64,000 nucleotides of DNA from positions 10,338 to 74,337 of IMG/VR virus record IMGVR_UViG_3300035703_000062. The stretch is one strand, 5' to 3'. Shown here one piece after another: positions 1-64,000 of this stretch. The DNA comes from a virus. A program made the translations under genes and the position numbers. Positions within the stretch are counted from its first letter, which is position 1; every line of letters starts with the position of its first letter. Below the pieces are notes generated by a model. The model made no database searches and was not told the DNA's origin. It was given only the letters and a program-made list of their open reading frames with translations.

Positions 1-780
1 GCAGTGGGCATGCTGCAGCTCTGTGAGCTGCATGCCACCACTGGCGTTGGTGACACTGGAGAGTATTTGCCCGCTTCCATTGATCGTCAAGTGGGCCTCG
101 GCATGTTGGGCCTGGCTAATTTCCTCGCGCAGGAAGGCATCTCCTATAAGGATTTCGGCCTGGCCCTGAAGGATGTGAACGATGGGAAGGAAGTGGCGTT
201 GGCCCCTGGCCGTGCTGCTGCCGTGATGCTGAAGCGCTCCATCATGGAAGCCGCGTCGATTGCCCGTGAATACAACATGGACCGGGCGTTCTGCATTGCA
301 CCCACTGCATCCTGCTCCTACCGCTACCAGGATCTCAATGGTTTCACTACAACGCCTGAGATTGCTCCTCCTATTGCTCGCCATGTCGACCGCGATAGCG
401 GCACATTTGGCGTGGAAAGCTTTGACTATGGCAATGTCGAAACGGCGGCAGATGTGGGCTGGGAGGATTACAAGCGCGTCGCTGACGAGCTGGTACGCAT
501 GTATCAATCAACAGGCCTCTTCCATGGATATAGCTTCAATTCTTGGAGCGATGTGGTTATTTATGACGAAGCCTTCCTTCGCGATTGGCTAGCATCTCCT
601 CAGACGAGCCTCTACTACTCGCTGCAAGTTCTCCCGGACACGCAGCGTAAAGATGACGCCTACGCGGCGCTAGATGACGACTTTAAGAGCATGTTTGGTC
701 TCGACGAAGAGTCTGAGGCCAGTCAGAGTTCTGCGGCCTGTGATCTAGAGGCTGGCTTCTGCGCGGCCTGCGCTGAATGA
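1..780 (+). CDS. nrdA: Ribonucleotide reductase class I alpha subunit, C-terminal part (5'-truncated by window), cyanophage Cyano-SP type
   Basis: LCEL active-site Cys/Glu, GLGMLGLAN, IAPTASCS, SLYY tyrosine pair, C-terminal Cys pair (FCAACAE). Confidence 0.93.
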   Translation, partial: AVGMLQLCELHATTGVGDTGEYLPASIDRQVGLGMLGLANFLAQEGISYKDFGLALKDVNDGKEVALAPGRAAAVMLKRSIMEAASIAREYNMDRAFCIAPTASCSYRYQDLNGFTTTPEIAPPIARHVDRDSGTFGVESFDYGNVETAADVGWEDYKRVADELVRMYQSTGLFHGYSFNSWSDVVIYDEAFLRDWLASPQTSLYYSLQVLPDTQRKDDAYAALDDDFKSMFGLDEESEASQSSAACDLEAGFCAACAE

Positions 781-807
781 GGAGCTATTCCTCCCATTGA
801 TAAAGAA

Positions 808-837
808 AAAGGGGAGCTTTAGGGCTCCCCTTTGTTT
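808..837 (+). terminator. Hairpin between nrdA and nrdB (terminator/attenuator)
   Basis: AAAGGGGAGC-tttagg-GCTCCCCTTT followed by GTTT. Confidence 0.55.
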
Positions 838-873
838 CCATCACACCAAACCATCGAACTATACCATCCTCCG

Positions 874-1611
874 ATGAGCACTGCAGTGAAGAGCCCCTAT
901 TTGGATACCATCGCTAAAAAGCGCCCGTGGCAAGCGGTGCCCGTTAGCAAAGGTGCCGTCGTTTCTGGTAGTGAAGAGACGATTTTCCGCGCATTGGCAC
1001 TGCGTCACCTTGAACTGCCCGTAAAAGATCTGCTTCAGCAGGGCCTAGAGCGTGACCTGCCTTCCACACATGGAGTGGTTGAAGCACTGATGTCAAACAT
1101 GGAAGATGAGGAGCGCCATGATCAAGCTCTGAACTACGTTGCCGCAGCTCATGGTGTTGACGAGAAGGCAGAGCGTGACGTGATGAACATTCTCAAGGTA
1201 TGGAATGAGCATCCGGCCCACCCTGTTCACAAGGCTGCCATCCTTGAGCGTTCCATTTTCTTTGTTGCATTGCCCTTCTTCCGTCAGAACGGCGATATTG
1301 GCATGCGCACCGTTAGCGCGGACATTAGCCGCGACGAGCGTGTTCATACTGCCATCCATGGAATGGTTGCCAAGGAGCTGAACCAGGAGGACTCTGCGAG
1401 CTTGAACAAGCTGCGTGCTGCCACTGCTGCATGGCTGTTTGAACGGCTTGGCCGCAGCGAAAACCAATGGCTTGATAAGGACTTTTGGATGCGCCAGTCC
1501 GAGAATTTGTTCTATACGGGCAAGGCTCCTGAGATGGTCGAAACGCGCCGCGCCCGCCAGATTGCTTTCTTTGAAGCAGCCAACACCGACCTTCCTAGTT
1601 ACGGTCGCTGA
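874..1611 (+). CDS. nrdB: Ribonucleotide reductase beta subunit (ferritin-like)
   Basis: Dimetal ligands E(LELP), EERH, E(ILER), DERVH; directly downstream of nrdA; ATG 874 preferred over TTG 832. Confidence 0.88.
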   Translation: MSTAVKSPYLDTIAKKRPWQAVPVSKGAVVSGSEETIFRALALRHLELPVKDLLQQGLERDLPSTHGVVEALMSNMEDEERHDQALNYVAAAHGVDEKAERDVMNILKVWNEHPAHPVHKAAILERSIFFVALPFFRQNGDIGMRTVSADISRDERVHTAIHGMVAKELNQEDSASLNKLRAATAAWLFERLGRSENQWLDKDFWMRQSENLFYTGKAPEMVETRRARQIAFFEAANTDLPSYGR

Positions 1612-1635
1612 AGAACACACGCCACCACTGCTTTT

Positions 1636-1678
1636 AGAAAGGCGCTAGGCTTGTCGTCTAGCGCCTTTCTTATTCTTT
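1636..1678 (+). terminator. Rho-independent terminator after nrdB
   Basis: 13-bp stem AGAAAGGCGCTAG/CTAGCGCCTTTCT, T-rich tail. Confidence 0.75.
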
Positions 1679-1680
1679 GA

Positions 1681-2220
1681 ATGAAACAGTGTATTAAATG
1701 CGGCGAAACGAAGGCGCCGTCAGAGTTCTACAAAGAAAAGAGGGTGATCGATGGACTCACTGCTCGATGCAAGACGTGCATGAAGGGCGATGCGTCCTCT
1801 AGTTATGCAGGGAGACGTGAGGCTGTGGCAGCGAGAAACAAGGCAAACTATTCAGCTCAAAAGGAAAAAGACAAATCATTGCGTCTCAACTACGGAATCA
1901 CGCTCGATCAGTGGAATGAGATGTTTGATTTGCAGGGCCGCCAATGCGCAATTTGCGGAAGCGCCAAGCCAAATCATGCGAGTGGTCAATTTGTCGTTGA
2001 TCATTGTCATGAGTTTGGCCAAGTGCGCGGCATTTTGTGCGGGAATTGCAACATCATGCTCGGGCACGCCAAAGACGACGTGAACACGCTGTTCGCTGCG
2101 GCGATGTACCTTGTTAGCAATTCCACGCCTGAGTCCATCCAGGAGCGCAAGAACCGCCTCAAGGCCGCGCCTGAGGCTATAGTTACTAGCGATAGAGGCC
2201 AAGCCTCTGAAGCGATTTAG
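1681..2220 (+). CDS. Endonuclease VII-like (His-Me finger) nuclease, probably a free-standing homing endonuclease
   Basis: N-terminal CxxC Zn ribbon, YGIT..QGRQCAIC, VVDHCH..VRGILCGNCNIMLG. Confidence 0.88.
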   Translation: MKQCIKCGETKAPSEFYKEKRVIDGLTARCKTCMKGDASSSYAGRREAVAARNKANYSAQKEKDKSLRLNYGITLDQWNEMFDLQGRQCAICGSAKPNHASGQFVVDHCHEFGQVRGILCGNCNIMLGHAKDDVNTLFAAAMYLVSNSTPESIQERKNRLKAAPEAIVTSDRGQASEAI

Positions 2221-2280
2221 TATTTCTAATTGCTTCACGCTTGGTCCATCACCCCCGCTCTGCTTCCGTAGCATCGGGCT

Positions 2281-2442
2281 GAACGCTCCTCAGGCTTAGC
2301 TCTCAGACGGGGACCATTTTGTTGGCGCCAACAATATGGTCTCTAGAGATGATGCCCAAACAGAGGAGCCTCTGGATCCGAGGTGTTGGCACACGCCGTG
2401 CAAATAGCATGGAATACTGGGTTCGATTCCCAGCGGTCCCCA
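2281..2442 (+). ncRNA. Putative structured RNA: long rod (2285-2369) followed by a tRNA-like cloverleaf (2374-2442)
   Basis: Perfect T-arm CTGGG-TTCGATT-CCCAG; D stem GTGT/ACAC; anticodon-like stem CCGTG/CATGG; imperfect acceptor stem; upstream TAGCAT -10-like hexamer at 2269-2274. Confidence 0.6.
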
Positions 2443-2458
2443 TTTTCACGGCACTCTC

Positions 2459-3010
2459 GTGAGCCTCTTCATCACGTCAGATACGCATTTTGGTCACACC
2501 AAGATGCTTACTTTTCTGCATACTGACGGTACTCCCGTGCGTCCGTTCTCTTCTGTGGAGGAAATGCACGAGACAATGGTGGAAAGGTGGAATAAGACAG
2601 TCAATCCTGGTGACACTGTTTACCACCTAGGAGACGTGGCCATCCCGCGCAGTGGACTGCGCGTGCTGGAGCGTCTCAATGGAAGGAAGATTTTGATTCG
2701 CGGCAATCACGACATCTTCAAGATGGCTGACTATGCGAAGTATTTCTATGACATTCGCGGATGTCATTACAGGGATGGCTTAGTGTTTAGTCACATTCCC
2801 CTCCATCGTGATTGTTTCATTTCAGAGCGCTATTGGGGCAATGTGCATGGCCACCTTCATCGTCACACTGTGATGTATCAGGGAATGCCCGATCCCTTCT
2901 ATTTCAATGCCTGCGTTGAAGTAAATGGCTTTACGCCAGTAGCATATGAGGAGATAAAGGCGCATTTCGCGGATGTCCGAGCGTCGAACGTTCAACACGC
3001 CGCTGCGTGA
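2459..3010 (+). CDS. Calcineurin-like metallophosphoesterase
   Basis: SDTHFGH, YHLGDV, IRGNHD, SHIP, VHGHLH motifs. Confidence 0.92.
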   Translation: MSLFITSDTHFGHTKMLTFLHTDGTPVRPFSSVEEMHETMVERWNKTVNPGDTVYHLGDVAIPRSGLRVLERLNGRKILIRGNHDIFKMADYAKYFYDIRGCHYRDGLVFSHIPLHRDCFISERYWGNVHGHLHRHTVMYQGMPDPFYFNACVEVNGFTPVAYEEIKAHFADVRASNVQHAAA

Positions 3011-3218
3011 GCCGCTCAACCCAATCATCCATCGCCTCTTGCAGGCTGTGGATTGGCATAACTCTCAGTATTTCAAAGACCACAATCCTTGGCACCTACA
3101 GAAGGCCGATATCATCAGACAATACGTGAGAGAACTGAAGGCTTGGGTGTATGAGCAAGAGAAAAACAGCGTGGAGACTTTGGGCTCTAGCTCTGGGGGA
3201 GAAAGCAGGGAAGCATGA
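2973..3218 (+). CDS. Hypothetical protein
   Basis: ORF in the same operon, phage-like composition. Confidence 0.6.
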   Translation: MSERRTFNTPLREPLNPIIHRLLQAVDWHNSQYFKDHNPWHLQKADIIRQYVRELKAWVYEQEKNSVETLGSSSGGESREA

Positions 3219-3363
3219 AAAAGAGGCAGATATTATTGCTTTAGTGCGAACTTTTATCTTGTTTTCATACATGGCCACCAATGTGTTTATTGTGGCTGGC
3301 GTTATTCGACACTGGAACAAGCAACTGCCTAGCTGTGTGCAGACACTAAGAAAGGGGGCCTGA
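3151..3363 (+). CDS. Small membrane protein (cyanophage-type WRLWAxALGEK family)
   Basis: One hydrophobic helix, NxFIVAGVIRHW motif; terminator at its end. Confidence 0.65.
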   Translation: MSKRKTAWRLWALALGEKAGKHEKEADIIALVRTFILFSYMATNVFIVAGVIRHWNKQLPSCVQTLRKGA

Positions 3364-3378
3364 GCCCCCTTTCCCTTT
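3350..3378. terminator. Bidirectional terminator between convergent units
   Basis: GAAAGGGGGC-ctga-GCCCCCTTTC. Confidence 0.75.
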
Positions 3379-3481
3379 GCCTAGCGCTTTGATCATCTGA
3401 ACGACGAGCAAACGTCGTGAGAGAGTGAAAAGCGCGTCAGCTCGCCAAGCTTACCACAGTGGCTCAAAACCAGTGACAGGT

Positions 3482-3601
3482 TCAGAACCAATGGGGCTTG
3501 GGAACGTAGGCAACGCCTCGATAAACGAGCGACGCCATTTGTGCTTCACGCAAACGAGCAGCTTTTTCAAGCTGTTGCTTGATCAGAGCGAGAGGGTTCA
3601 T
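3482..3601 (-). CDS. DUF4278-like small protein (39 aa; putative glutamine synthetase inactivating factor-like peptide)
   Basis: MNPLALIKQQLEKAARLREAQMASLVYRGVAYVPKPHWF with LxYRGVxY motif; GGAG RBS; directly downstream of a Gln-II riboswitch. Confidence 0.85.
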   Translation of the reverse strand: MNPLALIKQQLEKAARLREAQMASLVYRGVAYVPKPHWF

Positions 3602-3614
3602 GGTTGTTCTCCAT

Positions 3615-3667
3615 GATGCTGGCCCCGTTCCGTGCCAGCGCGTCATGCGCCCCTTGCGGGGTGAACG
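3615..3667 (-). promoter_or_regulatory. Glutamine-II riboswitch (Downstream-peptide RNA motif)
   Basis: CGUUCACCCCGCAAGGGGCGCAUGACGCGCUGGCACGGAACGGGGCCAGC: P1 CGUUC/GAACG, P2 CCCC-GCAA-GGGG, short P3, pseudoknot GCUGGC/GCCAGC just 5' of the RBS. Confidence 0.9.
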
Positions 3668-3674
3668 TACCTTC

Positions 3675-3683
3675 AGTGTATCA
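3675..3683 (-). promoter_or_regulatory. Extended -10 promoter for the riboswitch-DUF4278 transcript
   Basis: TGA-TACACT 7 nt upstream of riboswitch P1. Confidence 0.6.
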
Positions 3684-3697
3684 AAGCTTGCGCAAGG

Positions 3698-4061
3698 GTA
3701 GGAGCGGGGCGCATTAGCCCCATAACGTCCGTGCGGCGGACCTCCTACTTGCTTCATCGTCGCCTGGTACGGCAACAGCAGAAAGGACTTCCCCACCCTT
3801 TCTGCAACCGAGGATGCCTGATACATCCTCTAAACCACTCGGGCGTCCCCTCGTGGCTGCATCGCGAATGCCCAGAAACTATAGCGGTTTTTTCAGCTTT
3901 TCGTAATATTCGCCGGGAATGAAAATTTGCCAATACTTGGCAGCTATTGGCGCCAGGACCAATACACCACGCCACCTTGCTCGATCACCCATCGATGGTG
4001 GTGCCTAGCTTCCCGGAGCGGGACGCAAGCTTGGTGCTTGCGCCCCTTGAGGAAGTATTGC
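3698..4061. ncRNA. Hairpin-dense non-coding region, probably one or two structured RNAs
   Basis: About nine stems including a 3-way junction GTAGGAG/CTCCTAC and a long-range CAATACTT/AAGTATTG pair; -10-like TATAGT and TACAGT on the minus strand. Confidence 0.5.
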
Positions 4062-4080
4062 ATGCAGACTGTATCGCCGT

Positions 4081-4323
4081 TCACACGTCGTAAATGCGGC
4101 ACTCCAGTGCGCTGGGATTGAGGCTGCAGAAACTGCCCCAGTGTGTTGCAGCGTCGAAAGGGCGCTTTGCATCCCTTTGATAGTCAGCCATGGCCTTTTC
4201 GTAGGCCCTCATGGCCTGATGGGCCTCTTCGCTGTCGGCGCCATGCGTATTGAAGGCCATGGTGAAATCGAAGGAAGCGTCTACCACTTTGGCGAATGCC
4301 TGATGGAGAGTTTCGTCGTCCAT
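4081..4323 (-). CDS. cp12: CP12-like Calvin-cycle regulator (divergent)
   Basis: C-terminal FCSLNPSALECRIYDV matches the CP12 CxxxPxxxEC(R/K)xYD motif; lacks N-terminal Cys pair and canonical AWDxVEEL. Confidence 0.75.
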   Translation of the reverse strand: MDDETLHQAFAKVVDASFDFTMAFNTHGADSEEAHQAMRAYEKAMADYQRDAKRPFDAATHWGSFCSLNPSALECRIYDV

Positions 4324-4342
4324 TGAAGAACTGCGAACACCT

Positions 4343-4540
4343 TCAGGCTACTTCTGTTTCGGAAGATTGTTGTAGTTTTTGTTGTTTTTTCAACACTTGA
4401 TAAACTTTACGCAAACGCGGCAGTAGAGAAGGCTGATAGAAATGCTCTGCGGCAAGAAGTTGCAGGGCTGTTTGACGATCGCCTTCAAAGATGGCTAGCA
4501 GGAACTGTGCTTCCTGAAGATTAAGCTCAAGTGTTTCCAC
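4343..4540 (-). CDS. Hypothetical protein
   Basis: ORF between terL and cp12, same strand. Confidence 0.55.
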   Translation of the reverse strand: METLELNLQEAQFLLAIFEGDRQTALQLLAAEHFYQPSLLPRLRKVYQVLKKQQKLQQSSETEVA

Positions 4541-4577
4541 TTCATGGTGAAGATAAATTCTTGAACATACTAGAGGC

Positions 4578-5942
4578 TCACAAGAAATTTTCTAGCCAAT
4601 TGGACTCATCGTCTTTATTAGCTGCATGAATTGCCGCGGCCAGGGCGAAAGCATGGTCGTCAATACCAGTTTGTTTGCCGCCAGTGACACTCCATTGTCC
4701 TCCTGCTTTGTATACAACAGTGAGCCCTTTAATTTCACTAATAGCCTTCTCGTGATTGTAAATGTTCACTTGTCCTGCGTTGAACAGTTCACGCATCTTT
4801 GAGAATGCTTTTGTTTTAGAAGAAATGGTCCAAGTGAGTTCTTCAATGGGGTAGTCGCCAGTGAGGGCCTGGATTGTGCCCGCACTGTTGTACTGGTCCA
4901 TCACAATCTTTTCAAACACATAGAGCTTATGTTGCTCCCTTATCCAATCTTCAACGGCGTTAATGTTAACTTCCTTCCTGCCGTTAATTTCAAAATCCGC
5001 CACGAACGTGTGGAACTTGTCCACAACTAATATTCCATTGTCAAAGTGAACAATACAGGCGGTGTAATTATCTCTTCCAATGCCGCCACGGGCAGGGTCA
5101 AGCGATAGCACGTAGGAGCCAACGAAGCGCTCCTCTGGGGGGAGCGCTTTGCGTTTGTCATCAATGCAGGCCTCAACCACATCGGGGGAGATGAGGGCTG
5201 AAAGGTTGGCGGAGAACTGCGCTCCGTATTCAACGTTGAACTTATCGGGATCGCGCTGGCGCTCCAGTTCCAGGAAATCGCGAGAGATGGTTGGGTTCAT
5301 CTCCCACGTTGGGAGGTTGACCGCTTGTAGGTGTGGAAAGCGACCGGAGGCTGCCTCCTTGAAATGTTGGTAGAAGAGACCGTCAGTCAGCCATGGTGAA
5401 GACAGCTCAAGGATTTTGCCGTCGCTGCCGAACTGTGCCACTGCAGGAGAGAGTGCCTGATAGATGCCGTTGGCGCCAGAGTTTGCGTCGCCGTCCACGG
5501 CGAACGCAAGCTCGTCGAACACACAGGCGCAGCAGGCAAGACCACGAGCAGCACGACCCGATGTAGGAATAGCCTTGAACACACATCCATTGCTCATCTC
5601 AATTTGATCAGCGGTTTCGCGGGAGATTTCCTGCGCGAATGGGCTATCAAGAATGAGCTGGCGAATGTTATTAAGAGCAATGCGGCTCTGGTCCTGACTG
5701 TTTGCAACAGTAAGCACGTACCACTTCTCTCCTTTCCGTACTTTTGCTTTGTACTTGTCTTCTAGGACAAAGCAGATGTAGACGCACGCAACGGCGGCCA
5801 TGAGCGTTTTGCCGCTACGGCGGCCCAACGCCCACGTCGCCTGTGAAAACCCCCCTTCAAAGAACGAATCGAGGATTTCAGCCTGTTTGGGATAGAGGGC
5901 TAATCGAAGGGCGTGCTTTGCGAAGTCTGAACATCTAAGCAT
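4578..5942 (-). CDS. terL: Terminase large subunit
   Basis: YPKQ Q-motif, Walker A GRRSGKT, Walker B VFDE, LSSP coupling motif, RNase H-like SLDPA..D..DDHAFALA. Confidence 0.95.
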   Translation of the reverse strand: MLRCSDFAKHALRLALYPKQAEILDSFFEGGFSQATWALGRRSGKTLMAAVACVYICFVLEDKYKAKVRKGEKWYVLTVANSQDQSRIALNNIRQLILDSPFAQEISRETADQIEMSNGCVFKAIPTSGRAARGLACCACVFDELAFAVDGDANSGANGIYQALSPAVAQFGSDGKILELSSPWLTDGLFYQHFKEAASGRFPHLQAVNLPTWEMNPTISRDFLELERQRDPDKFNVEYGAQFSANLSALISPDVVEACIDDKRKALPPEERFVGSYVLSLDPARGGIGRDNYTACIVHFDNGILVVDKFHTFVADFEINGRKEVNINAVEDWIREQHKLYVFEKIVMDQYNSAGTIQALTGDYPIEELTWTISSKTKAFSKMRELFNAGQVNIYNHEKAISEIKGLTVVYKAGGQWSVTGGKQTGIDDHAFALAAAIHAANKDDESNWLENFL

Positions 5943-6430
5943 TGTTTCAGCTCCTCCATGGAGCGAAGATTGTCTTTAGGAACGAAATAACACGGGCGCC
6001 CCGGCACATGCTCTTTCTTCCATTGTTTTTGCTTGGCTTGATGGGCATGTAGCCAACCATGGAGCCTAATTTCCTGGTTTTGTATCGTAACCAATACCAG
6101 GGTCTTGTCTTCACTTTCATCGAGAAGGCAGATTAGATCATAGTAATGGCGTGAACGTGTTTTCACATCAATATTGAAGGGCAGGTCGCAGCTTCCTCTG
6201 GTGGCTTCTGTTTCTTGAAATACGAAATCTTTTAGGCCAAGAAAGCTCGCCACTGCCATTTCGCCACCGGCACCAAGGATGTGCATGCGGAGGGCGTCGT
6301 CGCCCAAGGCTGGGCCGTTATTTCGGCCCAGCTTCCCTTGTTTTGCGTTGGTTTCTTGCCGGCGTTCGCCTTCGGCTATGGCCAACGCCTTCTCTGAAGG
6401 GGACAACTGCCACACAATGTGTTGGGGCAT
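5900..6430 (-). CDS. Hypothetical protein, possible PD-(D/E)XK nuclease fold
   Basis: GAGGEMAVASFLG..D..IDVKTR pattern; overlaps terL start. Confidence 0.55.
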   Translation of the reverse strand: MPQHIVWQLSPSEKALAIAEGERRQETNAKQGKLGRNNGPALGDDALRMHILGAGGEMAVASFLGLKDFVFQETEATRGSCDLPFNIDVKTRSRHYYDLICLLDESEDKTLVLVTIQNQEIRLHGWLHAHQAKQKQWKKEHVPGRPCYFVPKDNLRSMEELKQCLDVQTSQSTPFD

Positions 6431-6501
6431 GTTGAGGAATGTTTCAGTACACGACAATGTACCCAGTTCTAGAATGATTGCAATATCAGGATTCCTTATG
6501 C

Positions 6502-8604
6502 ATGGCTGACGTTACACAAGGTGGGGATATGGTGTCGCTCGGGCATGCCACAGCGGGTGGTATTCGCGCCGATGGCCTGCAAAATGTGTTCACCGGGATG
6601 GGCACGAGCCGTGATAAGACCACCCGCACCACTGTTAAGCCGGTGTCTTTCATGGGCCATGAAGACCTTGAAGGTCTTTATGCACATTGGCTCATGCGGC
6701 GCATTGTTGACCTCGTGGCGGACGAATGCACCCGCGAGGGCTTTGAGATTTTGTTTGGCGGGGAGGGCGTCAATGCTGAAACGCTTTCTGGCGTTGAACA
6801 GGCCATTGAAGACCTGGAAATTCTGTCCTTCTTCAACGAGGCGGCCAAAACTTCTCGCTTATATGGCGGCAGCGCGTTGCTGCTCTACATCGACGATGGG
6901 CGTCCGTCCGATATGCCCGTTGACAAGAATAATATTCGCGCTGTGGAGGGTATGGACTGCCTGGATCGGCATCAGATTGCGCCGATCATTAGTGAAGAAA
7001 GTCTGTACGACTATTCCAAGGCAACTTACTACCAAATCATTTCTGGCGATCTAATTCAGCAGCCCAACCTCCGTGCCATCCATAAGGACAGAATTCTGCG
7101 GTTTGACGGCATTTGGCTGCCGTATCGCACGCGGCAGAAGAACTATGGCTGGGGCATGAGCGTGCTGCAGAGCGTCTATGACAGCTTCAAGCACTACTAC
7201 AGCGGCACCGCATCCATTGCCACCCTTCTTACTGAGTTTGACATCTTTGTGCATAAGGTGAGGGGCTTGGCTTCCATGCTGGCCGCTGGCAAGGAAGGGC
7301 AGGTAAGAGATCGCCTGCAACTGAATGACATGAGCAAGAGCATCTATCGCGGCTACGCGATTGATGCGGAGAAGGAAGAGCTGGCCTTTGTTAGCCGGCA
7401 GTTTGGCGGCGTGAGCGAAATCCTGGAGAAGCTGCGCATCGATGTGATTGCCGCTGCTGGCATTCCCCATACATTGCTATTTGGCCAGTCACCGTCTGGC
7501 TTGGGCGCTACGGGCCGTAGTGAAGAGCGTGACTTTGCCAAGACTTGCCATCACTACCAAGAAACTAATTTCCGAAAGCCTCTGACAAAGCTGATGGAAT
7601 ACATCATGCTGAGTAAGACTGGCCCCACTGGCGGAAAAGTGCCTGATAACTGGCGCGTGAGCTTCAAGCCTCTGTTTGAAATGAACGAGCGTGAGCTGGC
7701 TGACGTGCGTGCGCGGGTGGCTGCGGTGGATGCTCGTTACATCCAGGTGGGTGTGCTTACGCCGCAGGAAGTGGCAGATTCGCGGTTCGGAAAGAGCGAA
7801 TACAGCATTGAAACCACCATTGATCCATCGATCAAGCGGGAAATGCCGCAGAAGCCTGGCGACGGCAAGATGGCCGTTCCTCCGGGTGGTCGCGATCCGC
7901 TGGATCAGCAGAACGGCAGCCTGCCTATGGATGGATCTCGCGAGGCTTCGGAAAGCGCAGCGGAAGAGACGATGGATGAAGCGGGCCTCTACATGTCTCG
8001 CGATCTAGAGAAGGTGCGTGGCGACGTGACATTCACCGACAAAACCCTGCATTCACGAGCCGTTAGCGCTGCCAAATCGAAGTTCAAGGTGTGGCCTTCT
8101 GCCTACGCCAGTGGTTATGTCGTGCAGAAATACAAGCAAATGTACAAGGAGAAGCATGGCTCTCTGAGCGGCGCCTTCAAAGGCGACGGCGAAGAGCTTC
8201 ATGCCGACGACCTTGATAAGTGGTTTAAGGAGAAGTGGGTGAGGATTGGGGCTAATGGCGAAATCATGGGGCCTTGTGGAGCCCGTGAGAAGGGCGAAGG
8301 CAAGCCGAAATGCTTGCCCCAGGCAAAAGCACAAGGGATGTCGAAGGAAGAGCGGCAGCGCATTGTTGCCCGCAAACGTAAGGCCGATCCCAATCCTGAG
8401 CGTCGCGGTCCGGCCAAGATGGTGAGCAGTAAAACTGATGCCATTGAACCGCTCAAAGCGGAAGGCCTCATCCTGGGTGACATTGACGAAGCCGCGCTGA
8501 TCACGCAGGCTGATATTGACGCAGCTTTGAACCAGTGGAAGCAGGAAGCTCCTGAGCGCTTCAAGGACATTCTGGAGGCCGGCAATGTTGAGCCCACTGA
8601 GTGA
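6502..8604 (+). CDS. Portal protein (DUF1073/HI1409 family) with long C-terminal extension
   Basis: DGLQNVFTGMG, RRIVD, SRLYGG, HKDRILRFDG, WGMSVLQ, IPHTLLFGQSPSGLGATG, FKPL; about 250 extra residues after the portal core. Confidence 0.9.
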   Translation: MADVTQGGDMVSLGHATAGGIRADGLQNVFTGMGTSRDKTTRTTVKPVSFMGHEDLEGLYAHWLMRRIVDLVADECTREGFEILFGGEGVNAETLSGVEQAIEDLEILSFFNEAAKTSRLYGGSALLLYIDDGRPSDMPVDKNNIRAVEGMDCLDRHQIAPIISEESLYDYSKATYYQIISGDLIQQPNLRAIHKDRILRFDGIWLPYRTRQKNYGWGMSVLQSVYDSFKHYYSGTASIATLLTEFDIFVHKVRGLASMLAAGKEGQVRDRLQLNDMSKSIYRGYAIDAEKEELAFVSRQFGGVSEILEKLRIDVIAAAGIPHTLLFGQSPSGLGATGRSEERDFAKTCHHYQETNFRKPLTKLMEYIMLSKTGPTGGKVPDNWRVSFKPLFEMNERELADVRARVAAVDARYIQVGVLTPQEVADSRFGKSEYSIETTIDPSIKREMPQKPGDGKMAVPPGGRDPLDQQNGSLPMDGSREASESAAEETMDEAGLYMSRDLEKVRGDVTFTDKTLHSRAVSAAKSKFKVWPSAYASGYVVQKYKQMYKEKHGSLSGAFKGDGEELHADDLDKWFKEKWVRIGANGEIMGPCGAREKGEGKPKCLPQAKAQGMSKEERQRIVARKRKADPNPERRGPAKMVSSKTDAIEPLKAEGLILGDIDEAALITQADIDAALNQWKQEAPERFKDILEAGNVEPTE

Positions 8605-9247
8605 TCCGTGGCCCCGCTTTGATGCGGAGTGGGGCTATGACGCCAACCTGGGGCGCTATAGGCGCCCCTCTGGGCAGTTCATGAGTCAGAAGGCCGTGAT
8701 GGCGCTTGTGGATGGTCGCATTGACAAACTCGGCCAGAATCTACGGCGATTCACGCAGATGCTGGCTGATGGCAACATCACAATTGACCAATGGCAAGGG
8801 AGTGTCCGCGAGGCAATTAAGGCTGCTCATATTCAGGCAACAGTGCTTGGGCACGGTGGTAAGGATGGTATGGGCAGCGCAGAGTATGGCCGCATCGGCC
8901 AGAGGCTTCGTGCGGAATACACTTTCCTTCAGGGCTTTGCTAGCGATATTTTGGCTGGCCGCGTTTCTCCTGCCATGGCTCTTGCTCGTGTGCAGCTATA
9001 TGCTGAAAGCGTGCGAAGCTCTTACTGGGAAGGTGCCAGTCTTCGTCAAGGCAAGCAGGGATACTCTCTGATGCGACGCATTTTGGACCCGCAGGCAAAG
9101 CATTGTGATGACTGTCTTCGTTATGCGAGGGCTGGTTTAGTCGCGATGGGGAGTTTGCCGATGCCGGGACAGCGTTGTGAATGTCGGGCGAGGTGTCGCT
9201 GTTCTGTCGAATACAAGCGCAACGCTATACCGACAAGTCCCGTGTGA
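8585..9247 (+). CDS. Head morphogenesis protein (SPP1 gp7/Mu gpF-like)
   Basis: Follows portal; HCDDC..P..CECRARCRC Cys motif. Confidence 0.75.
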   Translation: MLSPLSDPWPRFDAEWGYDANLGRYRRPSGQFMSQKAVMALVDGRIDKLGQNLRRFTQMLADGNITIDQWQGSVREAIKAAHIQATVLGHGGKDGMGSAEYGRIGQRLRAEYTFLQGFASDILAGRVSPAMALARVQLYAESVRSSYWEGASLRQGKQGYSLMRRILDPQAKHCDDCLRYARAGLVAMGSLPMPGQRCECRARCRCSVEYKRNAIPTSPV

Positions 9248-9285
9248 AAACTGGGCCTAACATTGCGCAAGACATTGCGCTTTGT

Positions 9286-10482
9286 ATGGCCAAGATTCTT
9301 TACTGCGGAGACGCAGCAGTGCAAACGGGCTTCGGACGAGTGGCGGAAAGCCTGCTTCCTGAGCTTGCGAAAGAGCATGAGATTGTCGTTCTTGCCGTGA
9401 ACTGGTGGGGCGATCCTCATGAGCTGCCGTACAAGATGTATCCGGCTATTGCTGGCGGCTCCGATCCGTTTGGATCCCATCGCATACAGGAGCTGCTGGT
9501 CAAGGAGCGCCCTGACCTTGTGTTTGCGGTGAATGATATTTGGATTTTGAATAGGCTTTGGCAGGTGGCCAAGCCCCTGAAGGAACAGCTTGGTTTTAAG
9601 TGGTACGGCTATTTCCCCACTGATAGCTATGGCTTCTTCCCTGAGGTGTTTGAAGACTGCAAAGAATGGGATGGCATGGGCACTTATACACAGTTTGGCC
9701 TTGAGGAGGTACGCAAGGCTGGCTGTGAAATGCCGTGCGATGTGATTCCCCATGGTATTGACACATCGACATTCTTCCCTGTGAAGAAGGAAGAAGCGCG
9801 GGAGGCTATGGGCCTTCCGCAGGATGTGTTCTTTGTATTTAATGGCAATCGAAATCAACCGCGTAAGCGAATTGATTTGACTATTAAGGCCTTCATTGAA
9901 TTTGCCCTTGACAAGCCTGATGCTCGCCTATGGCTCAATATGGGCAAGAAGGACCAAGGATGGGATTTGATTCCACTGTTTAAGCGCATTGCTCGTGACA
10001 TGGGCTATGACGCTACTGGCAAGTTGGTGCTGACAAGCAAAGACTTTGACGTGACCAATTGCCTACCTGTTGATCGCCTTAATCTTGTTTATAACTCAGT
10101 GGATGTAGGCATTAACACTTGCATCGGCGAGGGCTGGGGACTTGTTAATTTTGAGCACGCCGCCACGGCTACTGCTCAGATTGTTCCAGACCACACATCG
10201 CTGAAAGAAATCTTCTACGAAATTCCGCGCATTCCCATTGAGAGCTGGGAAGTGGATTGCAATTATGGCCTTGATCGTGGAGTGCCTTCTGTTGAAGGGC
10301 TAGTGACAATCTTGAATCACTATTACAACAATCGCGAAGACCTCGACAAAGTGGCTGGATGGTGCTATGAACGTCTTCAGGCAGATGAATATAAGTGGGA
10401 AAACATCGGCGCCTTGGTGAACGGTATTATTAAGCGCACGCTTGAAGAGCCCACTGCTGGCAAGGGATTTGGCGATGACTAA
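9286..10482 (+). CDS. Glycosyltransferase, GT-B fold (GT4-like)
   Basis: TGFGRV, IPHGIDT, NRNQPRKR, YNSVDV..GEGWGLVNFEHAA. Confidence 0.92.
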   Translation: MAKILYCGDAAVQTGFGRVAESLLPELAKEHEIVVLAVNWWGDPHELPYKMYPAIAGGSDPFGSHRIQELLVKERPDLVFAVNDIWILNRLWQVAKPLKEQLGFKWYGYFPTDSYGFFPEVFEDCKEWDGMGTYTQFGLEEVRKAGCEMPCDVIPHGIDTSTFFPVKKEEAREAMGLPQDVFFVFNGNRNQPRKRIDLTIKAFIEFALDKPDARLWLNMGKKDQGWDLIPLFKRIARDMGYDATGKLVLTSKDFDVTNCLPVDRLNLVYNSVDVGINTCIGEGWGLVNFEHAATATAQIVPDHTSLKEIFYEIPRIPIESWEVDCNYGLDRGVPSVEGLVTILNHYYNNREDLDKVAGWCYERLQADEYKWENIGALVNGIIKRTLEEPTAGKGFGDD

Positions 10483-11161
10483 ACGTCGTATTAGCGTGGG
10501 AATTCCCACGCTTTCTTGTTATGACAAGCTTATTCGTTTGTGCAATCATTTATTGAATGATGAACACCCTTGCATTGAAGCAGAGGTGTTGATTCTCGAC
10601 AATGGTGGGCGGATGAAAGATAGTTCAGCAGTGGATGCACTGGCTGAATGTTGCGACTTGTCGAAATGGAAAGTGGCTGTGCCGCCATATAACCTTGGCG
10701 TGGCAAAGTCTTGGAACTATCTCATCCATCAACTTGGACAATGCATTATTGCCAATGACGATGTGGTGTTTGGTCTGAACGACATTGCGGCATTTTTAGA
10801 TGCCGCAACTGCCAATCCTGGATGCATTTTGCTGGAGACAAATCATTCAGTGGGAGGATTCTCTACGTTCTATGTAAATCGCCCCGAAAGGTGGCTTGAC
10901 ATGGGAGGTTTTGACGAGCTATTTGCGCCAGCTTATTTTGAAGACAACGATTGCCGCTGGAGGCTATTAGTTGCCGATAATCCGGCGGTCAAGGTGAATC
11001 TCCCATCGTGGTCGCATGACAACAGCAGCACACTAGAAAGCGGTGATGATCGCTATAAGCGCATGCATTGGTGTTGCTTTGAGCGCAACAAAGCTTATTA
11101 CAAGACGAAGTGGGGCGGATTGCCTGGGCATGAAGAATTCACTGTTCCTTTTGATAAATAG
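10475..11161 (+). CDS. Glycosyltransferase, GT-A fold (GT2-like)
   Basis: VGIPT, ILDNG, NLGVAKSWN, IANDD, GGFDE.FAPAYFEDND. Confidence 0.9.
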   Translation: MTKRRISVGIPTLSCYDKLIRLCNHLLNDEHPCIEAEVLILDNGGRMKDSSAVDALAECCDLSKWKVAVPPYNLGVAKSWNYLIHQLGQCIIANDDVVFGLNDIAAFLDAATANPGCILLETNHSVGGFSTFYVNRPERWLDMGGFDELFAPAYFEDNDCRWRLLVADNPAVKVNLPSWSHDNSSTLESGDDRYKRMHWCCFERNKAYYKTKWGGLPGHEEFTVPFDK

Positions 11162-11163
11162 TT

Positions 11164-11706
11164 ATGGCTCACGCTGAGCAGCAACAATTCGTTCAGAGCG
11201 TCAAGGCTTCTTTCTCATCGTTCTTTAAGGGTGGGCGGATTGTCGAAATTGGCAGCCTTGACATCAACGGCACCGTGCGCGGGTTCTTTGAAGAACCCGC
11301 TGAATACATTGGCGTGGATCTTGGTCCTGGCCGTGGCGTAGACGTGGTATGCGAAGGGCAAGATTATGACGGCGCTACAGATGGCTTCGACGTGGCTATT
11401 TCGGTGGAGTGCTTTGAGCACAACCCGCATTGGAAAGAGACCTTTGCAAATATGTTTCGCATGGTTCGCGACGAAGGGCTCATCGTGATGACTTGTGCAA
11501 CTACGGGCAGGCCGGAGCATGGCACTTCTCGCAGTGATGCGGGCAGCAGCCCTCTAACGGTGGGCAAAGGCTGGGAATACTACAAAAATCTCACTGAAAA
11601 CGATTTTCATGCTGCGTTTGAACTGAATAGCATGTTCTCGGATTATTGTTTTAGTGTGAATACAAGTAGTCACGATCTTTATTTCTGGGGGCTCGTCGAG
11701 AAATGA
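11164..11706 (+). CDS. Class I SAM-dependent methyltransferase
   Basis: VEIGSLDINGTVR, YIGVDLGPGRGVDVV, FDVAISVECFEH. Confidence 0.9.
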   Translation: MAHAEQQQFVQSVKASFSSFFKGGRIVEIGSLDINGTVRGFFEEPAEYIGVDLGPGRGVDVVCEGQDYDGATDGFDVAISVECFEHNPHWKETFANMFRMVRDEGLIVMTCATTGRPEHGTSRSDAGSSPLTVGKGWEYYKNLTENDFHAAFELNSMFSDYCFSVNTSSHDLYFWGLVEK

Positions 11707-11987
11707 CCGCAAAGCAGAAGCAGGCAAAAGTTCGTAAGGTGATGCGTGAATTTAAAGCCGGCACCCTTAAGGGCAGCGATGGCAAGCCCGTGAAGAATCG
11801 TCAGCAAGCTATTGCCATTGCCTTGAGCGAGGCTGGCATGGCTAAGAAAGATAAGAGCGACGCTTATTGGGATACCTACATCGACACAATGTGTGGTTCG
11901 ATGAGCAAAGAGGGCATGGAAGAAGAGGAAGAGGAGGAAGGTGAAGAGGAGGAGATGGAAGATGGCTCCTGCGGAAAAAAGCGCTGA
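11703..11987 (+). CDS. DUF6496-like basic protein with acidic tail; extended by a -1 frameshift
   Basis: KVRKVMREFKAGTLK..VKNRQQAIAIALSEA; ends at A AAA AAG CGC TGA. Confidence 0.8.
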   Translation: MTAKQKQAKVRKVMREFKAGTLKGSDGKPVKNRQQAIAIALSEAGMAKKDKSDAYWDTYIDTMCGSMSKEGMEEEEEEEGEEEEMEDGSCGKKR

Positions 11988-12014
11988 GGGGCGACGCTGA
12001 AGGCTTCGCCCCTC
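11975..12014 (+). promoter_or_regulatory. Programmed -1 ribosomal frameshift signal
   Basis: A AAA AAG heptamer 11975-11981 in the correct phase; perfect 9-bp stem GAGGGGCGA (11986-11994)/TCGCCCCTC (12006-12014). Confidence 0.8.
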
Positions 12015-12328
12015 CTCGGGCAGTAAGGAATGCTGCGCGGCGCGGACTTGAGCTGCGTCGCAAGCATGGCAAAGGAGGGCTTACCACTGGCGAAGCCGGT
12101 AAGCAAGGGATTGGCAGTGGCGTGGCCAGGGCAACCAGTCTGGCCAATGGCCAGAAAGTGAGTGAAGCTACATTGCGTCGTATGGTTGCGTTCTTTTCGC
12201 GCCACGAAAAGAACAAGAGCGGCGGAGAAGATGACGCTGGTTACATCGCCTGGCAACTATGGGGAGGCGATGCGGGGAGAGCGTGGGCAAATCGCACGCT
12301 TAAGATGTTGGAAAACCGTTCAAAGTAG
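11981..12328 (+). CDS. Frameshift-accessed conserved phage head-associated domain (PP.AVR.AARRGLELR..GVARA..L..RM..FF.RH..IAW.LWGG)
   Basis: -1 frame open from 11945 to 12328 with no ATG/GTG/TTG before 12122, yet the protein-like motif begins at about 12005. Confidence 0.75.
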   Translation, partial: ALRGDAEGFAPPRAVRNAARRGLELRRKHGKGGLTTGEAGKQGIGSGVARATSLANGQKVSEATLRRMVAFFSRHEKNKSGGEDDAGYIAWQLWGGDAGRAWANRTLKMLENRSK

Positions 12329-12330
12329 CG

Positions 12331-12645
12331 ATGGAAGGGATCAGGATCGTGCGCGAAGAAGAGGACGGTATCAGTGTGATGCAAGCGCTGCAGATCCTGT
12401 CTCGCAACGCCCATCGCAATACTTCCCGTTGGGAGCTGGTGGAAAAGCAGGTGTTCAAGAATGGACGCCTTGAAGAAACGCATGAATACGTAGTGAGTGT
12501 CTATGACATTCCTGATCCGCAGTTTGAGCCAGCCAAGTTTCTTGTTTTTGAGGCTGTAGCAATGGCGAAGGCCTATGTGATGGAAGGCATTGAAGAGCAG
12601 CTTGCTTCCATCCGTGACGAAGACGAAGAAGAAGACGAAGATTAA
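12331..12645 (+). CDS. Hypothetical acidic protein
   Basis: ORF tightly packed behind the previous stop. Confidence 0.65.
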   Translation: MEGIRIVREEEDGISVMQALQILSRNAHRNTSRWELVEKQVFKNGRLEETHEYVVSVYDIPDPQFEPAKFLVFEAVAMAKAYVMEGIEEQLASIRDEDEEEDED

Positions 12646-12932
12646 TCTTGCGTGGCGTGAACAACGAATGATGGGTAGCCCATCAGCCACAGTACACTGA
12701 GTTGAAATACGCCGCTCATTACTTTGATTTGAGCAATGTCCGGGGCCAGGATACCGTTTTCAATGCGAGATATTGTTGCTTGATCGCAATAAAGAATTTC
12801 TGCAAGGGCTCGCTGCGAAAGTCCGCAGCTAAGACGAGCTTCCCGCACTCGGGAACCTATTAGAAGCTTGGCTTCGGAGAGGGAGCTTTGCGGGCTTTTT
12901 ACTTTACGAGCCGTTAGATTCTTTTGTGTCAT
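12642..12932 (-). CDS. XRE-family helix-turn-helix transcriptional regulator
   Basis: IGSRVREARLSCGLSQRALAEIL..QATISRIENG..P..V.WLMG. Confidence 0.9.
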   Translation of the reverse strand: MTQKNLTARKVKSPQSSLSEAKLLIGSRVREARLSCGLSQRALAEILYCDQATISRIENGILAPDIAQIKVMSGVFQLSVLWLMGYPSFVVHATQD

Positions 12933-12992
12933 TTCATGCAGAATAGCATAATGACTACTATACTATTGAATTGAAGCCCTTACAGTATATGT

Positions 12993-14189
12993 ATGAGCAC
13001 CACATCTTGTCGGTACGACGTTTCTCCTATTGAGAAATATGAAATGACGCCTGAAGGTTATCTTCGGGTGTGGGCTTCAATTGCTCGTACTGGCATTCAG
13101 CATTACACCGATGCTGACGGTTCAATCAGGAAGGAATTCCGTCCTGAAACTGAAGTGGCGTCTCCAGAAAGCCTTGCCTCATTTGCGGGGAAGGCAATCA
13201 CGATGGAACATCCTCCTGTTCTTTTGGACAGTGAGAACACCAAGGATTACCAAATCGGTTTCACTGGCTCAGAAATTGTTTATGACAATGGCTTTGTTAA
13301 AGCCGTCATGACCGTGACTGACCGCGAAACCATTGATAAGGTGATGCGCGGCGATGTTCGTGAAGTGAGCGCTGGCTATAGGGTCAATTATGATCCGACG
13401 CCTGGCGTTACCGATAGCGGTGAGCATTACGACGGCATCCAAAAGGAGATCAGTGGTAATCACGTCGCTATCGTTCGTCGAGGCCGAGCTGGCCCGCAGG
13501 TGAGGTTGCATTTGGATCGTCTAGATGCCGCTGATCCATCTCTAATTTCCACAGAGGAAAACCAAACCATGAGCGCAAAAGTCAATTTTGACGGCGCTGA
13601 GTTTGAGGTGAGCGAGAGCGTTGCTCTGGCGATCACCAAAGAACGAGAAGACGCCAAGATGTCCTACGAGGACATGAAGAAGAAGTACGACGAGCTGCAG
13701 GCCGCTGCTGATTCCATGAAGTCCGAAATGGACGCCATGGCTGAGGAAATGAAGGGCAAAATGGATTCCGCCGAAGGGCGGGCCGATGCTCTGGCCGAGC
13801 AGGTTGACTCCCTGAAGGCTGAACTGGAAGAAGCCAAGCAAATCAACGTTGATTCCATCGTTGAAGATCGTCTGGCTCTGATTTCCAAGGCCAAGCCTGT
13901 GCTGGATTCTGCTTATGAATTCAGCGGCAAGAGCGCCCGCGAGGTGATGGTGGATGCCATCAAGGCAGTTCGCGGTGATTCTGTTGCTCTGGACGAGCGT
14001 TCCGACGATTACGTTCAAGCAATGTTCGACACCATCTCTGAAGACGCTGCCGGTCGCGCTGATTCCACCGAGGATCTGCGTAAGGCCGTGGCTTCCATTG
14101 CCACCCCTGCTTCCGCACCTTCTTCCTACATGGAGAAGCTGCAGAATGCCTGGAAGTCCCCTCTCTCCATTTCTAAGGAGGCTAAGTAA
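12993..14189 (+). CDS. DUF2213 prohead protease fused to coiled-coil scaffold
   Basis: TPEGYL..ARTGIQ.Y, ITMEHP, EVSAGY, NHVAIV.RGRAG; C-terminal coiled coil. Confidence 0.92.
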   Translation: MSTTSCRYDVSPIEKYEMTPEGYLRVWASIARTGIQHYTDADGSIRKEFRPETEVASPESLASFAGKAITMEHPPVLLDSENTKDYQIGFTGSEIVYDNGFVKAVMTVTDRETIDKVMRGDVREVSAGYRVNYDPTPGVTDSGEHYDGIQKEISGNHVAIVRRGRAGPQVRLHLDRLDAADPSLISTEENQTMSAKVNFDGAEFEVSESVALAITKEREDAKMSYEDMKKKYDELQAAADSMKSEMDAMAEEMKGKMDSAEGRADALAEQVDSLKAELEEAKQINVDSIVEDRLALISKAKPVLDSAYEFSGKSAREVMVDAIKAVRGDSVALDERSDDYVQAMFDTISEDAAGRADSTEDLRKAVASIATPASAPSSYMEKLQNAWKSPLSISKEAK

Positions 14190-14192
14190 TCC

Positions 14193-14765
14193 ATGGCCGT
14201 AACTTTTACCACCACTGTCACTGGCGTTGCCGGCGGCGTGCAGTCCAGCTACGAGCTGGAACTGACTGCTGCTCTGGAAGGTCAGTTTGCTGACATTGCC
14301 GACAATAATGTCGCCACTTTCGTGAATGAAACTGGCGCTGGCGTTGCTTTTGGTGATCTGCTGGTTGTTAACACCGCAGGCACCGTGGGCAATTCTGCCA
14401 AGACTATCGCTGCTACTGGCGACACCGTGGTGGGCGTTAACGCTCTCACCTACATCGAAGAGAAGGCCACCGACGCTAATGGTCGCCCCGCTGCTTCTGA
14501 TAAGCAGGCTCTGAATGTTGTGAATCAAGGCGTGGTTGCCGTTTACGTGACTGGCGCTGTTGATCTCACTTCCCCTGTGCGCGTGTACTACGCCACTCAC
14601 ACTGGCACCACTGCTGGCGCACATCCTGGCCGTTTCTCGCATGCATTTGTGAGCGGCAAAACCCGCCGTCTGAGCAGCGCCCGCTGGGTGTCGAAGACAA
14701 CTGGCGCTGGCATCGCCCTGCTGGAGCTGAATGGCCCCAGCTTCACCCTTGACGCTGATTCCTGA
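14193..14765 (+). CDS. Capsid decoration/cement protein
   Basis: Between scaffold and MCP; Ala/Thr/Gly-rich beta protein with xFG and GxVxV motifs. Confidence 0.75.
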   Translation: MAVTFTTTVTGVAGGVQSSYELELTAALEGQFADIADNNVATFVNETGAGVAFGDLLVVNTAGTVGNSAKTIAATGDTVVGVNALTYIEEKATDANGRPAASDKQALNVVNQGVVAVYVTGAVDLTSPVRVYYATHTGTTAGAHPGRFSHAFVSGKTRRLSSARWVSKTTGAGIALLELNGPSFTLDADS

Positions 14766-14776
14766 TAGGAGGCACC

Positions 14777-15691
14777 ATGAGCGAATTTCGTATGGATGAA
14801 GCGGGTCTGTTTCTTGAGCGCCAGCTTGAGTACATCCGCCCTCAAGTATTTGAAGTCGAATATGCCGACATCAAATACCCCACAATCCTGCCTGTAACCA
14901 GCGAAGCTGGTCCTGGCGCACAAACCTTCACCTATCGCATCATGGATGCGACTGGTGACTTCAAGCTCATCTCGGACGCTGCAGACGATCTGCCGCGTGC
15001 TGATGTGAGCCAAACCGAGAAGAGCCTCAACATCCGCTCCTTCGGTGGTTCCTTCGGTTACACCGTCCAGGAACTGCGTGCCGCTCAAATGGCCAACGTG
15101 GCTCTTGAGCAGCGTCGTGCCGCCGCTGTGCGTCGCGCTTACGAAGAGAAAGTGGAGCAAGTTGCTCTGTTCGGTGAGGCTTCGGTGAGCCTGGCTGGTT
15201 TCTTCAACAACGCAACTGTTGACGTGCTGGCTGCTGATAAGTGGTTCACTGGCGCTACCGCCACTGGCACCACTGCACAGGACATGCTGGAGCTGCTGAA
15301 CCAGGGTGTTACTGCCATCATCAATGGCTCCAACATGAAGGAGCAGCCCGACACCATCCTGATGGCTTGGGAAGATTACAACGTGGTTTCCACCACTCGT
15401 AACTCTGACTCTTCGGATGTGACTGTGCTGGAGTACTTCCTGCGCACCAACCCCTTCATCCGTAACGTTGAACCCATCAATCAGCTCGATGCCGACAAGA
15501 GCGAGCTGAGCAAGAACCGGATGGTCATCTACAAGCGTGATCCCGGCAAGGTGCAACTGCACATTCCTCAACCCCTGGAACTCTTCCCGCCCCAACAGCG
15601 CGGTCTTGAGTTCATCGTTCCCGCCCATGCTCGCGTGGGTGGTGTCGCTCTGTACTATCCGAAGAGCGTCATCTACGTTCAGGCTCCCTGA
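14777..15691 (+). CDS. Major capsid protein (DUF2184, HK97 fold)
   Basis: FLERQLEYIRPQV, DLPRADV, FGYTVQELRAA, GGV.LYYP; AGGAGG RBS. Confidence 0.93.
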   Translation: MSEFRMDEAGLFLERQLEYIRPQVFEVEYADIKYPTILPVTSEAGPGAQTFTYRIMDATGDFKLISDAADDLPRADVSQTEKSLNIRSFGGSFGYTVQELRAAQMANVALEQRRAAAVRRAYEEKVEQVALFGEASVSLAGFFNNATVDVLAADKWFTGATATGTTAQDMLELLNQGVTAIINGSNMKEQPDTILMAWEDYNVVSTTRNSDSSDVTVLEYFLRTNPFIRNVEPINQLDADKSELSKNRMVIYKRDPGKVQLHIPQPLELFPPQQRGLEFIVPAHARVGGVALYYPKSVIYVQAP

Positions 15692-15759
15692 GGAAGCCCC
15701 TAGGTAGTTCATCAAGAAAAGGGTGGTTAAGCTAATTTGCAGTTCTTTTTGAACACACA

Positions 15760-16146
15760 ATGCTTATTGCTTACCGCCCTGAACTTGAGAATCCGCCGCG
15801 AGAGGCCAGTTTCGGAGTGATTACAAAGCGAGGCATGATTAGCCTCGCTCCCGGTCTTAATCAGGAAATTCCTGATGAACAATGGGAAGAAGCAAAACTG
15901 AACCCAACGGTGCAGGGTCTTCTTCGTATTGGGGCCATTGAGGAAATGAAAGAGAGGGTGGAGATTGAGACCATTCCCAAATCCGCCGAAAATCTTTCAC
16001 AACTTCCTCTTAGTCAGGCCATCCAGGCCATCGAACTTCTCCACGATGAGGACAAACTCGGGGATTGGAAGAAGATTGAAGGTCGCGTGAGGGTGCGCAA
16101 CGCGATTAACCGTCGCCTTGAAGCTATTCGCACAGGAAAGGCATGA
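15760..16146 (+). CDS. Hypothetical virion-module protein
   Basis: ORF after MCP; LAPGLN and R..VR.AI..RL motifs. Confidence 0.65.
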   Translation: MLIAYRPELENPPREASFGVITKRGMISLAPGLNQEIPDEQWEEAKLNPTVQGLLRIGAIEEMKERVEIETIPKSAENLSQLPLSQAIQAIELLHDEDKLGDWKKIEGRVRVRNAINRRLEAIRTGKA

Positions 16147-16454
16147 CAGTCACTTACTCTGGTTTCCTTGAGCGTTTTCCTGAGTTCAGTCCCCATCCAT
16201 CGGGAATTGTGAACGGCGCCATTGAAAGCGCTTCTGCAGACGTATCGTCCGACATCTTTGGTGATCAGACTGACCGAGCTGTACGTTTTCTAGCTGCTCA
16301 CATTATTTCCATCCAGCTTGCTCAAATGGGCGTTCAAATTGGCGCTACAGACGGCAAGGTGTATGGCAAGGGACTAGAAGCCACATTGTATGGCCAGGAG
16401 TTCAAGCGTCTCACTGAAGCGGCATCATCTTCTCTGCTTGGTTTTGTTGTCTGA
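16143..16454 (+). CDS. Head-tail adaptor (DUF4054-like)
   Basis: FLERFPEF, LAAH, T.YGQEF.RL. Confidence 0.85.
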   Translation: MTVTYSGFLERFPEFSPHPSGIVNGAIESASADVSSDIFGDQTDRAVRFLAAHIISIQLAQMGVQIGATDGKVYGKGLEATLYGQEFKRLTEAASSSLLGFVV

Positions 16455-16843
16455 TGACTAATCCTGCCCCGCCACTAGCTAATGCCACCCTGGTATTTGC
16501 AGTGGCGAGCGGATATGCAACAGATTCGGCCACTGGTAATTACGTGGAACTCACAGGAGACGCTACGTACTACGCCACATTGAAGCAGAGCAGGGATCCT
16601 CGGTATGATCAGCGGCTTGGGGCTGATGAAACTGCCGTCTATATGAAAGGCAGATTAGTTGGCCCGTTAGCTTTTTCGGGAGTGCCCCCTGGAAGTGTGG
16701 CAGCAGCCACCATTGAAAATCAGGAGGGGCGTTTTGAACTACTCCCTACGACCGAAATGACTGACCACTACCGTCAGTTTTTGGGCACCCCTATCCACGG
16801 CTACTTTAGAGTTGTGGGAGCAGGAAGTGTCCTTAATCGTTAA
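16454..16843 (+). CDS. Putative head closure/stopper protein
   Basis: Synteny and size only. Confidence 0.55.
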   Translation: MTNPAPPLANATLVFAVASGYATDSATGNYVELTGDATYYATLKQSRDPRYDQRLGADETAVYMKGRLVGPLAFSGVPPGSVAAATIENQEGRFELLPTTEMTDHYRQFLGTPIHGYFRVVGAGSVLNR

Positions 16844-16866
16844 TCACGCTCCTTCGCATTGTTTCA

Positions 16867-17445
16867 ATGGCCATTCAACATCCCACTCAGATCATCAAGA
16901 GTCAGGACACCATCGTGTATGTGGGTGCCCTGTCTGGCGCCACTCGTCCTGTGATCACCCCGGCTTCTGCCGGCGTCCTGTCCCGCCCCACTTCTGGCGT
17001 TCCCGCCAATATGTATTTCCTGGGCGGCGTGACCAATGCCACCGTTTCGTTTAACGATGGCGAACAAGAATACTACCTGCTTGGTGGTGGCGGTTTCGCT
17101 GATAGCGTGAAAGTTACTCAGCGTTGCCAGGCTTCCATCACTTCTTACTTCCAGAAAGATCTGGATGGTAGCTCCATCGACAACACTGCTTTCGATGAAG
17201 CCATGGATGTGATCCTGCGTGGTCGCACCGAGAAGGACTTTGAAATCTACGTGGAGATCTTCAAGTTTCTGGGCGGTCAGACTTATGACCTCACCTGCTT
17301 TGCCGGCACTGTGATGAACTACAACGAGAGCTATCCCGCAGATAACCTCGTTGAGACCACCTTTGATCTGATGAGCCGCAGCACTTATGGTGCTGGTCGT
17401 TGCACCATCTCCGGCGCAATCCTGCCCACCGCTCCTAACTCCTGA
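16867..17445 (+). CDS. Major tail tube protein
   Basis: Biased highly-expressed codon usage, beta-rich, NESYPADNLVETTFDL.S ending, terminator follows. Confidence 0.8.
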   Translation: MAIQHPTQIIKSQDTIVYVGALSGATRPVITPASAGVLSRPTSGVPANMYFLGGVTNATVSFNDGEQEYYLLGGGGFADSVKVTQRCQASITSYFQKDLDGSSIDNTAFDEAMDVILRGRTEKDFEIYVEIFKFLGGQTYDLTCFAGTVMNYNESYPADNLVETTFDLMSRSTYGAGRCTISGAILPTAPNS

Positions 17446-17470
17446 TCCTTTCCATAGAGAAAGTCCCGCA

Positions 17471-17496
17471 AGCCCCCGAAAGGGGGCTATTTTATT
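17471..17496 (+). terminator. Terminator after tail tube gene
   Basis: AGCCCCC-GAAA-GGGGGCT-ATTTTATT. Confidence 0.8.
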
Positions 17497-17499
17497 GAT

Positions 17500-17910
17500 A
17501 TGAACATCCTGCAAGTTAGGGATACAGTTTCGCAGTTACTGGCAGATTTGTTGGGCAGTTATACACTGCCCAACGGCACGACAGTGCCAGCACTATGGGT
17601 GGATGGCAGGAGCGGCGTGCCGAAGGGGTGGAAGGTGCGTGGTATGGAAGCATCCATCAAGCAGTATCCAACGCGCCGTAGCCGGCCCCTGATGGGCATG
17701 GTGGAGATGCGGAAGGCATGGGAAGTTGTGCTTTCACAATACGATCCGTCGAGCGAAGACATGGATGACGCTGTTGATCGCATATTGAGACATTTCCCTG
17801 ACGCTACATTGCAGGGATTTCCGTCAAGCGATAGAGAGTATCAATACGCTCGCTTTATTATTCCTGACATTGAAATTGCCACGCAGTACCGTCCGGTAGC
17901 AAACGAATAG
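17500..17910 (+). CDS. Putative tail terminator/completion protein
   Basis: Size and synteny. Confidence 0.5.
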   Translation: MNILQVRDTVSQLLADLLGSYTLPNGTTVPALWVDGRSGVPKGWKVRGMEASIKQYPTRRSRPLMGMVEMRKAWEVVLSQYDPSSEDMDDAVDRILRHFPDATLQGFPSSDREYQYARFIIPDIEIATQYRPVANE

Positions 17911-17918
17911 AGGGCGCC

Positions 17919-18371
17919 ATGGCTGGTATTGCAAGGATTGTTGGCACTAAAGCATTAGAGCGGGCGCTTTTAAGCGCCTTCCAGCAATGGACAGAGGATG
18001 ACGTGAATGGGGAGTATTGGAGGGAACGATTTGAAGAAAAGTATCCTTATGCTGATCGGATTACGGACAGAAAAGAAAAACCGCCGGCCGGAAATCCTCG
18101 CGACATCCTTGACACGGAAGAACTGTATGAGAGCGGAGTGAGATCTTACGATTATTCCGAAAATAATACTGGCGCTCGCGCTGATTGGCATTGGGATGCG
18201 AAAAACAGCAGTGGCCAAGAATATGCTTGGTATGTTCATGAAGCAGAAGAAGGCCCAAGCCGTGGCTATCCTCGTCGATGGACAGACGAACTCGCGTCAG
18301 AGTATTTGTTTGAAGGCAGCGAGATCAAAGGTAGACTAATGGCCCGCATCGATCAAAGTCTTAATGGTTGA
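17919..18371 (+). CDS. HK97 gp10-like neck/tail completion protein
   Basis: PRDILDT.EL, YAWYVHE, PRRWT motifs. Confidence 0.65.
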   Translation: MAGIARIVGTKALERALLSAFQQWTEDDVNGEYWRERFEEKYPYADRITDRKEKPPAGNPRDILDTEELYESGVRSYDYSENNTGARADWHWDAKNSSGQEYAWYVHEAEEGPSRGYPRRWTDELASEYLFEGSEIKGRLMARIDQSLNG

Positions 18372-18630
18372 CGGCCCCATTGACTATCTGCAGAGCGACT
18401 CTGGAGAGGTGCATGTTATTAATGCCCAAGTGGATGGCCCCACTCTTGAGGCCGGCATTCTCTGCGTTATTTCTTTTTCCGAAACCACCATTAGAATCTC
18501 AAACGAGCAACATTCGTTTCTGATTGAACTGCCGGAAGACGTGCGAACAAAAGGCGAACGTCTTAAAGCGTTTAATGTGCCATTGGCAATTCTGAGTTAT
18601 GAGCAAGTACAGCTTCCTACTGGCATCTGA
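18364..18630 (+). CDS. Hypothetical protein
   Basis: Overlapping ORF in the tail operon. Confidence 0.55.
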   Translation: MVDGPIDYLQSDSGEVHVINAQVDGPTLEAGILCVISFSETTIRISNEQHSFLIELPEDVRTKGERLKAFNVPLAILSYEQVQLPTGI

Positions 18631-19144
18631 AGAAGTCAGTTACTTTGAACTCACTCCGACGCTGCGTTTGCAGCGTCATGGTGGCTGGCTCGTTGCTGAA
18701 AGCATTGAGCAGGAGGAGATTTCCAAGTCTCAAAGCCAGAGCACTATTAAGGCAGTGCAACTTGCAAAGAAAATTGCAGCGGCCAAGGATATTCCCCTGG
18801 ATGAAGCCTTTGAAATGCTTCAGGGTGGTGGCGGCTTCTCTGAGGCTGAGCTTCTGTCGGAATACACCGAAGAAACTCTTTCCATGGTCACATCTGGCGG
18901 CTCTGCAGAGCTTGGCAATGCCAAGCTCATCACGGCATTTATGCGTTGCCGTGGTGAAGGCAAGATTGGCGAAAACTGGAAGCGCCTTGATGACTGGTCT
19001 ATTGATGACACCAAGACCATGACTCGTGAGATGCAAACCAGGATGCTGGAATTTATTGCAGAAGAGCAAGATGCGGAGGTGAAAGCAGCACAAGCAAAAA
19101 AATCGAAGAGGAAGGCGAGGCAGGAAGCCTCGCCGAACGAGTAG
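18599..19144 (+). CDS. Tail assembly chaperone (gpG-like)
   Basis: Upstream of TMP; A AAA AAA slippery site at 19096-19102. Confidence 0.8.
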   Translation: MSKYSFLLASEEVSYFELTPTLRLQRHGGWLVAESIEQEEISKSQSQSTIKAVQLAKKIAAAKDIPLDEAFEMLQGGGGFSEAELLSEYTEETLSMVTSGGSAELGNAKLITAFMRCRGEGKIGENWKRLDDWSIDDTKTMTREMQTRMLEFIAEEQDAEVKAAQAKKSKRKARQEASPNE

Positions 19145-19569
19145 AGAAGAAGGCGCGGGCGTTTCTGAAAGGACTCACTGACTGGAACGCCATTTTTTTC
19201 CGGCTTAATGCATCGTGCCTTAAGGATGATCGATGGGGGCCTGAAAATTTTTCTAAGCAAAAAGTGAAGGATGTGCTAGCCGCCCTCAAATTCCTAGAGC
19301 GGCACGATCACACACAATTCAATTTGCAGAGCGTTTCAGTGGCCAAGATGGCCACGATGGTTGCTCATGCATTAGGCGGAAAGAAGGTGTCGGTAACTGC
19401 CGACGACTTCTTGCCATTTGACACTCGTAAGCTCAAAAAAGAAACTGGCATTACAGAAGAAAGCGCTGCCGTACTGAAGCGTCTGATGAAGACGCGCAAG
19501 ATGGACTCACGAGTGGTTTCCATGCTGGCAGAAGAGCTTAAAAACTCTTCAATGCGCAGTGATGAGTAA
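19102..19569 (+). CDS. Tail assembly chaperone gpT-like extension via -1 frameshift (G-T fusion about 323 aa)
   Basis: -1 frame is open from the slippery site to 19569; hairpin GGCGAGGC/GCCTCGCC at 19114-19134. Confidence 0.8.
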   Translation: MEEEGEAGSLAERVEKKARAFLKGLTDWNAIFFRLNASCLKDDRWGPENFSKQKVKDVLAALKFLERHDHTQFNLQSVSVAKMATMVAHALGGKKVSVTADDFLPFDTRKLKKETGITEESAAVLKRLMKTRKMDSRVVSMLAEELKNSSMRSDE

Positions 19570-19621
19570 TATGATGCGGCGTAAAGGCTACACTTAATAG
19601 AAGAATGCTGTAAGCGCAGTA

Positions 19622-22600
19622 ATGGCGGCGGAACTCCGGCTTGGCGTATCGTTTGATCTTGTATATTTCCGCCAGCAGCTTCAAAAGCTTGGCCGAATTG
19701 CCGCGTCGGAATTTACTGCGCCTATCAAGATCAAGCTTGATCGGCAGGTTGTTGACCGAGAGCTGAATAATTTACAAAAGTCGATAAAAAGACGTAAATA
19801 CAATATTGAGCTAAACATTGCCGGTAATTTAAGCAAAAAAAGCTTTGACGAGCTTCAAGAGCGTTTAGACACTCTTAGTCAGCGTAAAAAAATCGAGGTG
19901 CCTGTCAGCATTAAAAATGCTGCCACCGGCAAAGAAATCTCCGATGCTATTGCGGCGCTGCGATCACGCATTACTCAAAATCAGTCGGTCAAGCAAGGCG
20001 GAGGGAAGCTGCGCATTGGTGTCAGCATTCAGGCATCCATTTCAAATGACGATATTGCAAAATTTAAGAATGCAGTCAAAGAAAAATTTGCCGGGATAAC
20101 CAATAAGGCTGATGTATCTATCGGTGTTAAAAATGCCGCTAGCGGGAAGGATGTCGCGGATACCATCGCTGGGATTAGGAGCCGAATAAATCAGAATCAA
20201 GGAGTCAAGCAAGGTGGAGGCAAGCTCCGCGTTGGACTTAGTATCAAGCCTGCAATCACGAATGCAGACATTGCTGGATTCAAGAGGACTGTAGAGGAGA
20301 AATTCTCGGGACTTAGCGTCAAAATCAAGGCAGACGTACAAGCCGGTTTTGCATCAGGACCGACTGGCGCCGCTGGTTTGTATGAATACATGCGGAACGA
20401 AGGGCTTTCGGGGGGCAACGTGCCCGGAGCCGCACAGGCTGGTCGTCGCGCTCAATTTGAAGCTCGCGTAGCGCAAGCCAATACCGAGCAATTGCAGAGC
20501 ATGTTGCGGCGAGCAGATGTTCCTGGCAGGAGCGGACTTCGCACGAAAGCTGCAATGCAGGAGCGTTTGCGGCAGTTAGATGATGCCGCGATGGAAGGCC
20601 TTCTCGGCAACCTTGAGATGAGAATGCGTGAGCCTAGGAAGGTCGAGCGCTCGTTTTTGGACAAGGTGGCACGAGCCGTCTTCTGGATGGCTGGTGTTGA
20701 TCCCGAATATTTGCGTCAACAAGCAGCACAACGACGAGCGCTACCAAATGTTAGCTTTCCTGCGACTGTCCCACCTGGCCCTTCCATTGGCCCCTCTTCC
20801 ACAGGAAGAGCACTGCCCCCTGGGGCGATCCCTGGCGCACTTCCTGGATCAGCATTTGCACGTCAGCGCTTTCTCCCTCCGCAGATAGGACAAGACCTCA
20901 ACAATATCTTGCGCAATGCAGCGTTTGCGTTTGTTGACTCGCTGAATTCTCGCATTCGTCAAGTGAGCGTGAGGGAGGTCGGCAGGCAGGCTCTCCCCCC
21001 ATCGATGATTCGCGGGCTATTGCCGGCAGGTGTAGGTAGAGAGCCTTCCATCTATGGTGGACCGGCAGAGACTGATCGCACATCCTTCTTGCAGCGTCGC
21101 ATTGATGAAGCGTTGGCAAGATCGGCAGAACGCGGCGCCGCCATCATGGCCAACGAGCCCAGGAAAGGCGTGCTTGGTGCTGGCGGCAGTGGTACCGCTG
21201 GTCCTTACAGGCCCTTTGCTCAGCCTCCCAGGGGAGGGGCGATTGTCCCATATCAGCCCCAGCCATCTCGGCCTTCTGCCGCCTCGCCGATTGACTTTTC
21301 CTTCTTTCAGCAATCAAAGCTGCCATTAACTGGTGCCATTAGGGAGCTAGGCGATGAATTTGGTACTGCAGTTAAACAGGTTTTGCTATTTGGCACAGCT
21401 TACAAAGCATTAGCTTTTGTCACAAGTCTGCCCAGCGAAGCGTTAAATGCAGCGACAGCGCTTCAAACGTTTAGGAACCAGCTTGAAGCCGTTACAGGAG
21501 GAACCGCGCAGGCCGAGCAAGCGTTTGCTTTTGTTAGCGATGTTGTATCGCAACTAAATATCCCTCTGGAAAGCGCACGCGCCGGTTTTATTCGGATGTA
21601 TGCCTCGATGGAGCCAGCAGGGATCGCAAAGGGTGACATTGAAAATCTGTTTGTGGGCATCTCCAAGGCTGCTGCCACCTTTGGCATGAGCACCGACGAG
21701 GTGAATCGCGTGACGAATGCCTTTGCTCAAATGGCAAGCAAGGGGCAATTGTCGGCAGAAGAGGTGAAGAACCAGCTTGGCGACGTGATGCCTGGCGCTT
21801 TGTCTTTGTTCGCAAGGGCCGCGCAGATGGACATCGGAACGTTCTTGAAGGCCATGGAAGATGGCGCATTCAAGGCGGATGCGATGGGGCAGGTGCTTCG
21901 CAACGTAGGTAAGTTACTGAACACCGAATACGGGGGCGCTGCTACCAACGCTGCCAACACATTGCAGGGGGCACTGAATGGCCTGACAACGGCGGTGAAG
22001 CTGATGTACGAAAGCTTTGAGCCGCTTGTCAGTGTTGTCGCTTCCACTCTTTTCCCTCAAATTGAAACGGTTGTTATCGATGCGGCGGAAGCGGTAAAGG
22101 CTTTTGCTGCCGGAATGCAAGGAGCGGCTAATCCGACGGCAGAGCTTAGCTCTAATGGCCTTGCCATGTACAATGCACTGGGGCAGGTTGTTGAAATTGC
22201 GAAATCTTTAGAAGGCATTATCACTGGAGAACTGGGCACTGCGCTAGTAAGACTTGGCGGGCTGTTTTTAACAGTAACTGAATATATTGCCCGCTTGTTT
22301 AATACTGGCCTTGGTCAATGGTTGACGCGAATTGCCATTGAAGTGGGCTTGCTAACAGCGGCGTGGGGCTTGCTTAGCGCATCTGGAATTATTCCTGCAA
22401 CAGTGGCGTTGCTGCGTTTTGTTGCGACTCTGAACATCGCGCAACTTCGCGTGTACATTGCAGGCATCATGTCAATGGTGAGTGCATTCCTTAGCCTGAT
22501 CAATACAACAAACCTTGCAAAGGTTGCAGTGCTTGGCTTTAAGACTGTTGTATTAGGGGCGGTTGGTGCCGGCGTGTTGTTTGCTATTGATGCACTGGTT

Positions 22601-24376
22601 CAGCGGTTCATGAATGTCGGTAGCGCCATTCGTGACGTGGCGGCAGAAGCCAGAAGGGCAAAAGTAGATCTGGACTCTCTTGCCGCCGCCGGCCAGATTG
22701 CTGAAATCCAAGGCAAAAAACAGCTTGTTGAGCCACAGCTACAGTCCATTGAAAAAGCGCAAAGCATTCTTCAGAGGATGCAACAAGCTCGCGGTCAAGG
22801 ACAAGCGCTGCAAATATCCCAGCAGGAATTTGAGACACTTCAAAGAACCGGGCTTGCATCGGGGGTTGATTACAGAGGTGGAGTTGCAAGAGCTGGCCGC
22901 GGTCAAATTGAGGCCAATCTTGAAGCGGCGCGTCGTGGTCGGGTTTCTCTTCTTAATCAACTTGGCGACTTAGACGAAGCCGAGCAGGAAGCATCGCGGC
23001 AAGCGATTATGGCAAGCGAGCGAAATCAAAGGCTTGAAAAAATAACTCTTGCCCCTGGAAAAGAGAAAAAAGATAAAAAACAAAGCATGTCTGATTTAAT
23101 TGGAGGAGATATCGAAAGGTGGCTTGATGAAAGCCTTGCGGCGTTGGAACAGAATATACAAACGCAACTTACTAACGTTGTCCGTGGAACAGACCTCACA
23201 GGAAAAATCAAGTACGGCGAAAACACGGAAGATGCCGAGCGTATGATCAAATACGCCGGCCAATATCAAGAGGTGAGCCTTAAGGTGCTGGCTATTGATG
23301 AAACAATCAAGAAAGTCAGGGAGCAAGCTTCTGCTTTAGTCGCAAATGGCATCGACCCGGCAGAAAAGCTTGCAGCTCTTGAGTCAAAGAGACGAAATCT
23401 TGCATGGGAAGCTGCGACTATCTTCCAAAAGCATTCTGCCGATGCCATTGTGGCCGCAAAGAAAAGGGATGAGGAGCTTGAAAAAGAAAAGCAAAAACGC
23501 ATGCAAATTGTTGAGCTTATCGAAGAGGCTGAAGTTGCTGCGGGCCTGCTCAGTCCCTTGGAAGCCGCTCGCCGCAAGCAGCAAAGGGGATTTGAGACGA
23601 ACTTGGCAGAGGCCAAAAAGAATGGAACGCCAGAGCAAGTAGCGCGGCTAGAGGCGCTACAGGCAGCCACTCCAGTGGTCGGAAGCCTTGGTGAGGCCTA
23701 TCAAAAGGCAAAGAATGAGCTTGATTTACTCCTGGATGGGACGACCGTAATTACTAGCGCTGCACAAGGGTTTGGCGATGCGTTTAGCAAGGCATTCACT
23801 GACATCATTACAGGCGCACAAAGTTGGAAAGAAGGGCTTGGCAATGCGTTCAAAAGCGTTGCCAATATGTTTGCTGACATGGTTGCTCAAATGCTTGCCA
23901 AATGGGCTTTCATGCAAATCGTTGGTATGTTCTTGCCTGGTGCAGGTTCTTTTGCTGGTGGAACGAAGCTTGGCGGATCGGTAGCAATGCCTTCAAGTGT
24001 GGGCATAGGCGCTGGCGGCGGCATCCTTCAGAACACTGGAGGTCAAGGATTTGGTACATTTGGTCCGAACTTTGGCATTCGTCAATTTGCAACCGGAGGC
24101 CTTGTAACTGGTCCCACCCTGGGTCTTGTGGGCGAAGGGCGCTTTAATGAGGCTGTGGTGCCGCTGCCTAACGGCAAGAGCATTCCCGTGGATCTTGGCC
24201 AGGGTGCTGGCAATAACATTTCTACTAACATTGTTGTCAATATGAACAATGGCCAATCGAACAGTCAGATGAGCGGACGCGGTGGTCAAGCACTGGGTCG
24301 CGAACTTGAAGGCGCTGTTCGTAATGTCATCCTGAAAGAAACCCGCCCAGGCGGCCTCATCTACAGCGCACGCTAA
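19622..24376 (+). CDS. Tape measure protein
   Basis: 1584 aa; AFAQMASKGQLSAEEVKNQLGD tape-measure domain; C-terminal FATGG.V.GPT..GEG..EAVVPL and E.RPGGL. Confidence 0.95.
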   Translation: MAAELRLGVSFDLVYFRQQLQKLGRIAASEFTAPIKIKLDRQVVDRELNNLQKSIKRRKYNIELNIAGNLSKKSFDELQERLDTLSQRKKIEVPVSIKNAATGKEISDAIAALRSRITQNQSVKQGGGKLRIGVSIQASISNDDIAKFKNAVKEKFAGITNKADVSIGVKNAASGKDVADTIAGIRSRINQNQGVKQGGGKLRVGLSIKPAITNADIAGFKRTVEEKFSGLSVKIKADVQAGFASGPTGAAGLYEYMRNEGLSGGNVPGAAQAGRRAQFEARVAQANTEQLQSMLRRADVPGRSGLRTKAAMQERLRQLDDAAMEGLLGNLEMRMREPRKVERSFLDKVARAVFWMAGVDPEYLRQQAAQRRALPNVSFPATVPPGPSIGPSSTGRALPPGAIPGALPGSAFARQRFLPPQIGQDLNNILRNAAFAFVDSLNSRIRQVSVREVGRQALPPSMIRGLLPAGVGREPSIYGGPAETDRTSFLQRRIDEALARSAERGAAIMANEPRKGVLGAGGSGTAGPYRPFAQPPRGGAIVPYQPQPSRPSAASPIDFSFFQQSKLPLTGAIRELGDEFGTAVKQVLLFGTAYKALAFVTSLPSEALNAATALQTFRNQLEAVTGGTAQAEQAFAFVSDVVSQLNIPLESARAGFIRMYASMEPAGIAKGDIENLFVGISKAAATFGMSTDEVNRVTNAFAQMASKGQLSAEEVKNQLGDVMPGALSLFARAAQMDIGTFLKAMEDGAFKADAMGQVLRNVGKLLNTEYGGAATNAANTLQGALNGLTTAVKLMYESFEPLVSVVASTLFPQIETVVIDAAEAVKAFAAGMQGAANPTAELSSNGLAMYNALGQVVEIAKSLEGIITGELGTALVRLGGLFLTVTEYIARLFNTGLGQWLTRIAIEVGLLTAAWGLLSASGIIPATVALLRFVATLNIAQLRVYIAGIMSMVSAFLSLINTTNLAKVAVLGFKTVVLGAVGAGVLFAIDALVQRFMNVGSAIRDVAAEARRAKVDLDSLAAAGQIAEIQGKKQLVEPQLQSIEKAQSILQRMQQARGQGQALQISQQEFETLQRTGLASGVDYRGGVARAGRGQIEANLEAARRGRVSLLNQLGDLDEAEQEASRQAIMASERNQRLEKITLAPGKEKKDKKQSMSDLIGGDIERWLDESLAALEQNIQTQLTNVVRGTDLTGKIKYGENTEDAERMIKYAGQYQEVSLKVLAIDETIKKVREQASALVANGIDPAEKLAALESKRRNLAWEAATIFQKHSADAIVAAKKRDEELEKEKQKRMQIVELIEEAEVAAGLLSPLEAARRKQQRGFETNLAEAKKNGTPEQVARLEALQAATPVVGSLGEAYQKAKNELDLLLDGTTVITSAAQGFGDAFSKAFTDIITGAQSWKEGLGNAFKSVANMFADMVAQMLAKWAFMQIVGMFLPGAGSFAGGTKLGGSVAMPSSVGIGAGGGILQNTGGQGFGTFGPNFGIRQFATGGLVTGPTLGLVGEGRFNEAVVPLPNGKSIPVDLGQGAGNNISTNIVVNMNNGQSNSQMSGRGGQALGRELEGAVRNVILKETRPGGLIYSAR

Positions 24377-24381
24377 TCACC

Positions 24382-24735
24382 ATGGCACAACCCACTCTCA
24401 CTCTTGAAGTTGAATATGGCCTTACAGCGCGTAGAGGCACGCGCGTCAGGCGCGTGCAATTTGGCGATGGCTATGAACAGGTGGTACCTGATGGCGCAAA
24501 CACTGACATCAGACGCTACGACATTAGGACTGTGCCAATCACTGATGCACAGGCGAGTGCATTAGACGATGATCTTTCCTCGTTGTCTGGTGATTTCTTC
24601 TATGCCCAATTCTTTCAAGATGATGCTAAGTACAAATACAGGCTCGATCCAAATGAATGGGCATGGGAAAGCGTCGGTCCCGATGTGAATATAATTTCAT
24701 TCTCTTGTAAGCGCGTGTACGACTCTAGGGATTGA
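24382..24735 (+). CDS. Distal tail protein (lambda gpM-like)
   Basis: QFGDGYEQ..DG.N motif. Confidence 0.88.
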   Translation: MAQPTLTLEVEYGLTARRGTRVRRVQFGDGYEQVVPDGANTDIRRYDIRTVPITDAQASALDDDLSSLSGDFFYAQFFQDDAKYKYRLDPNEWAWESVGPDVNIISFSCKRVYDSRD

Positions 24736-24737
24736 CG

Positions 24738-26138
24738 ATGACTATTGAAGCTGATGTAGCACAAACATGGCATGACGCCATCATTGAGCTGTTTGAACTT
24801 GATCTAAAGCCAATTACTGGTAGCTCGACGGATAAGTATTATTTCACGGCCAATTTGATGCCAGATAATACGAAGATCAAGTGGAAAGGAATCACGTATG
24901 AGCCACTTCCCATTGCTGCTGCTGGCTTTGAGCGCACGACCAAAGGACAGATTCCGGCGCCTGAATTGACAGTGGCCAACGTCTTAGGGACGTTGGCTTC
25001 AGTGGTTAATACGCTCGACGACTTGGTAGGAGCAAAGGTTACCAGGCGTCGTACATTGTTGAAATATCTTGATGGCGGAAGCACTCCCGATCAGTCGCAA
25101 GAGTTCCCTGATGACGTATTTTACATTGAACGCAAAGTAGCGGAAAGCAGTATCACTATTACGTGGCAACTTGCTAGCAAAATTGATCTGGAAGGGGTGC
25201 AGCTTCCAAGGCGAATTATCACGCAAAACTATTGCCTCTGGGAATATCGCGGGTCTGAATGCGGATATAACGGACCAGCAGTGGCCAATGAATTTGACAG
25301 GCCAATCACTGTCAGCGGGGCATCGTCTGCATCAGGACAGGCATATTTAGCTGCATACGAAGCATATGATGCGGCAAAGAAAAAACTTGCAACGGCGGAA
25401 GCAAAAAAGAATAACTTGCTTGGACAAAAAAATGCCGCCTGCGATGAGAATGCCGCAGATACTGAGCAGGTAAGTTTTGTATTTAAATCAGGAGGATTTC
25501 AAGATTATTCTTTCGTCATTCAAGACGGTGATGGAAACAATATTGTTGCAGTGTGGGACGGAGAAAAAGCTCGCATAAGCGGCACGCAACCTCCTTATCG
25601 CCCAGACTTCAAGCAGAACACAGGTAGAGGCCCCGGTAGCGACCGCAACGGCACAGGGCCTGCGTACAAGGTTGTTCAATACGTTGCAGCCAGTGGCGGC
25701 ACTCTCGACAAAGTAGATGTTGGGTTTAGTAGCGACACGTTTGGCATTAAAGACCTCAATAACGTCGCATTGCTTTTTGTCAATGGATCTCCTGTGCAAG
25801 TAAGGGCTAATTCGTTTTCTGCTGGATATGACCTCGGCAGTCAAGGTAGCGACGGTTTTGCACCGATGAGAAGCATTGCCAAGTTGGATTACGGTGGCTC
25901 TAGTTGTTCAACAATTAGTGATCAATACGACAGCGCCTTGGCCGCTTATAACACTGCGGTGTCTGAGCTTGCCGCTGCTGAAGCAGCGCTAGATGCCGCC
26001 TATGCAGCATTGCCATCAAGTGATGAAGTGAAAAAACGTGACAAATGTGGCAAGCGTCTTCAAAGTTGTCAGCTACGTTTTGGAATTAAAAGCTCACTTC
26101 CATTTGGTGGGTTCCCAGGAGCCAACCTCACACGATGA
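24738..26138 (+). CDS. Minor tail protein L (lambda gpL-like) with large internal insertion
   Basis: IELFELD, GAKVTRRRT..KYLD, LPRR, C.W.YRG.ECGY..DKCGKRL.SC.LRFG..LPFGGFPG. Confidence 0.9.
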   Translation: MTIEADVAQTWHDAIIELFELDLKPITGSSTDKYYFTANLMPDNTKIKWKGITYEPLPIAAAGFERTTKGQIPAPELTVANVLGTLASVVNTLDDLVGAKVTRRRTLLKYLDGGSTPDQSQEFPDDVFYIERKVAESSITITWQLASKIDLEGVQLPRRIITQNYCLWEYRGSECGYNGPAVANEFDRPITVSGASSASGQAYLAAYEAYDAAKKKLATAEAKKNNLLGQKNAACDENAADTEQVSFVFKSGGFQDYSFVIQDGDGNNIVAVWDGEKARISGTQPPYRPDFKQNTGRGPGSDRNGTGPAYKVVQYVAASGGTLDKVDVGFSSDTFGIKDLNNVALLFVNGSPVQVRANSFSAGYDLGSQGSDGFAPMRSIAKLDYGGSSCSTISDQYDSALAAYNTAVSELAAAEAALDAAYAALPSSDEVKKRDKCGKRLQSCQLRFGIKSSLPFGGFPGANLTR

Positions 26139-26842
26139 TTAGCCTTTCTATCAAGCAGGCAATAGCAGGAGAAGCCCGTAAGGCTTCTCCTGAGGAATGT
26201 TGTGGCTTTGTCGTGAATGGTGAGATAGTGCCATGCCACAACACCTCTCCATGTCCTGAGGATCATTTCACCATTGCTGCAGAGGATTACGCGAGGGCGT
26301 CGGCCATGGGAGATATTGAAGCTGTATATCATTCGCATGTGAATGGCGTCAGGGGATTTTCACGCCCCGACATTGCTGCGTGCAAGCAAAGTAATTTGCC
26401 GTGGATTGTTTTTCATGCTCCATCGGCAGATTTCTTCTACGCCAACCCCACCGGCGACGCCCCGTATGTAGGAAGGCAGTGGAGTTATGGCATCCACGAT
26501 TGCTATGGTATTCTGCGTGATTTTTATAAGCGTGAATTTGGAATAGAGCTAGACGATTTTGAACGCGGCGAAGAAAACGAATGGGAAAGTAAAAGTTGGA
26601 CGATGTTTGTTGACAATTACTCCGAGCAGGGCTTCTATGAAATTGAAACGCCGGAGCGGAAGGGGGATTTCCTGTTGATGCAAATTGGGGCTCCGTCTCC
26701 AAATCATGCGGGAGTGATGAGCGGAGACGGCAATTGTTTTTACCACCATCTCATGGATAGGCTGTCAGAGAAGAGTGTCTATGGAGGATATTGGGCTAAA
26801 GTAACAACTAAAGTGCTGCGACATAAGGACGTAAAGGAATGA
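26135..26842 (+). CDS. Tail tip assembly protein K (JAB/MPN + NlpC/P60)
   Basis: PEECCG, YHSH..S..D, G.HDCY, PNHAG, HH. Confidence 0.92.
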   Translation: MISLSIKQAIAGEARKASPEECCGFVVNGEIVPCHNTSPCPEDHFTIAAEDYARASAMGDIEAVYHSHVNGVRGFSRPDIAACKQSNLPWIVFHAPSADFFYANPTGDAPYVGRQWSYGIHDCYGILRDFYKREFGIELDDFERGEENEWESKSWTMFVDNYSEQGFYEIETPERKGDFLLMQIGAPSPNHAGVMSGDGNCFYHHLMDRLSEKSVYGGYWAKVTTKVLRHKDVKE

Positions 26843-27450
26843 AGCGGCGAATGGTGCAAGTGAAGCTCCTAGGGGAGCTTGGACGGCGTTTTGGACGTTC
26901 GTATAGCTTTATGGTGCGCAACCCTCGTGATGTCATTTCGGCGCTAGCCAACCAGCTTGATGGATTTAAGGAGTATCTTTGCGGGGCTCACGAGAACGGA
27001 ATGGGCTTCAAGTTGGTGGACAATGATCCAACTGGCATGAGCTACGAGGAGATGATGATGAGCTGCCAGCAGTTAATTATTGCTCCTGTGATTAGCGGAT
27101 CTGGCGGCAAGGGTTTTTCAATTGGACAGATCTTGGTTGGTGCTTTGTTGATTGGCCTGGCATTTATTCCAGGCGTTGGCGCTGCTGCTGCAACAGGGGC
27201 GCTAACAAAAGTTGGCACGGTTTTATTTGGACTTGGTGCAAGCTTAGTCCTTACTGGTATTGCGGGCCTTCTCACGCCTCCCGTACAAACGCCAAGTTCC
27301 GACTCCAAGAAAAAGGATAGCTTCATGTTTGATCGGGCAGTGGAGCTTACCACTCAGGGCTATCCCATCCCATTGCTGTACGGGCGTTATCTGGCCGTTT
27401 CCCCATTGACCATTTCTTCTGCCATTAGCACTGAAAGCATTCCTGTTTGA
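26839..27450 (+). CDS. Tail assembly protein I (lambda gpI-like)
   Basis: LLGELGRRFG, I.PVISGS, QG.PIPLLYG. Confidence 0.9.
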   Translation: MKRRMVQVKLLGELGRRFGRSYSFMVRNPRDVISALANQLDGFKEYLCGAHENGMGFKLVDNDPTGMSYEEMMMSCQQLIIAPVISGSGGKGFSIGQILVGALLIGLAFIPGVGAAAATGALTKVGTVLFGLGASLVLTGIAGLLTPPVQTPSSDSKKKDSFMFDRAVELTTQGYPIPLLYGRYLAVSPLTISSAISTESIPV

Positions 27451-27452
27451 CG

Positions 27453-29438
27453 ATGGAAGAAAACCTTGCTGGCGATGTTCAATATTGGTCTCTCAGCGGA
27501 TCCGGTGGCGGCAAGAGCGGCGGTGACGCGCCAACGGAAGACCCAGATTCTCTACGGAGCAAGGCGAAGGCTAGTGTGTTGTCCTTGTTTTGCGAAGGAG
27601 AGATTCAAGGGTTTCCAGATGATTTCACTGCAAATCAAAGAAATCAGCGCATCTTCCTAAACGACACAGCTTTAGTTGGAAAGGATGGAAAAGAAAATTT
27701 TGAAGACGTGGAAGTTGTCTTTGCTCGTGGGACACAAAACCAGGCGTCCCTGCGGGGCTTCAATGAAATTCGCGTTGAGCAATCAATTGGCACAAAAGTA
27801 ACAAAAGATATTGGCCCTGTAGTTGCTACCACTAGCAGCTCAAGTCTTGATCGCCTTAATGTGCGAATTGGCGTGGCCTCCTTGTTTCAAGTGGAGGATG
27901 ACGGCGACACAAAGGGAACGGAAGTGGAGTTTAATATTCAAATATTTTCCTCTACTGACGATAGTACTCCCATCGTTGACAAGAACGAAAAGATCAAGGG
28001 AAAGTCGCGTGGCCCATATGATGTGGAATACAATTTTAATCTTTCTGGTACTGGCCCATGGACAGTGAAGGTCAAAAGATTGACCAAGGATCCCGAAAAC
28101 CTAAGGACTAATAGCGATCTTTATTTCAAAGCAATCGTCGGCATTATTCAAGAAACATTGCGCTATCCAAACTCGGCGCTTATTGGATTCACTGTTTCCT
28201 CTGAGTTTTTCCAAAGCGTGCCCGACATTTCGGCAGAATTGCTTGGATTAAAAATAAAGGTGCCGGTCAACTATGACAGAGCAGCAAATAAATACTCTGG
28301 AGTTTGGAATGGGCAATTCAAGACTGAATACAACAATAATCCAGTGTGGGTTTTCTATGATTTGTTGACTAATCCTCGTTATGGATGTGGTCAGTTCATC
28401 GAGAAAAAGGATATTGATATTTATTCGCTTCTTCCCATTGCAAAATATTGCGACGAAAAAGTAAGCGATGGAAAAGGTGGCGAGGAAAAGCGCTTTGAAT
28501 TCAATGCCTACATTAATAATCGTGGCGAGGCCTATGAAGTACTGAACTCTTTAGCCGCAGCATTTCGCGGAATGATTTATTACGCACAGGGACAGATTGT
28601 CGCCACACAAGACCGCCCTGCTTCCGTTGTCAAGCAATTTTCACCAGCCAATGTGATCGTAGAAGTGGCGGAAGGCGGAGAATTAACTCAACCTGCTTTT
28701 GTGTACGAAGGCACGGGGCTTAAAGCACGCAAAACTGTGGCCTTGGTTTCGTGGAATGACAAGAATGATCGATATAGGAGCAAGATTGAATATGTGGAAG
28801 ATAGGAATGCAATTGAACGCTATGGCATTCGTGAATTGGAAGTCAGGGCATTGGGCTGCACTTCACAAGGGCAAGCTCAGCGCGTAGGGCGCTGGGCGCT
28901 TGTTACCAATTTGAATGAAACGGAAACTGTTACGTTCAAAGTGGCAGCAGAAGGCTTTTTCTTGATGCCTGGCGAAGTTATTGAAATTGCTGATCCTTAC
29001 AAAAATGTTGGCATTTACGCAGGAACGCTTGCTGCCGCAGGCACGAGTGCAGTAGTTCTTGACAGGGAAGTTCCACTAGAGGCAGGCAAGACTTATGAAA
29101 TTATCATTCGCACTGCTGACGGACTGGATCTCACTTCAACTATTACCAGTAGCCCAGGCTCCGTTGACAATATCAGCTTTTCACCATCATTTACTGAAGA
29201 GCCAGACCTCCCTGCTGCATGGATTATTCGAGAGGCTGGCGCAGAGCCAAGAAAATACCGCGTAATTGCGTTGAATGAAGACGACAACGTGGTAACAGTG
29301 CTGGCTTCTGCTTACTATGAAGACAAGTATGACATTGTTGATGACTCAACGATACTGTCATCACAGACCACTTCCATCGCTGGATTTGTCGTCACGCCAA
29401 CAGTGAGCGTCGGAAGTATTGTTTTACGAGGAACGTAA
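27453..29438 (+). CDS. Tip attachment protein J (lambda gpJ-like), C-terminally short
   Basis: GGGK..PTEDPD.L.S, CEGEI.G, YPNSA, NNPVWVFYDLLTNPRYG, YCDE.V, GCTSQGQAQR.GRW. Confidence 0.92.
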   Translation: MEENLAGDVQYWSLSGSGGGKSGGDAPTEDPDSLRSKAKASVLSLFCEGEIQGFPDDFTANQRNQRIFLNDTALVGKDGKENFEDVEVVFARGTQNQASLRGFNEIRVEQSIGTKVTKDIGPVVATTSSSSLDRLNVRIGVASLFQVEDDGDTKGTEVEFNIQIFSSTDDSTPIVDKNEKIKGKSRGPYDVEYNFNLSGTGPWTVKVKRLTKDPENLRTNSDLYFKAIVGIIQETLRYPNSALIGFTVSSEFFQSVPDISAELLGLKIKVPVNYDRAANKYSGVWNGQFKTEYNNNPVWVFYDLLTNPRYGCGQFIEKKDIDIYSLLPIAKYCDEKVSDGKGGEEKRFEFNAYINNRGEAYEVLNSLAAAFRGMIYYAQGQIVATQDRPASVVKQFSPANVIVEVAEGGELTQPAFVYEGTGLKARKTVALVSWNDKNDRYRSKIEYVEDRNAIERYGIRELEVRALGCTSQGQAQRVGRWALVTNLNETETVTFKVAAEGFFLMPGEVIEIADPYKNVGIYAGTLAAAGTSAVVLDREVPLEAGKTYEIIIRTADGLDLTSTITSSPGSVDNISFSPSFTEEPDLPAAWIIREAGAEPRKYRVIALNEDDNVVTVLASAYYEDKYDIVDDSTILSSQTTSIAGFVVTPTVSVGSIVLRGT

Positions 29439-29833
29439 TGGCGCAAATTGACGCAACTTGGCAGTGGCCACAGTACACGGGCTATTCAGTGCTCAATGCG
29501 ATCAATCCCGCCATCTGTTGGCAGGAACCTCGCAACAATCCTTTGATTAAGGAGTTTGCAGTAGAACTGTATCGCGAAGAAGACGACCACTGGGTGGATC
29601 TTGGTCATACAACTAACGACTACGTAAAGATTGACACTGGCGATTACGACATTAGATCTTCTTATCAGATCAGGATTGCTACAATCGGGGTAAATAGACG
29701 GCAATCCCCGTGGTCTTATAGCCAGCGGTTCATTGCATCGCCATTGAGGTTTGACTTCACGTCGTCCAATACGGTACGACTTCCCGATGGCTCCTCTAAA
29801 TTAAACCAGCGTCTGTTGTTTTTGCTTTTTTAA
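29438..29833 (+). CDS. Fibronectin type III-like tail tip protein (detached gpJ C-terminal part)
   Basis: TAATG coupling to J; W..P..Y.IRIATI....SPWS FN3 pattern. Confidence 0.6.
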   Translation: MAQIDATWQWPQYTGYSVLNAINPAICWQEPRNNPLIKEFAVELYREEDDHWVDLGHTTNDYVKIDTGDYDIRSSYQIRIATIGVNRRQSPWSYSQRFIASPLRFDFTSSNTVRLPDGSSKLNQRLLFLLF

Positions 29834-29835
29834 TC

Positions 29836-30240
29836 ATGGCACTGTTTGGTCTTGATGCCGCTGGTAACTCTGCTTACGTGCAGGCCGTTGGCAATGGCGC
29901 GGAAGAAACTCCCTATATTTTGCAGCACGATATTTTGCCTTCCGGCATCAAGAGCGCGTGGGTGGCTAGCACGAGCGGAGAAATTGTAGTTTCTGGCGTG
30001 GCTACCAAAGCGCTGCGAGTATTGAACGTGGCCATTACGGCAACAAGCGGCGGCACCGTCCAGTTCCGTAGCGGCGCATCTGGAATTACTCTCACCCCTC
30101 CTTTTCTCATTCCATCGTCTGGTCAGTTCATCCTGTCCAACCCCATGGGCATCATTTCTACCACTGCAGGCGAAGCATTGCAGACAGTGGTGAGCAGCGG
30201 AATTGAATATCAAGCTTTTGTCACCTATCGCGAGGTGTGA
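29836..30240 (+). CDS. Virion structural protein (beta-rich)
   Basis: Synteny, composition. Confidence 0.6.
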   Translation: MALFGLDAAGNSAYVQAVGNGAEETPYILQHDILPSGIKSAWVASTSGEIVVSGVATKALRVLNVAITATSGGTVQFRSGASGITLTPPFLIPSSGQFILSNPMGIISTTAGEALQTVVSSGIEYQAFVTYREV

Positions 30241-31067
30241 GCATGACACGTATTGTCGGCAGGCTTGACGGCCCTGAGGGGCCATTGAATGGCCGTTTGT
30301 TTGTCAAGGCTGGGGGCGCCTTCATTGGCGCCCCTGCTGGCGATTTGGTGTTCAAGATTGCCGATGGCATTGTTGACATTGAACTGCCTCCATGTCCTGC
30401 GGGATTGCCGTATGCCGTGGACTGGCGGGCGATTGGCGACACGCGCCGCCTCTCCTATGTAGAGCGATGGAGGGTGGCTCCAGTGGAAGAGATGAGCCTT
30501 GACGAGGCTCGTGGGCTTATCAGAGCAGATGGCCGGCGTGTTGCCAGAGCAAGCAAGGGTGATTTAATCGAGGCCACTATGCTTCGTAACGAGGCGGAAG
30601 AGCTTAAGCGCAGGGTGGCTGAGCTTGAAAGCGAAAACAGCTCTCTCCTTCGTCAACTAAGCCAGTCTGAAGGCGGGGCCGCCGCAGCACAAGCGCAGGC
30701 GGCTTCGCTGTCTGCAGAGCTTGGCAAAGTGAAGCAACAACTGGCTGCAGCACCTAAGCCACAAGTCATCGAAACCGAGCGCGTGATTGAGCGCGTTGTG
30801 TCTGATGGTGAGAAAGCGGAAGAAATTGCAGGCTACGTGCAAAAGATTGCACTGCTGGAAGAAGAAAACCAGCGACTAGCGGAAGGGTTTAACGAAACGC
30901 TTTCTCTTAGCACGCATTTTGCGAACCTGCATGCACAGATTGATAGACTGAGCAATGAGAAGCAGCAACTTCTTCTTCGCATTGAAGAGCTGAAGGCGCC
31001 CATGCGTACCACGTCTTCACTGCGCAGTGAAGCCATTGCAAACCTCGACAAATTAACTAACGGCTAA
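30237..31067 (+). CDS. Coiled-coil protein
   Basis: Heptad-rich C-terminal two-thirds. Confidence 0.65.
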   Translation: MSMTRIVGRLDGPEGPLNGRLFVKAGGAFIGAPAGDLVFKIADGIVDIELPPCPAGLPYAVDWRAIGDTRRLSYVERWRVAPVEEMSLDEARGLIRADGRRVARASKGDLIEATMLRNEAEELKRRVAELESENSSLLRQLSQSEGGAAAAQAQAASLSAELGKVKQQLAAAPKPQVIETERVIERVVSDGEKAEEIAGYVQKIALLEEENQRLAEGFNETLSLSTHFANLHAQIDRLSNEKQQLLLRIEELKAPMRTTSSLRSEAIANLDKLTNG

Positions 31068-31744
31068 TGGAAAGCATTAACGTCACAGTTCGCGAAGGGG
31101 ACAGCTTTGACGAGCTGTATCTTGCTTTCCAGAAGCCAGTTGGCACTCCTCGTAACTTTACGAGCAGCGAAGTAGTTGCTCAAATCAAAGAAACTTTTGG
31201 CGGGAACGTAGTTGATACTTTTGGTATCACAAAACTACCGACGACAGGTCATCTGAAACTCGCGCTCACTTCTTCTCAAACTGAAGCGCTTCGTCGCAAC
31301 ATTGCCACTGGTTACGACGAGCGTGCCATCACTTATGACGTGGGCCGTCAAGCTGCAGACCCCGCTGATATTGGTGCTCTCTATCTATGGGATTTGAAAG
31401 AGCTGTACTACGTCGATGAGGGCAGTGGAATTGCTTCTATCACTCAAGGCACTGTCGTGGATGTGGGGCTCGGCACCTATCGCATGCGGGTTACAACCAG
31501 TGGCAATCATAATTTGACCTCCACTGACATTGTTCGCCTTTCTGGGACTAGCGTTTCTGGCTACAATCTCACTTACACCGCTAACACTTTGAATATTGTT
31601 TCTAACACAGTGTTTGAAGTGGTGCCAAGTGGTGGTACTCCCTTGTTTAGTTCCGTTGCCTCTGGTGGCACTCTAAAAGTGCTGAAAGAGGATACGATTG
31701 TATTAGGAACACTGCAAGTGAAGCCTCGCATCACTTCAATCTGA
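31067..31744 (+). CDS. Baseplate/fibre adaptor (BppU N-terminal-like) with inserted beta domain
   Basis: I.VREGDSF..AQIK..L.LTSSQT..Y.WDL..V.G.L.V.PRIT. Confidence 0.6.
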   Translation: MESINVTVREGDSFDELYLAFQKPVGTPRNFTSSEVVAQIKETFGGNVVDTFGITKLPTTGHLKLALTSSQTEALRRNIATGYDERAITYDVGRQAADPADIGALYLWDLKELYYVDEGSGIASITQGTVVDVGLGTYRMRVTTSGNHNLTSTDIVRLSGTSVSGYNLTYTANTLNIVSNTVFEVVPSGGTPLFSSVASGGTLKVLKEDTIVLGTLQVKPRITSI

Positions 31745-31772
31745 GCCTCGCATTACAACGACTTAAGGAACA

Positions 31773-33323
31773 ATGCCTGACATCGAAGAAGGTAAACAGG
31801 TAGTAACGGTTGGCCGCAGTGAGCCGATTGCTGCCGGTCAGGCCACGATGGCCAACTCGCTGCCGGTTGTAATTGCGAGCGATCAAAGTCCAGTGCCCAT
31901 CCTGGACAATCTCAGTGCGCCTTCCGAGGTGCATGATGACCTGCTGGGCAACCCTCGCGTGCAGAGCAGTCTGCAACTGTGGGACAGCACAAACATCCTT
32001 GCCATCGATCCAAAGGCATGGAAGATCACTGCTGACCCCACGGGCACGCCTGATTATTCCAGCGTGACGCACCTGCCGCAGGAAAGCGGTGCGCAGTTGC
32101 TGATTAACACAAACGCACCGAACAGCACTATTGCTCGGATGCAAAGCCGTCTGGTATTTCCGTATCAGACAGGCCGCATTACTGACGCCAGCTTTGGCGT
32201 GAGCATGCTGAAGGACACAAATGCCACTATTGAGTTTGGCATTTTCGATGGAAGCAACGGTTATATCATTCGCATTATTGGCAACGATTTGTATTTCGTT
32301 CGCCGCACTAATTCTGGCGAAAGCCCGCAGAATCACGGCGCACCAGTGGGTAGCACTGACTTCACAGTGAGCGACCCCAGCAGCCTGTACAACAACCATC
32401 GTTATCGCGTGCTGCCTTCTGATCCTTCCGTGATGGAAGAGATTGTTCCGCGCAGTGCTTTTAATGGTGACAAGCTCGATGGCGCAGCTCCCAGCGTTCA
32501 CACGCTGAGTCTGTCCAACGTGACGATGTTCCGCATCATGATGGGCTGGTACGGCGGCTCTGCGGCGCGTCTGATGGCCTATGTGCCGGTGGATGAGAAT
32601 CTGCCCGCTGGCGCTACTGCTAAGAATGCACGTTGGGTGACCATTCACCAGCTCAACACTTGCGACCGCATTCCATTCCCCAGCCTGGGCAATCCCAATT
32701 TGCCCATGACCTTTGAGGTGACTAAGACTGGCAATATTGCACAGGCTGTCTATCTCAAGGTGTATGGCACCAAGGCTGAAATCGATGGTGGTGACGCTAG
32801 TAAGTACGACATTTTCTCTCAGGAAAGCGCCGCTGCCAGCATCAACCCTGGAACAGTGCGTCCGCTGCTGACCATCCGTTGCAAGGAGAACATCACCAAC
32901 GATGATGGCAATAGCAAGCAGAACATCATGCGGGTGGTGCCACTTATGGCCAACCTCTCCTCGCAATATCGTGCCAAGTTTGCGCTTGTAAAAAATCCCA
33001 CTGCGCTGCTGATTAGTGGCAGCACTGTTAATCCAGCCACTGCTTCTGGCGTGTTCACGTCGACTGCATCACTGTCCGCCATTGAATACAACACCACTGC
33101 TACTGGCCTGACTGGCGGCGAGCCTGTTGCGACGTTCTTTACTGGTGATGATGACGGTCAAAACATTATCCTTGAAGAAATTTTCCGTTACAACCGTGAA
33201 TTCCTCACTCGTCCCATCTCTAATGACACTGGCGAAAGTGGAGACATTCTCGTTCTGACTGCTCAGTCTGTTGCCGACAGCGGCAACACTGTCGCCGGCT
33301 CCATTACCTGGGGCGAACGTTAA
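31773..33323 (+). CDS. Virion structural protein, lectin-like family paralog 1
   Basis: FPYQTGR, FGIFDGSNG, PRSAFNGDKLDG, WYGG. Confidence 0.7.
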   Translation: MPDIEEGKQVVTVGRSEPIAAGQATMANSLPVVIASDQSPVPILDNLSAPSEVHDDLLGNPRVQSSLQLWDSTNILAIDPKAWKITADPTGTPDYSSVTHLPQESGAQLLINTNAPNSTIARMQSRLVFPYQTGRITDASFGVSMLKDTNATIEFGIFDGSNGYIIRIIGNDLYFVRRTNSGESPQNHGAPVGSTDFTVSDPSSLYNNHRYRVLPSDPSVMEEIVPRSAFNGDKLDGAAPSVHTLSLSNVTMFRIMMGWYGGSAARLMAYVPVDENLPAGATAKNARWVTIHQLNTCDRIPFPSLGNPNLPMTFEVTKTGNIAQAVYLKVYGTKAEIDGGDASKYDIFSQESAAASINPGTVRPLLTIRCKENITNDDGNSKQNIMRVVPLMANLSSQYRAKFALVKNPTALLISGSTVNPATASGVFTSTASLSAIEYNTTATGLTGGEPVATFFTGDDDGQNIILEEIFRYNREFLTRPISNDTGESGDILVLTAQSVADSGNTVAGSITWGER

Positions 33324-33332
33324 TTAAAAGAC

Positions 33333-35417
33333 ATGGCTTATTACCAGCTTCCCCATGAGGTGGGGCAACGACGTGTTGTCGTTGCCAGTGGCGCTAATGC
33401 AGGTACAGTCCTCCAGGAGGCTGGTGATTTTCCTTTCGGTCAGGACGTAAAGGCATCAGGCCTTCCCATTGTCCTGCCACGATTTGGTGGCGACATGGCA
33501 GTGAGCTTCTATAAAGAGAAGCCCACTGAAATCAGAGGTGATATTTTTGGCAATCAAAGGGTTGAGAAAAGCCTCAGCCTGTTTAACTACACGGATGATT
33601 ACGACCTCCGTGAAGACATTTATGTCAGTGAAATTCAAGGTTTGAATGAAACTGGCGAGGATGATCTAGAAAGCGCAAAGTGGAGCCAGCTTCAAGATGT
33701 GCTAGTGGAATACAGCCCGCTGCCAACGGGCTACATTCAGCACGATCCTGACCGTCGCGCTGTTCGCATTGAACTAGCAAAAGCAGGCGGCGGCTTCCAG
33801 CGCGTAAGGATTAGCACGAAGAAACGTTTCCGCTACCAAACTGGTCGCGTCATTCGCTCTTCAGTGTGCTTGCAGATGAGCTTGGCAGATTTGCCAGCCT
33901 GTGAGAAGCTATGGGGAATTGGCGACACGCTGGATGGATTCTTCTTCCAGATTATTGCCGATGGTAGTGGAGACAATTTCCGCATTGTTCATCGTCGCTC
34001 TTCGGGCGACGGCCTGCCCAAGGAAATCATTGTTCCGCGCAGTCTGTTTAATGGTGACAAGCTTGATGGCACCGGCAGCAGCAATGCCGCTATCGACTTC
34101 ACCAAGAACTGCATGTATCTGGTGGAGTGGGGCTGGTACGGCGCCAGTTCTGCTAGGTTCTATGCCTTTGTCGTAGACGAGGCTACAGACCTCCCTGCAA
34201 CCGTTTCAGGCATCCCTCGTGGGCGCTGGGTGCTGATGCACGAGCTGCTCATTCCTGACAGTCTGGATGCCCCTAGTCTCGGCACTCCCGCGCTGCCTTT
34301 CACCATTGAAATTAGCAATAGCGGCTACCTCGTCGAGCCTCAGTACATCATCAAATATGGACTGAGCCTGCAGATTGATGGTGGTGAAAGTGAAAAAGCT
34401 GATATGCATGGCCTCGACCTTTCAGAAGGTCGCGATATTGGTCCCGTGCTGGGCGGCTCTGAAGCCGCCCACTATTTCCCGTTGTTTGCACTGAGAGCAA
34501 AAGACTTTGCCCCAGGGCGTATCCTGAACACACTCCAGGGCCTGCCAAAGTCCATGGATGTGATGAGCAATTATCGCACCGAGCTTGCCATCATTCGTGA
34601 TCCTGAGTTTGGCTCGATCAACGAGGAAGTGGGCCATATTAATGGCACGCTTCCTGCCGGTAGCGAAGGCAGCTATGGTTTGGCTGAATCCATCCTGCAA
34701 GGGCTTGATGAATTTGGCGATGTAATTGATTTGGTTACAGAAGCGCCAGAGGAGCTTCCCATCTCAGTGGAGGATGCCTATTCGGCCACTGACATGGGAA
34801 CTCTGGAGGGCAACTTTGTTCTCAAGCAGACCGTTAATGGTAAGAAGCTTGGCACGTTCTTCATGGCTGCGAACAAGCCAGAGCGTGTTGATCTGACAAA
34901 GATTTATGACTTGGTGCGTGAAGCTATTACCACTGAATACGACAGTAAGTTCGATTTCCCCATTGTCAATGAAAAATATGAAATTACAAACATTGGTGGC
35001 GATGGCACGCTGACACTGGGGCGTAAGCACACGCTTGAAATTGGCTTCCGCTTTGTTATTGGTCTCACCACTTATTACATTGTTGCCACGCCAGGCGTAA
35101 GCACCATTCGCGTTAGTACATCTCGTGGAGGGGCGGTGTTTACCGGCTTCACTGGAGCTGGTATCACCGCTGGGGACTTTGGTACTGCTTTTTACGATTT
35201 GGTGATTAATCAGGCTATTGCATCTCGCGCTCGCCCCATTGATCAAGGCGCTGTTGTATTTGCAGCTCGTCGTGTTGATGATGCATTGCTGACAACATCA
35301 CTGGCCGAGAAGGATGCTGAATGGATGAAGCTCTATAACTGCACTACCACAAACACGTATAATGTGGTTAGCCCAGCGCCCGAAACGCGAGTGTTCTTGA
35401 ACTACGGGCTGCGATAG
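33333..35417 (+). CDS. Virion structural protein, lectin-like family paralog 2
   Basis: FRYQTGR, WGIGD..DG, PRSLFNGDKLDGTGSS, WGWYGA. Confidence 0.7.
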   Translation: MAYYQLPHEVGQRRVVVASGANAGTVLQEAGDFPFGQDVKASGLPIVLPRFGGDMAVSFYKEKPTEIRGDIFGNQRVEKSLSLFNYTDDYDLREDIYVSEIQGLNETGEDDLESAKWSQLQDVLVEYSPLPTGYIQHDPDRRAVRIELAKAGGGFQRVRISTKKRFRYQTGRVIRSSVCLQMSLADLPACEKLWGIGDTLDGFFFQIIADGSGDNFRIVHRRSSGDGLPKEIIVPRSLFNGDKLDGTGSSNAAIDFTKNCMYLVEWGWYGASSARFYAFVVDEATDLPATVSGIPRGRWVLMHELLIPDSLDAPSLGTPALPFTIEISNSGYLVEPQYIIKYGLSLQIDGGESEKADMHGLDLSEGRDIGPVLGGSEAAHYFPLFALRAKDFAPGRILNTLQGLPKSMDVMSNYRTELAIIRDPEFGSINEEVGHINGTLPAGSEGSYGLAESILQGLDEFGDVIDLVTEAPEELPISVEDAYSATDMGTLEGNFVLKQTVNGKKLGTFFMAANKPERVDLTKIYDLVREAITTEYDSKFDFPIVNEKYEITNIGGDGTLTLGRKHTLEIGFRFVIGLTTYYIVATPGVSTIRVSTSRGGAVFTGFTGAGITAGDFGTAFYDLVINQAIASRARPIDQGAVVFAARRVDDALLTTSLAEKDAEWMKLYNCTTTNTYNVVSPAPETRVFLNYGLR

Positions 35418-35426
35418 AGCAAAAGC

Positions 35427-36236
35427 ATGGCAAACGGCAGTTCCATTATTAACACGTCTCCTAGCGGCCTTCCCGTGGAGCTGGAAGATCGTGCTTATGC
35501 CTTCTGCATTGGCACGCAAATCTTTCAAAACCCATCACAAGAACCGCGAAATGGTAGGTTCAGTTTTAAGATTGAACCCCAACTGTTTGACGTGACAGTG
35601 AGCGGTGATGCTGTAGGCACCACCGCCATTGGCCTTGCCACTTCGACCAACATTTCAACGGTGTCCACGTGGACTGCCGCCAATGAGATTAGGGACAATG
35701 GTTCTAACTACGGCATCTATTCCGTAAGCTTTGCCGAAAGCACAAGCAACAATAAAAAAGTGAACGTGTGCTGCGCCGGCAGCACCGTTGCATCAGTGGT
35801 GAAGAACACTGTTAGTTCTTCCACTGACATTGCCTTTGATACGCTGACCATTTCTGGGCATGGCTATGCCACTGGTGATGCAGTGGTTATTTACAGCGGC
35901 TCCACTCCCACCCCATTGCAAAGTGGCGTTACTTACTACGCCATCCCTTCGGGTGCTGACAAGATTAGGCTTGCATCTTCTCGTGCTAATGCACTTGCAG
36001 GAAGTGGCATTGATATTACCGTGAGTGGTGGCCCTGTCTATTTGAAGAGCGACGATGTGTTTGAACTGCGTCGCGACGGTCTTACTGGAGCCGTTGATTT
36101 ATATAGGAACAATACTGCTGTCTATGCATTTAGCGGCACCACTGCAACCCTGAGGCCGTTTTTTTGGACGAGGGAGTCTAGCAATAGTGCTACGATACCA
36201 GTATTCAAGGAAATTAAAGTTAGCGGGGCTTCCTGA
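35427..36236 (+). CDS. Virion structural/tail-associated protein
   Basis: HGYATGDAV..PL..G.TYY.I....IRLA.SRANA module typical of tail proteins. Confidence 0.65.
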   Translation: MANGSSIINTSPSGLPVELEDRAYAFCIGTQIFQNPSQEPRNGRFSFKIEPQLFDVTVSGDAVGTTAIGLATSTNISTVSTWTAANEIRDNGSNYGIYSVSFAESTSNNKKVNVCCAGSTVASVVKNTVSSSTDIAFDTLTISGHGYATGDAVVIYSGSTPTPLQSGVTYYAIPSGADKIRLASSRANALAGSGIDITVSGGPVYLKSDDVFELRRDGLTGAVDLYRNNTAVYAFSGTTATLRPFFWTRESSNSATIPVFKEIKVSGAS

Positions 36237-36239
36237 TCC

Positions 36240-38087
36240 ATGGCGCAAACGCGATTGATTTCGGATCTTGTTGAGCTTGTAACGCCCAACAATGACGATG
36301 TGTTTGTCGTTGTAGATAATACGACCAACCCCTCGCTTTCTGTTACAAAGCGCATCACTTATGCCAATCTGAAGGAAGGTCTTCAGGACATGATTGATCT
36401 GCTCGTGTCTGGTGGCACGGGCATCAATGCATCGTATAACGACGGCAGCAATACTCTTACATTGTCAGTTGTTGCTGATACTACTGTTCAGCAAAGTGTT
36501 ATTTCGTCTGGCGGCACCACCATTGGTACGCGGCGCGAAATCAATTTTATTCCTGGTGCATCAATCCTGCTTTCTGGTACTGATAATCCTGGAAGCAACC
36601 GTGTTGATCTTGCCATTCGCACTAATGCAGTTTCGACTGCTAGCAATCTGGTAGGCGCTGGCACCACTTATAACGTGCTGTCCAGCATTTCAACGCTGGG
36701 CGATGGCACGCAGGATCTGCGCTTCCGCACTCTCAAGGCTGGTAGCGCGAAAGTATCGCTTGGCTTGGCCGATGGTGGTAACTCTGTAACGGTTGACATT
36801 GTTCCCAGTGGCATCAGTATTAACGATCTGAACACTGCATCGCCTCTTGCTATTGGCCTTGGTGGCACAAATGCCACCACGGCCTCGGATGCACGAAGCA
36901 ATCTTGGTGCAGCCAAGGCTGGTGACAATACGGACATCACAAGCCTGTCTGGCCTGACCACTGCCTTGTCAGTGAACCAAGGCGGCACGGGCGGCAATAC
37001 TGCTCAAGTGGCACTGCGTAACTTGCAGGGCCTCAACAGCGTGGCAAACGTCGCCACTGCTGGTCAGAGCATTGTTGCCAATGCTTCTACGCTTGTTGCT
37101 GGCAATTATCGAGCTGAACTGCGCGGCATTCGCGCTGGTAGCAGCAAGATCACTGTCGGCGTGGTGAGCAATGACATTAGTATCAATGCCAACTCCGATT
37201 TGATTCTTGCTGGCGCCACGCAAGATGTCAATTTCAATGGCTACAAGCTGACTAATATTGGTTCGCCTGTGTCATCTACTGACGCAGCCACTAAAGATTA
37301 TGTGGACAGCGTTGCACAGGGTCTGGTTGTTAAAGAGGCTGTGCTGCTGGCTACGACTAGCGGGCAAGTTGGTACGTATGCAGCTAGCGGCCAAACCTTC
37401 ACTTATACAGCCACTGGCACTCCCTCCATCGATGGCGTGAGCGTTACCGCCACTGGCACGCGAGTGCTGTTTAAGAACCAGGCGACGGCCAGCGAGAATG
37501 GTATTTATGAGCTGACCACTTCTGGTGATACTGGCATTAGCGCCATCTTCACTCGCGCATTGGACTACAACACCGATGTGGAAGTAGAAGCTGGTAGCTT
37601 CGCCTTTGTACTGAGCGGCGCAACAAATGCTGGTAAGCAATATGTGCAGACCACTCAAGCAGCAGTGCTTGATACCGACCCATTGGTCTTCACTGTTCTG
37701 AATGATCTTGTCATTCCAGACGACAGTATTTCTAATAGCAAGCTGGAGCATATGCCAGCATTGCGCGTTAAGGGCACGGTTGTTAGCGGCACGCCGCAAG
37801 ATCTGACGGCAGATCAAATTATTGAAATTGTGAACAGTGGTGGTACTACTGCCATTGATCAAGCTCGCGTGACCATCACTGGTGCGCTGGATAGCAATGC
37901 ACGAGTGGGCGTGAGCGTCACGGGCGTGACTGCCGGAACCCGCCGTAAGATCAACTTTATCCCCAGCGGCATTGCAGAGATTAGTGCTGCAGATGATGCT
38001 GGCAATGAAGAAATTGATGTGGTGATTAACGTGCCTGCACCAACTGCAGGAGGCGTCAGTCTCGGTTTGGCCGTTGCACTCGGCTAA
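36240..38087 (+). CDS. Tail fibre protein
   Basis: L.I..GGT.A..A..AR.NLG repeats, DAATKDYVD, RVLFKNQ....NGIY; C-terminal SLGLAVALG. Confidence 0.85.
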   Translation: MAQTRLISDLVELVTPNNDDVFVVVDNTTNPSLSVTKRITYANLKEGLQDMIDLLVSGGTGINASYNDGSNTLTLSVVADTTVQQSVISSGGTTIGTRREINFIPGASILLSGTDNPGSNRVDLAIRTNAVSTASNLVGAGTTYNVLSSISTLGDGTQDLRFRTLKAGSAKVSLGLADGGNSVTVDIVPSGISINDLNTASPLAIGLGGTNATTASDARSNLGAAKAGDNTDITSLSGLTTALSVNQGGTGGNTAQVALRNLQGLNSVANVATAGQSIVANASTLVAGNYRAELRGIRAGSSKITVGVVSNDISINANSDLILAGATQDVNFNGYKLTNIGSPVSSTDAATKDYVDSVAQGLVVKEAVLLATTSGQVGTYAASGQTFTYTATGTPSIDGVSVTATGTRVLFKNQATASENGIYELTTSGDTGISAIFTRALDYNTDVEVEAGSFAFVLSGATNAGKQYVQTTQAAVLDTDPLVFTVLNDLVIPDDSISNSKLEHMPALRVKGTVVSGTPQDLTADQIIEIVNSGGTTAIDQARVTITGALDSNARVGVSVTGVTAGTRRKINFIPSGIAEISAADDAGNEEIDVVINVPAPTAGGVSLGLAVALG

Positions 38088-38120
38088 TCCTTTTATACTA
38101 AACAAAGCACACGAACGATC

Positions 38121-38513
38121 ATGGCCGAGCGTTTCCAGGCAAAAAGCACAAAACTTAGCAGTGCTAATAGCGTCACTGACATTTTCAATCCCACCAGCGG
38201 AGCTGACGGCCTGTTGGATAGCAGCGATGACCGTTCAGTGGTACTATCTATTCTTGGTGCCAATGCTGACGGTTCCAGTGCAGTGGATGTAAGCGTGTTC
38301 GTTACTGCTACTGGCTCCACGTCTACGACAGTGGCCACTGTGGAAGGAGAGGCTACTAGCTTCTATCTTGCGAAGACCATTACTATTCCCGCTGATGCAT
38401 CGCTGGAATTCGTGGCGAACAAGGTGATTTTGAAGCATGGCCAGAAGCTTCGTGCTTATGCATCGGCGGCCAGTGACTGTGAAATCACAGTGAGCGCACT
38501 GGACATCTATTGA
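38121..38513 (+). CDS. Tail fibre-associated small beta protein
   Basis: YLAKTITIPADASLE..KVIL..G.KL pattern; follows the LAVALG-ending fibre. Confidence 0.65.
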   Translation: MAERFQAKSTKLSSANSVTDIFNPTSGADGLLDSSDDRSVVLSILGANADGSSAVDVSVFVTATGSTSTTVATVEGEATSFYLAKTITIPADASLEFVANKVILKHGQKLRAYASAASDCEITVSALDIY

Positions 38514-38518
38514 GAAAC

Positions 38519-38540
38519 GGCCCCTGAAGGGGCCACTTAT
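38519..38540 (+). terminator. Hairpin after 38513
   Basis: GGCCCC-TGAA-GGGGCC, weak U tract. Confidence 0.45.
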
Positions 38541-38565
38541 AATTGATTACGACTTAGGAAGGATT

Positions 38566-40542
38566 ATGGCTCGCAACACCTTGGCCCCTGGTGGATATAT
38601 TGGTGGCGAGCCGCCGAGGCGGCCATATTTAAATCAGCTTAGTGGCGTATGGAAGCTGGAAGACGCAGTGGAGCGTCAGAAGGCTGGTACGTGGACCAAC
38701 CCGCTAGGCATTGAAGACCTGTTTTCCACCTATCTTTACACAGGCAACGGCAGCACGCAGACGATCACGAATGGGATTGATCTGGCAGGTAAGGGTGGGT
38801 TGGTTTGGATTAAAAGCCGAAGCACAGTAACTGACAACGCTCTTTTTGACACTGCGCGAGGAGCATCTAATGGGTTTCTGCGTTCAAACACCACAGACAC
38901 GCCTTATGCAAACCCAAGCAGTGACCTGACCAGTTTTGACGCGTCCGGTTTCTCGATCACTAATAGCACAGGAAATGTCAACGTAAGCCCTCGCACCTAC
39001 GCCTCCTGGACCTTCCGCAAGGCCGCGAAGTTCTTTGATGTAGTGACGTGGACGGGGGATGGTGCATCTTCTCGCAACATCTCTCACGCTCTTGGTTCTA
39101 CGCCCGGCTTCATCGTTGTTAAACGAACAAGCGCATCCTCAGACTGGTGGTGTTGGCATAGGTCCATATCAACTGGTGATCTTTCTGGCAACAACTTGAT
39201 TGTATTAAACACAACAGCAGCCCAAACTAATATTGGCACAGTAATCGGAACGGCATCTTCCACGTCGTTCCAAGTTGGTGGTGATAGCTCTGTCAACGCC
39301 TCTGGCGCCACCTACGTCGCCTACCTATTCGCGCACGACGCTGGCGGGTTTGGCGATAGCGGCAATGACAGCGTGGTGAGTTGCGGTACATTTACAGGTG
39401 ATTCCACTGTTACTCTTGGTTGGGAGCCGCAGTGGCTTCTTTTTAAGCGTACTGATTCAACGGGTAACTGGAGAATTCTTGATAATATGAGGGGGATGCC
39501 AGTAATTGCAAGTTCTACTGGTAGTCAACAAGTTCTTTTTCCCAATACATCAGGAGCAGAATCAACTGATGGCGTAGCCAGTCCGACGCCAACAGGTTTT
39601 CAGGCGTTTTTAGGTGCTGGCACCTACATCTACATCGCCATCCGCCGTGGGCCGATGAAGACGCCTACGGATGCGACGAAGGTGTTTTCTCCTTACATTG
39701 CAGCAGGCAATACGGCTACTGGCTTTGTTACTGATTTGCAGTTTGCCTTAGAACGAGCCGGTAGCGCCAATAATGCCCAGACGTATGATCGTCTTCGCGG
39801 TGGCAAAACCTTAAGAACAAGCAGCACGGGTGCTGAGTTTAACTTCGATGTAGGTTTTGCGACAAATGACGGCACGACATATTCATGGACATCCGGTTAT
39901 CTACGGTATTCTTTCCGCCGCGCCCCCGGCTTCTTCGACGTGGTGGCTTATACGGGCACGGGCAGCGATCAGACTATCACTCATAATCTCGGCGTTACGC
40001 CGGAGCTAATAATTGTAAAATGCAGAAGCGCAGTCGATGATTGGTATGTTTATAGTCAGAGTTTGCCAACCGCTACGCAGAACTGGGTAAGGCTTAGTAC
40101 TAACGCTTCTGCAAATGGCGCTATTGGACAAGATCTTTGGGGGCCGCCAACTTCGACAACGTTCAAGGTGGATACTTATTTAGCACTGTCCACTTCTGCT
40201 GGCACCTACATCGCCTACCTCTTCGCCTCCTGCCCCGGGGTCAGCAAGGTCGGCAGCTATACCGGCACTGGCACCACGCTGAGCATCGACTGCGGCTTCA
40301 CAGCAGGCGCACGGTTCGTTCTGATCAAGCGCACTGACAGCACCGGTGACTGGTACGTCTGGGACACCGCTCGCGGCATCATCAGTGGTAACGATCCATC
40401 ACTTTTATTGAACTCTACTGCTGCGGAAGTGACGAACACTGACTACATCGACCCGCTGAATGCTGGCTTCCAAATTAGCTCTACTGCCCCTGCCGCCATC
40501 AATGCAAACGGCGGAAGCTTCATCTTTTTTGCAGTGGCTTAG
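38566..40542 (+). CDS. Receptor-binding/adhesin-like protein with repeated beta domains
   Basis: Repeats of Y/WTG.G...I.H.LG..P..IIVK.....W..Y(V/I)AYLFA; N-terminal GGYIG..SGVW anchor. Confidence 0.75.
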   Translation: MARNTLAPGGYIGGEPPRRPYLNQLSGVWKLEDAVERQKAGTWTNPLGIEDLFSTYLYTGNGSTQTITNGIDLAGKGGLVWIKSRSTVTDNALFDTARGASNGFLRSNTTDTPYANPSSDLTSFDASGFSITNSTGNVNVSPRTYASWTFRKAAKFFDVVTWTGDGASSRNISHALGSTPGFIVVKRTSASSDWWCWHRSISTGDLSGNNLIVLNTTAAQTNIGTVIGTASSTSFQVGGDSSVNASGATYVAYLFAHDAGGFGDSGNDSVVSCGTFTGDSTVTLGWEPQWLLFKRTDSTGNWRILDNMRGMPVIASSTGSQQVLFPNTSGAESTDGVASPTPTGFQAFLGAGTYIYIAIRRGPMKTPTDATKVFSPYIAAGNTATGFVTDLQFALERAGSANNAQTYDRLRGGKTLRTSSTGAEFNFDVGFATNDGTTYSWTSGYLRYSFRRAPGFFDVVAYTGTGSDQTITHNLGVTPELIIVKCRSAVDDWYVYSQSLPTATQNWVRLSTNASANGAIGQDLWGPPTSTTFKVDTYLALSTSAGTYIAYLFASCPGVSKVGSYTGTGTTLSIDCGFTAGARFVLIKRTDSTGDWYVWDTARGIISGNDPSLLLNSTAAEVTNTDYIDPLNAGFQISSTAPAAINANGGSFIFFAVA

Positions 40543-40588
40543 AGCTAGTCCTTTCCATTGCTACCATTAGTTTACTGACGATTTAACC

Positions 40589-41341
40589 ATGGGACAAGGC
40601 GGATACATCGGCGCAAGCCCTGCTTGGCAAGGAGGACCTACTAATCCCTATCCCTATCTGCCTGGTGCATGGCAAATTCAGGAAGCGTATCGCAGAGGGC
40701 GCAGTGGCACTTGGACTCGGGCAGGTATTCCAGTGATTGGTGAGCCTTATCAAGGCGGCTTTTTTGCTGGATTTATTAGTCATACTGCTGACGGCAACGC
40801 CACGCACGCATTAATTGTGGCGCCACGTGCCACCGGGGGCATGGGTGGCTCTTATCCGCGTGACTCGCGGTGGAAGACCAGTCAAACCACGACAGTTGGC
40901 ACTACAAGCCCGTTTGATGGCGCCGCAAATACCGCTGCAATAGTTACTGCTGGGATTGCCGCTCATCCCGCTGCTCAATTTTGCGTCAGCCTTAGCATTG
41001 GCGGATATACAGATTGGTATCTTCCCTCGCGGTATGAGCTTGATATTGCCTATCAAAACTTAAAGCCAACAACCTACAATAACGACACATCTTGGGGCGT
41101 CAACCCTTATTCAGTGCCAGCGCGTACAGTCAATCGCACCACTGGAACCCCCTTGAGAACGTCAGTAGCCGCCTTTCAAGATGGCGGAACAGAATCCTTT
41201 GTTACGAGCTACCACTGGTCATCCACTGAGGGCAGCGCCGCGAATGCGTGGACAGTGTACTTCATTGATGGCTCCCATCTAAGTACTACCAAGACCGACA
41301 CCACATGGTACGTTCGTGCCTTCCGCAAAGTAGCGCTTTAA
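40589..41341 (+). CDS. DUF1566/Lcl C-type-lectin-fold adhesin, DGR target-type protein
   Basis: IGEPYQGGFFAG, GGYTDWYLPSRYEL, C-terminal WSSTE..NAW.V.F..G......K......VRAFR variable-region pattern. Confidence 0.85.
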   Translation: MGQGGYIGASPAWQGGPTNPYPYLPGAWQIQEAYRRGRSGTWTRAGIPVIGEPYQGGFFAGFISHTADGNATHALIVAPRATGGMGGSYPRDSRWKTSQTTTVGTTSPFDGAANTAAIVTAGIAAHPAAQFCVSLSIGGYTDWYLPSRYELDIAYQNLKPTTYNNDTSWGVNPYSVPARTVNRTTGTPLRTSVAAFQDGGTESFVTSYHWSSTEGSAANAWTVYFIDGSHLSTTKTDTTWYVRAFRKVAL

Positions 41342-41403
41342 TACTTTCGTTCTTTAGACAGCAAGCGAGCATGCCCTAAACTAAGACTTTCTCGCTTTTT
41401 TCT

Positions 41404-41460
41404 TTGGCTAAATACAAGCATCTGCCAATATACAAATCAACCTATGACCTTGGTGAATAG
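41404..41460 (+). pseudogene. avd: 5' remnant of DGR accessory variability determinant (Avd four-helix bundle)
   Basis: TTG-MAKYKHLPIYKSTYDL then premature TAG; matches the Avd N-terminal (Y)xxLP(I/V)YKxxYDL pattern. Confidence 0.7.
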
Positions 41461-41578
41461 CTATTTAGGATTTTTGCGGCACATGAACAGCTATGGCGCC
41501 AGAGAAAAGATATGCAGAAGGTTTTCTTGGCTAGGCTATGAATCAAATGCAGAAATGACAAAAATTATTTCGCTTTAG
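41453..41578 (+). pseudogene. 3' remnant of DGR reverse transcriptase (thumb region)
   Basis: VNSYLGFLRHMNSYGAREKI..* matches the RT C-terminal NSYLGxxxHxNSYxxR motif; no catalytic YxDD part present. Confidence 0.7.
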
Positions 41579-41589
41579 GAGGGTAAGAA

Positions 41590-41730
41590 ATGGCAGCAAA
41601 AAGCAAAGTAGGGCTGTCTGGTGGCAGGCGCTTGATTATTGGCAAGCCCAAGCGCACCCGACAGGGAGAGGGCAAAAACAGCAAGCCTTCTCATGGTCGC
41701 AAGCCATCACGAGGGCAGGGCAAGAGCTGA
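41590..41730 (+). CDS. Small basic protein (46 aa; KPK.TRQG.G..SK..RGQG cyanophage-type)
   Basis: AGGAGG RBS; MAAKSKVGLSGGRRLIIGKPKRTRQGEGKNSKPSHGRKPSRGQGKS (below ORF-track cutoff). Confidence 0.75.
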   Translation: MAAKSKVGLSGGRRLIIGKPKRTRQGEGKNSKPSHGRKPSRGQGKS

Positions 41731-41758
41731 TTATCATTAAGAAAAGCCTTGATACACC

Positions 41759-42100
41759 GTGATTGATCCCGCTAAATACGACATCACTATTCATCAGGGT
41801 GCCACATTTGAGCTGAATTTACAGCTTAAAGATGGCAATGGCAGTCCAGTGGCAATGTCAGGCTACACAGTGGCTGGCAAAGTGTACGACAGATATGGCG
41901 CCACATTATTGGCCACGTTTGTCCAAGAATGGACCACCCAAGCAAGCGGCTTGTTCAAACTTTCCATTCCAGCATCAGGCACTGCCACTTTGAGTGGCAG
42001 CGCCCAATATGACGTGCTAGTTACAGAGCCCACTGGTCGAAAATACTACCTCCTTGAAGGGGCTGCCATTATCAATCCAGGCCTTACAGGGAGGGCGTGA
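41759..42100 (+). CDS. BppU N-terminal-like fibre adaptor
   Basis: YDITIHQGATF..YDVLV....YLLEG...PG.T. Confidence 0.7.
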   Translation: MIDPAKYDITIHQGATFELNLQLKDGNGSPVAMSGYTVAGKVYDRYGATLLATFVQEWTTQASGLFKLSIPASGTATLSGSAQYDVLVTEPTGRKYYLLEGAAIINPGLTGRA

Positions 42101-42375
42101 TGGAAGTTGTTATTAGTGGAGCATCATCTCCGCAGGTGCAAATTGTAGAGAGTGGTAATACTGTCGTCGTCACTCGTCCAATAATTTCTACTGTTTCGCT
42201 GACTATGGCTGGCCCTCAGGGGCCAGCCTTCACAGGACAGCAACTATTTAACATTGGAGCAATTGAGCAGCTTACTGTAGCAAATAGCGGCTCCACGCTA
42301 CAGTGGAATGGCACGCAATATGTGCCAGCCTCAGAACTTGGCACAAACTTAACGATTAACGGGGGAGCGTTTTAA
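42097..42375 (+). CDS. Short fibre-associated protein
   Basis: GPQGP, L.WNG, INGGAF ending. Confidence 0.65.
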   Translation: MMEVVISGASSPQVQIVESGNTVVVTRPIISTVSLTMAGPQGPAFTGQQLFNIGAIEQLTVANSGSTLQWNGTQYVPASELGTNLTINGGAF

Positions 42376-43115
42376 TGAGCGGCAGCATTATTAAACTGAA
42401 AAGGCGAGCTGCAACTGGAGCAACTGGCGCCCCTGCTTCTCTAAAGAGTGGCGAACTTGCCTTTAACGAAAACGTTTCCGACAAGAGCCTGTACTATGGC
42501 TATGGCGATGATGGCAGCGGCAATGCCACGTCGATCATTTCCATTGGTGGCGAAGGTGCCTTTGCTACTCTAAGCACCAACCAAACGCTCACTGGCAATA
42601 AAACTTTTACTGGCACAGTCACGCTTACAGGCGCCACTGTTGCATTGAATACAAGCCAGCTCACTGAGAGCGGCAGCTTGTTCTTTACAAACGCTCGCGC
42701 TCGTGCTGCTCTTTCTGGGAGCAGCACTGTTTCGTTTGATCAAAATACAGGCATTATTAGCCTGCCAAATGATCTCACCATTGCAAGCGGCCTTACCGTA
42801 GGCGGCGACCTCGCTGTTAATGGCACACTGACAACAATTAACAGTACCACTGTTACTGTTGACGACAAGAATATTGAGCTTGGCTCCACTGCATCGCCCA
42901 CGGATGAAACTGCCGATGGTGGTGGTATCACGCTCAAAGGCGCCACTGACAAAGAAATTAAGTGGTTGAATGCCACTGACTCTTGGACTTTTAATCAAAA
43001 TGTCAACATTTCATCTGGCGGCCTCAGAATTGGCGGCACTGAAGTGATTAGTTCTGCTCGCGTGTTGAGCAATGTGACGGTTAGCGGCGTCACCATCGAT
43101 GGAGGAGAATACTAA
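42375..43115 (+). CDS. Tail fibre protein
   Basis: IKLKR..P..L..GELA.N N-terminus; NSTTVTVDDKNIELG, ADGGGITLKGATDK; IDGGEY ending. Confidence 0.8.
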   Translation: MSGSIIKLKRRAATGATGAPASLKSGELAFNENVSDKSLYYGYGDDGSGNATSIISIGGEGAFATLSTNQTLTGNKTFTGTVTLTGATVALNTSQLTESGSLFFTNARARAALSGSSTVSFDQNTGIISLPNDLTIASGLTVGGDLAVNGTLTTINSTTVTVDDKNIELGSTASPTDETADGGGITLKGATDKEIKWLNATDSWTFNQNVNISSGGLRIGGTEVISSARVLSNVTVSGVTIDGGEY

Positions 43116-43150
43116 TCCATCGTCAGGCTATATAGCCAATTGGAGGCCAA

Positions 43151-43525
43151 ATGGCAAATCGCATTCGCATTCGCAGGAGTGCAGTTCCAGGGAAGATTCC
43201 CGCTGTTAGCGACATTGAGCTTGGCGAACTTGCTGTCAACACTTTTGACGGAAGAGCATTCCTCAAAAGGGACAATGGCGCAGAAAGTATTGTTGCTCTC
43301 GGCACTGTCACGTCAGTAAGTGGCGGCACTGGCATTTCAGTGGCCAGTGGAACAACCACTGCTGTTGTTTCGCTGAATAATACTGGCGTGGCGTCTGGCG
43401 TCTACGGAAGTAGTAGTCAAGTGCCTGTAATTACAGTGGATGCTCAAGGGCGCATCATTGCAGTGTCTGGCGTTGCAATTAGTGCTGGCGGCACTAGCTT
43501 GGGCCTTGCAGTTGCATTGGGCTAA
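43151..43525 (+). CDS. Short tail fibre protein
   Basis: IRIRRSAVPGK.P...GELAVNT.DG; P.ITVDAQGRI; C-terminal SLGLAVALG. Confidence 0.75.
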   Translation: MANRIRIRRSAVPGKIPAVSDIELGELAVNTFDGRAFLKRDNGAESIVALGTVTSVSGGTGISVASGTTTAVVSLNNTGVASGVYGSSSQVPVITVDAQGRIIAVSGVAISAGGTSLGLAVALG

Positions 43526-43559
43526 GTCTTTCTACAATTAAAACAATCACCTTCCGACC

Positions 43560-44105
43560 ATGGCTCTTTACAGCTTTCTCAATGGCTACCCTCAGCCTCT
43601 GCCATTTCGCATTGAAGTGGATGGACTGCCGCGCACTGATCCGTCCACTTTTACTGCTGAGGAGATTTACCGCGCCGGTTATCGCGGTCCCATCGGATTT
43701 CCTGGCTACGACGGCGCGACGGAGCGCTTGCTGTGGAATGGTGATGAATTTGAAGTGGTGCCACTGACGCAAGAGGAGCTGAATGCCGCCGCAGAACAAG
43801 CTCGCCGTGGTCGCGTAAATTACGAGCAATTGTGGCAAGTGCTGAAGACTACCAGCGTCTATCAGACTTTACGGCAGGCAGCAGCAAGTGATTTGCCGGC
43901 CAACATGATCTGCACCGAACTACTGGTGGCACTATCGGACGCACGCGCTGGTAAGGCCGACGAAGAAGCAATTGGTGCTCTCTTGGGGCAGTTGCTTGAA
44001 GCACTGTCCCTTACGAAGGAAGATAAAGATGGTTTGTACGCTGCGCTGAAGGCTGGTGGCGTTGAATGGCTCTATGTTATTCCTGGCTATGTTCCTGCTG
44101 ATTGA
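43560..44105 (+). CDS. Putative tail fibre assembly protein
   Basis: P..LPFRI....RTD..TFT.EEI..AGY..P..YD....L.W.G pattern. Confidence 0.55.
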   Translation: MALYSFLNGYPQPLPFRIEVDGLPRTDPSTFTAEEIYRAGYRGPIGFPGYDGATERLLWNGDEFEVVPLTQEELNAAAEQARRGRVNYEQLWQVLKTTSVYQTLRQAAASDLPANMICTELLVALSDARAGKADEEAIGALLGQLLEALSLTKEDKDGLYAALKAGGVEWLYVIPGYVPAD

Positions 44106-44107
44106 TC

Positions 44108-45319
44108 ATGGGACAAATTAGAGTTAATGATGAACAGTTTGAAACTGGCATTCTCGCTGATCATCGAGGCCAGCTTCTTTCAGTGGGGCCTGATAGTGGC
44201 CGCGTAGATGCTTTTGGCCGGGCTCGCATGAGCGAGCCTTATACGCTGTTTGATTCCACATTGCGTTATGACGAACGCAGTGATCAATGGAACACCATTC
44301 TTGGCGGGACTGGCGGCACTACGTTCTTGTCCAATCAAAGCTCGTTGCAGCTTTCAGTGAGTGGCAATGGTGATAGTGTGCTGCGCCGCACCAAGCGGCG
44401 CTTCCCTTATCAGCCTGGCAAAAGTCTCCAGCTCATTCAAAGCTTTGTAGGCACCACGCCCACTGCTGGTCTTATTCAGGAAGTTGGCTTCTTCGATGAT
44501 GACAATGGCGTCATACTTCGCGCTAATGGCGCCACCATTGAATTTGTTATTCGCGGCAAATACAGCGGGAGTGTAACTGAGGCTGTCATTCCACAGAGCC
44601 AGTGGAATATTGATCGCTTTGAAGATTTAGATTTTTCCAAGGCCAATCTATTCACTGCTGATATTGAATGGCTTGGAGCTGGTCGAACAAGACTTGGTTT
44701 CATCATCGACGGCGAATATTTGTATTGCCATGAGCAAAATCATGCCAATGCTATTGATCACGTTTATATGAGTACGGCTATTTTGCCGTGCTCTTATAGG
44801 ATTGCTAGCACTGGCCCTGCTGGCACGATGAAGCAGATATGTACGACTGTTATTAGCGAAGGTGGCTACGAACCCACTGGGCCTATTTACACTGCTGGAC
44901 CTTCTGCAGTAGGCGTATCGTCAATTAGTGCCGAGCAGCCAATCGTTGGCATTCGCATGGCTAGTGGTCGCACTGGCAATGTGATCATTCCATCGCAAAT
45001 TGAAGCAACCATTGAAGGAAACACCACTGCCAAGTGGCGGCTTCGTCTCAATCCGACGATTACCAGTGGCACATGGAGTCCCGCCCTTAACGGTCGCGGT
45101 AATGTGGAAATGATCACATCTGCAACCATTTCTGGTGGCACAGTGATCGGCGCAGGCCTTGTCGGCACGCGATCTAGTTCTTCGCTGCCCGCAGAGGCTG
45201 CATTATCTTTGAGCTTAGGGACAAAGGCTGATGGCACCTCTGACATTCTTGTGCTCACCATGGAAGCAGACACATCCACGAAGGGCACTGGCTTGATTGG
45301 ATGGCGTGAAGTGGTGTAG
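44108..45319 (+). CDS. Virion structural protein, lectin-like family paralog 3
   Basis: DAFGR.R.S.P.TLFD, FPYQPGKS, GFFDDDNG, QSQWN.D, D.EWLG.G. Confidence 0.7.
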   Translation: MGQIRVNDEQFETGILADHRGQLLSVGPDSGRVDAFGRARMSEPYTLFDSTLRYDERSDQWNTILGGTGGTTFLSNQSSLQLSVSGNGDSVLRRTKRRFPYQPGKSLQLIQSFVGTTPTAGLIQEVGFFDDDNGVILRANGATIEFVIRGKYSGSVTEAVIPQSQWNIDRFEDLDFSKANLFTADIEWLGAGRTRLGFIIDGEYLYCHEQNHANAIDHVYMSTAILPCSYRIASTGPAGTMKQICTTVISEGGYEPTGPIYTAGPSAVGVSSISAEQPIVGIRMASGRTGNVIIPSQIEATIEGNTTAKWRLRLNPTITSGTWSPALNGRGNVEMITSATISGGTVIGAGLVGTRSSSSLPAEAALSLSLGTKADGTSDILVLTMEADTSTKGTGLIGWREVV

Positions 45320-45354
45320 GGCGTTAAGCTTCCTTCATCCTTTGTGGCTTCCCT

Positions 45355-45504
45355 ATGGAGCCCGTTAGTCGAGACGATGTGCAGGAGATGATTGATGCCG
45401 CCATTAGGCGGCACAATCGCAATGCAGGCATCATTTCAATGGTGGTGGGATGGGCCGTGTTGGCTTTCTATGCTGATGGCCTGTTTCGCATTGTGGCCCC
45501 ATGA
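45355..45504 (+). CDS. Small membrane protein (49 aa)
   Basis: MEPVSRDDVQEMIDAAIRRHNRNAGIISMVVGWAVLAFYADGLFRIVAP; ATGA-coupled to the next gene. Confidence 0.7.
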   Translation: MEPVSRDDVQEMIDAAIRRHNRNAGIISMVVGWAVLAFYADGLFRIVAP

Positions 45505-45740
45505 TTAAAGATGCTTGGCGGACACAGCACGTTGATCACATTGCAGAAAGTCTGCATGAGTTCATCACGGATGGCGGAGCTGATGCTGCGCACGAGGCAT
45601 TGTGCGACGCCATAATGACTTGGATTGACTACCACCAGAAAGAACTAAACGAATGGCGCTATTTGGCGGCACGTCTAAACCTTCCATTACCAAGCGACTC
45701 TTCAACCTATTCAGGATCGAGCAGCAAGAAAAGCAGCTAG
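45501..45740 (+). CDS. Hypothetical protein
   Basis: Coupled ORF. Confidence 0.55.
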   Translation: MIKDAWRTQHVDHIAESLHEFITDGGADAAHEALCDAIMTWIDYHQKELNEWRYLAARLNLPLPSDSSTYSGSSSKKSS

Positions 45741-46027
45741 AGGAGCTGCGGCAAAGCGCTCACGAGCGCACGAAGAAGATTGCTCAGGAAGACTACGAAT
45801 GGTGGAATGCCTTGCCTTATGAAGAGAAGCTGAAGGCCTTTCGCAGCGTATGCCGGCGCATTCAACAGGGTGACGTTGTAGAGCGTGGATCGTATCGCCA
45901 CGTCCTGTATGAAGTGTTTGGCTTTGATGCCGATGCTTACGTTGATGGGATGGACTGTGGCTATATGGACATTCACAATCTCATCGCTCGTGGGCACGAG
46001 GAGGCTCCCCATCGAGAGTCCATGTAA
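45653..46027 (+). CDS. Hypothetical protein
   Basis: WW..L.YEE.L.AF..GSYR.VLY.VFGF..GM..GY..HN phage-type motif. Confidence 0.65.
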   Translation: MALFGGTSKPSITKRLFNLFRIEQQEKQLEELRQSAHERTKKIAQEDYEWWNALPYEEKLKAFRSVCRRIQQGDVVERGSYRHVLYEVFGFDADAYVDGMDCGYMDIHNLIARGHEEAPHRESM

Positions 46028-46397
46028 TCCTCATCTCGCCGCCCAGGGCCTTCACTGCATCGCTCGCATCCACTGGTGGTGGATGCTCAATCATTACCGA
46101 TGGCACGATTGCATTTGGAAGCGGCGTTATTTTTGCCTTTGGGAATAGCTCCTGTGCTTTATCAGCTAACTTATCAGCTACATCATGCCGATGTTCAGCT
46201 TCCCATTGCTGAACTAATTCTTTCGCTTGCTTATCTACTTTTTGGAGGGTGAGAGAAGTTTTCCACTCTGTCCAGTCTGGGCGACACCATTCCAGAAGCC
46301 GTTTCATCAATGGATGGAAAGCCAGAGAAGGCCTCTTCCTGATGAGGAAGAGGCCCAGCTCGTAGCACAACGCATTGAAGATGGCTTGATTGCTCAT
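45981..46397 (-). CDS. Hypothetical protein downstream of endolysin
   Basis: ATGA-coupled to endolysin. Confidence 0.6.
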   Translation of the reverse strand: MSNQAIFNALCYELGLFLIRKRPSLAFHPLMKRLLEWCRPDWTEWKTSLTLQKVDKQAKELVQQWEAEHRHDVADKLADKAQELFPKAKITPLPNAIVPSVMIEHPPPVDASDAVKALGGEMRITWTLDGEPPRAHER

Positions 46398-47341
46398 CCT
46401 TCCTGGTAGACGCTGATGAACAGAGCGCCAGAGCGAAGCAATGGGATGACGTGATCACGCAGGTGAGCATTGTGCATACGCACACAACCGTGGGTAGCCA
46501 GGAGGGGCTGCATGGGCGCCCACGCACCAGGCCAACCATTGCCGCTGCCACCACCGTGGAGCATGATCCCTGCCCTTCCATTGCCACTCTCTTGACCCTC
46601 TAAGTCAATCATGTCAAGGCTGTACCAGCCATAGGCCATGAGCGTGCGGTCGTATGCAGGCTTGTCTCCATTGATCTCATAATCACGGTAGACAGTGCCT
46701 ACTTTGTACAGACCAGGCGGCGTGTCAGTGTTGCGCAGCTTCCATTCGTAATCGCTTCCCTGGCCGCGTGCCAAAGCAGGAAGCTCCCAAAGGAGCTTCC
46801 CTTCGGAATTGAAACACTTAGCAGTCTCTACGGCGTCATTCACGATGATGTGATGGTCGCCTTTCTTGAAGCCAAATTCTTGAGGACGTTTCTTGGGGCC
46901 GATCATGGGAGAAATGCGCGAAGACTCAGGAGCATATTCCTTCATCAGTCGCGATAATTTAGCTGGATATTCGGGATCAGTAGCATACGACTGCTCCTTC
47001 AGCATGCGTGCTGCAGCGTAACGATTAGGTGCATGATTAACGCCTTTGAACTGGCGATAATCTTTGTACCAGCGCGTTACAAGATATTCAATGCAGGCAG
47101 CAAGGCTAGGGAAGTCAATGAAGCCCGCCTTAATCGTCACCCATTGTCCGTCGTACCATTCCTGAGTAGTAGTGGTGGCGCCACTACCTTTCAAGCCAAG
47201 GTAGTTATGGGTGCCAGAAACGTGTCGCCCGAATCCACTCTCAAGGCAGCATTGTGCTGCAGCAAGTTCAGGATATCGAGCGCCACATCTACGTGCAATC
47301 TGAAAGCATTCGTCCCAGAATGCCCGATTAGTGGGCCACAT
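46394..47341 (-). CDS. Endolysin: GH73 glucosaminidase fused to a YkuD/L,D-transpeptidase-like domain
   Basis: AQ..LESG.G, NYLGLK, YATDP.Y (GH73); DTPPG, IMLHGGG..THGCVRMHN (YkuD). Confidence 0.9.
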   Translation of the reverse strand: MWPTNRAFWDECFQIARRCGARYPELAAAQCCLESGFGRHVSGTHNYLGLKGSGATTTTQEWYDGQWVTIKAGFIDFPSLAACIEYLVTRWYKDYRQFKGVNHAPNRYAAARMLKEQSYATDPEYPAKLSRLMKEYAPESSRISPMIGPKKRPQEFGFKKGDHHIIVNDAVETAKCFNSEGKLLWELPALARGQGSDYEWKLRNTDTPPGLYKVGTVYRDYEINGDKPAYDRTLMAYGWYSLDMIDLEGQESGNGRAGIMLHGGGSGNGWPGAWAPMQPLLATHGCVRMHNAHLRDHVIPLLRSGALFISVYQEG

Positions 47342-47345
47342 GGCC

Positions 47346-47489
47346 TCAGTCCTTCACACGGAAGATAGCCTTCAAGCCTGTCAGAACAAGCTGAAGAACG
47401 TTGTTTTCCTTATAGGGAGTGCGCTCGATAATTTGATCAAGAGCTGCGACGATGATGCCACCAATAACGAACCACTCAATGCCGCTCAT
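47346..47489 (-). CDS. Putative holin (47 aa)
   Basis: MSGIEWFVIGGIIVAALDQIIERTPYKENNVLQLVLTGLKAIFRVKD, directly upstream of endolysin, AGGAG RBS. Confidence 0.65.
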   Translation of the reverse strand: MSGIEWFVIGGIIVAALDQIIERTPYKENNVLQLVLTGLKAIFRVKD

Positions 47490-47519
47490 GGTAATTCTCC
47501 TAGAGAGTTTACTTTCAGC

Positions 47520-47720
47520 TTAGCGCCGAATCTCCAAGCTTCTCACTCGCGCTTCTAGCTGCTGAACGTTTTCAGTGAGGGCCTCAAGATTCTTGGTTAT
47601 TCCTTCTACTTGCGTGGTAATGCGAATTTGCTGATTTCCCACGGCAATCATCATGCCGCCAGATGCCAATAGCATCCCGGCAGTGACCGTAGCCACAAAG
47701 TTAGCTAGCCCTTCCTTCAC
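47520..47720 (-). CDS. Membrane-anchored coiled-coil lysis-module protein
   Basis: N-terminal TM helix + heptads ending RVRSLE. Confidence 0.6.
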   Translation of the reverse strand: MKEGLANFVATVTAGMLLASGGMMIAVGNQQIRITTQVEGITKNLEALTENVQQLEARVRSLEIRR

Positions 47721-47813
47721 TGCTCGCTTTGCGGCATTTTTATAAAGTATAGCACTGTCTCATCGTTCATATTTTGAAGGTAGATTAGGGACAGCCAATT
47801 GAAGATAGGCGTC

Positions 47814-48320
47814 ATGTTTGTGGCGTTTGAGCCTGATGATTACATCACTGGACTCATTGAACTGCGCAAGTCGGATGCCACACGACGCTTTAGGAAATCT
47901 ATCTTCGATGACTATCCCCTTCGTGGGCCGTTAAACCAGGCAGCCTGTGCATATTGCGGGCGATGGAATGAGAAGCTGACCATCGACCACATTGTTCCCA
48001 AGAGCAAAGGTGGGCCGCATTTCGCTCGTTGGAACATGGTGCCCGCGTGTAAGCGTTGCAACCTGGCGAAAACTGATCTACCAGTGTTTGAATGGTGGCG
48101 GCCAATGCAGCAATGGAGTCAGCAGCGGGAGGAGATTCTGATGGCATGGACCTACGCCAACAGCTTCATCGACGCTCACACTGACTCCGCCGAATACTGG
48201 CGGTTCCTGGCTGAGAAGCGGGTGGTGCAGCAGGAAGTATCGCGTCGCATGAGAAAAGGGCCATTTCGTGGCCCTTTTTCTTTAGCCGATTTGGGAGACG
48301 TTGGCTGGGCTGCTGCTTAG
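47814..48320 (+). CDS. HNH endonuclease
   Basis: CAYCG..LTIDHIVPKSKGG..NMVPACKRCN..K. Confidence 0.92.
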   Translation: MFVAFEPDDYITGLIELRKSDATRRFRKSIFDDYPLRGPLNQAACAYCGRWNEKLTIDHIVPKSKGGPHFARWNMVPACKRCNLAKTDLPVFEWWRPMQQWSQQREEILMAWTYANSFIDAHTDSAEYWRFLAEKRVVQQEVSRRMRKGPFRGPFSLADLGDVGWAAA

Positions 48321-48467
48321 TCGTAGCAATTGTATTTTCCGCTCTTCGACGAGATGAGCGGAACTTACGCAAGATACGAGCCCAAGTTCGGGATAGGAGA
48401 TTTCGTACACTTCTTGATCGTGCGAGTCCACGTAGAAGCGCACCTGTGCGTCATTGATGGATGTCAT
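48282..48467 (-). CDS. Hypothetical protein
   Basis: MTSINDAQVRF.. overlapping the previous stop; start uncertain. Confidence 0.4.
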   Translation of the reverse strand: MTSINDAQVRFYVDSHDQEVYEISYPELGLVSCVSSAHLVEERKIQLLRLSSSPANVSQIG

Positions 48468-48693
48468 TGATGGCAGCCAGAGCTTTGTCCATGTTGACGA
48501 TCTGACGCTGCGGCCACTCACGGGCGTAAATGATCGCCTTTTTCAGATCGCGAATTAAAGGCTCAGCGCCGCAGTCTTCCCCATCGTCACAGAGATACTC
48601 ATCAACAGTGTCGAGGAGCCGCTCATAGCGGCTTTCAGACCACTTCTTACGCCAGTCTGCGTCAAAGCCTGGAGGGGTGCCTTCAATCGTCAT
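48451..48693 (-). CDS. Hypothetical protein
   Basis: Internal ATG 48693 overlapping the DUF3310 stop region. Confidence 0.6.
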   Translation of the reverse strand: MTIEGTPPGFDADWRKKWSESRYERLLDTVDEYLCDDGEDCGAEPLIRDLKKAIIYAREWPQRQIVNMDKALAAINDIHQ

Positions 48694-48985
48694 TGGAAGT
48701 GCGTGGGTAGCGGCGGTCGAGACGAACGGCATCATCGATGAGATCGTCGGCAACGGCCATGGCCGCGTCCAGTTTATTAAGCCTGTCCAGATACCACGCA
48801 GCCTTCTTAAGACTATCTTTCCCTTTGTGTCGTTCTCGCCACACGTATTTGGCGATGTTGCCCTTAAGGAACCCGCGATACTCCTCGATGGTGAGCTGGG
48901 CCTCGATGGCCTCAATACATTCCACTCCCGTGCCGCTTGTGTAGTGCGGCGGGTGATTCACCATGAGGTCAGAAAGTTTGTCCAT
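48683..48985 (-). CDS. DUF3310 protein (T7 gp1.7-like putative nucleotide kinase)
   Basis: VNHPPHY..ECIEAI..GFLKGNIAKY.WR..K..L.KA.WYL. Confidence 0.9.
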   Translation of the reverse strand: MDKLSDLMVNHPPHYTSGTGVECIEAIEAQLTIEEYRGFLKGNIAKYVWRERHKGKDSLKKAAWYLDRLNKLDAAMAVADDLIDDAVRLDRRYPRTSNDD

Positions 48986-49697
48986 TAGCTTTGAAGGCTG
49001 CAAAGGATTCGGCCACGATAGGCTCAGCAAGCTCAGCCATACAGTCTGCATAGGCACGGATTTCCCATTGTGAATCTGCTGGCTGACGCAGGCTCAGAAA
49101 GTGCAACAGGGCCTGGAGGCTGCACGTCCAAACGAACGATGTGTAGTGGCACGTCGGCAGAATGCCTCGTGCCTGCTCCTTGCTCACGCCCACTGCGAGC
49201 AGCGTGGCATAGGCTTCCTTGACTGCCTGCAGAGCCTCTGCGTATTTCAGCTCGGCCACACGGGCGCTGCCCACATCGAGCGGGCCTGCGGAGGCTTGCT
49301 TGTTGCTTTCGCTCTGCTTCCTGAATTCCTTCGGGAAATAAAATTCCTCGCTATCAGCGGCGCAATAGCGGAAGCTCTTCTCGTTCCAGCCCAGTTGATC
49401 GTTGGCATAGGTGCCGCCGATGACGTGTTTCCACCATTGCCGCGCCACAAATAGTGGCGCTTTCACTTGCCATTTGAAGACAACGCCTCGGAACGGGCTG
49501 GTGTGGCGATGGGCGACAAGGTAATTGAGAAGCTTCTTCTCCCTTGGGCCGAAGTCAGGCGTCTCAAGGTCAAAGCTTTGCCTGGCATCACAAACGATGT
49601 CAATGTCACTTCCCATCCAATCGAGAAGCCGAACAGAGCTAATGCCGTCACCGAGGGGATCATGCACCTTAAAGGTTTCAGAAGGGAGGGCGATCAT
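48969..49697 (-). CDS. thyX: FAD-dependent thymidylate synthase
   Basis: HTSPF, APLFVARQWWKH..WNEKSFRY, EQARGILP, LR....QWEIR. Confidence 0.95.
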   Translation of the reverse strand: MIALPSETFKVHDPLGDGISSVRLLDWMGSDIDIVCDARQSFDLETPDFGPREKKLLNYLVAHRHTSPFRGVVFKWQVKAPLFVARQWWKHVIGGTYANDQLGWNEKSFRYCAADSEEFYFPKEFRKQSESNKQASAGPLDVGSARVAELKYAEALQAVKEAYATLLAVGVSKEQARGILPTCHYTSFVWTCSLQALLHFLSLRQPADSQWEIRAYADCMAELAEPIVAESFAAFKANGQTF

Positions 49698-49927
49698 TGT
49701 TCGTGGCGGAGTCGCGAAAGAGCTGTGTAACCAATGCGGGAAGGATGGTGCTTACATTCATCCCATACCACCTGTGCTCGTGGGACGGAACGCCCCAGTG
49801 AGTCTTGCTTGGTTTCAAGAGCCAATATTTGTCCCCTGAATCCTGAGTCAATCCATCCATCTGCAGTGAGTGAAAGAAGGACCACTCGCTGCCCGGCTTG
49901 GAATTGTCCATGATGATGGGCTTTCAT
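49694..49927 (-). CDS. Small SH3-like hypothetical protein
   Basis: F..GQRV..G.I....V.WD pattern; ATGA overlap with thyX. Confidence 0.5.
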   Translation of the reverse strand: MKAHHHGQFQAGQRVVLLSLTADGWIDSGFRGQILALETKQDSLGRSVPRAQVVWDECKHHPSRIGYTALSRLRHEQ

Positions 49928-50054
49928 CGAACGACGGAAGGGCACCCTAGGCAAAACCGTAATTTTTTGTTCGGCAGTTTCGCCAGATTCCACGGTGCAA
50001 ACAAAAGTCTTCCGCCTATCGCGCAGGGCTACGCTAGAGGAAAACGAAAGAGTC

Positions 50055-50435
50055 ATGCAGTACAGCTTGCCTGTGATCTTGGATTACGATGGGAGGAAAA
50101 GAATTGCAACCATGGGACCATTTGAGCGGAGCATGGAGCGGGAGTTCTCATTGGCTGTCAACAAGAAAGCCATTGATGAATGCACCGATCTCAAGCAGCT
50201 CAAGGAAGTGGCGACTAACTTGCTCGTCGGTTGGAGCAATATGCAGGGCGCCGTAGGCGAGCTGATCAAAGAAAACATGAACCTGCGTCATGCCATCGGC
50301 CTGCGAGAGGCTGATTTACAAGCAGCAGAGGAGCTGATGAACCACGCAGCTAGCCTTCTGGAGAAGCAAGCTGTTGATCGAACCAGCAAGCCTTCCCGAT
50401 CTTCTCAATCCAAGTGGCGTCTGTGGCCGTGGTAG
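50055..50435 (+). CDS. Helical protein with possible NblA-like segment
   Basis: SMEREFSL....AIDECTDLKQLKEVA..LL..W...Q followed by coiled coil. Confidence 0.5.
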   Translation: MQYSLPVILDYDGRKRIATMGPFERSMEREFSLAVNKKAIDECTDLKQLKEVATNLLVGWSNMQGAVGELIKENMNLRHAIGLREADLQAAEELMNHAASLLEKQAVDRTSKPSRSSQSKWRLWPW

Positions 50436-50736
50436 ACGTGAGCAAATAAACCTTCCAGCCAGAGATCATGGCCAGGTTGTATTTACGAGCATCACGGTCA
50501 TAGCCACTCCCTGACACATGGCGGCCACGCATGTAGGTGCCGCCTTGGATTTCGATGAGGGACTGTGCTTGTGGCAGGGCAAAGTCAGCTCTGTAGCGCT
50601 TTGATCGCTTGCTTTTGGCGTAGCGCTCTTGAAAATCTTCCTCCCACATCGGCACATCACTGAACTCGCGAACAAGTTCTAATTGTGGCCAGTGAAGCTT
50701 CCACTCAGCGTGGAACTTATCCTCAAGAGCGCTCAC
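50350..50736 (-). CDS. PD-(D/E)XK (DUF559/Vsr-like) endonuclease
   Basis: SALE.KF, YRADFA, IEIQGG...GRH..G.GY..D..KYN.A...GW. Confidence 0.85.
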   Translation of the reverse strand: MSALEDKFHAEWKLHWPQLELVREFSDVPMWEEDFQERYAKSKRSKRYRADFALPQAQSLIEIQGGTYMRGRHVSGSGYDRDARKYNLAMISGWKVYLLTSTTATDATWIEKIGKACWFDQQLASPEG

Positions 50737-50776
50737 TGGAACAACACAAAGTTATTCCACGTTAAACGGAAAAACG

Positions 50777-51124
50777 TTAACGATTGTCGCCACTGCCTTG
50801 AAGTTGCCCGCGTTGAGCGCGGTCAGCAAGCTTATCCAGATTGCCTTGGGCAACATTGGAAAGGTCAAGGTCTAGCTCGGAAGCAATTTGCGCCACATAC
50901 CAGAGCACATCACCAAGCTCCTTGGCGATGGCAGTGCGCGTGGCGGCATCAAACACTCCAGCTTTGTCACGAATGACCTTCTTCACCTTCTCAGCCACTT
51001 CACCGGCTTCACCAGCAAGGCCAAGAGTGGGATAGATCATGTTGCGGCCTACATCTGGATAGATGGCTGTGCTGCGAGCCGCTTGCTGGTATTCGTTGAT
51101 GTCCAAAGAGGAACAGTGAGTCAT
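50777..51124 (-). CDS. mazG: MazG-like nucleoside triphosphate pyrophosphohydrolase
   Basis: YQ..A..TAIYP, LGLAGEAGEVAEKVKK, ELGDVLWY, GSGDNR. Confidence 0.93.
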   Translation of the reverse strand: MTHCSSLDINEYQQAARSTAIYPDVGRNMIYPTLGLAGEAGEVAEKVKKVIRDKAGVFDAATRTAIAKELGDVLWYVAQIASELDLDLSNVAQGNLDKLADRAQRGQLQGSGDNR

Positions 51125-51145
51125 GATCAGAATGAGAAGGGCCAG

Positions 51146-51170
51146 AAAGGGGGCGCTTAAAGGCGCCCCC
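51146..51170 (-). terminator. Terminator after SSB-like gene
   Basis: Minus strand GGGGGCGC-ctttaa-GCGCCCCC-TTT. Confidence 0.65.
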
Positions 51171-51177
51171 AGACAGA

Positions 51178-51453
51178 TCAGAAGAGATCGTCAGATGCCT
51201 TCTTGCTGGAACCACCACCAGCACGGCCAGAGTTGTCCCACATGGACGCATAGCCCTTGGCACCATCCATCTTGCCTTTCACCTGCACTTGACCAGTGAA
51301 GGCGGGCTGGGAATCATTGGTCTTGCGATCATTGTTCCACAGGGAAGCCTGGAGGCTGTACATGCCACGATCATTCGGGCCTGCCTCCTTGGCCTCACGG
51401 AACACGTCAGCAGGGATGTCGATGGCGACTTTGTAAAGAGGCTGGGTAGCCAT
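51178..51453 (-). CDS. Putative single-stranded DNA-binding protein
   Basis: NDRK....QP.FTG motif; Gly-rich linker and acidic-aromatic tail DDLF; next to exonuclease and Sak3. Confidence 0.6.
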   Translation of the reverse strand: MATQPLYKVAIDIPADVFREAKEAGPNDRGMYSLQASLWNNDRKTNDSQPAFTGQVQVKGKMDGAKGYASMWDNSGRAGGGSSKKASDDLF

Positions 51454-51501
51454 GGAAAGAAAACAGAGAACGGAACAACAGTAGCGACTACGGACGGGGG
51501 A

Positions 51502-52263
51502 TCAAGCTCCCTTATCCATAGAAATTGTGAAGGGCACACCACCTGGATAGTGGTCGAAGAAAAACTGTTGAGTTTTTTGCACCATCACACCAGCTTGCGC
51601 TACAAGCTCGCTGGAATCGAGGCTCACAATTTGAGCCTCCTGCCCTTTCCCTGTATCAGGGTCGTAAATGGCAATAGCGCAATGTGCTTGCTCGATTTCG
51701 ATGTCATACATCTGCTCGATGGCTTGCACATAGGCACCAAGCTGCATCCGATAGTCGGCGAGCTGGTAGTCAGGCTTCTCTTTGTAGCTGGTCTTCCAAT
51801 CGAGCAGCGCATAGGCGCCGCTCTTCATGGTGGCCAACATGTCAAAGGTGCCTGAGTAGCCAATTTGTCTGGAAGGGCAGTACCAGGCGATAGCGCTCTC
51901 CACTAACAGAGGCTCATCAATGGAATCAAGAAAATCTTGGATGGATGTGTAGTAGGGGATGTATTGAGGAGAATGGTTGAAATGCTCTTCAATGTCTTCC
52001 CCATTGAACAGATCCTCTAAGACGCCATGGAGCCAATTGCCGCGTTCCACAGCATTGCGGGTGCGGCGATTTGCCTCTACATCCCCCACTTTCTTCCGCC
52101 AGTTGATCAGCGCCATGGTCTTACCAACGGGGGCAGTGGCCGACGCGACAGTAGTGACGGAAGGGAGCGCTATCCCAGCAGGTGCATTTGGAAATTCATC
52201 AAGAACGTAGAAACGTTTCTTGTTGATTTGCAGCCTGTTTGGTTCAAAGCGGGGGAATTTCAT
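51502..52263 (-). CDS. PD-(D/E)XK exonuclease (RecB/Cas4-like)
   Basis: LPSVTTV, RGN.LH..LE, YSGTFD, LLDWKTS, QLGAY. Confidence 0.9.
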   Translation of the reverse strand: MKFPRFEPNRLQINKKRFYVLDEFPNAPAGIALPSVTTVASATAPVGKTMALINWRKKVGDVEANRRTRNAVERGNWLHGVLEDLFNGEDIEEHFNHSPQYIPYYTSIQDFLDSIDEPLLVESAIAWYCPSRQIGYSGTFDMLATMKSGAYALLDWKTSYKEKPDYQLADYRMQLGAYVQAIEQMYDIEIEQAHCAIAIYDPDTGKGQEAQIVSLDSSELVAQAGVMVQKTQQFFFDHYPGGVPFTISMDKGA

Positions 52264-52270
52264 CGGAAGG

Positions 52271-52462
52271 CTAGCGGGTTTGTTTGCAGTAGGAGCCGGT
52301 GGAGTAGTAGCCGAGTGGGCAGGTGGAGCCTTCCTTGACGATTGCTGGTTTTGCAGTGCGCGATGGCACGCAATAGCCAGCGGAGATGTAGTAGCCGATG
52401 GGGCAGCTCCCGACGCGCTGAATTGGCTGAGGGAGCTGAGCCAGGAGAATGAAGGAGATCAT
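52271..52462 (-). CDS. Small Cys-rich protein with duplicated CP.GYY..G.YC motif
   Basis: GSCPIGYYISAGYC and STCPLGYYSTGSYC, hydrophobic N-terminus. Confidence 0.65.
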   Translation of the reverse strand: MISFILLAQLPQPIQRVGSCPIGYYISAGYCVPSRTAKPAIVKEGSTCPLGYYSTGSYCKQTR

Positions 52463-52767
52463 TTCTCGTTCATGTCCCAGAAATACTCGCAGCCTTCCTC
52501 GGTGAATGGCGGCGCCGCGAACTGTGACTGATAACGATCAGGAGGCGCCATGTAACGCCAGCAGTTTTCCTTGACAGGGCATTCGTCTCCTGTGCACATC
52601 GCAATGTCAGGCATGAGATGGCGATTAATAAATGGCTTGAGAAAAGCAGGGTCCAGTAGACCGGCACCAATAAGAGAAGAAAGCAACGCAGCAACACGTC
52701 GTGGACTATCCAGCGTGTCGTCTGGGAAGCTCCAATAAGCTTCATTGGCCTTCTCCCACCACGTCAT
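52459..52767 (-). CDS. Hypothetical protein ending in a DI.MC....CP....C.RY..C domain (start may be 52614)
   Basis: Four-Cys small phage domain. Confidence 0.6.
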   Translation of the reverse strand: MTWWEKANEAYWSFPDDTLDSPRRVAALLSSLIGAGLLDPAFLKPFINRHLMPDIAMCTGDECPVKENCWRYMAPPDRYQSQFAAPPFTEEGCEYFWDMNEK

Positions 52768-52996
52768 CGAGGCGCTTTGCGCTGTTGATGAAGGCTTGCT
52801 TGTGCTCGTCAACATAACTTTCAAATGCCTGAATAATGTTGCTCTGAAAGAAGCCAACTGCCATTAAATAGTTAGCTAGCTCTTCTACCACTTCATCGCA
52901 AAATACGTGGTGATTCTTGAAGGTCACCTCTGTTTTTGCCTCGTTGTTGTAGATGTAATGCCAGGTGTGCTGGCCGTATTCATGAAGAGTGGTCAT
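52742..52996 (-). CDS. Hypothetical protein
   Basis: ORF in the recombination operon. Confidence 0.55.
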   Translation of the reverse strand: MTTLHEYGQHTWHYIYNNEAKTEVTFKNHHVFCDEVVEELANYLMAVGFFQSNIIQAFESYVDEHKQAFINSAKRLDDVVGEGQ

Positions 52997-53184
52997 GGCA
53001 GGAGGCGACTGGCGATGAAGATGACGAGGAAGCTGGCCATAAGCGCAATTGCGCTAACAACCAGAAATAAACCAAGCGGGTCATGCTGGAAATAGCTCGG
53101 GAGGAAGGAGAGTAATGGGCTGATCATCGGGGTCAGTACATACGATTCCAGAGAAGGCGGCAGCTAATGCCGCCGCCGCCAGAT

Positions 53185-54090
53185 CTACTTTTTTGCCTCC
53201 GCGAAAGCCTTGACTGCCTCCACAGCGCCCTGTGCATTCACGGCAGCTTCGCGAATGGCATCGAGTTCTTTGGTCATGGCAGCCTTGGTAATCTTGATGC
53301 CGCTGTCCTTTGTCCACGATGAAACAAGGGTGGTGATCACATTGCCAAAATCACCAATGGTTTTGACATTGGCGCCAGTGGTGAGGCCAACAGTGTCAAG
53401 GGCATTCTTCACTGCCACTTGACAAGCCCTCACGTCAGCAAGGCCAAGAGGGTTGGCATTGCAGAATTCAACGAGGGCTTCTTTGCCATCAAAAGTGCCA
53501 CCAGTAGTCTCCGGTGCAGCCTGACTGACCGCAGGTGCAGGCTTCGGAGATTCCTGCTGCAACGGCAGCTTTGGGCTGCCTTTCTGGTCTTCATCCTTGG
53601 GAATGTCTTCGCCTGCATAAAGACGAAGGCCAAGGCCGGTGAAGGTGGCGATGCACTTAACTGCAGCACGCTGGCAGTTGTCGCTGATTGCACGGCCATC
53701 TAGTTCTTTGATGGCATTGTGCTTCCTGTCCATCACAGGAAAGATGAGCGCAACTGTACGCCTTACACCATCGGTAAGATAAGGACGAAGATAGTAATAA
53801 CCAGGGCCACCAAAGACCACTTCACCAACAGTCTTTTCCTCAAACGCGACGAAGAGCGTAGGAAAGTGCTCCTTGAGGTAGCGATATGCAAATGGCCACG
53901 AGAGATAGGAGAGGCCTTTGTAGTCCTTCTCAATGTGTGGACCAATGTCAGGCGTGTCATAGGCAGCCTTAAAAGCTTCAGCAGTAATTTCAAGAGGAGA
54001 AAAGATGCCGTTGTAACGGTCCATCATTGCTTGCTGTGCAGGGTCAGTAGACATGATCGAAGGATCGTAAAGAGTGAAGGAGTGCTTCAT
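53185..54090 (-). CDS. Sak3/DUF1071-like single-strand annealing protein
   Basis: LSYLSW..A, PVMD...AI, I....QR..VK.IA..GLGL.LYAGEDIP. Confidence 0.88.
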   Translation of the reverse strand: MKHSFTLYDPSIMSTDPAQQAMMDRYNGIFSPLEITAEAFKAAYDTPDIGPHIEKDYKGLSYLSWPFAYRYLKEHFPTLFVAFEEKTVGEVVFGGPGYYYLRPYLTDGVRRTVALIFPVMDRKHNAIKELDGRAISDNCQRAAVKCIATFTGLGLRLYAGEDIPKDEDQKGSPKLPLQQESPKPAPAVSQAAPETTGGTFDGKEALVEFCNANPLGLADVRACQVAVKNALDTVGLTTGANVKTIGDFGNVITTLVSSWTKDSGIKITKAAMTKELDAIREAAVNAQGAVEAVKAFAEAKK

Positions 54091-54368
54091 AGACGGCTAA
54101 GGAGTCCACTGGCGTAGCGTTTCTTGGTCTCTTCGTTTGAGTCGTAGAAGATGACGAGATACTTGCCAGGAGCTTCGGCATTGCCAGTGATGATGCTTTC
54201 ACCAGGAAGTGGCCAATCATTCACTGCGCGAATGTCGGAAATCACTTCGTGAGTGTGATCGTCATAGCAATCGTCGTAGACAACGCTCTCGCAGTACAAA
54301 CGAAGATCGCAATCTTCGTTGAATTTGAGATAGTCGTCGAGATGTTTTAGGAGTTCAGATGCTTTCAT
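54087..54368 (-). CDS. Hypothetical protein
   Basis: ATGA-coupled ORF. Confidence 0.6.
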   Translation of the reverse strand: MKASELLKHLDDYLKFNEDCDLRLYCESVVYDDCYDDHTHEVISDIRAVNDWPLPGESIITGNAEAPGKYLVIFYDSNEETKKRYASGLLSRL

Positions 54369-54603
54369 CGGGAAAAATGGAATCAGGATTTACTGATTCT
54401 TGAGTGTGATCGAAGCACTCTTCCCATGCATGATCTGCAAGGACAGCGCTTCCTTCCCATATGGGAGTGGAGCGAATGAGACGCTCCAGTGTTTCGCTGT
54501 TGCTTTTTCTTGCTTCGTGGGCGATTTCTCCCAGGTGAGAAAAAGCGGTGTCAGTGAGACAGACATTGCGACGACGCTTGGGTTCACCATGAACATTTGC
54601 CAT
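54355..54603 (-). CDS. Ribbon-helix-helix DNA-binding protein
   Basis: KRRRNVCLTDTAF..L..IA.....S.SE.LERLIR. Confidence 0.7.
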   Translation of the reverse strand: MANVHGEPKRRRNVCLTDTAFSHLGEIAHEARKSNSETLERLIRSTPIWEGSAVLADHAWEECFDHTQESVNPDSIFPDESI

Positions 54604-54839
54604 GACTAGAAATACCGAGTGATGACAAAGCCGAAGCAGAATGCTGCAACGAAGATGAGGAGGGTTTCCATCGGGGGTGGCAACTCGACACACCTTACAC
54701 ACCTTTTTCTGGGGTGCCAACCCCCAATCCTTAAGAGACTATTGAGACTGCTCTTAATGCTTAAGGGAACATTAAAACCCAAGGACGGGGTGGCAGGGGC
54801 CGTTTTTCTTGCTACAACAGCCCCATCTCCAAATCCCCC

Positions 54840-56846
54840 ATGGCGTTTGACATCCTTGACCACGTAGGCAAGCTGGAGCCCGCGAAGGAAGCTGGCAAAT
54901 ATATATGTCCTGCATGCCAAGGCACTAATTTCAGTTTCAACAAGGCTGACGGTTCGTACAATTGCTGGAACGATCCATCAGCCAAACATCGCGCTGAAAT
55001 TCGTCAAATACTGGCGCCCATGGACCGCTGGGAACGGCCCGCTCGTCAAGACGGTCGCTATATCTTCCCTTACGAGAACCGCGATGGCAACAGGGTTCTT
55101 GAGGTGGTGCGCAGTGATAGCAATGGCAAAAAGCAAATCTTTCAGGAATATCCAGGCGTGTCTAGTGACACGCCGCAGCGCAAGAAGGTTATTGACTCTC
55201 TGCGCAGTGAAATCCTCCCCTATCGTTATAAAGAAGCCGTAGAAGCATCGAAGGTCACACAACATCCAATCTTTGTTGTTGAAGGTGAACTTTGCTGCGA
55301 TAAGTTGTGGGAGATTGGTTTACCATCCGTCACATTCCTCGGCGGTAGCAAACAATACCGTTCCAACGGGGACTATTCCAAGCTCTTCCGCAACCAGCGT
55401 CTCGTCCTGTGTCCAGATCGAGATGAGCCAGGCGTGGCACTTATGCGGGAGGTTGCAGCAGATAATCCCGGAGCGCAGTGGCTTTATGCAGATCCTGAAT
55501 CATTTGAGTGGGAGACGCTGCCGCAGAACAACGGCTATGACCTGGCCGACTGGATCGACGAGGGCGCGTCCCAAGACTTAATAATTAATTCCATTGTTTC
55601 CAAGGATCGTCACGAGGGACAGGATGGCCTGCCCTCCTACGAGGAGATCATTGGAGCCCTGGAGACCATGGTTGGCCTCTATGGCAACGATGCTCGCGTG
55701 CTGTTTGAAGCTCGCCAGTGGATGACGAACCACGGCCTCAAGATTGCCACTACCGAGCTGGACAAGCTCATCTCCGAAGCCAAAACCAGAGTCGATGGGA
55801 AAGAGGAGATCGAGGTTTTGGACGCCAAGGCCATCGCCCTGTCCAATGACGTGAGGCGCTGGACCATTGCCGGCATCCTTCCCGAAAGCAGCGTGATGCT
55901 TCTGGCCGCTGCTCCCGGCAGCGGCAAATCTACGTTGGTTTACAACTGGGCGATGAACATCGCCCTTGGCTCAGCCTGGAGCGGAAGGCGCTGCCTGCAG
56001 GGTAAGAGCCTGATCATCCAATGTGATGAGCCAGTGGTGGATGCAGCAGAGAAGATGCAGGTGATCGGCTATGACCGCCCCGATCTCCCCGAGGATGCCA
56101 TTGGCTTCGTTGAGCGCTGGCGTTTCTCCAACATTGGTTGGCTGGCGGATCGCATCAAGCGTGAGCGCCCTCGTTTCGTTGCCATTGACAGCCTCACCGC
56201 CTGCCTGGCTGGCATGGAAGTCGATCTGATCAAGAGCGATGCCGGCAACGTCATCTACGAACTGCGAGACATTGCCAACACCTATGGCTGCTCCATCGTC
56301 ATCCTTCACCACTTGAACAAAACTGGCGGCATCCGCGATAGCTCCAGTTTTGAAGCCAACGTCTCAGAAGTGGTGAAGCTCTACCGCCCTGAGAACAACC
56401 CCACTCCCAATGAATTCTTGTTGGAGTGGACAAAAAGCCGCTCTGGCCTGAGCGGCAAGCACTTCCTCATCCGAGAGCCTGACACCTATGGCTGGTTCTA
56501 CAAAGGGCCAGTGGATGGTGATCCTGAGGGCCTGATGCGCACGGTGAATATTGTGAATAATCGTGGCAATGAACGATTCAGTCCTGCTCAGATCAACATG
56601 ATGCTTGGCCTTAGCAGCACTGGATCGGCGCGTCGCCTGCTGGAGCAGGCTCGCCGCCAAGGCTTGCTCGATTCTTCCTGGCAGCTTGGCCCTACTGGTG
56701 AGCGTGATCGTCTCTACCAGAGCTGGAACTACCAGGAGCAAGAGCCCGAGGATGTTCCTCCTAATGATCTTCTAATTTCCGCCAAAGTAGAAGATGAGCA
56801 GGAGGAGGCCGCCCCTGATGGGGCGGACGACGACATTTGGTTCTAA
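54840..56846 (+). CDS. Primase-helicase (Zn finger, TOPRIM, RepA/AAA_25 helicase, C-terminal wHTH)
   Basis: CPAC, FVVEGE, CPDRDEPG, Walker A AAPGSGKS, VAIDSL, ILHHLNK, KSR; acidic tail DDDIWF. Confidence 0.92.
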   Translation: MAFDILDHVGKLEPAKEAGKYICPACQGTNFSFNKADGSYNCWNDPSAKHRAEIRQILAPMDRWERPARQDGRYIFPYENRDGNRVLEVVRSDSNGKKQIFQEYPGVSSDTPQRKKVIDSLRSEILPYRYKEAVEASKVTQHPIFVVEGELCCDKLWEIGLPSVTFLGGSKQYRSNGDYSKLFRNQRLVLCPDRDEPGVALMREVAADNPGAQWLYADPESFEWETLPQNNGYDLADWIDEGASQDLIINSIVSKDRHEGQDGLPSYEEIIGALETMVGLYGNDARVLFEARQWMTNHGLKIATTELDKLISEAKTRVDGKEEIEVLDAKAIALSNDVRRWTIAGILPESSVMLLAAAPGSGKSTLVYNWAMNIALGSAWSGRRCLQGKSLIIQCDEPVVDAAEKMQVIGYDRPDLPEDAIGFVERWRFSNIGWLADRIKRERPRFVAIDSLTACLAGMEVDLIKSDAGNVIYELRDIANTYGCSIVILHHLNKTGGIRDSSSFEANVSEVVKLYRPENNPTPNEFLLEWTKSRSGLSGKHFLIREPDTYGWFYKGPVDGDPEGLMRTVNIVNNRGNERFSPAQINMMLGLSSTGSARRLLEQARRQGLLDSSWQLGPTGERDRLYQSWNYQEQEPEDVPPNDLLISAKVEDEQEEAAPDGADDDIWF

Positions 56847-56885
56847 CTAGCGCAAAGAGAGGGAGACTTCAAAAGGCGTCTCCCC

Positions 56886-56916
56886 GCCCGCCCGACGCTA
56901 CGAGGCGGGCTTTTTT
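56886..56916 (+). terminator. Terminator after primase-helicase
   Basis: GCCCGCC/GGCGGGC + T6; preceded by a second hairpin GGGAGAC/GTCTCCC. Confidence 0.8.
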
Positions 56917-56922
56917 AATGCT

Positions 56923-56964
56923 ACTCAATGTGGGGGTGGTATCACTCAATGTGTGAGTGGTATC
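56923..56964. repeat. Two tandem 21-bp repeats next to an AT-rich tract
   Basis: ACTCAATGTGGGGGTGGTATC / ACTCAATGTGTGAGTGGTATC (19/21 identical); AT-rich 57002-57024. Confidence 0.8.
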
Positions 56965-57045
56965 GAGATTCTCAATAAACGGCTTTTATCGGGAATCCGC
57001 GTAATATAATAATTATTAAGTTAAGGGCTCGGCCCAGTATTTGCA

Positions 57046-57234
57046 ATGGTTTTCCAGAATCCTGGCCTCGAAGCACTGCATCAATACATCACTGGTGAGC
57101 AAAAATCCGCTGCTCCCATTGAACAAAACGTGACTGCCGAAGCTGAGAAGAAGGCGGAAATCGAGGAAATCACCAAGGAAGTGCAGGAGGACGCTCGCAT
57201 CGAGCGCCCGGTTTGGAAGGGGTTTGGACAATAA
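57046..57234 (+). CDS. Hypothetical protein ending in KGFG
   Basis: ORF followed by hairpin GCGGCC/GGCCGC. Confidence 0.6.
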   Translation: MVFQNPGLEALHQYITGEQKSAAPIEQNVTAEAEKKAEIEEITKEVQEDARIERPVWKGFGQ

Positions 57235-57258
57235 AAAGCGGCCCTTAGGCCGCCTTCA

Positions 57259-57423
57259 TCATTGCAGTTTGCGCTTTCCGTTAAAGGCTTGCTGTTCCTT
57301 GCGCCTTTGGAATTCCCGTTCTTCGCGCCCTTTCCCATAAAGCCATGAATTTGTACTTTGTCCTGGCTTGGGACCGTTTCGAGGAAGTTTGACTACCTTG
57401 AACTCCTTGAAGTCTTCGTTCAT
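57259..57423 (-). CDS. Small hypothetical protein (54 aa)
   Basis: MNEDFKEFKVVKLPRNGPKPGQSTNSWLYGK..; converges on the hairpin at 57238-57253. Confidence 0.5.
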   Translation of the reverse strand: MNEDFKEFKVVKLPRNGPKPGQSTNSWLYGKGREEREFQRRKEQQAFNGKRKLQ

Positions 57424-57872
57424 AATTTAAACTGCGGCAAAGAGGACAATGAAGCTGTGGGATGAGGCGATAGTCGCTGTATTGGTGATGGGTGAGCCAC
57501 TCTGTGATAGCAGCCTGATCGTTTTCGCCTGACGTGAACCAAACACCGGGCTGGTCCTTGCCTAAATCATCCATTGGGAGATTTCGGTGCCCTGTAAGCA
57601 TGCCGCAGTCTCAAGGCAAAATCCCAACGCCTTGTGCCAGGCATAAAAGCTGCATGAATCCTCTTGATTTTGCCTCCAACTCCCTTTACCCTCACCACTG
57701 GATAAGTCAGTGCCTTTCGCTAGCCAGCCTCCGTAAGCGCAGGCAGCTTATCGGCATTGCCCTCCAGCACCAGCGACGCCCCCAAAGGGCGGAGCGGAAT
57801 CCAGCTCCTGGGCAAAAGAAACCTTCAATAACCAAAACGGTTTCTATCATCGCGAAGGAAAAACACTTCGTA

Positions 57873-58121
57873 ATGATCCACCCTCCTCAGCCTGTCGAGC
57901 AACTCCCCTCGCTGGAGCACAACGGCGTTGAAATTGTCTGCCGTATTCATCACGGCTTCTCAACTCCAGAACGTGGTCCGCAGCCTCAAGCTCGCTATCT
58001 ATATGGTGCCGTGAGCCCCGAAGGCGAACGGCATTGGCGGCGGAGTTTGAACGACATTCAAGCTTTGATCGACGCTGGGTTTAAGCTGAATGCTGCCGCA
58101 GCAGCGAAAAGTGACGCATGA
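57873..58121 (+). CDS. Hypothetical protein
   Basis: Internal ATG with AAGGA upstream. Confidence 0.55.
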   Translation: MIHPPQPVEQLPSLEHNGVEIVCRIHHGFSTPERGPQPQARYLYGAVSPEGERHWRRSLNDIQALIDAGFKLNAAAAAKSDA

Positions 58122-58302
58122 TCGTCCGCTGTCTGATTCCGAATGGAATGAGATGGATGCCCTAAGGAGGGCCATTAAAGATGGCCCTCCGTCTGTAGCC
58201 TTCCACAAAATGGAACGCTTCTCAGAGTTGTTTGTAAGAACTCTGCCATACGAAGGCGATACAATTCCGGCAGCGTTGAAACCACCTGATGGCACAGCCT
58301 GA
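58111..58302 (+). CDS. Hypothetical protein
   Basis: L...EW.EM.ALR.AI...P.SV...MERF.ELF pattern. Confidence 0.55.
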   Translation: MTHDRPLSDSEWNEMDALRRAIKDGPPSVAFHKMERFSELFVRTLPYEGDTIPAALKPPDGTA

Positions 58303-58993
58303 AATTATCTTCAAGGACAAAGAAGAATGCACTCGGTATGCATTGAAAATTCTCACCGATGCAGGATTGTCCCCTGAAGAAATTGAGCGCGTAAGAGCCA
58401 AAAATAAGCCTGGCGTCAACATGGCAAAAGACCTTGTTGGCCTCAGGCGTCACATGGTGCAGGAGCTGTTGGCTGCCAACATGAGCAACCGACAGATTGC
58501 TGATGCATTGCAAATTGGCAAGGACACCGTAAATGCTGACCGGCACTACGCTCGTCAGCTCTATACGGAAAAGCTTCTCGCTTCCGCAGACGTGCATCGA
58601 GCACGTCTGCTCAAGGAGCAAATTGATCTCAAGGAAAAGGCCATGGAAGCCTTTGAGACCAGTAAGAAGAAAAAGACCACCACCATTCAAGATGGTGACG
58701 ACGGCCGCGGCGGCACGCAAATCAAAGTGGAAGAGAGTGCTGGCGATGCATCGTTCCTCAATGTGGCCAAGAACGCTCTAGTGGAGCAGGCTCGGCTCCT
58801 GGGCCTGCACGAGCTGAAGCGCGAAGAGCAGCAGGACAAGACGTATCAACAATTTCTTAAGGATTTGACTGTCACCATCGATAAGGAAAAACAGCTAAAG
58901 GAGGCCGACGATCTACGTGCAAATGCCTTGCCAGTGCAGGCTGGAGACGTAGTGGACGCTACAACAGTGCTGCCATCTACAGAATCTCTTTAG
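58289..58993 (+). CDS. Putative terminase small subunit (HTH)
   Basis: RR..V.ELL...MS.RQIADAL.I...TV..D HTH; GD.SFL.......QARLLGL. Confidence 0.6.
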   Translation: MAQPEIIFKDKEECTRYALKILTDAGLSPEEIERVRAKNKPGVNMAKDLVGLRRHMVQELLAANMSNRQIADALQIGKDTVNADRHYARQLYTEKLLASADVHRARLLKEQIDLKEKAMEAFETSKKKKTTTIQDGDDGRGGTQIKVEESAGDASFLNVAKNALVEQARLLGLHELKREEQQDKTYQQFLKDLTVTIDKEKQLKEADDLRANALPVQAGDVVDATTVLPSTESL

Positions 58994-59002
58994 CCACAGC
59001 GG

Positions 59003-59031
59003 TTGACGAGCTTCGTTATGGTCGGCAAGAT
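59003..59031 (+). promoter_or_regulatory. Sigma70-like promoter
   Basis: TTGACG-17-CAAGAT. Confidence 0.5.
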
Positions 59032-59051
59032 ACAAGCGTTGCTCTTTCCCA

Positions 59052-59489
59052 TTGTCGTTCTCCTTCAACAGCGTCGATGACTTCCTGCGTAAAGCGCAGG
59101 AAGCCAAAAGCGAAAAACGCGAGGAAATGCACGAATGGGTGCAGGACTTCGTAAATGATCCTTCCATGGTGGGAGTGCCAGTGGAGATGTCTGAGGACAT
59201 CAACACCCTCATGGAAAAATACGGCGACGAATGCCTTCGTCAGATTGCCCTGTTCACATTGGGCAAATGGTACGGAGTGCATGTGGGCGTCGTTCAAGAA
59301 ATGGTGGCTACTGAAGACTTTGCTTCTGCCATAGCTGCGTCTATGGACGCAGCCAAGATCAACACCGCCGTTCAAACGCTGGAAAACGTGGGCAGCTTTG
59401 GTGGTGATGACGACTGGCGTCAGATGCTCAGCGACAGCATCGTTTCAGAGGTGGATGAACACAGGGCAAGGAATGGCGATGACAGTTGA
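59052..59489 (+). CDS. Hypothetical acidic protein
   Basis: ORF downstream of promoter. Confidence 0.6.
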   Translation: MSFSFNSVDDFLRKAQEAKSEKREEMHEWVQDFVNDPSMVGVPVEMSEDINTLMEKYGDECLRQIALFTLGKWYGVHVGVVQEMVATEDFASAIAASMDAAKINTAVQTLENVGSFGGDDDWRQMLSDSIVSEVDEHRARNGDDS

Positions 59490-59670
59490 AATGCCCAACG
59501 CCATGCGTACCTTCCTCATCACTACAAGCAGAGATGAGGCAATCACCATGTCAGCCACATGTGAATGGGAAGTAAGGAAGCTATTCGCTTCCACATTCCC
59601 TCGCAAGCGCATTTCTACGGTGCATGAATACCCGCAGGATGTGCTGAAAGTATCCGGCTCTTTTGAATGA
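59479..59670 (+). CDS. Hypothetical protein
   Basis: Overlapping operon ORF. Confidence 0.5.
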   Translation: MTVEMPNAMRTFLITTSRDEAITMSATCEWEVRKLFASTFPRKRISTVHEYPQDVLKVSGSFE

Positions 59671-59852
59671 CTCGTTTTCGTTTCCCATCGTTTCGCATTT
59701 CCATTTCCCATGCAGGAGGCATCATCCAAATTGGCCCAGCAACCATCGAATGGGCAAATACAGTCCCGCCAGGTACTCAACTCATGGGGGCGCCCTTCTT
59801 TGGGTGGACAACAGTCATTTTCCCAACTCATTATTGGTTCTTCGGAGACTGA
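59667..59852 (+). CDS. Hypothetical protein
   Basis: ATGA-coupled. Confidence 0.5.
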   Translation: MTRFRFPSFRISISHAGGIIQIGPATIEWANTVPPGTQLMGAPFFGWTTVIFPTHYWFFGD

Positions 59853-59859
59853 AACCATC

Positions 59860-60267
59860 GTGAGCCGGCGCAAGGCGTATATATGCGTGCCGCCTGCACT
59901 GGCTGAGGAGATTGCGGCCAAGGCATCAGACAGCCCACTAGCTCATCCCGTGTGGGCCAAAGGCGTTCAACGGAATCGTTATTTCGTGATCACGGCGGAA
60001 TGCCTGGAAGACCTCACCGAGATTGCAGACTTTGCTCGCGTGGAGCTGGAGGAGCCGGAAGTGCCCCTCACAAAAGTACGCCGGCATGCCTTCCAGGCGC
60101 TCCTGGACCGCACCCATCGTTATGCAGTGCTGGAGCCGCTAGGCGATTGCCATTGCATGGCCACTGCATGGCGTGATCAGCCCCTGCGCAGCAGCAAGGC
60201 ATCGTCTCGTGTGGTGAAGGAGCTGCGTGAAATGAAAGTACGCAAAGGCTTGACACCCTGGTTCTGA
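59860..60267 (+). CDS. Hypothetical protein
   Basis: GTG start after previous stop. Confidence 0.55.
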   Translation: MSRRKAYICVPPALAEEIAAKASDSPLAHPVWAKGVQRNRYFVITAECLEDLTEIADFARVELEEPEVPLTKVRRHAFQALLDRTHRYAVLEPLGDCHCMATAWRDQPLRSSKASSRVVKELREMKVRKGLTPWF

Positions 60268-60278
60268 GTCGGCACAAT
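60250..60278 (+). promoter_or_regulatory. Sigma70-like promoter
   Basis: TTGACA-17-CACAAT. Confidence 0.65.
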
Positions 60279-60319
60279 GCCGGCACGAGGCGCGAGCCTC
60301 ACCGTTTGCTTCTGGAACC

Positions 60320-60712
60320 ATGCATCGCATTTTGTCCGTCTCCGGCCACGCCAGTGAGCGTGGCCTTTCCGTGTTCGTCAAGAACATCCTTGGCAACACA
60401 GTGCCCGTCATGTTTGCTGACGAGCCTGTGGCTGAGGGCGTGTTCCGCATCAGCGAGCTACTGTCAGCCTGTCAGGCTCTAGAAACAGCGCTATGCATCA
60501 TGGAAGGCGAACGCTCAAACGTTCGCCCATACCCTGAGCTGGAAACTGCCATTAACGAACTGAACAGCCTGCAGATTCGCTTGGACAACATGGTGCGGCA
60601 AACTGCTGCCGTGCATGCTGAAGTGGTGGAGCACATGGCTCAGGACAAGCCTGAGATGATGCAGCACTACCTTTCAGCCTTCACCAAGGCAGTTGGCCAA
60701 GGAGAGGTGTGA
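60320..60712 (+). CDS. Hypothetical protein
   Basis: ORF downstream of promoter. Confidence 0.65.
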   Translation: MHRILSVSGHASERGLSVFVKNILGNTVPVMFADEPVAEGVFRISELLSACQALETALCIMEGERSNVRPYPELETAINELNSLQIRLDNMVRQTAAVHAEVVEHMAQDKPEMMQHYLSAFTKAVGQGEV

Positions 60713-60714
60713 CA

Positions 60715-60882
60715 ATGGAAGGAATGTCACAGCGTGAACTTATGCAGTGGATGATGAAGCCTTCTGAATTCTTTGATGAGATGGCCTATCGAGCAAGGCG
60801 CCTAGAAAAGCGCCTTGCCAAGCTCAAACAGAAAGAAGAAGAGAAGATCTTGGAGCTTTATCGTCAGTCAGTTTCCATTTGA
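60715..60882 (+). CDS. Small hypothetical protein (55 aa)
   Basis: GGAGAGG upstream; hairpin GGCCCC/GGGGCC + T tract follows (60888-60912). Confidence 0.55.
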   Translation: MEGMSQRELMQWMMKPSEFFDEMAYRARRLEKRLAKLKQKEEEKILELYRQSVSI

Positions 60883-61028
60883 TTATTGGCCCCATCAGGG
60901 GCCTTTTCTTTTGCCCATGTGTGATCACCGGGAATGGGCTCGGTTCCATAGGCCCAGTCGTCATAGTGCTCACCATTGCGCAACCACCTGGCCAGGCGTT
61001 CACGCTCTTGCTCTGGGGACAGCTTCAT
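60864..61028 (-). CDS. Small hypothetical protein (54 aa, DW.YGTEPIPGD motif)
   Basis: MKLSPEQERERLARWLRNGEHYDDWAYGTEPIPGDHTW.. Confidence 0.55.
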   Translation of the reverse strand: MKLSPEQERERLARWLRNGEHYDDWAYGTEPIPGDHTWAKEKAPDGANNQMETD

Positions 61029-61075
61029 CGGGGTCCGGCTTCGCTCGTATAGAGACTAGCTAGGTCCGTATAAGC

Positions 61076-61108
61076 AAAAGAAAAGGAGGGCTTTCGCCCT
61101 CCCTTTCT
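61076..61108 (-). terminator. Strong terminator
   Basis: Minus strand GGAGGGC-GAAA-GCCCTCC-TTTTCTTTT. Confidence 0.85.
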
Positions 61109-61110
61109 CT

Positions 61111-61292
61111 GTGGCTTCCGATAAGCGATTTAGCAGGAGATGAACTCGACCGCAGGTACAGTGCGCTCCTGAGGCTCATGCGTGCCTTGGCTTGGTCGCA
61201 ACGACCGCGCCCACACTGTCACGCCCGTCCACCCTTACGGCCCGCTGCTAGGGAACAACGAGGAGAGCCGTTAAGCCCTCAGGACCAACCAC
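61111..61292 (-). ncRNA. Unassigned pseudoknotted ncRNA (about 180 nt plus terminator)
   Basis: Extended -10 TGC-TACTAT (61307-61299), closing stem GUGGUU/AGCCAC, several nested stems with G-U pairs, 8-bp pseudoknot, terminator. Confidence 0.7.
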
Positions 61293-61443
61293 TCCGAAAT
61301 AGTAGCACCTGCCACTCCGAGCGCTCCCAGGAATCCTGTAGCAAATGTGAAGAACCCGGCAGCGGAGCCTGCAGATGGGACACAATGGTGGGACTGCGAC
61401 TGGGCGACTGGCGCAAGCTCCTGGACTTACCCCCCTCTTCTTG

Positions 61444-61800
61444 ATGCTTCGTTTCCTTTCTTCTGTCCTGCTGCTCAGTGCCATTGCCCCTCAGGCACAA
61501 GCAGCAGCGTTTCAATGCGGCCAGGCAAGCCATTACGGCATCGGTGATGGCTACCACGGCCAGCGCACTGCAAGCGGCCAGCGCTTTGATGCCTACGCCA
61601 TGACTGCCGCCCATCCATCGCTGCCACTGGGTTCCCGCGTCCGCGTAAAGAATCGTGACAATGGGAAAACCGTGCTTGTGACCATCAATGACCGTGGCCC
61701 TTACGCTGGTGGCCGCGTGCTTGATCTGTCCTACGGCAGCTTCTCGCGCATTGCTTCGCCCGGTCAGGGCGTAGCCAACGTCTGCATCTCCCGAGCCTGA
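61444..61800 (+). CDS. rlpA: RlpA-like lytic transglycosylase (DPBB) with signal peptide
   Basis: GQASHYG, HGQRTASG.RFD...TAAH.SLP.G, V.INDRGPY..GR.LDLS. Confidence 0.93.
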   Translation: MLRFLSSVLLLSAIAPQAQAAAFQCGQASHYGIGDGYHGQRTASGQRFDAYAMTAAHPSLPLGSRVRVKNRDNGKTVLVTINDRGPYAGGRVLDLSYGSFSRIASPGQGVANVCISRA

Positions 61801-61823
61801 TTAGCTCACCCCCTCCTGGAACC

Positions 61824-62006
61824 ATGCTTGACCGTCTTGCTTCTCTGAGCCTGCTGCTCACCGTCTTTGGCCTAGGTGCCTTTGCCGTGTTTGCAGCTCC
61901 ACAAGTGCAGCCAAACCATCAAGGTTTCGCAAAGTGCCAAAAGCTCCATCCTGAACGGTATTGTCGCATTGCCAACGGCTTTCCCGTGGAGCCGCTTAAG
62001 CCGTGA
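61824..62006 (+). CDS. Small membrane/secreted protein
   Basis: Hydrophobic N-terminus, C.KLHPERYCR. Confidence 0.6.
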   Translation: MLDRLASLSLLLTVFGLGAFAVFAAPQVQPNHQGFAKCQKLHPERYCRIANGFPVEPLKP

Positions 62007-62032
62007 TAGCTTGCTCGCGGAATGTTCTGCAG

Positions 62033-62070
62033 AGCCCGTGCTTGACACGGGCTTTTTTATGCCCTATAGT
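62033..62070 (+). promoter_or_regulatory. Terminator hairpin overlapping a near-consensus sigma70 promoter
   Basis: AGCCCGTG/CACGGGCT + T tract; TTGACA (62042-47)-17-TATAGT (62065-70). Confidence 0.8.
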
Positions 62071-62172
62071 CTTGGGCACAGGCGATTCATTCAGTCACGA
62101 CGTTCGCTCGTCGTTCACTCCTTCATCGCCTTACCATTTCGCCCGCGAGGGCATCCCCCCCCCTGGAACACC

Positions 62173-62568
62173 ATGACAACAACTGCCCACCATCGCGTCA
62201 CCAAGAAAGCTCAAGAGGCCCTTGGCATCACAGTGCTCAACGTGCTGCAGCACTGCGTGGTCATCCGCACTGAGCGTGGCCCTCGCTTCATGAGCCGCAA
62301 GGTGTTTGATTCCTGGGAAGCCAAGCAGCGCATGGCTCGCGCCCAGGCTTGCCACGCTCGCTACATCGCTAACAATGTGTGGATGGTGTTTGATCCCACC
62401 ACCAACACTGACGCCCACACCGTCATTCGCACTGGCGCTAATGCAAAAGGGATCGAAGGCAAGTGGGGCTGCACTTGCACTGACGCTCATTTCATGATGG
62501 AGCGTGGTCAGGAGCCCTGCTGTAAGCACATCCTGGCTGCCCACCTTCAACTCGCTATGGGCTCATGA
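62173..62568 (+). CDS. SWIM zinc-finger protein
   Basis: CTC.D........CKHI.A. Confidence 0.8.
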   Translation: MTTTAHHRVTKKAQEALGITVLNVLQHCVVIRTERGPRFMSRKVFDSWEAKQRMARAQACHARYIANNVWMVFDPTTNTDAHTVIRTGANAKGIEGKWGCTCTDAHFMMERGQEPCCKHILAAHLQLAMGS

Positions 62569-62804
62569 CCGAAATCATCCATCCACCATTGGACTCTCTT
62601 GAAGACAGGCTGGGCGACGCGCTAGGCGTCGCCCTTGGCATGTTGCGTCAGCCAGATACCATCACGAATGCCTCAATGGCAATGGTTGAGAAGGTATTTC
62701 TGGAATGGTGCGACAAGCAGATTGATGCTTTTGGCGGCGAGTCTGTCGAAACAGTGCATCCTGAAGACATTGGAATTTCCTTGGAGCCAGACAACGATGA
62801 CTGA
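62565..62804 (+). CDS. Hypothetical protein
   Basis: ATGA-coupled. Confidence 0.6.
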   Translation: MTEIIHPPLDSLEDRLGDALGVALGMLRQPDTITNASMAMVEKVFLEWCDKQIDAFGGESVETVHPEDIGISLEPDNDD

Positions 62805-62979
62805 AGCTGAAGAAATGGCCGTGAAAGCCGTCATTAAGAAAATCACGCAAGAATCAATTGATGATGGCATCATGGCTGCCGTTGAAATGATTCGCATTGC
62901 AGCTCAAAAGCATCCCGAGTGGAGTTTTGATCAGCTTGCTAACTGCATTGAAGCGACAGTCACCAAGGATAAAGCGTAA
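62797..62979 (+). CDS. Hypothetical protein
   Basis: Overlapping start. Confidence 0.55.
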   Translation: MTEAEEMAVKAVIKKITQESIDDGIMAAVEMIRIAAQKHPEWSFDQLANCIEATVTKDKA

Positions 62980-63004
62980 GTTCTACACACTACGAGGTTC
63001 AACA

Positions 63005-63376
63005 ATGACTCAAGAACACCCGATTACTCCGCCGCCTGAGCTGGTGAACTTGTGGATGTCTGAAGACGCGCCGTGGGACAGTGACAGCTTCGGCGTGCTC
63101 ACTGCCCGCCCTTCACAGCTCCGCCACATCGCCACCCAAGCCGCCCGCTGGGGCGCTGATCAGGAGCTGGATGCGTGCCGTCTATGGGTTTCTGAAAACT
63201 GCGACATCTACAGCGCAGTTGAACTCATCCAGTTCCGCCGCCCCAAGCCGCCGAGCTTGAAAGAGCAGGCGCTGGAGCAGTTGGATGGAATCGCAGCGGT
63301 ATTTCGTATGTTTCACGGTGGCGATCTCGTATGCGACAAAATCCGCCGCGCCCTGGAGGCCCTGCCCGATGACTGA
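63005..63376 (+). CDS. Hypothetical protein (HPITPPPELV..WGADQEL.AC..RRPKPPSLKEQAL family)
   Basis: GAGG RBS; motif pattern recalled from aquatic phage early genes. Confidence 0.7.
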   Translation: MTQEHPITPPPELVNLWMSEDAPWDSDSFGVLTARPSQLRHIATQAARWGADQELDACRLWVSENCDIYSAVELIQFRRPKPPSLKEQALEQLDGIAAVFRMFHGGDLVCDKIRRALEALPDD

Positions 63377-63689
63377 CCACCTCACCTCCCGCGCCCAGTG
63401 TCTAATTGAAGAGTTTGAGTACGGCGAAAGCGTTCGCGAGGGCATTGCCAATGTGCTGCTGCACCTTGCCGTCACCTGGGATAACTACAGCGACGGTGAC
63501 GAGTACTGGCACGGAGTCACGACTGACACCCTTGAAGAGCTTGCCACTGAACTCACGGCTCCAACCCTGCTTGATCGCGCCTTGGCTGGGGATCGTGCTG
63601 CTGCGAGACAGTTCCTGCAGGAGGCGGGCTTTGTTGACGAACACGGCCAACTCACTGCTCCTTATCGACCCGACAATTTCGATGGCTAA
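63369..63689 (+). CDS. Hypothetical protein
   Basis: Overlapping start. Confidence 0.6.
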   Translation: MTDHLTSRAQCLIEEFEYGESVREGIANVLLHLAVTWDNYSDGDEYWHGVTTDTLEELATELTAPTLLDRALAGDRAAARQFLQEAGFVDEHGQLTAPYRPDNFDG

Positions 63690-63930
63690 ACCTCTCTCCC
63701 CCGCCGCGCAGGCGGTGCTGGCCGCCTGTGGCTGCCCCGACCCAGACTCTCCGTTTCGACTGGTAGCGCGAGGCTTTGCCGGCGCCGCCCTGCGAGCTGC
63801 TGCGGATCAGGTAGTGCCGGAGGAGCCGCTTTACGGGGGTGATCAGCGATGGATGTTTGAGCGCGATGCCCGTCAGGCTTGTCGCAAGAAACTCCTCGCC
63901 ATCGCTACCGAATTGGAGGGCATTGAGTGA
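63682..63930 (+). CDS. Hypothetical protein (LSPAAQAVL..AALRAAADQVVP..IA.ELE family)
   Basis: Overlapping start. Confidence 0.65.
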   Translation: MAKPLSPAAQAVLAACGCPDPDSPFRLVARGFAGAALRAAADQVVPEEPLYGGDQRWMFERDARQACRKKLLAIATELEGIE

Positions 63931-64000
63931 AACTTGAGCATAAACGAGCTCTCCGCTGCTTCATCCTTGAGAAACTCAAAGAGGTGACTTGTGTAGACCT

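What the first reader, a model, noticed from the sequence alone, without database searches (positions are those of the whole stretch)
61076..61307. Stand-alone pseudoknotted ncRNA gene of unknown family
Seen on the minus strand: extended -10 TGCTACTAT; 5' GUGGUU pairing with 3' AGCCAC; UCCUGAGGGCUU (61284-73)/GAGCCUCAGGA (61177-67); ACGGCUC/GGGCCGU enclosing CGUUGUU/AGCAGCG; GCGUG/CACGC enclosing GGUCG/CGACC; a crossing 8-bp helix ACAGUGUG (61219-12)/CGCACUGU (61165-58); then a GAAA-capped terminator with a U tract. Several pairs are G-U only on this strand, which points to selection at the RNA level. I recognise no riboswitch, 6S, tmRNA or small ribozyme consensus. Inference: a new structured phage RNA (ribozyme, decoy or anti-defence sponge).
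Basis: partly seen in the sequence, partly recalled or inferred. Interest (0 to 1): 0.8.

Follow-up and report, generated by a model that had tools for sequence, protein, structure and literature searches.

The report
New folded RNA gene of cyanophages
The flagged stretch is a real, separately transcribed, intricately folded non-coding RNA of about 217 bases, conserved in relatives of the cyanobacterial virus S-CBS4; it matches no catalogued RNA family, and what it does is not known.

Summary
Real, and new as a family. On the minus strand, a conserved extended -10 promoter (61299-61307) starts a ~217-nt RNA that ends at a strong intrinsic terminator (61076-61109).

I collected 50 distinct homologues (25 lineages at 88% identity), all from S-CBS4-like cyanosiphophage contigs. 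Across them, 97% of cells are base-paired. 54 of 68 pairs show compensatory changes, against 24-28 pairs when partners are slid.

- Confirmed: promoter, closing helix P1, the CGUUGUU/AGCAGCG and GGUCG/CGACC hairpins, the ACAGUGUG/CGCACUGU helix, and the terminator.
- Rejected: three other helices score no better than shuffles. Without them there is no pseudoknot and the fold is fully nested.
- Added: P2 (closing a four-way junction with an invariant CC-GNRA-GG hairpin), long-range P7, P5 and P6, and an invariant AUCGGA junction strand.

There is no Rfam 15 match, even at E<=10. The RNA is not coding. It is not tied to one downstream gene, and that gene has its own -10-like box.

My best reading is a stand-alone RNA that acts through its 3-D fold by binding a protein or ligand, and may self-associate. 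Its function remains unknown.

The scan found this same family earlier on another genome (e1-5862055), with the same verdict.

The parts
61299..61307 (-). Extended -10 promoter, TG-c-TACTAT (hexamer 61299-61304, TG 61306-61307). The predicted start is at about 61292-61294.
   Evidence: A TAnnnT hexamer lies 6-9 nt upstream of P1 in 25/25 lineage representatives, with TGn in 22/25 (sequences). No conserved -35 was seen.
61076..61292 (-). The whole predicted transcript, about 217 nt, from the first P1 base to the end of the terminator U tract.
   Evidence: Covariance-model hit at 61079-61295, 201-228 bits. The transcript ends are inferred from the promoter and terminator and were not measured.
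61287..61292 (-). P1, 5' strand (GUGGUU).
   Evidence: Pairs with 61111-61116. It is 100% paired in 50 sequences, with 5 of 6 pairs compensatory, and was recovered de novo on a structure-blind alignment.
61111..61116 (-). P1, 3' strand (AGCCAC).
61282..61285 (-). P2, 5' strand (GUCC). P2 closes a four-way junction.
   Evidence: Pairs with GGAC at 61227-61230. It is 100% paired and 3 of 4 pairs are compensatory (GCUU/AAGC, GUUC/GAAC, GCCC/GGGC).
61227..61230 (-). P2, 3' strand (GGAC).
61263..61280 (-). P2a hairpin (GAGGGC-UUAACG-GCUCUC).
   Evidence: 96.8% paired, with 3 compensatory pairs. The loop is UUAAYN or GAAA in relatives.
61241..61262 (-). P2b hairpin.
   Evidence: 93.6% paired, 6 of 7 pairs compensatory, with a variable loop.
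61233..61240 (-). P2c: the invariant CC-GUAA-GG mini-hairpin with a GNRA tetraloop.
   Evidence: GCCG-YR-AGG is invariant in all 50 sequences. The loop varies only as GUAA, GUGA, GCAA or GCGA.
61222..61226 (-). P7, 5' strand (GGGCG), directly 3' of P2.
   Evidence: Pairs with CGCUU at 61123-61127. It is 99.6% paired on A5. On the structure-blind alignment A6 it is 96.8% paired, against 59% in shuffles and 34-56% when slid, and all 5 pairs are compensatory.
61123..61127 (-). P7, 3' strand (CGCUU), directly 5' of AUCGGA.
61212..61219 (-). P3, 5' strand (ACAGUGUG).
   Evidence: Pairs with 61158-61165. It is 99.3% paired and 8 of 8 pairs are compensatory. The helix is nested, not crossing.
61158..61165 (-). 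P3, 3' strand (CGCACUGU).
61189..61211 (-). P4 hairpin with an internal loop (GGC..GGUCG-UUG-CGACC..GCC).
   Evidence: The outer and inner stems are 97-99% paired and all 6 modelled pairs are compensatory. Per-sequence folds agree.
61172..61187 (-). P5 hairpin (AGGC-ACGCAUGA-GCCU). The loop carries a conserved CAUG.
   Evidence: 99.5% paired, with 3 of 4 pairs compensatory. A self-complementary tetramer is present in the loop in 24/25 lineages, against 9.4 expected from shuffling.
61166..61171 (-). J5/3, a purine-rich junction strand (CAGGAG; GAGAGG or GCGAGG in relatives).
   Evidence: Conserved and unpaired.
61133..61153 (-). P6, a variable hairpin (GCGG..GAG-UUCAU-CUC-CUGC).
   Evidence: A local hairpin is present in every homologue when folded alone. 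It aligns poorly, giving 83% paired on A5.
61117..61122 (-). J7/1: the invariant AUCGGA strand of the P1/P2/P7 three-way junction.
   Evidence: Invariant in all 50 sequences. No partner was found by covariation scan.
61076..61109 (-). Intrinsic terminator: a 13-15-bp stem, GAAA loop and U tract.
   Evidence: 13 pairs, 98.5% paired, 10 compensatory. A U tract is present in all homologues.
61047..61072 (-). Conserved element between the terminator and the next gene (TATAC-N16-CTATAC, with CTAGCTAG and TAGTCT at 61053-61058). It is probably that gene's own -10 or operator, not part of the RNA.
   Evidence: Unique in the window. A TAGNCT box is present in 17/25 lineages, and TATAAT-like boxes in others.
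60864..61028 (-). Downstream 54-aa acidic ORF (MKLSPEQERERLARWL...EPIPGD.TW). It is a frequent neighbour, not part of the RNA.
   Evidence: Relatives in 47 viral loci; 38 of them carry the RNA, which ends 35-65 nt upstream of the ORF. Third-codon-position changes are visible. No Pfam or PHROG family.
61444..61800 (+). Divergently transcribed RlpA-like (DPBB) lipoprotein gene. It is a syntenic neighbour only.
   Evidence: Pfam DPBB_1, E = 5e-24. The RNA lies next to the 30 closest RlpA homologues and is absent from about 49 more distant ones.

Best explanation
This is a stand-alone gene for a compactly folded non-coding RNA, carried by S-CBS4-like cyanosiphophages.

Shown:
- A sigma-70-type extended -10 promoter starts transcription at, or 1-2 nt before, the first base of helix P1.
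- The RNA folds into a fully nested structure.
- P1 closes a three-way junction made of P1, P2 and P7, with the invariant strand AUCGGA.
- P2 opens into a four-way junction (P2a, P2b and an invariant CC-GNRA-GG hairpin).
- P7 encloses P3 (which carries P4 and P5) and the variable P6.
- A very stable terminator follows P1 without overlapping it.

Inferred:
- The RNA is made early by host RNA polymerase and released as a discrete RNA of about 217 nt.
- It acts in trans through its three-dimensional fold, not through long antisense pairing and not as a leader.
- The likely functional core is the conserved junction, the GNRA hairpin, the purine-rich J5/3 strand and the CAUG loop of P5. This core would bind a specific partner (a host or phage protein, or a small ligand) to sequester or redirect it during infection.
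- The self-complementary P5 loop may also let the RNA pair with itself.
- The partner and the benefit to the phage are unknown.
For: Structure:
- On alignment A5 (50 sequences), 97.0% of cells are paired, against 78.2% in shuffles and 47-51% when partners are slid.
- 54/68 pairs have compensatory changes, against 24-28 when slid.
- A structure-blind MAFFT alignment with RNAalifold recovers P1, P2, P2a, P2b, P2c, P3 and the terminator. P7 holds on that alignment too.
- G-U pairs fix the strand.

Separate transcription unit:
- A -10 box lies 6-9 nt before P1 in 25/25 lineages.
- The terminator is conserved and covaries.
- The downstream gene has its own -10-like box just after the terminator.
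- Three or more divergent lineages (L118, L100, L130) carry a different downstream gene.
- In L082 and L046, an extra hairpin and about 60 nt separate the terminator from that gene.

Not coding: frames starting at the P5-loop AUG run 4-83 aa and are unrelated to each other.

Not an antisense or template RNA: nothing else in the window matches or complements the RNA beyond 13 nt.

The terminator is not a switch:
- P1 and the terminator do not overlap; they are 1-10 nt apart.
- The terminator stem is 13-15 bp.
- No conserved antiterminator pairing appeared in a covariation scan.

Fold-based function: the invariant bases sit in junctions and loops, and there are two or three GNRA-type loops.

No known family.
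Against: - No direct evidence of the transcript or its ends. The only RNA data are metatranscriptome contigs from relatives. These also span the neighbouring gene, so DNA carry-over cannot be excluded.
- No partner, ligand or activity is known.
- A same-strand gene always starts 31-100 nt after the terminator, as it would for a leader.
- The -10-like boxes proposed for that gene are weak (TAGNCT).
- A tertiary pseudoknot involving poorly aligned loops cannot be excluded.
- Cyanobacterial genomes could not be searched with the model. A host-derived origin or a host counterpart is therefore untested beyond an exact 18-mer scan.
Confidence: 0.6

Rival explanations
1. The RNA is a cis-acting leader (a riboswitch or protein-controlled attenuator). 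The folded domain would sense a signal and set how much transcription passes the terminator into the downstream small gene.
For: - The layout is the classical one for termination riboswitches: promoter, folded domain closed by P1, terminator, then an ORF 31-65 nt later on the same strand.
- This layout is seen in nearly all homologues.
- The fold complexity and the conserved junction bases resemble an aptamer.
- The same phage also uses a glutamine-II riboswitch upstream of a short ORF.
Against: - P1 and the terminator do not share bases; they are 1-10 nt apart.
- The terminator stem is 13-15 bp and highly stable.
- No conserved alternative (antiterminator) pairing was found (and inspection).
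- The downstream gene differs in divergent lineages.
- A conserved -10-like box sits between the terminator and the gene.
- L082 and L046 have an extra inserted hairpin there.
Confidence: 0.13
2. The RNA is self-assembling or catalytic. It would be either an RNA-only homo-oligomer, joined through the self-complementary P5 loop and GNRA contacts, or a ribozyme.
For: - The P5 loop holds a self-complementary tetramer in 24/25 lineages, against 9.4 expected. Lineages that lost CAUG have CUAG or UUAA elsewhere in the loop.
- The RNA has several GNRA-type loops.
- Other orphan phage-associated RNAs form RNA-only assemblies through kissing loops and GNRA-receptor contacts. Examples are GOLLD and ROOL (PMC12286853) and the cyanophage manA motif (bioRxiv 10.64898/2026.07.01.735769).
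Against: - The palindrome signal is mostly plain conservation of CAUG in 19 of 25 lineages.
- The replacements amount to only two independent events, and one lineage (L138) has no palindrome.
- A 4-bp kissing contact is weak.
- There is no sequence or model similarity to any ribozyme or to manA, GOLLD or ROOL.
- No experiment has been done.
Confidence: 0.15
3. The RNA is a base-pairing regulatory sRNA. It would target host or phage mRNAs through a short exposed seed, such as the P5 loop or J5/3.
For: It is a stand-alone sRNA gene with its own promoter and terminator. It has conserved unpaired stretches: CAUGG, the GAGG-like J5/3 strand, and AUCGGA.
Against: - Nearly all of the RNA is locked in covarying helices, which is far more structure than seed-type sRNAs need.
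- The invariant bases lie in junctions.
- There is no complementarity longer than 13 nt within the phage.
- Host targets could not be searched.
Confidence: 0.08
4. There is no functional RNA. The signal would come from a conserved DNA element, a missed protein-coding gene, or chance pairing in GC-rich intergenic DNA.
For: The single-sequence folding z-score is only -2.0. No transcript has been measured.
Against: - 54 pairs have compensatory changes, and many G-U pairs would be A-C mismatches on the other strand.
- The signal survives a structure-blind alignment.
- Internal frames are not conserved.
- The promoter and terminator are conserved at fixed distances.
Confidence: 0.02

Closest known systems
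Orphan complex-folded RNAs linked to phages or prophages: GOLLD, ROOL (and raiA, OLE)
   Same: They were found only by comparative genomics. They are multi-junction folds with strong covariation and GNRA-type loops, are encoded by phages or prophages, and have no known function. GOLLD and ROOL form RNA-only assemblies (PMC12286853).
   Different: Those RNAs are 200-800 nt and occur in other hosts (Bacillota, Actinomycetota, lake metagenomes). There is no sequence or covariance-model similarity. This RNA is about 180 nt without its terminator and is restricted to S-CBS4-like cyanosiphophages.
manA RNA motif (Rfam) of T4-like cyanophages and Photobacterium
   Same: It is a structured RNA under 200 nt carried by cyanophages, with many hairpins around junctions. 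It was recently shown to assemble through kissing loops and a GNRA-receptor contact (bioRxiv 10.64898/2026.07.01.735769).
   Different: manA lies in 5' UTRs as a putative cis element. The RNA here has its own terminator. There is no match to the Rfam library, which includes manA, even at E<=10. The helix order and conserved bases differ.
Termination-type riboswitch aptamers, and the glutamine-II ('downstream-peptide') riboswitch present in this same phage
   Same: A P1-closed, junction-rich fold with conserved junction bases, followed by a terminator and a short ORF.
   Different: No expression platform overlaps P1, the terminator is too strong to be tunable, the downstream gene is not constant, and there is no match to any riboswitch model.
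phi29-type packaging RNA (pRNA)
   Same: A phage-encoded stable RNA of about 120-174 nt, transcribed near a genome end. Its 5' and 3' ends pair, it has a three-way junction, and it uses 4-nt loop-loop contacts to form multimers.
   Different: pRNA serves protein-primed podophages and binds their portal. This phage is a terminase-type siphophage with direct terminal repeats. There is no model match.
Type III toxin-antitoxin loci (toxI-terminator-toxN)
   Same: The gene order is the same: promoter, RNA, terminator, protein gene.
   Different: toxI is a tandem array of 36-nt repeats processed by a toxin of about 170 aa. Here the RNA is a single non-repetitive fold, and the neighbour is a small acidic protein of 50-85 aa that is absent in some lineages.

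Membership tests
Any Rfam 15 family (4227 models) | A covariance-model score at or above the family's gathering threshold. | tested here: not met
   The whole window has only Glutamine-II, at 3618-3670. At E<=10 over 60800-61600 there are only terminator-driven hits of 11-20 bits, against cut-offs of 38-114. Twelve divergent homologue loci give no hit, and E<=10 scans of L118 and L067 give junk only.
manA RNA motif / GOLLD / ROOL / raiA (orphan ornate RNAs) | A match to the family's consensus fold and conserved nucleotides (Rfam models). | tested here: not met
   None of these families appears at E<=10.
manA RNA motif / GOLLD / ROOL (RNA-only assemblies) | Homo-oligomer formation through intermolecular loop contacts. 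| not testable with these tools
   There is only a hint: a self-complementary tetramer in the P5 loop in 24/25 lineages.
Transcription-termination riboswitch | An aptamer whose P1 or 3' part competes with the terminator through a conserved antiterminator. | tested here: not met
   P1 and the terminator are separate by 1-10 nt. A covariation scan found no alternative helix other than trivial purine/U-tract matches (sequences).
Transcription-termination riboswitch | A functionally coherent set of downstream genes. | tested here: not met
   Most lineages have the small acidic ORF, but L118, L100 and L130 have unrelated genes. A -10-like box follows the terminator.
Transcription-termination riboswitch | Ligand binding. 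| not testable with these tools
   This needs in-line probing, ITC or similar assays.
tRNA / tmRNA / tRNA-like | A cloverleaf or tRNA-like domain detectable by ARAGORN or Rfam. | tested here: not met
   ARAGORN finds only a tRNA-Ile at 2374-2441. No T-loop consensus occurs in any loop.
phi29-type pRNA | A match to the Phage_pRNA model, in a protein-primed phi29-like genome. | tested here: not met
   No model hit. The genome is 74 kb with direct terminal repeats and a Phage_portal_3 portal.
Type III antitoxin RNA | Tandem direct repeats upstream of a ToxN-like endoribonuclease gene. | tested here: not met
   The RNA has no internal repeat or second copy. The downstream ORF is 54 aa with no family.
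   No similarity longer than 13 nt to any other part of the window. No RT gene nearby.

The most novel reading that the evidence does not exclude
The RNA is a fold-based effector of a kind not yet described for phages. It would be either a free-standing aptamer that soaks up a host signal or defence molecule, or an RNA-only homo-oligomer built through its self-complementary CAUG loop and GNRA contacts. In either case the phage would make it early, to reprogramme or disarm the cyanobacterial host.
Probability: 0.15. Interest if true: 0.9.

Novelty: categorically new. Interest (0 to 1): 0.7.

Why it matters
New RNA classes with this degree of conserved, multi-junction structure are rare. In the past they have turned out to be riboswitches, ribozymes or RNP scaffolds, and more recently RNA-only assemblies.

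- **Abundance.** This class is carried by an abundant group of freshwater, estuarine and marine picocyanobacterial viruses.
- **Experimental access.** One cultured member exists, S-CBS4 on Synechococcus CB0101, so the RNA can be studied directly.
- **Size.** About 180 nt is small enough for probing, crystallography or cryo-EM.
- **Caveat on novelty.** The family and its fold are new to the catalogues I could search. The general idea of orphan structured phage RNAs is not new. A 2023 catalogue of more than 8,000 short IMG/VR candidates (PMC10690425) may list a fragment of it; I could not check this.

Tried and rejected
- **Metatranscriptome contigs (X17-X20).** Contigs from close relatives cover the RNA: for example a 163-nt contig at 61112-61273 and a 153-nt contig at 61070-61210. 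A 1495-nt contig also runs on into rlpA. Contigs cannot show ends, strand or level, and DNA carry-over is possible. This is no proof of expression.
- **Cellular genomes.** An exact 18-mer scan of 185,579 species genomes gave four chance hits in non-cyanobacteria and no cellular copy.
- **Cultured phages.** blastn finds only S-CBS4. Two divergent homologues used as queries found nothing.
- **Supplement of PMC10690425.** It is not held, so overlap with that catalogue is unknown. Literature searches for S-CBS4, cyanosiphovirus and CB0101 with RNA terms found nothing on this RNA.
- **Hidden ORF from the P5-loop AUG.** Rejected.
None found.
- **Extra helices or pseudoknots among well-aligned unpaired columns.** Only purine/U-tract matches appeared. 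P5-loop pairing with CCGU of P2c was rejected because the loop does not covary with the GNRA bases (inspection).
- **RNAalifold's first model on 7 sequences.** It paired GUY with GGG and AUCG with YGGU. The P1 extension and the P7 and P6 helices replaced these once divergent homologues were added.
- **Link to RlpA.** Rejected as functional. The RNA is absent next to about 49 more distant RlpA genes.

Full report
**Setting.** The window is the right-hand 64 kb of a 74,337-bp IMG/VR virus record with direct terminal repeats. It has a normal siphophage layout: portal, a 1584-aa tape-measure-size ORF, glucosaminidase/YkuD lysin, ThyX, a PD-(D/E)XK nuclease, Sak annealase and an AAA_25 primase-helicase. 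The flagged stretch lies about 2.7 kb from the right end, among small genes of unknown function. It sits in a 415-nt gap between a divergent RlpA-like (DPBB) gene on the plus strand (ATG at 61444) and a 54-aa ORF on the minus strand (61028-60864). The same gap is 70% identical over 401 nt in Synechococcus phage S-CBS4 and carries no annotation there.

The single sequence folds only a little better than shuffles (z = -2.0), so I turned to comparison.

I collected homologues by several routes:
- A 20-mer and an 18-mer from the most conserved block found 7 viral and 31 metagenome stretches.
- Relatives of the small ORF gave 47 viral loci, of which 38 carry the RNA.
- A gapped pattern built on the invariant blocks GCCGNNAGG and ATCGGA added more distant copies.

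This gave 50 distinct sequences in 25 lineages at 88% identity.

On the alignment to a covariance model with a curated structure (R2, A5):
- 97.0% of cells are standard pairs, against 78.2% after shuffling partners and 47-51% after sliding them.
- 54 of 68 pairs have changes on both sides, against 24-28 when slid.
- The covariation score is 0.60, against 0.12-0.15 when slid.

That alignment is fitted to the structure, so I repeated the test without it. A plain MAFFT alignment of the 25 lineage representatives, folded by RNAalifold, recovers P1, P2, P2a, P2b, P2c, P3 and the terminator de novo. 30 of its 42 pairs are compensatory. On that same alignment the long-range helix P7 is 96.8% paired, against 59% shuffled and 34-56% slid, and all five pairs are compensatory. 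Many positions are G-U in most sequences, which fixes the minus strand as the RNA strand.

Right:
- the extended -10
- the closing helix GUGGUU/AGCCAC
- CGUUGUU/AGCAGCG
- GGUCG/CGACC
- ACAGUGUG/CGCACUGU
- the terminator

Wrong:
- UCCUGAGGGCUU/GAGCCUCAGGA
- ACGGCUC/GGGCCGU
- GCGUG/CACGC

Tested on the 50 sequences, the three wrong helices are 65.0% paired, against 64.1% in shuffles. They have fewer covarying pairs than shuffles. Their bases belong to other, covarying helices. Once GCGUG/CACGC falls, the 8-bp helix crosses nothing. The supported fold is fully nested and there is no evidence of a pseudoknot. A scan of all well-aligned column pairs found no further helix.

**The fold, in window coordinates on the minus strand.**
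- P1 (61287-92/61111-16) closes a three-way junction.
- One branch is P2 (61282-85/61227-30). It opens into a four-way junction with P2a (61263-80), P2b (61241-62) and P2c (61233-40).
- P2c is an invariant CC-GNRA-GG mini-hairpin whose loop varies only within GNRA.
- The other branch is P7 (61222-26/61123-27), which starts directly after P2.
- P7 encloses P3 (61212-19/61158-65) and the variable hairpin P6 (61133-53).
- P3 carries P4 (61189-61211) and P5 (61172-87).
- The third strand of the P1/P2/P7 junction is AUCGGA (61117-22), invariant in all 50 sequences.
- Other conserved unpaired bases are the purine-rich J5/3 (61166-71) and a CAUG in the P5 loop.

**Is it a separate gene?**
- A TAnnnT hexamer lies 6-9 nt upstream of the first P1 base in 25/25 lineages, and TGn precedes it in 22/25. 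Transcription should therefore start at or just before P1.
- The terminator (61076-61109) has 13 modelled pairs, 98.5% paired, with 10 compensatory, and a U tract in every homologue.
- It follows P1 after 1-10 nt without sharing bases with it. Its stem of 13-15 bp is much stronger than tunable riboswitch terminators usually are (this last point is my own knowledge, not tested here).
- Downstream, 17/25 lineages have a conserved TAGNCT box about 25 nt before the next ATG. Others have TATAAT-like boxes at the same place.
- L082 and L046 have an extra hairpin inserted there.
- Divergent lineages (L118, L100, L130) have unrelated downstream genes.
- From the other side, the RNA lies next to the 30 closest RlpA homologues, plus one at 63% identity. 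It is missing next to about 49 more distant ones.

The RNA is therefore a clade-specific module of S-CBS4-like phages. It is not an accessory of either neighbour. It is single-copy in this genome.

**What it is not.**
- It is not coding. Frames from the P5-loop AUG are 4-83 aa and unrelated to each other.
- It is not a template, repeat or antisense partner of anything else in the window.
- It is not a tRNA or tmRNA.
- It is not in Rfam 15. There is nothing at the gathering threshold in the window or in 12 divergent loci. At E<=10 there are only terminator look-alikes.
- Among 50,697 cultured phage records, only S-CBS4 has it.
- An exact 18-mer scan of 185,579 species genomes gave only four chance hits.
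- I could not run the model on cyanobacterial genomes.

**Expression.** Three freshwater metatranscriptome runs hold contigs from 95%-identical relatives that cover the RNA. One contig runs on into rlpA, and contigs show neither ends nor strand. I treat this as not informative.

**How it most likely works.** I commit to a trans-acting RNA that works through its three-dimensional fold, binding a protein or small ligand. It would be made early by host polymerase.

Grounds for this reading:
- It has its own host-type promoter and an unconditional terminator.
- Almost every base is either in a covarying helix or is an invariant junction or loop base.
- It has GNRA-type loops, which are typical of compact tertiary folds.
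- It lacks an antiterminator.
- Its downstream genes vary.

I give this 0.6 as stated. The purely structural part, that this is a real and independent structured RNA gene, I put above 0.9.

Rivals:
- A leader or riboswitch for the small ORF: 0.13.
- A self-assembling or catalytic RNA: 0.15. This overlaps with the fold-based reading.
  - The hint is that the P5 loop contains a self-complementary tetramer in 24/25 lineages, against 9.4 expected. CUAG or UUAA appears where CAUG was lost.
  - That amounts to only two independent replacements.
  - The idea has context. GOLLD and ROOL (PMC12286853) and the cyanophage manA motif (bioRxiv 10.64898/2026.07.01.735769) form RNA-only assemblies through kissing loops and GNRA contacts.
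- A seed-type sRNA: 0.08.
- No functional RNA: 0.02.

**Novelty.**
- The family matches nothing catalogued. The held literature on S-CBS4, cyanosiphoviruses or CB0101 does not mention it.
- A 2023 catalogue of 8,495 short (29-151 nt) IMG/VR candidates could contain a fragment. Its files are not held.
- This scan met the same family before on another genome. Its follow-up agent reached the same verdict: a new folded RNA gene of cyanophages, function unknown (e1-5862055).
- My work agrees with that verdict. It adds a corrected, fully nested secondary structure with the new helix P7, rejection of the pseudoknot, and evidence that the RNA is independent of both neighbours.

Noticed in passing
window 3618-3670 (-), ORF to about 3482: A glutamine-II ('downstream-peptide') riboswitch (42.2 bits, cut-off 33). 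It is followed directly by a short frame, MNPLALIKQQLEKAARLREAQMASLVYRGVAYVPKPHWF, which is the usual arrangement for this class in cyanobacteria and their phages.
   Followed up: partly
window 2374-2441 (+): ARAGORN calls a phage tRNA-Ile with anticodon AAU. That anticodon is unusual for bacteria. It was not examined further.
   Followed up: no
window 61047-61072 (-): A conserved element lies between the RNA's terminator and the small ORF: TATAC-N16-CTATAC around the palindrome CTAGCTAG and a TAGTCT box. It is unique in the window, and the TAGNCT box is conserved in 17/25 lineages. It may be the small gene's promoter plus an operator.
   Followed up: partly
window 60864-61028 (-): A small acidic protein family (MKLSPEQERERLARWL ... 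Y(D)DW.YGTEPIPGD.TW.KEKAPDGA), 50-85 aa, with no Pfam or PHROG match. It follows the RNA in most lineages. Its third-codon changes show that it is translated.
   Followed up: partly
window 61360-61400 (both strands): A conserved CCAYTGTG motif sits between the RNA's promoter and the rlpA start in most homologues. On the plus strand it reads CACAATGG. It may be the rlpA -10 box or a shared operator of the divergent promoters.
   Followed up: no
window 60888-60903: A GC-rich hairpin (GGCCCC-ATCA-GGGGCC) with a T tract on the plus strand lies inside the 3' end of the small minus-strand ORF. It is probably the terminator of the converging plus-strand genes.
   Followed up: no
window 58289-58993 (+): This ORF matches PHROG 645, which is labelled 'Rnase E' (E = 2e-20). 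In Pfam it shows only weak HTH (GerE/HTH_23) signals. The RNase E label, inherited from the S-CBS4 annotation, looks doubtful.
   Followed up: no
L082 and L046, first ~60 nt after the RNA's end (RNA at L082:2108-2333, L046:2193-2410): Two lineages carry an extra GC-rich hairpin and a short palindrome (TTGTGCAACAAGC) inserted between the RNA's terminator and the TAGNCT box.
   Followed up: no
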